Source: Bacilli bacterium
GTDB taxonomy: Bacteria > Bacillota_I > Bacilli_A > RFN20 > CAG-826
Direction of reading: 5' to 3'
Length of the DNA: 32,584 nucleotides
Assembly: GCA_024408305.1 (NCBI GenBank)
Contig: JAKSVD010000001.1
Location: 1-32,584 of the forward strand
Each line of letters starts with the position of its first letter. The stretch's first letter is position 1. The notes beneath the pieces were generated by a model. The model made no database searches. It was not told where the DNA came from and worked only from the letters and a program-made list of their open reading frames with translations. The position numbers and the translations under genes were made by a program. Shown here piece by piece: positions 1-32,584 of this stretch.

Positions 1-1729
1 TGTTTGCATAATCCAATCCGTCAGGAATGATGATGCTCTCCAGCTTTTGCAATGACCTTGCATCGTCTGCTTCTTTCTTGATGTACCCCTCATATTTGAT
101 TTTGGTTTCTAAAGCCAAAATGGAATCGTCATCAAGATACACATCTTTTAGTTCAGGCATATATTGAACGATACCTTTGTATGTTAATCTAGGTCTCTTT
201 AAGAGTTCTAAACCACGATGTCCGACAGAGACATCTTCGTATTTATTGGACAATAGGTATTCGGATAAACCGACCTTATCAGAAACAACAGTCTCTTTTA
301 AAACGCCTATGATTTGATCGATTTTTTCGTGTTTATTTAAGAATTGCTGGTATTTTTCTTCACTTACCATGCCGACATCATATGCATGTTTAGTTAGTCT
401 TACGTCAGCATTATCGTGTCTTAAAAGAAGTCGGAACTCTGCTCTTGAAGACATGAGACGATATGGTTCTTCAGTTCCTTTTGTGACAAGGTCATCAATC
501 ATAACGCCGATATATGATTCGTCTCTTCTTAAGATAAGAGGTTCTTGGCCTTTAATCCATAAAGAGGCATTGATGCCTGCCATTATTCCAAGTCCACCAG
601 CTTCTTCGTAGCCTGAAGTTCCAAGGATCTGTCCTGCACCATATAAGCCTTTATATTTCTTGATATTAAGAGAATAGTCAAACTGCATAGGTCTAACAGC
701 GTCGTATTCAATCTGATATGCGTATTTTAAAATCTCGGCATGTTCTAATCCAGGAAGTGAACGAACAAGCTGATCTTGAATATCGTGCGGGAACCCTGTT
801 GAGAATCCCTGAATATAGATAGATTCGCCATCTTCATATTCAGGTTCGAGGAAAAGTTGGTGTCTTTCCTTATCGGCAAAACGAACCACTTTCGATTCAA
901 TTGATGGACAGTAACGAGGTCCAACCCCCGTTATAACACCATTAAATACGGCAGATTTATCAAGATTTTCCCTGACAATTCTAAGAGTTTCTGGAGTTGT
1001 ATAAATCAAATAACATGGTAGCTGTTCATCAACTCGTCTATATGTATGATTGGAGAAAGAGAAATTAAGTTCGCCTTCCATGCCAGGTTGAATTTCAGCG
1101 TTTGAGAAATCAATTGTGCTCTTTTTGACTCTTTGTGGTGTTCCAGTTTTGAGTCTAAAAATATCGATTCCCATATTCCTCAAACATTCAGATAAACCGA
1201 TGCTTGGTTTTTCTCCATCTGGGCCTTCCTTTTTAACATCATTTCCAGAGATGATAGAAGAATCCATGTATGTGCCTGTTGTGATAATTACCGCCTTAGC
1301 AGTAATCTCTTCTCCTTTCTCGGTAACAACACCATAAACAGTGTCATCCGTATAGAGGAGAGACTTAACTTCGCATTCTTTTATGGAAAGATTTGGGACT
1401 TGTTCCAAAAGAGATTGCATATACGCTGGATAGCCAGCCTTATCAACTTGGGCTCTTAGGCACTGAACACCAGGCCCTTTGCTTGTATTGAGCATCTTGA
1501 TTTGGATAGGACGATGATCAGCTGCAATGCCCATTAATCCTCCTAAAGCATCAATTTCTCTAACGACGATTCCTTTTGCTGAACCACCGATATGTGGATT
1601 ACACGGGGTATTTGCTATCATTTTCTTGTTAAGAGTACACAAAAGAGTACGCATGCCCATAGTGGCTGCGGCATTAGCTGCTTCTACTCCGGCGTGTCCT
1701 CCGCCAACAACAATGACATCAAAATCCAT
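1..1729 (-). CDS. mnmG: tRNA uridine 5-carboxymethylaminomethyl modification enzyme MnmG (GidA). Partial: the C-terminal ~50 aa lie beyond the left window edge.
   Basis: The minus-strand frame is open from ATG (cat at 1727-1729) to the window edge; it is missing from the ORF track because there is no stop inside the window. My translation starts MDFDVIVVGGGHAGVEAANAAA (FAD-binding GxGxxG). Near the edge it reads ...ETKIKYEGYIKKEADDARSLQKLESIIIPDGLDYAN, which is typical of MnmG. Confidence 0.9.
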   Translation of the reverse strand, partial: MDFDVIVVGGGHAGVEAANAAATMGMRTLLCTLNKKMIANTPCNPHIGGSAKGIVVREIDALGGLMGIAADHRPIQIKMLNTSKGPGVQCLRAQVDKAGYPAYMQSLLEQVPNLSIKECEVKSLLYTDDTVYGVVTEKGEEITAKAVIITTGTYMDSSIISGNDVKKEGPDGEKPSIGLSECLRNMGIDIFRLKTGTPQRVKKSTIDFSNAEIQPGMEGELNFSFSNHTYRRVDEQLPCYLIYTTPETLRIVRENLDKSAVFNGVITGVGPRYCPSIESKVVRFADKERHQLFLEPEYEDGESIYIQGFSTGFPHDIQDQLVRSLPGLEHAEILKYAYQIEYDAVRPMQFDYSLNIKKYKGLYGAGQILGTSGYEEAGGLGIMAGINASLWIKGQEPLILRRDESYIGVMIDDLVTKGTEEPYRLMSSRAEFRLLLRHDNADVRLTKHAYDVGMVSEEKYQQFLNKHEKIDQIIGVLKETVVSDKVGLSEYLLSNKYEDVSVGHRGLELLKRPRLTYKGIVQYMPELKDVYLDDDSILALETKIKYEGYIKKEADDARSLQKLESIIIPDGLDYAN

Positions 1730-1733
1730 ATTA

Positions 1734-3131
1734 CTATCCTATAGAATCTGACATATCCAATTTAATTAACTGGTTAAGCTCAACTGCGTATTCCATTGGA
1801 AGCTCACGCGAGAATGGCTCAATGAATCCCATGACAATCATCTGAGTTGCATCTTCTTTGGAGATGCCTCTAGACATGAGATAGAACAACTGCTCCTCGT
1901 TAATTTTTGAAACAGTTGCTTCGTGTTCAATATAAGAGGTTCCATTCTTAATCTCATTGGTTGGAATGGTGTCTGACTTAGAAATGTTATCTAATATTAA
2001 GGTATCGCACTCAACGTGTGCGTGTGCGTTCTCAGCGGTAGGCTCCATACGAACTGTTCCGCGATAATTCGCAACTCCACCATTCTTGCAAATGGACTTT
2101 GAAATGATTGTGGACGATGTATTTTTGCCCTGGTGAATCATTCTAGCTCCGTTGTCCTGGAACTGATTCTTTCCGCCGACCGCGATAGAGATTACTGATC
2201 CTTTAGCTCTATCGCCATGCAAAATGCATGCTGGGTATTTCATGTTTCTGAAGGAACCGATATTTCCATCTACCCATTCCATTAATCCGTTTTCTTCAAC
2301 GAGCGCTCTCTGGGTAACCATATTAACGATATTGGTAGACCAGTTCTGGACTGTTGTATAACGGCATCTTGCATCTTTTAAGACAATTATCTCAACAACT
2401 GCGGCATGTAATGACTCTTTGGAATACACTGGCGCGGTGCATCCTTCAACATAATTGATGTCAGCACCTTCGTCTACAACGATGAGAGTTCTCTCAAACT
2501 GGCCAGACTTTTCGTTGTTAATTCTGAAATATGACTGCAATGGTTTTTCTAAATGAACACCCTTTGGAACGTAGATGAAAGAACCACCGCTCCAAACAGC
2601 GCCGTTTAATGCAGCAAACTTATTGTCGTAATAAGGTACTACTTTACCAAAATATTCCTTAAAGATTTCCGGGAATAATTTAAGACCCATGTCTGTTGAA
2701 AGGAAGATAACGCCCTTCTCTTCAACTTCTTGTAACATGTTGTGGTAGACAACTTCAGATTCATACTGCGTTGTAACTCCAGCAAGATATTTCTGCTCGG
2801 CTTCTGGAATGCCTAATTTAGAAAACGTCTCTTTAACAGCTTCAGGAACCTGATCCCAGTCCTGTTTTTCTGAGGTGTCGTATCTTGTGAAATAAGTGAA
2901 CGAATCATAATCAAGGAATGATAGGTCTGGTCCATAAGGTGGATTTGGCATATTAGCAAATGCCTTATATGCCTTGAGTCTATATTCAAGCATCCATTCA
3001 GGCTCGCCCTTAGCTTCGGAAATCATTCTAACTACATCTTCGTTGATTCCTTTTCCGGTAGTAAAAACAGCTTTTGCATCTGTTTTGAAGTCATATTTAT
3101 ATTGTTCATCGAGAAAGTCGGTATCTGCCAT
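1734..3131 (-). CDS. sufB: Fe-S cluster assembly protein SufB
   Basis: ORF-track protein 1734..3152. It looks like SufB throughout (e.g. [51 protein letters not shown]). I prefer the ATG at 3129-3131 (MADTDFL...), which is preceded by GAGAAGGAGGAG and lies 1 nt after the sufU stop. Confidence 0.95.
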
Positions 3132-3132
3132 A

Positions 3133-3576
3133 TTAGTTCTCCTCCTTCTCAATGAGTTCTTTCATGGCATCCCAACCCATTGTTGCACAGTGGATTCTAG
3201 CTGCCTGTTTTCCAGTGTTAATAAAGACGATTGCCTCATCCAAAACGGAATCGTCAAAGTCTTTTTCCTGGATCATATTGATATATTGCTGGATTGTGTA
3301 TTTTGCAGACTCAAAGGTCTCACCGATGACTCTATCGCAGAGAATATCTGTCGATGCAGATGAGATAGTGCATGCAATTCCATCCCAAAGAGCATCTACA
3401 ACCTTGCCGCCGTCGCATTTGATAAACACATCAAAATTATCGATGCAGTTTGTTGAGTCTGTGTGAATGCTGACATAGGATTCGTCTGTTGGAGTCACCT
3501 TGTGTCTAGGGTTTGAATAATGGTCCATGATGATTTCTCTCATCATCATCGGTGATAGTTCAAATGAAGTAGGCAT
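3133..3576 (-). CDS. sufU: SufU-type Fe-S cluster scaffold / sulfur acceptor
   Basis: 147 aa with [11 protein letters not shown], a C..C-type cysteine set ([16 protein letters not shown]) and [17 protein letters not shown] sits 7 nt upstream of the ATG at 3576. The start overlaps the sufS stop. Confidence 0.9.
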
Positions 3577-4795
3577 CTAGGAACTCCTTTCCGTGCTTAA
3601 CGGCATCAACCAAAGCATCGACATCTTCCTTAGTCGTGTAAAAATAGAAGCTTGCTCTAACAGTAGCCACTACTCCTAAATAATCATTAAGAATCTTTGC
3701 GCAGTGTTGACCTGATCTGCATGCAATTCCTTTTGAATTTAAGAATGTTGCAGCGTCTTGAGCGAATACATCATTAATGTTGAATGTAACGATTGCTGCT
3801 TCCGAATTTTCATTATAAATCGTGCAATTCCCGGTCTTTTTTAATTCTTTGACCGCATATTGCTTTAATTCTCTTTCATACGCTTCGATATTATCTAAGC
3901 CGATTGATTCAAGATATTTAATTGCAGCATTTAAACCAACAATTCCCTCGATATTCTGTGTTCCTGCCTCAAATCTTAGAGGAGGATTTAAATATCCAAC
4001 GTCACCACACATATCGAATTTTGCGTTCATGCCTCCACCTGTCATCAAAGGATCAGTTGCTTTGAGCAAATCGAATTTGCCATAAAGAACTCCAATACCG
4101 GTTGGGCCACAAAGTTTATGACCTGAGAACGAAATGAAATCAATGTCTAAATCTTGTACATCGGTTTTAATGTGCGGAATTGACTGTGCACCATCTGCAA
4201 CAACCACAGCACCATATTTATGGGCGATAGCGGCAATCTCTTTTAAAGGCGCAATGTATCCAAGTACATTAGTGACATGCGCGACTGCGATAATCTTTGT
4301 TTTATTAGAGATGACAGACTCAAGGTTTTCAACAGTGAGTCTTCCGTCTTCTGTCAATGGGATGAAATTAACTTTACATCCTGTCATTTCGGAGACCTTA
4401 TACCAAGGGAGAACATTTGATGCATGTTCCGCTTCGGTGATTAAGATTTCATCATCTTTTGTTAAATGCTTTACGCCATATCCAAAAGCAACGAGATTTA
4501 TTCCTCCGGTTGTGCCAGAAGTGAAGACAATTTCAGTTGAAGACTTGGCATTTATGAAATGCTGAACAGTCTCTCTACATTCCTGAATTTTTGTGTCAAT
4601 ATTAAAGCATAAATCATAGTCACCACGATGCGAGTTACTTGTTTCTTTGGTGTAGTAGTCACTGATTGCTTCAAGAACACAGTCAGGCTTAAATGTTGTT
4701 GATGCATTATCCAACCAGACAAGAGGCTTGTTCTGCATCGTTATTCCGTTGCGATACATCGGAAAATCATTGCGAATCTTAGTTACATCTATCAT
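3560..4795 (-). CDS. sufS: Cysteine desulfurase SufS (class V aminotransferase)
   Basis: 411 aa with a PLP-lysine motif (SFSGHKLCGPTGIG), a catalytic-Cys loop (RSGQHCA) and a conserved N-terminus (IRNDFP). GGGAGGAA lies upstream of the ATG. Confidence 0.95.
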   Translation of the reverse strand: MIDVTKIRNDFPMYRNGITMQNKPLVWLDNASTTFKPDCVLEAISDYYTKETSNSHRGDYDLCFNIDTKIQECRETVQHFINAKSSTEIVFTSGTTGGINLVAFGYGVKHLTKDDEILITEAEHASNVLPWYKVSEMTGCKVNFIPLTEDGRLTVENLESVISNKTKIIAVAHVTNVLGYIAPLKEIAAIAHKYGAVVVADGAQSIPHIKTDVQDLDIDFISFSGHKLCGPTGIGVLYGKFDLLKATDPLMTGGGMNAKFDMCGDVGYLNPPLRFEAGTQNIEGIVGLNAAIKYLESIGLDNIEAYERELKQYAVKELKKTGNCTIYNENSEAAIVTFNINDVFAQDAATFLNSKGIACRSGQHCAKILNDYLGVVATVRASFYFYTTKEDVDALVDAVKHGKEFLDAYFI

Positions 4796-4796
4796 T

Positions 4797-5504
4797 TTAG
4801 ATTCCTCCCTCGATTGCAGAATCGATCATCTTAAGCACTTCTTCATCAGCAAAGAATTCCTCGATTGGTTTCAAATATCCAAGAGCGATTATTCTCTTTG
4901 CATCATCTTCTGATATGCCGCGCGACTCAAGATAGAACAAATGTTGTTCATTTAATCTTCCGACGACTGCAGCGTGACTAGCCTGGACGTCATTATCATC
5001 AATTCTAAGAATTGGCATGGCTTTGCCATCGCTATCTTTATCGAAAACAATTATCTTTGCGTCTTGTCTTGTGTTTGCGTTAACAGATCCATGTTTGATA
5101 TGGCTAGTTCCTGAGAAAGTTAGATTACCGGAATCTCTTGCAATACCATAATTTGACATCAATGCATTTGTGCCTTCTGAATTATGCATTACTGATGTTT
5201 CAAACACTTTCTTTTCATCTTTATGTGCGAGGGAAGCTAAATGCCAATTGCATGAAGCTCCAAAACCGTTGAGATTTACGTTGATAACGAACTTTCCTGC
5301 ATTTGGAGAAAAATCAGCAAAAGCACCCTCAACTAAGCCGCCTTCTTCAACATCAATATCTATTTTTCCCTCGATAGACGAATTGAAAATAGCAAAATTG
5401 ATCTTGAGAGTTTCCCCACCCTTTACAACGATGTGTTCGTTACTTGGAATTTCGTCAATGTAAAGTAAGGAATTTAGGTTTTCGCTACTTACTGTCTTTA
5501 CCAT
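4797..5504 (-). CDS. sufD: Short SufD-like Fe-S assembly protein (~235 aa)
   Basis: It sits between sufC and sufS. The C-terminal motif HAAVVGRLNEQHLFYLESRGISEDDAKRII is SufB/SufD-type. The track start at 5534 is a TTG with no ribosome-binding site. I prefer the ATG at 5502-5504 (MVKTVSS...), but the start remains uncertain. Confidence 0.8.
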   Translation of the reverse strand: MVKTVSSENLNSLLYIDEIPSNEHIVVKGGETLKINFAIFNSSIEGKIDIDVEEGGLVEGAFADFSPNAGKFVINVNLNGFGASCNWHLASLAHKDEKKVFETSVMHNSEGTNALMSNYGIARDSGNLTFSGTSHIKHGSVNANTRQDAKIIVFDKDSDGKAMPILRIDDNDVQASHAAVVGRLNEQHLFYLESRGISEDDAKRIIALGYLKPIEEFFADEEVLKMIDSAIEGGI

Positions 5505-6321
5505 TGATCTTAACCTTTGTGGCACATGCTCCAATTGATACTTTATTCATTGGTGAATCGGTTTCTTTCTCGATGTCGATTCCTAATTCTGTCTTGATCC
5601 ATTCGTAACCATTCTTATCGATCTTCTCGATTAATTCAGGTCCACCTTCAACTGCGATTCTACCGTTTACCAATACAGCGGCTCTAGTTGGGTTGATCAA
5701 TCCATACAATCTTGCATAGTGAGAGATGACAAGGAATCCTGCACCTCTTTCCTGTTCTTTTCTGATTGCAGATGCAACCACCTGCAATGCATCTACGTCT
5801 AATCCTGAGTCAATTTCATCTAACATTGCAAACTTTGGTGCGAGAAGTTTCATCTGGAGAATTTCATTTCTCTTCTTTTCACCACCGGAGAATCCTTCAT
5901 TTAAATTTCTCTTAGACATTTCGAACGGAATTCCGATTTCAGCATATGCATCCTGTAATGATTTATAGAATGTGAATAATGACATAGGTTTTTCTCTATG
6001 CGCGTTCATAGCTGACTTAAGGAAATCAGCTGAATTTAATCCAGGAATTTCAGCAGGATACTGCATGCCGAGGAAAATACCAGCCTTGCTTCTTAAGTCT
6101 GGAGTCATAGCGAGCACATCCTCGCCATCTAAATATATTTCGCCTTCAGTGACCTCAAATGCTGGGTTACCCATGATAGCGGCAAGCAATGTTGACTTGC
6201 CGTGGCCATTAGGACCTAAGAGGGCTAATGTCTCGCCTTCTTTAAGCTCTAGGTTAACGCCTTTGAGGATTTCTTTGCCCTTAACTGAGGCATGTAAATT
6301 CTTAATTATTAGTGTTGCCAT
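5485..6321 (-). CDS. sufC: Fe-S cluster assembly ATPase SufC
   Basis: Walker A GPNGHGKST, ABC signature FSGGEKKR, Walker B AMLDEIDSGLD. I prefer the ATG at 6319-6321 (MATLIIKNL...), preceded by GGAGAAACT. The track ATG at 6342 has no ribosome-binding site and lies upstream of the predicted transcription start. Confidence 0.93.
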   Translation of the reverse strand: MATLIIKNLHASVKGKEILKGVNLELKEGETLALLGPNGHGKSTLLAAIMGNPAFEVTEGEIYLDGEDVLAMTPDLRSKAGIFLGMQYPAEIPGLNSADFLKSAMNAHREKPMSLFTFYKSLQDAYAEIGIPFEMSKRNLNEGFSGGEKKRNEILQMKLLAPKFAMLDEIDSGLDVDALQVVASAIRKEQERGAGFLVISHYARLYGLINPTRAAVLVNGRIAVEGGPELIEKIDKNGYEWIKTELGIDIEKETDSPMNKVSIGACATKVKINGKDSK

Positions 6322-6342
6322 AGTTTCTCCAAAATCGAACAT

Positions 6343-6371
6343 ATTCTAATAGAACCCAAAAAATGCTTCAA
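6343..6371 (-). promoter_or_regulatory. Putative sigma-A promoter of the suf operon
   Basis: Minus strand reads TTGAAG (6371..6366), a 17-nt spacer, then TAGAAT (6348..6343), about 22 nt upstream of the preferred sufC ATG. Confidence 0.55.
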
Positions 6372-6440
6372 ATAATACGATAAAAAATATTAAAAAACGC
6401 GTGTTTTGCGCAAAAACTTTAAAAAGGTGAAAAATACCCC

Positions 6441-6469
6441 TTGCAACAATTCTCTTAAGAGAATATATT
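6441..6469 (+). promoter_or_regulatory. Putative sigma-A promoter of the lipoprotein gene pair, with an embedded 16-bp perfect palindrome
   Basis: TTGCAA (6441-6446), a 17-nt spacer, then TATATT (6464-6469). The spacer contains ATTCTCTTAAGAGAAT (6449-6464), a perfect palindrome. The ribosome-binding site AAGGAGGA (6491-6498) and the ATG at 6514 follow. Confidence 0.55.
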
Positions 6470-6513
6470 TACACAGCAACGTTTTCGTGCAAGGAGGAAC
6501 GAGTCCACACACT

Positions 6514-8673
6514 ATGAAAAAGAAAAAATGTGCTCTCGGACTAGTCGCTTTACTAGCTGCAACCGCAGGTTTAGCTAGCTGTGATTGGCCAACCAAAACA
6601 AATAACGGCATCATCTTAACCTATACAGACGCCACAGGCGCTCGTGTTGGTTACACTGCAGAAGAGTTATTTGGAACCTATCGCCAGTCATCAGGATCAT
6701 TAAGCACTGAGTTCGACAAAGTTTACGAAGTTCTGGTTCGTAAATATTATGATGAGGTCAAGACATCTGTTAAGAAAGACCTCGAAGTTACAGCAAACGA
6801 AGATGTCATCAAAGATAAACAGAACGCTACAGAAAACGCCAATAACAATGGCACTACATTCGAAGAGGAATTAGAAAAGATTCTTAAGAGTCAGGGATGT
6901 GACGATGTTGATGAGCTCTATCAGCACCACCTCTACGAACTTGAGAAAGAAAGATTCCAGTCCGATATGTATCAGACATACGGAACACAGAGTTCTAAGG
7001 TCAATGGTTTAGAGACAATGAAGAATGGTTTCTACACCAAGGAAGACGGAACAAAGGTCGAAGCATTCCCAGCAAGCTCTGAATGGGGCGCAGGCAACGA
7101 AGGTTGGTTAAAGGAGCAGATCCCATACCACATCCGTCACGTCTTAGTTAAGTTATCAGCAGGCACTGCAGGAAACTTCACACAGGACAAGATCGGTGAA
7201 TCAACCGCTGTTGACGCTGGTGGCGAAACAACAAAACTCGCTAACGTCGTCTTATCTCTCGCAGGCGCATCAGTCGGCGATGATGGAAAGATCGGCTCAA
7301 CAAACACAAGACTTACATTCGGCGAAATCGCTCAGCAGTATTCAGATGACGGATCCGCTTCAGCTTATGGTGAATACGGAATCATGTCAAAGACTATGGC
7401 AGCTGACTTAGTCCACGAATTTAAGCTTGGTACATATGTATTCGACACACTTTACAACAACAGAACACAGGAATCAGCTTATGGTAAGGCAAATGCATAC
7501 CGTTTAGCACCTGGTCTTAAGTCAGACGCAACTGCAACAGCTGACAACCTCGGATCAATTGCTGACCAGAATCAGACAATCAAGGTTTCAGGCGTTGATA
7601 AGCCAGTCTACGAATACTTCAAGGACATCGGCGTTGGCCAGATTCCATTCGGCGCAGCAGTCGCTCTCTTACAGAACGCTAAGGTCGTCAAGGACGCTAA
7701 TGGTAACGTCGTTAACGAGGACAACGACACATTCTTCCCTCGTAACGTCATCTACAATAAATACTTTAATAAGCATAACGTGTGCGTAGTCACACCTAAC
7801 GCTATTGCTTCAAACGTCGGCAGCTCATACAACTCAGCAGCTACAGACACAGCAGCAGCTACAGCTTATGCAGGTTTAACAGTCACAGCTGGCAATGTCA
7901 CAGGTGACTTAAGTGGTGTTGGCGCAGAAGGCGTCTACTCATCACAGTACGGTGCACTCCCAGGATTCCAGAAGGACACAACAAATGTTCTTCCACAGTT
8001 CGCTAACAACGTCTTAACAGACAACGCAGGAAACATCATCCTCGCTGTTAGAGCTGGTGCATCATCATATCAGGGTATCCACTTCATCGTCGTCCAGAGA
8101 TCAGGCTTAAGCGAATATGGCTTAAAGGAAGTCGGCGGACAGATTGTTGAAGCAACAGAAGAAGGCTCAGAGGCATCATCAACATCCCTCTCAAGCTACT
8201 ACACAACATATACCCCATCTCAGAACAACTACCCTAAGGCAGGAACTGAAGTTAGAAACACATACGTTAACTACAACGTTCAGCAGACAGCAAACTTCAA
8301 CGAAAGAGCAAATAAAATCGCTGAAGAAATCAAGGGTTACAACAGCAACCTCTCAACATACTGGTTCCAGTACCTTGTTGAAAACCAGAACGTCGAATTC
8401 ACAGCAGACGCAAATGATATCAAAGAAGACATCATGACATTCTGCCAGACAAAGAGACAGTCAACAATCAACGCTAACAACCAGATTTGGGAAGACAACT
8501 GGAAAGAATACGCAGAGCAGATCGCTGCACAGGAAGAAGCACGTCAGCGTGGTTTTGCAACAGGTACAGGCTCACTCATCAGCGAAGTTTGTGCTATCGG
8601 TTACGGAAAGCCTAACAAGTCAGGCGATAAGTTATGGGAGAAGGGAGGAGCTTGCTACTATGCTACCAAGTAA
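6514..8673 (+). CDS. Large lipoprotein; PrsA/SurA-like foldase with an expanded parvulin-type PPIase-like domain
   Basis: The ATG at 6514 follows AAGGAGGA. Signal peptide plus lipobox: MKKKKCALGLVALLAATAGLASC. Parvulin-like landmarks: HIRHVLVK, FGEIAQQYSDDGSASAYGEYGIMSK, LVHEFKLGTYVF and YQGIHFIVVQR. The functional call rests on motif recall only. Confidence 0.75.
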   Translation: MKKKKCALGLVALLAATAGLASCDWPTKTNNGIILTYTDATGARVGYTAEELFGTYRQSSGSLSTEFDKVYEVLVRKYYDEVKTSVKKDLEVTANEDVIKDKQNATENANNNGTTFEEELEKILKSQGCDDVDELYQHHLYELEKERFQSDMYQTYGTQSSKVNGLETMKNGFYTKEDGTKVEAFPASSEWGAGNEGWLKEQIPYHIRHVLVKLSAGTAGNFTQDKIGESTAVDAGGETTKLANVVLSLAGASVGDDGKIGSTNTRLTFGEIAQQYSDDGSASAYGEYGIMSKTMAADLVHEFKLGTYVFDTLYNNRTQESAYGKANAYRLAPGLKSDATATADNLGSIADQNQTIKVSGVDKPVYEYFKDIGVGQIPFGAAVALLQNAKVVKDANGNVVNEDNDTFFPRNVIYNKYFNKHNVCVVTPNAIASNVGSSYNSAATDTAAATAYAGLTVTAGNVTGDLSGVGAEGVYSSQYGALPGFQKDTTNVLPQFANNVLTDNAGNIILAVRAGASSYQGIHFIVVQRSGLSEYGLKEVGGQIVEATEEGSEASSTSLSSYYTTYTPSQNNYPKAGTEVRNTYVNYNVQQTANFNERANKIAEEIKGYNSNLSTYWFQYLVENQNVEFTADANDIKEDIMTFCQTKRQSTINANNQIWEDNWKEYAEQIAAQEEARQRGFATGTGSLISEVCAIGYGKPNKSGDKLWEKGGACYYATK

Positions 8674-10288
8674 TTTCAGAAAGAAAGGCATCCTTGCTCT
8701 TCTTACAGCAGTCGCTTCAGCTGGCATGCTCGCAGCTTGCTCAGACATCGAAGCAAAGCCAATCGATGAAAAATACAACGCAGCTCTCGTTACTGGCAAC
8801 AACATCAAGAATAACGCATTAAGCGAAATCTATGATGCTCTTGTCAAAGCTGGCGATGCTAATTCATCAAAGGTCTTAAATAACATCCTCTACATCTATT
8901 CACAGTCCATCTACGGAAACTTCTGGGAAATCAACGAAGCTATCGGAAACGATGCAAAGCTCGGTGATATCGCATCAAAGTATGAAGTCTATGGCGGTGA
9001 CAAGACAAAGGTCGTCGATTTCTATAACGAAGTCATCTACCGTATCAAATCAACATTCTTGGGCTATGTCCAGGATTCAGCTTACCAGGAAAGATCACAC
9101 TTCATCGAAAAGAAGTTCTATGATGCACAGATCAAGAACTACTACGATTTAGCAAAGAGAACAACTGAAAACAAGGCTTATAACGATGATAAGAAGCTTG
9201 TTGAAGGCGGATTCCGTTTAAGCGAAACATACGTAGAGTCAGGCGACATCATCCTTGATGCTGCAGGCGATACATCAAAGAAGTCATACTTCTTCGACAT
9301 CCTCGGCACATACAAGAACTACATCGAATCAAATCTCTTATCTGATATCTACAGAAACGAGTTAACAGCTCAGTACATCTATTCTCAGAACAGAAGCCAG
9401 ATCAAGCTCACAGCTGCAAGAAAGATCGAAACAATCTCTCTTAAGGACAACGATCGTTATCCAAACGCAGTCCGTGACTTAGTCAAGGCATACTGCAAAA
9501 ACGTTGTCGCTACAGATAAGGTCGCTGATTACGACTTCAGATTCCTTGATAATATCAACAAGGGAACTATGGATAACTTCTCTGCAGAACAGGCATCAAT
9601 GGCTGCAACTATCCTCGGAGAAGCAGGCTGGACAAAGAACGGTTCATATTATGTCGAATCACAGCTCGGCACAATCATGGCTCAGTATGACAAGCTCACA
9701 GACAATCGTTTCGACGATGATACAGCAATCAGAGGCGACTTCACAAACTCAGGTGCTTACACAGTTGAAACAGGTCTTGAAATCAAGACAAATTCCTTGA
9801 AGACAAAGAGCTCAACAAACTATGGCTGGTACACTCCAGGCCAGGCAGACGGCGCTCTTCCATCATCTCTCTCAAAGAGATTATTCAAGGTCCAGGTTGC
9901 TAACGAAGTTGACCACAAGGACGATGCAGCAGTCTCCTTCAAGTATGGCTCATACATCGGTAATACATATTACCTCAACCCAGAGACATACGAAGATGGA
10001 ACAGCATATCCATATGCAGTCTACGACTCAGGCACATGGTACATCTGCAAAGTTGAAGAAGCAGTCAAGTCATCAAAGATCTCTGGCGGTGCTGATTCAT
10101 ACAACACAGACGCAGACCAGAATGCTGAAGAGAGAATCTCACGCAAGATCGGTTATATGCTCTCAAGCAACGATTCTTATAAGTCAAAAGCTCAGAAGTA
10201 TTACGTTAACGAAATGGCTATCATCTATAACGATTCCCACGTTTACCACTACTTCAAAGAGACATTCCCAGATCTCTTCAACGATTAA
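8660..10288 (+). CDS. Second large lipoprotein; distant paralog-like partner of the upstream gene, function unknown
   Basis: The ATG at 8660 follows GGGAGGAG and overlaps the upstream stop by 14 nt. Signal peptide plus lipobox: MLPSNFRKKGILALLTAVASAGMLAAC. There is a weak resemblance to the C-terminal half of a parvulin domain (NYGWYTPGQADGALPSSLSKRLF..., GTWYICKVEEAV). Confidence 0.7.
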   Translation: MLPSNFRKKGILALLTAVASAGMLAACSDIEAKPIDEKYNAALVTGNNIKNNALSEIYDALVKAGDANSSKVLNNILYIYSQSIYGNFWEINEAIGNDAKLGDIASKYEVYGGDKTKVVDFYNEVIYRIKSTFLGYVQDSAYQERSHFIEKKFYDAQIKNYYDLAKRTTENKAYNDDKKLVEGGFRLSETYVESGDIILDAAGDTSKKSYFFDILGTYKNYIESNLLSDIYRNELTAQYIYSQNRSQIKLTAARKIETISLKDNDRYPNAVRDLVKAYCKNVVATDKVADYDFRFLDNINKGTMDNFSAEQASMAATILGEAGWTKNGSYYVESQLGTIMAQYDKLTDNRFDDDTAIRGDFTNSGAYTVETGLEIKTNSLKTKSSTNYGWYTPGQADGALPSSLSKRLFKVQVANEVDHKDDAAVSFKYGSYIGNTYYLNPETYEDGTAYPYAVYDSGTWYICKVEEAVKSSKISGGADSYNTDADQNAEERISRKIGYMLSSNDSYKSKAQKYYVNEMAIIYNDSHVYHYFKETFPDLFND

Positions 10289-10302
10289 TACCAAAAGAAT
10301 TT

Positions 10303-10336
10303 AGAGGCGGTTAACACCGTCTCTTTTCTTTTCTTC
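10303..10336 (+). terminator. Rho-independent terminator after the lipoprotein pair
   Basis: Stem AGAGGCGG (10303-10310) / CCGTCTCT (10317-10324) with one G-U pair, loop TTAACA, followed by TTTCTTTTCTTC. Confidence 0.7.
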
Positions 10337-10410
10337 ACGTGTGTGCGCGTATAAATATTTAAAGGATATACAAGAAACATTGTTGTATAATGGCGGTGAG
10401 GTAAATAACT

Positions 10411-10821
10411 ATGGACGATATTTTCTGCAAAATCGCAAGAGGTGACATCCCATCTTGCAAAGTCTACGAAGACGAATACGTACTAGCCTTCCTTGATTTA
10501 GGACAGGTTACAAAGGGACACACATTAGTCATCCCAAAGAAGCATTCCACAAACATCCTTGATTGCGATGAGGAATACCTTGGACATGTCTTCAAAGCGG
10601 CTCAAAAGGTCGCAAATGCGCTCATTAAGACGTATGGGGCAACAGGCGTGAACATCTTATCAAACGCAAACGAAAGTGCTGGACAGTCAGTCTTCCACTT
10701 CCACGTCCACATCATTCCAAGATACGGAAACGACGAATATCTTGAATTAGGTTTCAAAGAGCACGACACATCCAATATGGATTTAAAAGCCATGGCGGAA
10801 GAAATCGCAAAAAACATCTAA
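10411..10821 (+). CDS. HIT (histidine triad) family nucleotide hydrolase/transferase
   Basis: 136 aa with the histidine triad HFHVHIIPR and an N-terminal IFCKIARGDIPS motif. GGTGAGG ribosome-binding site upstream. Confidence 0.92.
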   Translation: MDDIFCKIARGDIPSCKVYEDEYVLAFLDLGQVTKGHTLVIPKKHSTNILDCDEEYLGHVFKAAQKVANALIKTYGATGVNILSNANESAGQSVFHFHVHIIPRYGNDEYLELGFKEHDTSNMDLKAMAEEIAKNI

Positions 10822-10827
10822 AGAAAA

Positions 10828-10852
10828 GCCATCCTTCGGGATGGCATTTTTT
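10828..10852. terminator. Bidirectional rho-independent terminator shared by the HIT gene and yhaM
   Basis: Perfect stem GCCATCC (10828-10834) / GGATGGC (10839-10845) with loop TTCG. It is flanked by an A-rich run on the left and TTTTTT on the right, so either strand gets a U-tract. Confidence 0.8.
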
Positions 10853-11795
10853 ATTTGTCCTGGTTATATAGAGGATTATAGAAATATCTATCATCCATCG
10901 TCATGAGCTTGGAGGTGAATTCTCCAGGTTTAGTTGTGGCGTATGCTTTATCTAAGATATTCATCTTAGCATCGAGATCATCAACCATTGCCATGACTAG
11001 TGCTTCTCTTGTAAGAGGCATAATTGGTGAACCAAAGTCAGGTTTTGAATGGTGGGAGATCATCATATGCTCAAGGATGACTGCAATCTCACCAGTGACT
11101 CCTACGGCGTGGCAAGCTTCTCTTACTTCAGCCTGGCCAATTGAAATATGGCCAAGTAATTTGCCTTCAAGGGTGAATTTTGTTGCAACAGGTCCCGATA
11201 ATTCAATGACTTTACCAAGGTCATGAATTAAGCATGTTCCGATAACAACATCACGATTGATTTGAGGGTAAATCTTGCAAATTGCCTCTGCGGTATCCGC
11301 CATGCAGAGAGAATGATACATGAGGCCTGAGACGAAATTATGATGATTTCTAACCGCAGCTGGCCAATCAATATATTCCTTATAATGTTTATCAATTAAA
11401 TATGAAACTACTTTTGCAACCTCTTCGTTTTTTAAAGATGAGAGGTATTTGTTGAGTTTTTCAAGCAATTCATCCCTTGGGACTGGAGCAGATGGCACGA
11501 GCTTATTAACATCCATCTCGTCTTGGGAGAGTTTTCTTCCATCAAGCACTTTAAGTTGGAGATTGTCGCGGTATCTGATTACCTCGACTTTTGTTTCAAC
11601 AACAGAACCAATTGCATAGATTTCACAATCTTCTTCTGTGTAATCCCATTTCTTGCCATCGATCTGACCTGTAGTGTCCTGGAAGGTTATGGTCATATAT
11701 GGCTTGCCAACATTTGTCATGCCCCTATTTACATTGATGACTAGTAATTGAGTGGTAACCTGAGTGTTTTCCTGAAACTGTGCGATGCTTTCCAT
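10851..11795 (-). CDS. yhaM: 3'-5' exoribonuclease YhaM (OB-fold plus HD domain)
   Basis: The N-terminus looks like an OB fold (GKPYMTITFQDTTGQIDGKKWD). HD-domain motifs are MYHSLCMA and CLIHDLGK. I prefer the ATG at 11793-11795 (MESIAQF...), which overlaps the recX stop as TAATG with GGAGGAAC upstream. The longer track ORF (to 11855) would overlap recX by 60 nt. Confidence 0.85.
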   Translation of the reverse strand: MESIAQFQENTQVTTQLLVINVNRGMTNVGKPYMTITFQDTTGQIDGKKWDYTEEDCEIYAIGSVVETKVEVIRYRDNLQLKVLDGRKLSQDEMDVNKLVPSAPVPRDELLEKLNKYLSSLKNEEVAKVVSYLIDKHYKEYIDWPAAVRNHHNFVSGLMYHSLCMADTAEAICKIYPQINRDVVIGTCLIHDLGKVIELSGPVATKFTLEGKLLGHISIGQAEVREACHAVGVTGEIAVILEHMMISHHSKPDFGSPIMPLTREALVMAMVDDLDAKMNILDKAYATTKPGEFTSKLMTMDDRYFYNPLYNQDK

Positions 11796-12571
11796 TATTG
11801 TTCCTCCAATGCGCGATATATATCTTTCATCGAATACCCCTTCCTTAGAAGGCATTCGATTGTCTTTCTTTTTGCTTCCTTATCATTATACTTCGTTTTG
11901 TAACGTTTTAGTGTTGAAGCAGCGGTTTTGCTAAGATAATCTTCTTCCTTATCTTTGTTTCTCGTCAATTCGCCAAGCGCTTCATTAATAACCCACTCAT
12001 CAAATCCACGTCTCCTTAAGGCGCCGGACATCTTTCTACGCTTTTCCGAATAAGAGTATTTGTCGTATTTCTTCTGATACGCACACACGAATGCACGCGC
12101 GTGTTCTTCTTCATTCGTGAACCGAAGAGTGGATAAGATATCATCCGATATTCCTTTTTCGTAACGGAGTGTGTCAAGGATTCTGTTTTTTCCATAGCAG
12201 CACCCTTCTTTTTCTTCCTTATATTGATGAGCATATTCCTCGTCATTGAGGAATCCTTCTTTCTTAAGGCGACCTATAACGGCTTTATAACACTCTTCTC
12301 CGTCTTCTTTCTCCTTAAGTTTATCTCTGACTTCTTTTGTGGAATATGAGAGTTTCATTGCAAGTCTCAATCCATATTTATATAGGGAATCCACTTTAAT
12401 CTCTGACTTTATCTTTAGAAGTTCAGCTCTTGGGATTTCTTTTCCTTCATATAGATAGAAATTAGTGAAGGTAGACTTCGACATGGTTAAGGTCTCAGTT
12501 CCCGCTTCGATTTGGATAGTTCCGTTCTTGTTGAATTTAATTTTGGTGATAGTCCTTGTATCGTACGCCAT
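11795..12571 (-). CDS. recX: RecX-family regulatory protein
   Basis: Repeated three-helix RecX-like segments (EVRDKLKEKE...VIGRLKKEGFLNDEEYA; ILDTLRYEKGISDDIL; ALRRRGFDEWVINEAL; LLRKGYSMKDIYRAL). I prefer the ATG at 12569-12571 (MAYDTR...), preceded by GGAAAGGAAA. The track start at 12586 is a GTG with no spacing to a ribosome-binding site. Confidence 0.75.
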   Translation of the reverse strand: MAYDTRTITKIKFNKNGTIQIEAGTETLTMSKSTFTNFYLYEGKEIPRAELLKIKSEIKVDSLYKYGLRLAMKLSYSTKEVRDKLKEKEDGEECYKAVIGRLKKEGFLNDEEYAHQYKEEKEGCCYGKNRILDTLRYEKGISDDILSTLRFTNEEEHARAFVCAYQKKYDKYSYSEKRRKMSGALRRRGFDEWVINEALGELTRNKDKEEDYLSKTAASTLKRYKTKYNDKEAKRKTIECLLRKGYSMKDIYRALEEQ

Positions 12572-12597
12572 ACGTTTCCTTTCCACTTCCCCAAAAA

Positions 12598-14037
12598 TTA
12601 ATCGTCTCCGAGATCATCGACCGTTAACTCACGCGATGGTTTTTTCATCTTCTGTGGTAAAGGGCCTAAGAAATCGTCGCCTGTATCGATTGCCCAGGTT
12701 CCAAGTTTTGGTCCTGAACCACCTCTAATGAATTCGCGTACTTCCTTACGAGATAATTGTTTTGTCTCATACATCGTATCAGAGGACGTCCTTCTCTCGT
12801 CGTAAGTCGAGAGCTGAAGATCAACGAATGTCTGGCGATTGGCATACTTGAAGTTGTCTTCAACATTAGAGTGATATAAAGCCGACACTAAGCCGGAGAT
12901 GAGCAAGACGATATGATATGTTGAGAATCTCCAAATAATCTGGGCAGCCATAACATTGGCAGAGGCCGATCTAACAACTGTAAGACCAACATCCGTGAAC
13001 GAGATAGTCTCAACATAAAGGCTATTGAACATAGCAGTAAAGATAAGTTCAGAAACGCCAGCGTTACCGGGTAATGGAACTAAGCTAGCGGACATTTGTT
13101 GGAATGCTGATCGGAAACAGAAGTCGAACATATCCCTGATATTGAAGGTATATCCATAACCGAACGAATTAAGGGCGAGTCCAGAGAAATAAGGAATTGA
13201 ATACTGAAGGGTCAAGACCACAAAGAAGAGAATGAGGATGAGGACTGTGACAGGGATATTGGACTGAAGACGTCTTAACTCGATCTTGAAATTCTCTACC
13301 TGGACACGAAGATTCTCTCTGGTTCTATCTGGGTTTTTGATTAATTTAAGTTTTGCACCGATTCCGATGCCGTAATGCATAACGAAATTGTGGATATGCC
13401 TTGAATAACTCATAGTAAACAAGAGCATGATGACAAAGAGGTTGAATGCAAAGCCTGCAATAATCAAAGGCAACATTGGAAGTTCACCATTCCAGCCTCC
13501 AATTGAGAAACCAGGGATGGTAATGGATTTAATAGACATGATCGTATTCCACTCAAAAGCAAGAGCGAGGACGTCATAGATAATTAACGAGAACTGATAC
13601 AAGATGAACCACATAACCATGATTGATGCAGCATTTGAAATCTCAATTCCCTGCTTCTTCATGGTGTAAACCTGCATGACTTGTCCGCCTGTTGCTCCAG
13701 GTGTAACGTTGTTATAGAAGGTTCCGATAAGAGCGTTAGCCACACCCTGATGGAGATGATAGTGCCTTGTGTAGAGTCTTCCAAAGACCAAAATGATGAT
13801 TCCTTGGAACACATACATGGCAATAAGCACAGCGACAATAACAAATAAATACGCCTTATCCGTACCGACAATAGCTTCAACAATAGTCCTAAAACCCGCT
13901 GCAATATGTCCATCACCAGCGGAATAGAACGAGAAGAGCAATGAGAAAAGGGTCAAACCCAATACAAGTGCAAAATATAGAACGTACTTTCTGTTTGATT
14001 TCTTTTTCTTAGGTTTTGCAACTTGAATTCTAGACAT
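12598..14037 (-). CDS. Polytopic membrane protein, flippase-like / lysyl-phosphatidylglycerol synthase TM-region family (UPF0104), with a charged C-terminal tail
   Basis: 479 aa with many hydrophobic helices, a basic N-terminus (KPKKKKSNRK) and a motif NVTPGATGGQVMQVYTMKKQGI that resembles the conserved P-x-GG loop of the MprF flippase domain. There is no ribosome-binding site upstream (see the promoter feature). Confidence 0.6.
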   Translation of the reverse strand: MSRIQVAKPKKKKSNRKYVLYFALVLGLTLFSLLFSFYSAGDGHIAAGFRTIVEAIVGTDKAYLFVIVAVLIAMYVFQGIIILVFGRLYTRHYHLHQGVANALIGTFYNNVTPGATGGQVMQVYTMKKQGIEISNAASIMVMWFILYQFSLIIYDVLALAFEWNTIMSIKSITIPGFSIGGWNGELPMLPLIIAGFAFNLFVIMLLFTMSYSRHIHNFVMHYGIGIGAKLKLIKNPDRTRENLRVQVENFKIELRRLQSNIPVTVLILILFFVVLTLQYSIPYFSGLALNSFGYGYTFNIRDMFDFCFRSAFQQMSASLVPLPGNAGVSELIFTAMFNSLYVETISFTDVGLTVVRSASANVMAAQIIWRFSTYHIVLLISGLVSALYHSNVEDNFKYANRQTFVDLQLSTYDERRTSSDTMYETKQLSRKEVREFIRGGSGPKLGTWAIDTGDDFLGPLPQKMKKPSRELTVDDLGDD

Positions 14038-14043
14038 ACTAAC

Positions 14044-14052
14044 ATTCTATCA
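14044..14052 (-). promoter_or_regulatory. Extended -10 element (TGATAGAAT) placed 6 nt from the start codon; candidate leaderless promoter
   Basis: Minus strand reads TTTTGATAGAAT-GTTAGT-ATG, with no Shine-Dalgarno sequence. An 8-bp inverted repeat, TAACATTC (14040-14047) / GAATGTTA (14058-14065), overlaps it. Confidence 0.45.
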
Positions 14053-14265
14053 AAATTGAATGTTATTAGTGTTAAATTTTTCAAGATTTTTTAAACTGTT
14101 TTCTACATGTTGCGATAAACACACAAAATACGCTCCAAAACACCTAAAATATTCGCGAAAACAATATAAATTCACAAGAAATAGCGTATTTTTCCAAAAT
14201 ATGTTAGTTTTCACTTTATTTTTCAAAGAAAAATGCAAAAATAATAGCAAGGGGAAGTAAATATT

Positions 14266-15510
14266 ATGGACAAAAAGAAAAACAAATATCCTGCAAAGTC
14301 TGTTTTCATGGCCGGTATTGTCACTTTCGCAATTGGTGTTGTCGCTCTCATCGCTTCAACATTCACATTGTTTAATGGCACAACTAACCTTGTCTTCGAT
14401 TCATTTGCAAAAATCTTTGGCGTTATCGGTGGAGCATTCACTGCTAACGCATCAGTTTTAGGCGGTGCTAAATCAACACTTGCCGCAATCGCTGTCGCCT
14501 TCGTTGGATTCGTGGTCGAGATGTTCTTCGTCATCGACTTCGCAGTCGCAAAGAAGAAAAGAGCAACAGTAGCTGCAGTTCTTGCAACACTCGGATGGTT
14601 ATTCATCTGCTTAATGTTAGAGTGCTTCTTACTTGCTAGAGAAGCTAATTCGCTAAGAATCCGCTATGTCGGTGCTATTGGTATCATTGGCATCTTGCTC
14701 GCATTATCATTATTTGCATTAACAATCTTCATGATCGTTTCCTACATGGACAAGGTCAACGAAGAAGCTGCACAGATTAAGGCAGAAAACGAACCAGTTG
14801 CTGATCCAGCAGACACTCAGGAACCTACCACAACAGAAGTTACTCCAGAACCAGAGCCTGAAGAAGATGATTCAGACCTCATGACTGGCGAAGAACTTCG
14901 TATGATGATCAAGGAAGAAATCGAAATCGTCCTTGCTAACAGAGAAGAAAAAGACGAATCTGTCACTGAAAAACAGGTCAGAGAAATCGTTGAAGAAATG
15001 CTCAAAGACTATCAGCCAGTTGCTCCAGTTGACGAAGATGTCGAACAGGACGACGAAGAAGAAGGCGAAGAAACAGTTGAAGTCGTTGCTGAAAACGGTG
15101 CTGCAGAAATCGTTAAGAAGCCAAGAAAGAAACGTACAAAATTCGAATCAAAACTCAAGAGATTGGATAAGGATCTCCGCCACAAATACTATGACCTCCG
15201 CGACTACATCAAGTCATACGGAATCAACAACAGAGTCTCTATTCCAGGCGACACATTCTCACTCCACCGTGAGCGTTATGCATTCATCACAATCGCAGGT
15301 ACAAAGATTAAGATTTGGCTTGCACTTGACCCAGCCAAGTATGCAGATTCACCAATTCCAGTTGAACCAGCTAAGACAAAGAAATTTGAGGACCTCCCAT
15401 CAGTCTTCAAGGTCAAGAGTGACCTCTCCTTCAGAAGAGCTAAAAAGCTCATCGACGATGTAATGGCAGCTAAGGGCATTGAAAAGCCAGCTGAACCAGA
15501 AGCAAAGTAA
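14266..15510 (+). CDS. Hypothetical membrane protein: N-terminal TM bundle, acidic/proline-rich linker, basic C-terminal globular domain
   Basis: 414 aa with ribosome-binding site AAGGGGAAG. About 5 hydrophobic helices lie in residues 10-160. The low-complexity linker reads EPVADPADTQEPTTTEVTPEPEPEEDDSD...VEQDDEEEGEE. The C-terminal ~130 aa are lysine/arginine-rich (KKPRKKRTKFESKLKRL...AFITIAGTKIKIWLALDP...). I recognise no family. Confidence 0.7.
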   Translation: MDKKKNKYPAKSVFMAGIVTFAIGVVALIASTFTLFNGTTNLVFDSFAKIFGVIGGAFTANASVLGGAKSTLAAIAVAFVGFVVEMFFVIDFAVAKKKRATVAAVLATLGWLFICLMLECFLLAREANSLRIRYVGAIGIIGILLALSLFALTIFMIVSYMDKVNEEAAQIKAENEPVADPADTQEPTTTEVTPEPEPEEDDSDLMTGEELRMMIKEEIEIVLANREEKDESVTEKQVREIVEEMLKDYQPVAPVDEDVEQDDEEEGEETVEVVAENGAAEIVKKPRKKRTKFESKLKRLDKDLRHKYYDLRDYIKSYGINNRVSIPGDTFSLHRERYAFITIAGTKIKIWLALDPAKYADSPIPVEPAKTKKFEDLPSVFKVKSDLSFRRAKKLIDDVMAAKGIEKPAEPEAK

Positions 15511-15522
15511 TTAATAATGACT

Positions 15523-15555
15523 AGCCACAGATGAACATTCTGTGGCTTTTCTTTT
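15523..15555 (+). terminator. Rho-independent terminator after the 414-aa membrane protein gene
   Basis: Perfect stem AGCCACAG (15523-15530) / CTGTGGCT (15540-15547) with a 9-nt loop, followed by TTTCTTTT. Confidence 0.8.
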
Positions 15556-15630
15556 CCATAAAAGCGTATTCATAACATATTCATAGAATATAAAAATTAA
15601 ATGCCTATAATGTGGGCGGAGGTAAAACTC

Positions 15631-16884
15631 ATGCACGATATTGAACATATATTGCACTTCGTAACAGAGCTCGGGAGGAGAATGCTTATCTCCGGCGCTA
15701 ACATCGAACGTGTCGAAATGACAATCCAAACCATCTGCCACGCATACGGCTTACACAATGTAAATAACCAGACTATGACCACTTCCATCTTCGTTGGAGC
15801 AACCGATCAGGATGGCATCTATCGCGATAGACGTGTGGCTGTTCCAGCATGCGGAATCGATTTAGAGAGACTTAGAAAATTAAATTCATTTGCCTACAAG
15901 GTCAAAGAGGAATTACCAAACCCAGCAAATTTAAGAGAGATGCTTGATGCTGAGGATAACACAAAGGTGTATCCAATTTGGGTAACACTTATCGCGCAGA
16001 TTATTGCAATGATCGCTCTCGGAAGATTGTTCGGCGGCACATGGCAGGATTTAATCACAATAGGAGTCATCTCATCAGGATTATTCTTTGCTATGAGATT
16101 GATGACCAGGATTCACATCACAAAAATCATCGCAAATTTCATTGCAATGTTCCTTGCGGGATTGATAGCCTTAGGCGCATTCCGCCTAGGATTTACACAG
16201 CATATATTTGTTGTCCTCATCACCTTGGCCTTCTTCCTCGTACCTGGAATTCAAATGGTCAACGCTGCTAGGAACTTACTTTGCGGCAATGAGATGAACG
16301 GCATTATCGAAATGCTCAAGATTGCTCTTGAAATATTGACCATTACAGCAGGCCTTGCTGCCGCATTCTTCTTCCTTGGAAGCACAACACTAGGCGACAT
16401 TAGGGAAGTCGGACTCCCTGCAACATCATGGCCTTTGAGGATTGAAATCGTCTTTATCTCCCTTTTGGCCTCAGCAGGATTCGGAGTAACGTTCAACATC
16501 AAGCCAAAAGAGCTTGTTTTCGCCGGTTTGGGAGGCGCGCTCATAAGAATCGTGTATCTTTCCCTCATGGCAATTACAGCCTATAGAATCGTCTTTATTA
16601 CGATTGCCGCATTCTCTGCAGCATTATTCGCCGAAATCCTCGCAATAAGAAAAAAGACCCCATCAACAATCTTCTTATATCCGGCAATTATCCCACTTAT
16701 CCCCGGAGACTTATTTGCATTCACGATGTTTGGATTCGTATGGAACAATGGCGAGCTTCTAGCATCTGGTGGTGAGCTAGCATTATCGTTGATTGGAATA
16801 TCAATCGGATTCGTCGTTTGTTCGTCCCTCTCCCACTTCTTGAGAAAAGGAAAACTCAAAAAACTTATCCAATTCGGAAAGTAA
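15631..16884 (+). CDS. Threonine/serine exporter (ThrE) family membrane protein, fused YjjP-like plus YjjB-like halves
   Basis: The N-terminal motif LHFVTELGRRMLISGANIERVEMTI is typical of ThrE/DUF1212 and is followed by about 10 TM helices. I prefer the ATG at 15631, preceded by GGAGG (15618-15622). Confidence 0.75.
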   Translation: MHDIEHILHFVTELGRRMLISGANIERVEMTIQTICHAYGLHNVNNQTMTTSIFVGATDQDGIYRDRRVAVPACGIDLERLRKLNSFAYKVKEELPNPANLREMLDAEDNTKVYPIWVTLIAQIIAMIALGRLFGGTWQDLITIGVISSGLFFAMRLMTRIHITKIIANFIAMFLAGLIALGAFRLGFTQHIFVVLITLAFFLVPGIQMVNAARNLLCGNEMNGIIEMLKIALEILTITAGLAAAFFFLGSTTLGDIREVGLPATSWPLRIEIVFISLLASAGFGVTFNIKPKELVFAGLGGALIRIVYLSLMAITAYRIVFITIAAFSAALFAEILAIRKKTPSTIFLYPAIIPLIPGDLFAFTMFGFVWNNGELLASGGELALSLIGISIGFVVCSSLSHFLRKGKLKKLIQFGK

Positions 16885-17670
16885 TTAAAAACCCATAGAG
16901 ACAAGTTCTTCACAAAGCATTGAATAGAAGTGATAGATCTTGTCTTTTTTCTTTGAGGATGTCATGTAGTCCATGATCTCCGAATGGGAAATGGAGGCGT
17001 CCCCTATCGCTTCCCCACGGTATACCCCAAAGATTGCAGAATCCTGAGGAACCATGCCATCTGATGGTATCTTCTTTTCGAAATAGTGTGAGAAGGCTAA
17101 AGGTATGCTCATCCAGAAATCATCCTTGCACTTCTTCATCGTGCAGGAATAAGACTGGCAATAGATTTTATCTGAGAAGTTAAGAAGTTCTTTTTCGGAC
17201 ACTTCTCTCCTTTCTAATTCTCGACATACTTCTAAAGCGTTTGGATGTTTATCTCCAAATATTCTATAGAATGTGTTCACAAAGAAAGCGATTATTGCAA
17301 GAATCCATTTAGGCAACCTCAATACATTCGAGGCAATTGGGGAACCTCTATGTGGCGTGCACAAAGTGGTGAGACTAGCAACATGATCCTCCATACCCAA
17401 TTCTTTTATCATGTATTTAGCATCCAATCCGCCCTTGGAGTGGGCAATGATATTGACTTTATCAACGCCTTCCTCTTCCATAATATGAAGGATTTTCTCT
17501 TTTATCTGCATTCCATTTGTTTTTGATGTGCCAAACGCATCATGATTGCTTATGTACACATGGTAACCTTGGATTTTAAGGATTCTATCAATGTAACCGA
17601 ACGCTCGAAAGAAACGGATGTCTTTCACCGCGATGCCATGAACAAGGATAATCGGATACTTAGTTTGCAT
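16885..17670 (-). CDS. Alpha/beta-hydrolase, lipase/esterase-like
   Basis: YPIILVHGI oxyanion-region motif and nucleophile elbow AHSKGG. I prefer the ATG at 17668-17670 (MQTKYP...); the track start at 17676 is a TTG. There is no ribosome-binding site upstream. Confidence 0.75.
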   Translation of the reverse strand: MQTKYPIILVHGIAVKDIRFFRAFGYIDRILKIQGYHVYISNHDAFGTSKTNGMQIKEKILHIMEEEGVDKVNIIAHSKGGLDAKYMIKELGMEDHVASLTTLCTPHRGSPIASNVLRLPKWILAIIAFFVNTFYRIFGDKHPNALEVCRELERREVSEKELLNFSDKIYCQSYSCTMKKCKDDFWMSIPLAFSHYFEKKIPSDGMVPQDSAIFGVYRGEAIGDASISHSEIMDYMTSSKKKDKIYHFYSMLCEELVSMGF

Positions 17671-17676
17671 GTTCAA

Positions 17677-17685
17677 AGTATATCA
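17677..17685 (-). promoter_or_regulatory. Extended -10 element (TGATATACT) placed 6 nt from the lipase ATG; candidate leaderless promoter
   Basis: Minus strand reads TTTTGATATACT-TTGAAC-ATG, with no Shine-Dalgarno sequence. Confidence 0.4.
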
Positions 17686-17713
17686 AAAGAAAAATCCACC
17701 GGTAGACCGATGG
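17685..17713 (-). terminator. Minus-strand rho-independent terminator with no annotated gene upstream
   Basis: The minus-strand RNA reads CCAUCGG-UCUA-CCGGUGG (7-bp stem with one G-U pair) followed by AUUUUUCUUUU. The plus-strand version has no T-tract. Confidence 0.55.
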
Positions 17714-17736
17714 ATATCTTTCTACAGCAAGTAGAC

Positions 17737-17840
17737 TACTTCTTTAAGAAAGAGAGCTCCGTTAACGCCAAGAACGATGAGAACAAGTCCAAGTGAGATG
17801 AGTTCTCAAAGCCTAACCATGAAGCGCCTGTGCCTGCCAT
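17737..17840 (-). CDS. Possible 34-aa small ORF upstream of the orphan terminator (very uncertain)
   Basis: My translation from the ATG at 17838-17840 is MAGTGASWLGFENSSHLDLFSSFLALTELSFLKK*. There is no ribosome-binding site. The only support is its position just upstream of the terminator at 17685-17713. Confidence 0.15.
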
Positions 17841-17971
17841 TATATAAATATCTGTGGGTTTTTGTGGTATTTTTCGTGCGTATTCAGTTTAAATTGTAAA
17901 TATTTCAATTTCCTCTAACAGCAACACCCTATTTTCAAGTTATAATAATCCTCCGGAAGGAAACATACCTT

Positions 17972-19450
17972 ATGAAAAAACTCGCTTTCGACAATGCCCA
18001 CTATTTAAAGGTACAAAGAGAGAACATCAATAAGAGAATCGCTACTTTCGGAGATAAACTGTATCTTGAATTCGGCGGCAAATTATTCGATGACCTCCAT
18101 GCAGCTCGCGTCTTGCCTGGATTCCATTCAGACGCAAAACTTCAGATGCTTCTTGGTTTAAAGGATAAAACTGAGATCGTCATCACCGTCAACACAGGAG
18201 ACATCATTTCCAATAAGTTCAGAAACGACATTGGAATCTCATATCAGGACGAAGTCGTCCGCTTAATTGGTTTGTTAACAGGAGTCGGACTTTATGTTGG
18301 CTCAGTTGTTTTATCATTCTATCAGCCAAACCCAATTGTTGAAGTTTTCGAACAAAAACTCAACAAAAGCGGAGTCAAGACATACCACCACTACAAGATT
18401 AACGGATATCCGCACAACATCCCGCTCATCTTAAGCGATGATGGCCTTGGCAAAAACGACTACATCGAAACAACAAAGCCATTAGTCGTCATCACGGCTC
18501 CAGGCCCAGGATCCGGCAAAATGGCAACCTGCTTATCTCAGCTCTACCACGAAAACATCAGAGGCGTCAGAGCGGGATATGCTAAATACGAAACATTCCC
18601 TGTTTGGAATCTCCCTCTCATGCATCCAGTAAACCTTGCATATGAGGCCGCAACAGTTGATCTTGCAGATGTCAATATGATTGACCCATTCCATCTCGAA
18701 AAATACGGAAAGGTCGCAATCAACTACAACCGTGACGTCGAAGTATTCCCACTCCTTAGATCAATCTTTGAGAAGATTTGGGGTGATTGCCCATATTTCT
18801 CACCAACCGATATGGGTGTCAACATGGTCGGATTCGGAATCAAGCACGACGAAGGAACATGTGAAGCTTCTAAGCAGGAAATCGTAAGACGTTACTATCA
18901 GGCTCTCAAGAACAACTACTTAGGCAAATTCAGCGACGCTGCAGTTGAGAAAGCAAAGCTTGTCATGAATCAGGTCGGAGTCGATACATCATATAGAAAA
19001 TGTGTTGCTCCATGCTTAAAGAAATATGAGGAGACCAACCTTCCTGTCGTATCAATCCAGCTTCCAAACGGCAAGATCGTCACAGGCAAGAAATCTGAAT
19101 TATTGACCGCTCCTGCTGCTGCATTGATCAACGCCCTCAAGGCACTTGCCAAGATTGATGATTCATACGATTTAATCTCAAGCAACCTCATCACTCCAAT
19201 CAGAGACCTCAAGGTCAATGACTTACATCATAGAAACCCATCTCTCCACGTTGAAGAGGTTCTCATCATCCTTGCCCTCCAGGCATCATCAAACCAGCTC
19301 TGCGAACTCGCAATCGCACAAGTTGGCAAAATCAAAGGAGCTCAGGCTCACGCATCTAACATCATGGCAGATGTTGACCTCAGCACTTATAAGAAACTTG
19401 GAATTGACGTAACCGAAGAACCAATCAGCTACGCAAATCTAGCAAAATAA
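17972..19450 (+). CDS. DUF1846 / UPF0371 family protein (conserved, function unknown)
   Basis: 492 aa. The N-terminus FDNAHYLKVQRENINKRIATFGDKLYLEFGGKLFDDLHAARVLPGF matches my recollection of the UPF0371 family. A TATAAT at 17941-17946 and a GGAAGGA ribosome-binding site lie upstream. Confidence 0.8.
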   Translation: MKKLAFDNAHYLKVQRENINKRIATFGDKLYLEFGGKLFDDLHAARVLPGFHSDAKLQMLLGLKDKTEIVITVNTGDIISNKFRNDIGISYQDEVVRLIGLLTGVGLYVGSVVLSFYQPNPIVEVFEQKLNKSGVKTYHHYKINGYPHNIPLILSDDGLGKNDYIETTKPLVVITAPGPGSGKMATCLSQLYHENIRGVRAGYAKYETFPVWNLPLMHPVNLAYEAATVDLADVNMIDPFHLEKYGKVAINYNRDVEVFPLLRSIFEKIWGDCPYFSPTDMGVNMVGFGIKHDEGTCEASKQEIVRRYYQALKNNYLGKFSDAAVEKAKLVMNQVGVDTSYRKCVAPCLKKYEETNLPVVSIQLPNGKIVTGKKSELLTAPAAALINALKALAKIDDSYDLISSNLITPIRDLKVNDLHHRNPSLHVEEVLIILALQASSNQLCELAIAQVGKIKGAQAHASNIMADVDLSTYKKLGIDVTEEPISYANLAK

Positions 19451-19467
19451 GAAGGAAAACTAAAATG

Positions 19468-19500
19468 CCCCTTGTCCTGATAAATAGGAAAGGGGTTTTT
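19468..19500 (+). terminator. Rho-independent terminator of the DUF1846 gene
   Basis: Stem CCCCTT-g-TCCT (19468-19478) / AGGA-AAGGGG (19486-19495) with loop GATAAAT, followed by TTTTT (19496-19500). Confidence 0.75.
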
Positions 19501-19533
19501 AGATGTTTTATAACTCAATGAGTCATTAGATTC

Positions 19534-19568
19534 TGTAACCTACATTTTGATAACTCATAGTAGGTTAT
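19534..19568. repeat. Direct repeat copy 1 (35 bp) at the 3' end of the HipA-like gene; contains an inverted repeat TAACCTAC-N16-GTAGGTTA
   Basis: TGTAACCTACATTTTGATAACTCATAGTAGGTTAT is 33/35 identical to 20869..20903 in the same orientation. The last codons and the TGA stop of the HipA-like ORF lie inside it. Confidence 0.9.
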
Positions 19569-20850
19569 GGAAATTCTTTAATACTCGGAAACCGCTCATA
19601 ACATATTCTATGACATCATTCACATTTTCTATTCCGCCGTTTGCCACTGTTATCATTTCCTGATTAACCACAGGCAGTTCTAAAGACTTATATAATATAG
19701 CGGCATGCCTATTCTTCTTTATGAAAGAATGGAATGCATTTATCATTCCTCTTTTGTTGGACATGTCTTTTGGTCTGCCAGAAACAAACATTGCCATGTT
19801 GTTGTCGTAATTAGGAGCTAAAGAGATAATCCTTCCTGTTGTTTGATCTCGAAGAAAAGCTAGATTTTCATTATGTCTATCGACATTATTAACAAGGCAA
19901 TCAAACCACATAAATATCAAATACTGTTTCGCTATTTCTTCACCCAAAGAAAGAACAACGGGGAATACATTTTCGTATGAATCGTCATCTCCTGCTAAAG
20001 ACGAAATAGGCTCAAGGTTATATCCTTTTGCGATATTTTTGGTCTTTATATAACCATCTTCTATTTCGTACTCAGCAGTAGGAATTGATAGAAGTTTTGC
20101 CAATCTCGATGAGAATAACTCCGCAAAAAGTTCATCTTTATTCCCTTTCTTATACATCCACCACTCACCATCAATCATTTTCCAACACTTCTCATAACTG
20201 CCTGTATTGGTGAGTTCTGGCGTAATTACGGGCTTTGAAGGAATATTCAAAAGATTACCGTCGAGCGCAACCGCGGAATACAAGTTATCCTTGAAAATTA
20301 TTTCATCATAATGCTTGTTTGATTTTAGAGGTCTGAACCAATAGGCATCCGTAATCGTTAATGCATATGCACTTATGACCGAGCGAATCTCATTATTATC
20401 TTTTAATCTCAACGCTTTCCTGAGCAATCTTGAATGTGTTCTATGAGAATCGATTGATCTAGACTCAAGCCATGATGCCAAGTCTCTTGTCCTTTTTATG
20501 TATAGCGGAACAAGATGTTCGTCTATATAAGTGGCAACGCCCTCATCAAAAGAAGCGATAACTTTATCGAACAACATTAAATCGCCAGTTAAAGATAGAG
20601 CGTGTTCTCCAAGCTTTGCTAACTTCACTCCGTTACTTAAGCGTCTACTTATCTCCTCTTCTATTGTTTTTCTTTCTATCAATTGAGCCTCGACAGTAGC
20701 AATATCTTTCGACTTGATGTATTTGCTGACTATCTTGCTTCCTTCTCTATATTGCAGATAAAAACGCACCTTCCCGTTGATTATCTTCTTCGAGATATAT
20801 CCCTTTGGTAAGGTTTCTAACTTAGTTTTCATTTCCTCAATACTTGACAT
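19555..20850 (-). CDS. HipA-like Ser/Thr kinase family protein (type II toxin-like), with no adjacent HipB-type partner
   Basis: 431 aa. The C-terminal kinase-core motifs are CLVNNVDRHNENLAFL ... GRIISLAPNYDNNMAMF (HipA_C-type catalytic D-x-H-x-x-N and the LAP-x-YD loop). A nucleotide-binding-region-like stretch reads GSYEKCWKMIDGEWWMYKKG. I do not recognise the N-terminal ~170 aa. Confidence 0.75.
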   Translation of the reverse strand: MSSIEEMKTKLETLPKGYISKKIINGKVRFYLQYREGSKIVSKYIKSKDIATVEAQLIERKTIEEEISRRLSNGVKLAKLGEHALSLTGDLMLFDKVIASFDEGVATYIDEHLVPLYIKRTRDLASWLESRSIDSHRTHSRLLRKALRLKDNNEIRSVISAYALTITDAYWFRPLKSNKHYDEIIFKDNLYSAVALDGNLLNIPSKPVITPELTNTGSYEKCWKMIDGEWWMYKKGNKDELFAELFSSRLAKLLSIPTAEYEIEDGYIKTKNIAKGYNLEPISSLAGDDDSYENVFPVVLSLGEEIAKQYLIFMWFDCLVNNVDRHNENLAFLRDQTTGRIISLAPNYDNNMAMFVSGRPKDMSNKRGMINAFHSFIKKNRHAAILYKSLELPVVNQEMITVANGGIENVNDVIEYVMSGFRVLKNFHNLL

Positions 20851-20856
20851 ATTGCG

Positions 20857-20885
20857 ATGATATCAAATTGTAACCTACATTTCAA
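20857..20885 (-). promoter_or_regulatory. Putative promoter of the HipA-like gene: -35 TTGAAA inside repeat copy 2, extended -10 TGATATCAT, 6 nt to the ATG (leaderless geometry)
   Basis: Minus strand reads TTGAAA (20885..20880), a 17-nt spacer, TATCAT (20862..20857) preceded by TGA, then CGCAAT-ATG. There is no Shine-Dalgarno sequence. Confidence 0.45.
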
Positions 20886-20903
20886 TAACTCATAGTAGGT
20901 TAT
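20869..20903. repeat. Direct repeat copy 2 (35 bp) at the 5' end of the HipA-like gene
   Basis: TGTAACCTACATTTCAATAACTCATAGTAGGTTAT differs from copy 1 only at repeat positions 15-16 (CA versus TG). It has the same internal inverted repeat and abuts the U-tract of the pyr operon terminator. Confidence 0.9.
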
Positions 20904-20934
20904 AAAGAAAACCACCAACCGCTTGGCTGGTGGT
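20904..20934 (-). terminator. Rho-independent terminator of the pyr operon
   Basis: The minus-strand RNA reads ACCACCAGCC-AAGC-GGUUGGUGGU (10-bp stem with one G-U pair) followed by UUUCUUUAU. It lies 13 nt after the pyrB stop. Confidence 0.8.
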
Positions 20935-20946
20935 TTATAGCGTTAC

Positions 20947-22035
20947 TTAAGCGAGTTTGTCGCAGTAAATACACCTGCAGACATTATTCTCTTCGTCTAC
21001 GACTTTGAAGACCTGGTCGAGTTCTTGCTCATTCTGAGAAATGCACTTTGTGTTGGTGCATCTATATCTATTGATGAGCAACTTCTCTCCAGCGAATCTA
21101 TCAACAATTACTGGATCCTTAGCCTTTTCTTCTAAAAGTTTAAGGATGAGGGCCATTCTCATGTGTTTTCCATTTAAGCACTGCTCGAAGTAAACCGCTC
21201 TTGGATCAGCATCGACTTTAACAGAGATCTCATTGACTCTTGGGAGTGGATGCAAGACATACATATCACTCTTAGCCTTAGCCATCTTCTCAACATCTAA
21301 GACATATGAGTTTTTGAGTCTTTCATATTCTTCAGGATCATCGAATCTTTCTCTCTGGATTCTTGTCATGTAAAGGATATCCAAGCATCCGATATTATCT
21401 TCAAGGCTTGTGACCTCAACATATTCCATATTGTTCTTCTCAAGAACTTCTTCCTTGATGTAATCAGGGAGGACTAATTCTTTTGGAGAGATAAGAACGA
21501 TATTGACGTTGTTATAACGGGATAATGCGCCGATTAATGAATGGACGGTTCTTCCATACTTTAAATCTCCGCAGAAACCGACTGTAAGGTTGTCAAAGCC
21601 GCCTTTATGCTTATAGATTGTAAGTAAATCAGCAAGAGTCTGAGTTGGATGGCAGTGACCTCCATCTCCGCCGTTGATGACAGGGACGCTAGCGTTGATT
21701 GATGCAACGTATGATGAACCTTCAACCGGTGATCTCATTGCAATGATATCAGCATAGCAAGAGATGACTTTTGCAGTGTCTGCATAGCTTTCGCCCTTTG
21801 CAGCGCTTGATGAGCTAGCTGAAGAGAATCCGATAACCGAACCTCCAAGCTCCCACATAGCAGCTTCGAAGCTCAATCTGGTTCTTGTTGATGGTTCAAA
21901 GAATAGAGTGGCTAGCTTCTTTCCTTTGCAAGCTTCAGAGTATTTTGCAGGGTTGTTGCCAATATCGATGGCAACATCCATCATTTCCTTTAATTCGTCA
22001 ACGCTGAAGTCGACGATATCAATAAGGCTTCTCAT
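20947..22035 (-). CDS. pyrB: Aspartate carbamoyltransferase catalytic chain fused to a C-terminal PyrI-type zinc-binding domain
   Basis: ATCase motifs: [27 protein letters not shown]. The extra C-terminal ~60 aa contain [33 protein letters not shown], a four-Cys pattern resembling the PyrI C-terminal domain. Confidence 0.9.
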
Positions 22036-22037
22036 GG

Positions 22038-22679
22038 TTACTTACCGATCCAGCTTTCGTCTGATGGGTTGTTTCTGAAAGCGATCAATCTCTTGATGTC
22101 GCTCTCTTTGATGTAGCCCTCTTCTGCTGCGACTTCTGCAATCTTATCGAAGTTGGTGAGTGAGTGATTCTCAACGTTTGCTGCTGCGAGTCTTTCGATT
22201 CCCTTCTTCATTCCGTATGTGAAGATTGAGACGACTCCAAGAACATCAGCACCTGCTTCTCTTAAGACGTCAACGACTTCAAGGACTGAGCCGCCTGTTG
22301 AGATTAAATCTTCGATGACGACGACCTTCTGGCCCTTCTCGAGTCTTCCTTCGATCTGATTCTGTCTTCCGTGATCCTTAGCACCGCTTCTAACGTATCC
22401 CATTGGGAGGTTCATAAGGTGGCCAACGATTGCTGCGTGAGCAATGCCTGCAGTTGATGTTCCCATAAGAACTTCAACTTCTGGATAGTATTTCTTAACT
22501 GTCTCAGCAAGAGATGTTTCAACGTCTGTTCTCACTGCTGGAGCGGTTAATGTTAAGCGGTTGTCACAGTAGACTGGTGACTTGATGCCCGAAGCCCATG
22601 TGAATGGTTCTTCTGGACGGAAGAAGACTGCCTTGATTGAGAGCAAGTCTTTTGCGATTAATGTTTCGATATCTGCCAT
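22038..22679 (-). CDS. pyrE: Orotate phosphoribosyltransferase
   Basis: 213 aa with the PRPP-binding loop [14 protein letters not shown] and an N-terminal [16 protein letters not shown] motif. Confidence 0.93.
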
Positions 22680-22683
22680 TGTT

Positions 22684-23385
22684 TTATTCTCCTAAGAATT
22701 CCTTAACGCATCTATTGTATGCAGCAACTGGGTCCTCAGCTGCTGTGATTGGACGGCCAACAACGATATAGTCTGAACCGATTTTTCTAGCCTCTGCTGG
22801 AGTCATGACTCTCTTCTGGTCACCCTTGTCACCATCTGCAAATCTGACGCCTGGAGTGACTGTAACAAAGTTAGAACCGCATGAATTGTGGACTTTTTCT
22901 GCTTCAAGTGGTGAGCAGACAACTCCGTCTAATCCAGCTTCTTTAGCGCATTTTGCATAGTGCATGACAACCTGGTCAATTGGTTCTTTGATGAGGAGGT
23001 CATTCTCCATGCTTTCCTGATCTGTTGATGTAAGCTGGGTAACAGCGATGAGGATTGGGCGTGTGCCATCTTCTCTTGTGAGGCCCTCGATTGCAGCCTT
23101 CATCATGTTGATTGTTCCTGCAGCGTGTAAGTTTGTCATATCAACATCTAAATGTGATAAGACTGACATTGCCTTCTTGACTGTGTTAGGGATGTCATGA
23201 AGCTTGAGGTCCAAGAAGATTTTGTGACCGCGAGCCTTGATTTCTCTAACGATGTCTGGTCCTGCTGCATAAAAGAGTTCCATTCCGATCTTAACGAATG
23301 GTTTTCTGCCCTCGAACTTGTCGAGGAATTCGATTGTCTTCTCTTTTGATGAGAAGTCGCAAGCGATGATTACGTCTTTTGCCAT
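22684..23385 (-). CDS. pyrF: Orotidine 5'-phosphate decarboxylase
   Basis: 233 aa with motifs [27 protein letters not shown] and VVGRPIT. Confidence 0.93.
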
Positions 23386-24302
23386 TATAATGCTCCTCCG
23401 ATTATATCTTTTAATGATGTAATGCCATATTTTTCCATTACCTTAGGTAAATCATCAATGATTTCCTTGCAAGCGTATGGGTTCACGAGATTAGCAGCGC
23501 CAACCTCGACTGCGGTTGCTCCTGCCATCATCATCTCGATGACGTCTTCTGCTGTTGAGACGCCGCCCATGCCGATGACTGGGATTTTTACTGCGTGCGC
23601 AACCTGGTACACGCATCTAACTGCAACCGGGAAGATTGCAGGTCCGGATAAACCTCCGGTTGTATTCTTCAAAAGAGGTTTTCTCTTTCTTAAATCAATT
23701 CTCATACCTAATAAGGTATTAATCAAGGCGATTCCGTCTGCTCCATTGTCTTCGCACGCTTTTGCGATTTCAACGATATTGGTGACGTTTGGAGAAAGTT
23801 TGACGATTAATGGCTTGGTGACCACTTTTCTCACTTCTCTAACGACCTCGCCTAAGAGGACTGGATCAGTGCCGAAGCTCATACCGCCTCCATGTACGTT
23901 TGGACATGAGACGTTTAATTCAATCCAACCAACCTGCTCTTCCTTATCGAGTTTCTCGCATGTGTAGACATAATCAGGGATCGAGAATCCTGAGACGTTT
24001 GCCATGACTTTCTTGTGGAAGACCTTCTTTAATTTTGGAAGTTCCTCTGAGATTACTTTTTCAACTCCTGGGTTCTGAAGTCCAACCGCATTAAGCATGC
24101 CTGATGCTGTTTCGGCGATTCTAGGCGTTGGATTGCCGAATCTTGGATCTTTAGTCGTTCCCTTGAACGAGAAGGTTCCAAGGACGTTAATATCGTATAA
24201 TTCCGCAAATTCGTAGCCAAATCCATATGTACCGGAGGCTGGGATGATTGGATTATCGAGTTCGATGCCAAGCAAATTGACTTTGGTGTTTACTTCTCCC
24301 AT
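23385..24302 (-). CDS. pyrD: Dihydroorotate dehydrogenase, class 1B catalytic subunit
   Basis: 305 aa with motifs [29 protein letters not shown] and IGMGGV. It pairs with pyrK upstream. GGAGG ribosome-binding site. Confidence 0.93.
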
Positions 24303-25027
24303 ATGATTTCCTCCTTCTTTAAGACTGGTCCATCTTTGCAGATTCTCTTATTTCCGTATAGGGTCTTGCAGCTGCATCCCATGCAAGCTCCGAATCCGCA
24401 GCCCATTCTCTCTTCAAATGAGAATTCACCGCTGGTCTTGGATGCGTTATAGACCGCTCTAAGCATTGGCTCTGGTCCGCAGGTGTAGAAGTAATCGTAT
24501 TCTTCTCCATCCATTGCGTTTGTTACGAATCCCTTGATTCCGTATGAGCCATCCACAGTTGTGACCTTAACCTTGCAGCCAAGAGCCATGAATTCCTTTT
24601 CATAGAAGATTTCGCTCTTGGTGTTGAAGCCGAGGATGACCACTACTTCCTTATCGTCTGCTCTAAGTTTCTTGGCGAGGTTATATAGAGGTGGAACTCC
24701 GACTCCTCCGCCAATTAACATCACATATGTGCCTGATGCGTCGGTGTTGTAGCCATTTCCGAGTCCTGTAAGGGTATCAAGGTTTGTGCCTTCTACCATC
24801 TTTGACATTACCTCAGTGCCCTTTCCAACGACCTTATAGATAAGAGTTAATGTCTTGTCGTCATAGTCGCAGACTGAGATTGGACGTCTTAGGTAATATC
24901 CATCTATTGCAATATTCACGAACTGACCGCAGTTGGTGATTCCGCTGGTATCGCCCGCAAGAATCATCTTATAGACGTTTGGGGCGATAGCTTTGTTTGA
25001 TTTAACTGTAAATACTACTCTTTTCAT
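24290..25027 (-). CDS. pyrK: Dihydroorotate dehydrogenase electron-transfer subunit (FAD / 2Fe-2S)
   Basis: 245 aa with an RRPISV FAD-binding motif, an NAD-binding-like GGGVGVPPL, and the C-terminal cluster CGFGACMGCSC....C. Confidence 0.9.
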   Translation of the reverse strand: MKRVVFTVKSNKAIAPNVYKMILAGDTSGITNCGQFVNIAIDGYYLRRPISVCDYDDKTLTLIYKVVGKGTEVMSKMVEGTNLDTLTGLGNGYNTDASGTYVMLIGGGVGVPPLYNLAKKLRADDKEVVVILGFNTKSEIFYEKEFMALGCKVKVTTVDGSYGIKGFVTNAMDGEEYDYFYTCGPEPMLRAVYNASKTSGEFSFEERMGCGFGACMGCSCKTLYGNKRICKDGPVLKKEEIIWEK

Positions 25028-25035
25028 ATTTACCT

Positions 25036-28000
25036 CTACATATCGATTGTGGATACGTTGATCATAGTCTCTTCAAGGACATCAAGAAGTGCGGCAACGG
25101 TATCTAAAGCGGTCAAGACTGTGACATAGTTTTCAACTGCGACCTGTCTAATGATGTATCCATCGCTTGCAATGTTGGTTGATGAGACGTGTCTGGTGTT
25201 GATGATGTATGTGACGTATCCCTGTCTAATAGAATCAAGGATTTCGTTTGAGCCTTCTGCAATCTTGCGTCTAACTCTTGTTCTGATGCCGTGTTCTTTT
25301 AAGAATGCAGCAGTTCCTGCGGTCGCTTCAATATTGAAACCGAGATTATAGAATCTCTTGATTAATGGGAGAGCCTCTTCCTTATCTTCATCTGCAATTG
25401 TTGCAAATACAGTGCCATATTGCTTGAGTTTTGTGCCTGCTGCCTGCATTGCCTTATATAATGCGCGATTCTTCTTATCGTCATATCCGATTGCTTCACC
25501 TGTTGATTTCATTTCAGGTGAAAGGTAAGCGTCTAAGCCTTTGAGCTTTGAGAATGAGAAGGCTGGGCACTTAACATACCATCTCTTCTTCTCTTCAGGG
25601 TAGATTGAGGTGAATCCCTGTGAGACGAGATCTTCGCCCATGATGACTTTTGTTGCGATATCAGCAAGTGAATAGCCGGTTGCCTTTGAAAGGAATGGAA
25701 CGGTTCTTGATGAGCGTGGGTTGACCTCGATGATATAGACATCATCATTTGAATCAACGATGAACTGGATGTTGTATAGACCGATGATTCCACAGCCAAT
25801 TCCGAGTTTTTCTGTATATTCCAAGACTGTTTTCTTGACCTTATCGGATAAAGAGAATGGAGGATAGACGGAAATTGAGTCACCTGAATGGATACCCGTT
25901 CTTTCAACAAGTTCCATGATGCCTGGACAGAAGACGTTCTTTCCGTCGCACACTGCGTCGACTTCAACTTCCTTACCCTGGATGTACTTATCGACTAAGA
26001 CTGGCTTGTCCTCATCGATTTCAACGGCTGTCTTGAGGTAGTGTCTTAACTGGCCTTCGTTTGCGACAATCTGCATTGCGCGTCCGCCTAAAACGAAGGA
26101 TGGTCTGACTAATACTGGGTATCCAATCTTTGCTGCTGCTTCAATGCCGTCTTCAATCTTCGTGACTGCACGTCCGGTTGGCTGTGGGATGTTGAGTTCG
26201 ATTAAGAGTTTCTCGAATGAGTCTCTATTCTCTGCTCTATCGATGCCTTCACAGTCAGTGCCGATGATGTTGACTCCTCTCTTCATAAGAGGTTCAGCAA
26301 GATTGATTGCGGTCTGTCCGCCTAATGTTGCGATAACGCCATATGGTTTTTCAAGTGCGATGATGTTCATGACATCTTCAACACATAATGGCTCGAAGTA
26401 GAGCTTATCTGATGTCGTGTAGTCTGTTGAGACTGTTTCTGGGTTATTGTTGATGATGATAGCCTCAAATCCGGACTTCTTGATTGTCATGACCGCGTGA
26501 ACGGTGGAGTAATCGAATTCGATGCCCTGACCGATTCTGATTGGGCCTGAGCCAAGAACGATGATCTTCTTCTTGTCTGAGACGATTGATTCGTTCTCCT
26601 CTTCGTATGTTGAATAGAAATATGGGATGTATGATTCGAATTCTGAAGCACAGGTATCGATCATCTTATAGACTGGGAAGATGTTGTTCTCCACTCTGAG
26701 GTTATAGACATCGATTTCCTTGACTCCCCATAACCAAGCGATTGCTCTATCTGAGAAGCCCATCTTCTTTGCGTCTTTTAAAACAACAAGGTTATTTGGG
26801 TTTTCTCTTAATTCATCTTCCTCACGGATGATGTTCTTGACCTTCTCGATAAAGAGCATATCGATCTTTGAGTATTCAGCGATAACGCCATAGTCGACTC
26901 TTTGACGGCAGAGTTCTGCAACTGCATAGATTCTATCGTCTGTACCAATCTTAATGTAGTCGAGTAACTGTTCTTTGGTCCAGCCATCGAACTTCTTCAT
27001 ATAGAGGTGGAATACGCCGATTTCAAGAGATCTAACGGCTTTTAGCAAGGATTCTTCAATGGTTCTGCCAATTGACATGACCTCACCTGTTGCCTTCATC
27101 TGGGTTGAAAGCTTATTGTTTGCGTCCGCGAACTTATCAAATGGGAAACGTGGCATCTTTGTGACGACATAGTCAAGTGAAGGTTCGAATGATGCAGGTG
27201 TGTTTGCGATTTGAATTTCATCAAGGTGCATGCCAACTGCGATCTTTGCTGAGACTCTAGCAATTGGGTAGCCCGATGCTTTAGATGCAAGGGCAGATGA
27301 ACGTGAAACACGTGGATTGACCTCGATGAGGTAGTATTTGAATGAGAGAGGGTCTAATGCGAACTGAACGTTGCATCCACCTTCAATCTTAAGAGCACGG
27401 ATGATCTTGAGAGCGGAGTCTCTAAGCATGTGGTACTCTTTGTTGGTTAATGTCTGAGATGGGCAAACGACGATTGAATCACCTGTGTGGATGCCAACTG
27501 GGTCGATGTTTTCCATGTTACAGATGGTGATTGCAGTGTCGTTTGAATCACGCATGACTTCGTATTCGATTTCCTTATAGCCTTTGATTGATTTCTCAAC
27601 TAAGACCTGATGGACTGGGGATAATGATAATGCATTCTTCATTATCTCAATAAATTCTTCGTCGTTATCTGCAAAACCACCGCCGGTGCCACCTAATGTG
27701 AAGGCTGGTCTCAAGACGACTGGATATGTGATTTCATGAGCTGCAGCAAGTCCTTCTTCCATTGAGTTTGCAATCATTGATGGAAGGACTGGTTCGCCTA
27801 AGTCGATGCAGAGCTGTTTGAAGAGTTCTCTATCTTCTGCTTTTGCAATTGATTCTGATGATGTGCCAAGCAATTCGACCTGGCATTCTCTAAGAACGCC
27901 TTTCTTTTCAAGGGAAATTGCAAGGTTAAGTCCAGTCTGACCACCGATTCCTGGGAGGATTGCGTCTGGTCTTTCGTGACGGATGATCTTTGCCATGTAC

Positions 28001-28215
28001 TCTAAGGTTAGAGGTTCCATGTAGATCTTATCTGCAACTGCCTTGTCGGTCATGATGGTTGCAGGGTTCGAGTTACAAAGGACAACTTCGTAACCTTCTT
28101 CTCTTAAGGCTAAGCAAGCCTGTGTGCCTGCGTAGTCGAATTCGGCTGCCTGTCCAATGACGATTGGTCCTGAACCGATAACGAGAATTTTATGGATGTC
28201 TGTTCTCTTAGCCAT
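25036..28215 (-). CDS. carB: Carbamoyl-phosphate synthase large subunit
   Basis: 1059 aa with two ATP-grasp halves (each with GSGPI.IGQ..EFDY... and EVNPR.SRS motifs) and a C-terminal MGS-like domain. Confidence 0.97.
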
Positions 28216-29305
28216 TGATCTTTGCCTCCTTCATGAGTTCGATGAACTGATCGAATAAATATGCGCTGTCCTGTGGGCCAGGTGCTGATTCTGGGTGGTA
28301 CTGAACTGAGAAGACCTTATCTTCAACACACTCAGCTCCTTCAACTGTGTTATCCAAAATGTTGATGTGTGTTGCAACTAATCCAGTTCCCTTGATTGAA
28401 TCAAGGTCAACTGCGTATGAGTGGTTTTGTGAAGTGATTTCAACCTTGCCAGTCTTAAGATTCTTGACTGGATGGTTACCTCCGCGGTGTCCAAACTTAA
28501 GTTTGTATGTTTTGCCGCCATAAGCTAAGGAAATGATCTGGTGTCCTAAGCAGATACCGAATATTGGGTATTTGCCGCGCAATTTCTTAACCATCTCGAT
28601 GACAGGTGTTGCATCTTCTGGATCGCCAGGTCCGTTTGAAATGAAGATTCCATCTGGATTCATTTCAACGATTTTTGTGTAATCCATGTCATAAGGGACG
28701 ACTGTCACATTGCAGCCTCTCTTATTCAATGAACGTACGATGTTGAGTTTAATTCCGCAGTCGATTGCAACGACATTGAACTGAGCGTCCTGGCATCTTG
28801 CATACCATCTCTTTTTGCATGAGACGAGTTTGACTGCCTCGTGATCGATTGGGGTATTCTTGATAATTTGGATACCTTCCTCCACTGTTGTATTAACGTT
28901 GGTGATGAGGACTCTTCTTGAACCTTTATCACGGATTGAACGTGTAAGCTTTCTTGTGTCAATTCCATAGACACCAACGATGTGGTTCTCTTCCATAATT
29001 TCGCCAAGTGTCTTGGTGTAACGGAAGTTTGATGGGAAGTCGTTATATTCTCTAACAATCAATCCACCGATTGTTGGAACCTTTGTCTCGTTATCTTCAT
29101 CTGTAATGCCGTAGTTTCCAATTAATGGATATGTCATACAGACTGTCTGATATGTGTAGGATGGGTCAGAAATGATTTCCTGATAACCTACCATAGATGT
29201 GTTGAAGACGATTTCTGTAACCTTATCCTCGTTAGCGCCGAATGAATAGCCATAGTATTCTTCGCCGTCTTCAAGGATGATCTTCTTGTCGAACTCTTTT
29301 ACCAT
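28208..29305 (-). CDS. carA: Carbamoyl-phosphate synthase small (glutaminase) subunit
   Basis: 365 aa with the catalytic-Cys motif GICLGHQ and the distal YHPES motif. It overlaps carB by 8 nt. Confidence 0.95.
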
Positions 29306-30492
29306 ACTTTCTTTCCTCCGTAATATGTTGCTACGTTTTTGCCGTAGACTTTAGTATTCAAGAAAGGTGTTGCCTTTCCTTTTGATAACATTGATTCTTT
29401 TGTGATTTCCACTTCTTCATCTAATTTCCAGATTGAGAAGCCATTTACCGGGATATTGAATCGTTTGCTTGGATTTTTAACCAATAAATCGATTAATTTC
29501 TCTAATGTGATGATTCCCTTCTTAACCAAATGGGTATAGAGGAGAGGGAATGCATATTCGATTCCCACAATTCCAAATGGGGATTTCTCTAATCCTCTAG
29601 ATTTCTCTTCCTCACTATGTGGGGCGTGATCGGTTGCTATGCAATCGATTGTGCCATCTAAGATGCCTTGGATTAGTGCTTTTCTATCTTCGCTTGATCT
29701 TAAAGGAGGATTCATCTTCCAGTAGCCATGCTCCTGAAGATCGTTTTCGTCTAATATCAGATAGTGAGGCGCGGTTTCGCAGGTAACGTTAACGCCTTCC
29801 GCTTTAGCTTTGCGGATGATCTCAACGCTCTCTTTGGTTGAGATGTGACAAACGTGATATGCACATCCGGTTTCTTTTGAGAGCCTTACGTCTCTAGCGA
29901 TTTGTTCATACTCGCTAGCAGAACAGATACCTCTATGTCCGTGTTCTTTAGCGTATATTCCATCATGGATATAACCGCCTTTAAGAAGTGAGTTAACTTC
30001 GCAGTGGGCAACAATCATCTTTCCAAGTGATTTTGCTTTAAGCATTGCAGCTCTCATCATCTCTTCTTCCTGGACGCCGCGTCCATCGTCCGAAAAGGCA
30101 GTGACATTATTTGCCATTCCTTCCATGTCTGCGAGTTGTTCGCCTTTTTCTCCAACGGTTATCGCACCGTATGGAAGGACATTGATTACTGCGTCCTTTT
30201 TGATGATGTCTAATTGTTCCTTTAGATGTTCTACTGAATCAGGAACTGGATTAAGGTTTGGCATGGTAAGTACGCTTGTGTAACCTCCATGTGCAGCTGC
30301 CTTGCTTCCCGTTTCGATGGTTTCCTTATAGGAGAAACCAGGCTCTCTAAAGTGAACATGGACGTCGATGAATCCAGGGAAGATTGTGTATTCTTCACCG
30401 AATTCTTCTAAAGAAAAACCGGACATTAAATTCGACAGGTCAATGGACTTGTCACTTCCGGTTATTACTTTAGCTTTAATTGATTCGCTCAT
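29299..30492 (-). CDS. pyrC: Dihydroorotase
   Basis: 397 aa with the metal-binding motif DVHVHFREPG and the distal ATDHAPH motif. Ribosome-binding site AAAGGAG (30505..30499). Confidence 0.93.
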   Translation of the reverse strand: MSESIKAKVITGSDKSIDLSNLMSGFSLEEFGEEYTIFPGFIDVHVHFREPGFSYKETIETGSKAAAHGGYTSVLTMPNLNPVPDSVEHLKEQLDIIKKDAVINVLPYGAITVGEKGEQLADMEGMANNVTAFSDDGRGVQEEEMMRAAMLKAKSLGKMIVAHCEVNSLLKGGYIHDGIYAKEHGHRGICSASEYEQIARDVRLSKETGCAYHVCHISTKESVEIIRKAKAEGVNVTCETAPHYLILDENDLQEHGYWKMNPPLRSSEDRKALIQGILDGTIDCIATDHAPHSEEEKSRGLEKSPFGIVGIEYAFPLLYTHLVKKGIITLEKLIDLLVKNPSKRFNIPVNGFSIWKLDEEVEITKESMLSKGKATPFLNTKVYGKNVATYYGGKKVW

Positions 30493-30500
30493 CCTATTCT

Positions 30501-30530
30501 CCTTTCCGACCTCTCTGGATCGATTTAAAG
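30501..30530 (-). promoter_or_regulatory. Consensus-type PyrR-binding RNA element in the pyrR-pyrC spacer, overlapping the pyrC Shine-Dalgarno sequence
   Basis: The minus-strand RNA reads CUUUAAAUCGAUCCAGAGAGGUCGGAAAGG and contains the PyrR-box core UCCAGAGAGG (30519..30510). Its 3' flank GAAAGG runs into the ribosome-binding site AAAGGAG. The spacer is only 41 nt and has no terminator. Confidence 0.7.
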
Positions 30531-30533
30531 TCT

Positions 30534-31064
30534 TTACTGATTGATTATGTAAACGCCCTTGTCTTCACTTGATAATGAGACTTGGACTTTTTCAGTCTTT
30601 GCGGTTGGAATGTTCTTTCCAACGTAATCTGGTCTAATTGGAACCTCTCTATGTCCCCTATCAACCAAGACTGCGTATTGAACGATTCTTGGTCTACCGA
30701 TAGAGAAGAGAGTCTCAAGAGCTGCTCTTGCGGTTCTTCCGGTATAAAGGACGTCGTCAACGATGATGACAATCTTATCGAAGAGATCGCATGGAATGTT
30801 GCTCTCTGTTGCTTTGGCCTTTTTCATTTCGAATGTATAGTCGTCTCTATGCATAGTGACGTCAAGCGAGCCAGTTGGAACATCGACATCTTCGAAGCGT
30901 CTGATGTTAGCTGCTAAGGTCTTAGCAATCTCAATGCCTCTATTCTTGATGCCTAAGATAACGACATCTTCGACTCCATTATTCTTCTCGATGATTTCGT
31001 GAGTCATGCGAGCTAAGGTGCGGGTGATGGTAGCTTCATCCATTATTTGATGCTTACGTTCCAT
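30534..31064 (-). CDS. pyrR: Bifunctional pyrimidine operon regulator / uracil phosphoribosyltransferase PyrR
   Basis: 176 aa with the PRPP loop IVIIVDDVLYTGRTARAA and an N-terminus like TLARMTHEIIE. GGAGG ribosome-binding site 6 nt upstream. Confidence 0.93.
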   Translation of the reverse strand: MERKHQIMDEATITRTLARMTHEIIEKNNGVEDVVILGIKNRGIEIAKTLAANIRRFEDVDVPTGSLDVTMHRDDYTFEMKKAKATESNIPCDLFDKIVIIVDDVLYTGRTARAALETLFSIGRPRIVQYAVLVDRGHREVPIRPDYVGKNIPTAKTEKVQVSLSSEDKGVYIINQ

Positions 31065-31077
31065 TGTCTTCCTCCAG

Positions 31078-31108
31078 AAAAAAGGTCCCGTCCATGCGTG
31101 ACGAGACC
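31078..31108 (-). terminator. Leader (attenuator) terminator upstream of pyrR
   Basis: The minus-strand RNA reads GGUCUCGUC-ACGCAUG-GACGGGACC (9-bp stem with one G-U pair) followed by UUUUUU. It ends immediately 5' of the pyrR ribosome-binding site. Confidence 0.75.
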
Positions 31109-31135
31109 TGAAGCTACACTGATTTTGCTTTCAAA

Positions 31136-31165
31136 CCTTTTCGACGTCACGGCATCGACTTAAAG
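31136..31165 (-). promoter_or_regulatory. PyrR-box-like leader element with a diverged loop; candidate anti-antiterminator
   Basis: The minus-strand RNA reads CUUUAAGUCGAUGCCGUGACGUCGAAAAGG. It is 24/30 identical to the pyrR-pyrC box and the same length, but the loop is GCCGUGACG in place of CCAGAGAGG. GUGACG (31150..31145) can pair with CGUCAC (31103..31098) in the terminator's 5' arm. Confidence 0.45.
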
Positions 31166-31181
31166 TTTTTCCGCTCCTTAT

Positions 31182-31208
31182 ATTATAATTAATATATGCA
31201 TTAGTCAA
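31182..31208 (-). promoter_or_regulatory. Putative sigma-A promoter of the pyr operon
   Basis: Minus strand has TTGACT (31208..31203) and either TATAAT (31187..31182, 15-nt spacer) or the overlapping TAATAT (17-nt spacer). Confidence 0.55.
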
Positions 31209-31300
31209 TTAGGCATTCTTGAAAGCGTTTCATTGATGAATGACATCTTTTTAATTAATTAAGCGATTAGGATTTTTTACTTTGCAAAACTGGAATATTT

Positions 31301-32584
31301 TTAGATTTTATACTCTTCTAGATTAATGATTCTAGTTGCCACTCCTTTATAGAAATCCTCTTCATGGGAGACAAGAATCACCGTTCCTGGATACGCTTGA
31401 ATCGCTTCTTTTAATGATTCTTTTGCTAGAACATCAAGATGATTGGTAGGCTCGTCTAAAATCAAAATATTAGATTTTTGAATCGTTAATTTGCAGAGTC
31501 TGACTTTAGCGTTTTCTCCACCAGACAAGGCAATCATATATGAATCGATGTTGTCTTTTGTTAAACCACATGATGCCAACGCTCCCATTACCTGACCGAT
31601 ATTAAGGGAAGGGAACTCATCGTATATTTCATTAAATGCAGTCTTGTCCTTGCATTCTTCTTCCTGTTGGAAATACCCAATCTCGGTATTTGAACCAACA
31701 ACCACTTCACCAGATATCGGCTTGATTAAGCCGGTTATGGACTTAAGGAGTGTGGTCTTACCAATGCCGTTCACACCTTTAATTGCTATCTTTTCACCTC
31801 TATTTATTTCTAGATTGATCGGTTTAGTTAACGGGAAAGAATATCCAATAACCAAATCTTTGCAGTTAAATACAATTTTAGATGTATTTACGTTATCCAT
31901 TTTGAATACGAAGTTAGGTTTAATCTTCTCGCTTGCCTTTTCGATGACTTCCATTCTATCGAGTCTCTTTTGAAGAGAACTTGCTAAGCCTCTAGTTGCT
32001 ACACGCGCCTTGTTGCGGGCTATGGTATCTTCCATTCTCGCGATCTCTCTTTGCTGTGCATTATATGCATCCTCTGCCTGGCGTTTCTTGATCTCTGAGT
32101 TTTTAAGATAGAAATCGTATCCACCTTTGTATCTATTCATAGTCTGGTCTTCCAAATGATAGACAACATTAATGACATCCCTTAAAAATGCCTCGTCATG
32201 GGAGATAAGAATAAATGCGTTACCAAACTCCATTAGATAGTTTTTAAGCCATTTCACTTGGTATTCGTCTAAGAAGTTTGTAGGTTCATCTAAAACTAGA
32301 ATATTAGGGTTTTGTAGCAATAACTTAGCCAAAAGTACCTTAGAACGCTGTCCACCACTTAAAGCAGTTACATCTTTGTCTAGGCCAAAATCGGAGACTC
32401 CTAAGCCTCTAGCAACTTCCTCGATTTTTACGTCGATTAAATAGAAACCCGATTGTTCAAGGTATGATGATATTTCTCCAGCATCCTGCATGATTTTATC
32501 GAGTTCATCACCTTCTGCTTCACCCATCTTCATGTAGGCTTCATTCATTTCAGCTTCTAGAGCATACATGTCCTCGAAAGCTTC
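31301..32584 (-). CDS. ABC-F family ATPase (two-NBD translation-factor type). Partial: the N-terminus lies beyond the right window edge.
   Basis: The frame stays open to the window edge (EAFED precedes the track Met). NBD1 has signature LSGGQRSKVLLAKLL and Walker B ILVLDEPTNFLD. A charged inter-domain linker follows. NBD2 has Walker A GVNGIGKTT, signature LSGGENAKVRL and ILILDEPTNHLD. Confidence 0.88.
   Translation of the reverse strand, partial: EAFEDMYALEAEMNEAYMKMGEAEGDELDKIMQDAGEISSYLEQSGFYLIDVKIEEVARGLGVSDFGLDKDVTALSGGQRSKVLLAKLLLQNPNILVLDEPTNFLDEYQVKWLKNYLMEFGNAFILISHDEAFLRDVINVVYHLEDQTMNRYKGGYDFYLKNSEIKKRQAEDAYNAQQREIARMEDTIARNKARVATRGLASSLQKRLDRMEVIEKASEKIKPNFVFKMDNVNTSKIVFNCKDLVIGYSFPLTKPINLEINRGEKIAIKGVNGIGKTTLLKSITGLIKPISGEVVVGSNTEIGYFQQEEECKDKTAFNEIYDEFPSLNIGQVMGALASCGLTKDNIDSYMIALSGGENAKVRLCKLTIQKSNILILDEPTNHLDVLAKESLKEAIQAYPGTVILVSHEEDFYKGVATRIINLEEYKI

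Follow-up and report, generated by a model that had tools for sequence, protein, structure and literature searches.

A Lone HipA-Type Kinase Gene Framed by Two Palindromic Repeats That May Serve as Its Own Operators

Structures of HipA–HipB–DNA complexes show that, in the HipBA system, the kinase held on DNA is in an inactive state. HipH/YjjJ of E. coli is encoded by a monocistronic gene and combines a HipA-family kinase with a DNA-binding domain at its N-terminus (PMC8262856, PMC9948734). PDC-M03 (hipIN type), a candidate defense system in PADLOC, is made of two genes, encoding a HipA-like A protein and a HIRAN B protein (PMC13245101). Here, we describe a HipA-like kinase gene that stands by itself in a 32,584-nucleotide stretch of DNA from a Bacilli bacterium (called the window here), where it is bracketed by two direct repeats. 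We lean towards the reading that the gene is a self-contained, autoregulated, single-chain toxin or defense kinase module with a second binding site for its own protein. The features of the locus are collected in Table 1.

Table 1. Features of the kinase locus, in window coordinates.
Feature	Position	Strand	Basis or details
Intrinsic terminator of DUF1846, bidirectional	19460..19502	+	-19.4 kcal/mol, z -4.4
Spacer, terminator to downstream palindrome	19503..19533	-	L001 and L026 compared with the window
Downstream palindrome, repeat copy 1	19534..19568	-	Arms 19560-19567 and 19536-19543
CDS, 431 aa: DUF6788-like, putatively DNA-binding domain and predicted HipA-family Ser/Thr kinase in a single chain	19555..20850	-	ORF, HipA_C, AF2, Foldseek
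Kinase core, approximately residues 205-431	19555..20238	-	Invariant residues in 38 homologues; CtkA alignment
N-terminal domain, residues 1-75, putatively operator-binding	20626..20850	-	Secondary structure, conservation, hhalign, profile search
Promoter-like site	20857..20885	-	Promoter scan, 10/12 matches; layout conserved in 13 cassettes
Repeat copy 2 (upstream palindrome), putative operator 1	20869..20903	-	Arms 20895-20902 and 20871-20878; -35 in loop
pyrB intrinsic terminator	20909..20936	-	-19.3 kcal/mol

The kinase and its surroundings

The ORF call and the motifs NVDRHNENLAF and LAPNYDNN bear out the lone HipA_C-type kinase gene of the preliminary description. The Pfam HipA_C score is borderline, at 30.6 bits against a gathering cut-off of 30.5. 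The AlphaFold (AF2) model (pLDDT 89.5) has a HipA-like fold that includes the N-subdomains, and Foldseek matched it to HipA chains (3dnt/3tpt at E 8e-8 to 1e-6) with E values of 8e-8 to 1e-5 overall over approximately 430 columns at a TM score of approximately 0.5. By sequence profile, the closest solved structure is CtkA (Helicobacter pylori JHP0940; E 2.8e-6), and the kinase-core motifs align with its DRHNGN...APIFD. We found 954 homologues, most of them 430–462 aa long and most carrying a precomputed PF07804 match. The Gly-rich loop GSYEK spans G217–K221, the catalytic loop spans D324–N329 (nt 19864–19881), and the Mg-binding residue is D349 (nt 19804–19806). Across 38 homologues, residues G217, S218, E220, K221, D324, R325, N329, and D349 show no variation. 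Sequence and model together support a Ser/Thr kinase of the HipA type whose catalytic residues are intact; it is predicted to be active and is presumably toxic.

The only NCBIfam model with any match is that of YjjJ (NF007297), and its score of 21.3 bits against a cut-off of 401 places the protein outside the HipH/YjjJ family. The kinase core also matches the PDC-M03A models of PADLOC (best E 4e-14), but no HIRAN gene lies beside the kinase gene and membership in PDC-M03 was rejected. A phage or plasmid origin of the gene was rejected: searches of phages (best match 25% identity) and plasmids (best match 34% over 63% of the protein) found no close relative.

The flanks of the gene measure 96 and 104 nt and contain no ORF of 40 aa or more. 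There is hence no adjacent HipB/HTH antitoxin gene or other small partner ORF, and a HipB-type partner is likewise missing beside the kinase genes of the relatives. No recombinase gene occurs in the 32.6-kb window. Approximately 33 nt separate the end of the DUF1846 terminator from repeat copy 1, and copy 2 is abutted by the U-tract of the pyrB terminator; this terminator keeps the cassette insulated from the pyr operon. The missing partner ORF and recombinase and the positions of both terminators agree with the preliminary description. The spacer next to repeat copy 1 is probably a remnant of a 161-aa HTH/membrane gene that is present in relatives: it contains ATGACTCATTGA, which shows a weak similarity to the last codons of that gene. 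The same weak similarity would place the deletion endpoint at the outer edge of the palindrome.

The GC content of the kinase gene is 36.7%, compared with 44.0% for DUF1846 and 41.9% for pyrB. It ranks lowest among the 23 ORFs that encode 200 aa or more (the remaining 22 have a mean of 42.2% and an sd of 2.4). The direction of the GC contrast described before therefore stands, but its size (32–35% against 45–47%) had been overstated. The GC3 of 36% is no outlier, as other ORFs go down to 33%, and composition is thus weak evidence of foreign origin or transfer.

Palindromes, promoter, and N-terminal domain

As described before, the two repeats have the same orientation, are identical at 33 of 35 positions, and both contain TAACCTAC-N16-GTAGGTTA; two copies exist in the 32.6-kb window, where none is expected by chance. 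The position and geometry of the upstream palindrome are the same in 13 cassettes (palindrome–gene–palindrome units), and the upstream site is also present in relatives that have no downstream copy. The predicted promoter consists of a -35 element TTGAAA (20885–20880), a 17-nt spacer that holds the right arm, and a TG-extended -10 element TATCAT (20862–20857). The -10 element sits 6–8 nt from the ATG (6 nt in the window), and a Shine-Dalgarno sequence is absent. Given this predicted promoter, the short distance and the missing Shine-Dalgarno sequence indicate that the kinase mRNA is probably leaderless. The relatives L015, L017, and L021 have extra palindrome sites upstream.

The downstream palindrome covers the end of the gene. 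The final codons (NFHNLL) and the stop codon TGA (19555–19557) fall within repeat copy 1, in line with the earlier claim, and the stop codon is inside the downstream palindrome in 13 of 13 cassettes. In the window, the equivalent of the -35 element is altered here to TCAAAA, so that the window, like L001, has an upstream copy with a live -35 and a downstream copy with a dead one. The two loops of one cassette match fully or almost fully, whereas those of different cassettes differ; a T-to-C change in both copies was seen in L018 only. The repeats reach just 2–7 nt past the arms, and there is no target-site duplication beyond the palindrome.

Several known kinds of element were considered for the palindrome. 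As RNA, the downstream copy forms a hairpin of -11.8 kcal/mol (z -3.4). The stem has three G-C pairs, the loop is 14–16 nt long, and no T-run follows it in any cassette; without a U-tract, and with genuine terminators adjoining, the hairpins were rejected as intrinsic terminators. A REP/REPIN/MITE-type repeat does not fit two copies in the window and one stretch each in contigs of 727 kb and 511 kb, and on these sequences the 35-mer is not an element scattered over the genome. A resemblance to Firmicute dif sites was discarded, as the arms share ATGTA only and the spacer is far too long. As far as can be read from the sequence, the palindrome is the kinase family's own promoter/operator, and neither a chromosomal att site nor a REP element; it is present upstream even in relatives without the downstream copy. 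The earlier proposal of a pre-existing attL/attR-like hairpin site is not supported.

The N-terminal domain is predicted to consist of a helix, a three-stranded sheet, and a long helix (α-β-β-β-α), with residues G17, Y18, S20, K22, Y31, and R60 invariant. No HTH family matched the window protein in a Pfam scan, and a fold search of the PDB with the domain gave no significant match (best E 0.16). Arm-type integrase domains and SRP9/14 appeared only at E 0.2–1 and were not accepted as a fold assignment. In hhalign, the domain matched the N-domains of an MNT antitoxin and of a small NTP_transf_8 partner at 98.6% and 97.4%. A profile built from 23 N-domains retrieved 460 proteins with E values down to 1.5e-26; 120 of the 120 proteins listed carry PF20586, which establishes profile-level homology to bona fide DUF6788 proteins. 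The window protein itself falls short of the DUF6788 (PF20586) gathering score and has no match at E up to 1 in the Pfam scan. Precomputed DUF6788 matches on the relatives are mostly marked weak.

A pattern scan that used DNA only found the palindrome 3–6 nt upstream of two other genes with a homologous N-terminal domain. At L038, it is followed by an MNT gene and then HepT; at L051, by the gene of a 106-aa protein and then NTP_transf_8. Modules of DUF6788 and NTP_transf_8 that were fetched by protein carry TTAACCTAC-N21/22-GTAGGTTAA around their -35 element. The distant kinases L010 and L011 have kept the upstream palindrome with a symmetric change of the arms, TAACCTAT...ATAGGTTA. The association of palindrome and N-domain thus spans three protein architectures, and the N-domain most likely binds the palindrome. 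The domain therefore appears, from the hhalign and profile matches, to supply the missing partner function, DNA binding, as the preliminary description had suspected.

In the reading that we favor, the N-domain would recognize the half-site TAACCTAC and presumably occupy the inverted pair as a dimer. In the gene's own promoter, the upstream palindrome would frame the -35 element and fill the spacer; because of this overlap, binding of the N-domain should repress transcription. With a leaderless start, read-through transcripts from the neighbors would be poorly translated, and expression would be independent of context. The palindrome over the stop codon would be a second binding site for the same kinase protein. 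It could serve as an auxiliary operator, repressing cooperatively or through DNA looping, or it could tether the kinase to the DNA. The extra upstream sites in three relatives fit such a multi-operator design. Having its own DNA-binding domain and the palindrome of that domain at both ends, the gene would behave as a compact unit. Direct repeats of 35–42 nt would make it prone to precise deletion, after which a solo palindrome remains, and would provide conserved boundaries for allele exchange. Arm binding alone leaves unexplained that the stop codon always lies within the second palindrome and that the loops match within but differ between cassettes.

Empty sites, alleles, and competing explanations

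The palindrome–gene–palindrome unit was found in at least 11 unrelated neighborhoods. The second copy over the stop codon is confined to a subset of the kinase family: L010 and L011 (both distant) and L055 (a close relative, 50% identical) carry the upstream site only, and the gene can thus be retained without a second site. The downstream arms of the cassettes are nearly perfect at protein identities to the query of only 39–51%, an argument for selection. Precise empty sites with a single palindrome exist at three loci. One of them is the DUF1846/pyrB junction itself, where the empty site sought by the preliminary description was found in L026 (a 93%-identical genome) with a solo palindrome of the dead -35 type; an exact-protein look-up of pyrB for further junctions returned no record. 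Between the window and the allele of a relative, homology spans 19534–20910, that is, both repeats plus 7 nt, which agrees with the discrete one-gene cassette described earlier. The two alleles at this locus have saturated synonymous divergence (pS 0.80), whereas the hosts have a dS of 0.30. Some transfer mechanism is thus needed, and our main explanation supplies none.

The best-resolved locus points to loss. L033, which has the cassette, is the outgroup to L002 (cassette) and to L027 and L034 (solo). Between L033 and L002, the flanks are 95.3% and 92.7% identical and the gene 96.0%, and there are no changes in 78 palindrome nucleotides, while the surroundings diverge by 4–7%. The overlap of the flank alignments at the L002/L027/L034 locus is exactly the 39-nt repeat. 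As judged from these alignments, the solo state at this locus is a loss by repeat-to-repeat deletion and not an insertion, contrary to the acquisition at the repeats that had been proposed. In close relatives, structural changes adjoin the outer edges of the palindromes. Two contigs of 1.37–1.46 kb (L055, L056) were considered as excised circles, but neither counts as evidence of them: the ends of L056 overlap by 18 nt, as they would after the collapse of a 42-nt repeat at k=31, and L055 is simply without the downstream site.

These data could also be the traces of a dedicated mobile one-gene cassette, with the palindromes as recombination sites like lox, attC, or dif, which we consider rather unlikely. 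The inverted arms of these sites would be bound by protein, and their asymmetric central region would have to match between partners. A recombinase whose gene lies elsewhere would excise a 1.3-kb circle, perhaps with the cassette's own DNA-binding kinase as its guide; one palindrome in this circle would be both gene end and promoter, and the circle would reintegrate at solo palindromes. The three empty sites and the many unrelated contexts are in favor of this reading, but ordinary repeat recombination accounts for the sole polymorphism that can be polarized, a loss. The end of allele homology at the palindromes, an allele divergence far above that of the hosts, and the structural changes at the outer edges would suit such mobility, yet there is no recombinase in the window and none shared beside the cassettes examined. 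We found nothing that shows site-specific (attL/attR-type) recombination and no circle junction, the 1.37-kb contig being a k-mer collapse; nor did we find arrays, the kinase gene always being single. A stop codon that always lies in the site of an extremely compact layout would be expected of a cassette, but the arms are accounted for by the gene's own N-domain. The matching loops and the paired change in L018 also speak for recombination, and the live upstream and dead downstream -35 elements of the window and L001, together with the dead solo site of L026, would correspond to an attP × attB crossover near the left arm; the 14–16-nt spacers, however, do not fit typical tyrosine-recombinase sites, which have spacers of 6–8 bp. 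It is unlikely that the unit is a new promoter-carrying one-gene mobile cassette in Bacillota with ends recognized by the cargo's own DNA-binding domain. In a related and similarly unlikely variant, the 3' site would capture each new kinase in cis, with the DNA itself as the antitoxin.

The repeats might instead have no present function. The downstream copy would then be left over from the arrival or duplication of the gene (for instance, from a tandem duplication of which part was later deleted), and the gene itself would be an orphan HipA-like toxin of the ordinary kind. The relatives without a downstream copy are consistent with this, and direct repeats by themselves explain deletions; we nevertheless regard it as quite improbable, since near-perfect arms at such protein divergence are impossible for neutral sequence, the palindromes of L002 and L033 are unchanged amid diverging surroundings, and the overlap with the stop codon is universal among the cassettes. 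It is very improbable that the downstream palindrome acts as RNA, as a 3' stem-loop that stabilizes or terminates the leaderless mRNA or as an RNA target of the N-domain. The transcribed strand does fold, but without a U-tract and with the host terminators coming after it; the strand order of the N-domain recalls dsRBD and SRP9/14 modules, but in fold matches that are not significant. The upstream copy and the other DUF6788 operators, moreover, lie ahead of the predicted start sites and hence outside the transcripts that begin there.

If the operator reading holds, a likely function for DUF6788 is sequence-specific binding of operators with the half-site given above. DUF6788 heads at least three toxin or defense architectures in gut and rumen Bacillota. 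The single-chain, antitoxin-less HipA-type kinases form a large family of hundreds of clusters, one with approximately 2,500 member sequences, and the locus bears on how partnerless Hip kinases such as HipH stay silent. With its promoter inside an operator, a probably leaderless mRNA, and the stop codon covered by another operator, the toxin gene would be portable and insulated from its context, and the flanking repeats offer it a simple route to precise loss and allele swapping. If dedicated recombination were involved, this would be a new cassette system, and a truly mobile cassette would amount to an integron-like system without an integron, with the solo palindromes as landing sites.

Comparison with known systems

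Integron cassettes (attC) and Xer-dependent pdif modules resemble this locus in having one ORF between imperfect palindromic sites of the same orientation; in addition, the stop codon is located at the site, empty or solo versions of the site exist, and the contexts vary. Unlike them, the kinase locus has no integrase in the window and no array, a promoter inside the site, and arms that would be the operator of the cargo protein itself; it shows no 11-6-11 dif layout, and only loss has been demonstrated. An integron gene cassette was rejected because the window holds no recombinase, the gene is single, and the attC RYYYAAC/GTTRRRY cores are absent, the arms being TAACCTAC/GTAGGTTA.

The modules of DUF6788 and NTP_transf_8 and of DUF6788-fused MNT and HepT (L038, L051, L057–L065) share a homologous N-domain with the window kinase and have the same promoter arms as the kinase cassettes. 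They differ in that their toxin partner is a separately encoded nucleotidyltransferase or HEPN protein, the arm spacing is 14 or 21–22 nt, and a downstream palindrome is missing from all of them. A Shine-Dalgarno sequence, which the kinase gene does not have, is present in the NTP_transf_8 modules. CtkA shares the catalytic DRHN.N...D motifs, but it has no counterpart of the N-terminal 200 residues; it has been described as a pro-inflammatory kinase that is secreted.

HipH/YjjJ is likewise a single gene with no adjacent antitoxin, all core kinase motifs, and an N-terminal DNA-binding module, which in the window protein is putative. Its N-domain is a helix-turn-helix, whereas that of the window protein is a sheet-plus-helix domain of the DUF6788 type. 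For yjjJ, neither a flanking pair of operators nor a leaderless layout is known to us. With HipBA of E. coli and Shewanella, the window protein has the kinase fold in common, HipA giving the top structural matches, and the two systems would also share autoregulation through palindromic operators that overlap the promoter, several per promoter. Unlike HipBA, the locus has no HipB gene; its DNA binding would reside within the kinase chain, and its second operator at the 3' end of the gene.

The kinase gene and its flanking repeats

The preliminary description had reported 35-nt direct repeats with inverted arms around a lone gene, and this arrangement stands. The two copies are identical at 33 of 35 positions, TAACCTAC-N16-GTAGGTTA (called the palindrome here) lies within both, and the kinase stop codon falls in the downstream copy. 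The terminators described on both sides of the gene are real. The window contains no third copy of the repeat, and chance alone would give none. The remaining window genes are suf, recX, pyr/car and ABC genes, and the earlier statement that the window holds no recombinase gene was borne out. The GC content of the kinase gene is 36.7% against a mean of 42.2% (sd 2.4); the contrast claimed earlier is present but modest, its magnitude having been overstated, and GC3 is no outlier.

Coordinates of the features discussed (window, unless a locus is named)
Feature	Position	Strand	Remarks
DUF1846 gene	17972-19450	+	One neighbour of the kinase ORF
DUF1846 terminator	19460-19502		-19.4 kcal/mol
Direct repeat, downstream copy	19534-19568		35 nt; contains the kinase stop codon (19555-19557)
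Kinase ORF	19555-20850	-	431 aa
Direct repeat, upstream copy	20869-20903		35 nt
pyrB terminator	20909-20936		-19.3 kcal/mol
pyrB	20947-22035	-	Upstream of the kinase ORF, same orientation; pyr operon
HepT/MNT toxin-antitoxin pair (L038)	114-1053	reverse	MNT antitoxin with DUF6788-like N-domain; TAACCTAC...GTAGGTTA 6 nt before ATG

PyrB (OTCace_N plus OTCace) has a C-terminal PyrI_C zinc-binding domain and is an aspartate carbamoyltransferase catalytic chain fused to part of the regulatory chain. Three forward-strand ORFs, 6406-8673, 8549-10288 and 14266-15510 (755, 579 and 414 aa), are without a Pfam match at 1e-5, and the first two share about 125 nt. A Logan contig (L008, SRR17543910) equals window 17625-19532 at 100% identity and ends one base short of the repeat region, which could reflect low coverage or an assembly-graph branch at the cassette boundary.

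The palindrome across the kinase family

Relatives with 75% (L001), 52% (L002) and 51% (L009) identity to the window protein lie in different contexts and have this palindrome on both flanks. One genome per species was scanned for the DNA pattern; this returned 18 stretches, 10 of which carry a palindrome-bracketed HipA-like gene (39-51% identity), and a metagenome scan gave six further cases. On these comparisons the repeats are a property of the kinase gene family and not of the window locus. The palindrome was not abundant in the pattern scan, which speaks against the genome-wide REP-like element considered earlier. Among 11 representative cassettes (palindrome-gene-palindrome units), no neighbouring protein within 3.5 kb was shared.

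Thirteen cassettes were aligned by their gene ends. The 5' end reads left arm TAACCTAC, a loop of 14-16 nt, right arm GTAGGTTA, a -10 box, 6-8 nt and the ATG. The -35 box, TTGAAA in most, lies within the loop, the right arm falls within the promoter spacer, and a Shine-Dalgarno sequence before the ATG is absent in all 13. In the window, a promoter scan identified TTGAAA-17-TATCAT, a site with an extended TG whose end is 6 nt from the ATG. The stop codon is within the downstream palindrome in 13/13, either as TAA of the left arm or as TGA two nucleotides past it. The downstream copy is not a promoter, since its -35 is destroyed in 8/13 cassettes and the -10 lies outside the repeat. Extra upstream sites are found at three loci (L015, L017 and L021), and loops match within one cassette and not between cassettes.

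Several other occurrences were noted. The L009 cassette, from Bacillales UBA1744, has an MNT/HepT pair, an SbcC-like ATPase and a Fic protein nearby (1198-1996 and 7025-8077), and the region is thus rich in toxin or defence genes. In a Ruminococcus MAG (L014, 3446-3483) and in L040, identical in sequence, a TetR-like gene is preceded at 4 nt by a palindrome of similar form that has an extra, overlapping half-site; this is probably an unrelated operator that fits the pattern by chance. Three unrelated metagenome contigs (L039, L047 and L048) carry several copies of TAACCTAC, direct and inverted, clustered within ~100 nt.

The kinase protein and its N-terminal domain

The Pfam HipA_C score of the protein is just over threshold, and a profile built from 38 homologues matches CtkA in the PDB. 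The AlphaFold model (pLDDT 89.5) superposes on full-length HipA structures (E ~1e-7, ~430 columns). Since GSYEK (the Gly-rich loop), D324-R-H-N-E-N329 (the catalytic loop) and D349 do not vary across the family, the protein is expected to be an active kinase. Residues 1-75 form a separate small domain (N-domain) with a helix (4-13), three strands (18-24, 27-36 and 39-45) and a long helix (47-72), for which no significant structural neighbour was found.

Comparative evidence in both directions, from DNA to protein and from protein to DNA, suggests that the palindrome is the operator of this domain. Two metagenome loci, among those matched by DNA pattern alone, have it before other genes. At L038 the palindrome lies 6 nt ahead of a 194-aa protein that joins a homologous N-domain to an MNT nucleotidyltransferase, with the HepT toxin next; at L051 it lies 3 nt ahead of an N-domain protein of 106 aa that stands alone and has an NTP_transf_8 gene after it. 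The hhalign probabilities of these N-domains are 98.6% and 97.4%, respectively. Conversely, an N-domain profile search gave 460 proteins, mostly DUF6788 (PF20586) proteins of ~97 aa. In the nine places shown by two look-ups, these are followed by an NTP_transf_8 gene (~252 aa), on elements that carry relaxase/MmeI or phage-type genes. The DUF6788 promoters at the two loci inspected (L057 and L062) have TTAACCTAC-N21/22-GTAGGTTAA around the -35 and an extra half-site. A conserved module of DUF6788 (97-98 aa) and NTP_transf_8 (252-253 aa) recurs at L057-L065, where the elements around it have relaxase/NikA/MmeI or VapE/GP3_package genes; the module has the look of an uncharacterised toxin-antitoxin or defence pair.

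The distant kinases L010 and L011 (~45% identity) have the upstream palindrome only, in which the two arms have changed symmetrically, TAACCTAT...ATAGGTTA; L055 (50% identity) also has the upstream site only. Every family member examined has the upstream palindrome, and the downstream one is thus an addition confined to a subset. The L011 gene (5466-6668, 462 aa) stands directly before a tyrosine integrase gene and is thus probably on an integrative element. The N-domain holds the place of the DNA-binding antitoxins of toxin-antitoxin operons. The association of palindrome and N-domain supports the earlier guess that the missing partner function resides in the N-terminus, and the former reading of the repeats as att sites gives way to that of a putative own operator present twice.

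Gene loss, allele exchange and the nature of the unit

Precise presence/absence variants at three loci confirm that the unit behaves as a cassette. The empty site predicted at the DUF1846-pyrB junction was found in L026, whose pyr operon matches the window at 93% identity and which shares 94% with L001; there, DUF1846 is followed by a 161-aa gene, a single palindrome and then the pyrB terminator and pyrB, and the kinase gene is absent. L027 and L034 equal the L002 locus less the gene and one repeat, and the two flank alignments have exactly the 39-nt repeat in common; L019 relates to L044 in the same way. At the L002 locus, a 97-98% cluster comprises both cassette and solo forms; its outgroup, L033 (about 94-96%), has the cassette. 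A comparison of L002 with L033 gives similar identities for the gene (96.0%) and the flanks (95.3% and 92.7%), with 39/39 matches in each palindrome. From this it follows that the cassette descended vertically and that the solo sites at this locus arose by deletion between the repeats.

The window and L001 kinase alleles show saturated synonymous divergence (pS 0.80, dN 0.17), against dS 0.30 and dN 0.008 for the adjacent DUF1846 gene. Their palindromes are identical or nearly so, and the homology covers 19534-20910, the two repeats plus 7 nt. It follows that at least one of the two alleles was imported or exchanged at the site. The 161-aa gene between palindrome and DUF1846 in relatives (L001 1653-2138; L026 about 166-651) has a weak HTH_19 match and transmembrane segments. 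The window lacks it, the deletion ending at the outer palindrome edge; within 19503-19533 only ATGACTCATTGA resembles its last codons.

The best-supported model is a putative single-chain, autoregulated HipA-type toxin or defence kinase whose operator is repeated at the 3' end of its own gene. Most simply, the downstream palindrome would be bound, as a second site, by the product of the gene itself and would act in looping, cooperative repression or tethering; this reading agrees with the extra upstream sites. Selection appears to act on this second site, given that the arms remain nearly perfect where the protein has 39-51% identity to the query. Precise gene loss would be a by-product of the direct repeats, which would also provide conserved boundaries for allele exchange. 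The model does not explain the universal overlap of downstream palindrome and stop codon, the matching of loops within but not between cassettes, or the dispersal of the unit to numerous unrelated sites, with structural changes that adjoin the palindromes at their outer edges. All three would favour movement of the cassette by dedicated recombination, but no recombinase, no circle junction and no gain into a naive site was seen, and we regard such movement as unlikely. Short, circular-looking contigs are explained by repeat collapse.

No close relatives were found in the phage and plasmid collections. Membership in YjjJ/HipH was ruled out (21 bits against a 401-bit cut-off), as was the PADLOC candidate PDC-M03, which requires a HIRAN protein besides the kinase (PMC13245101); its kinase models match, but the HIRAN protein is absent. 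The finding is a useful lead on DUF6788. The monocistronic Hip kinases described by Gerdes et al. (PMC8262856) have an N-terminal HTH (HipH) or a C-terminal HIRAN domain (HipL), and the architecture of the window protein differs from both. The window unit is a variation on an already known kind, the Hip-family kinase module.
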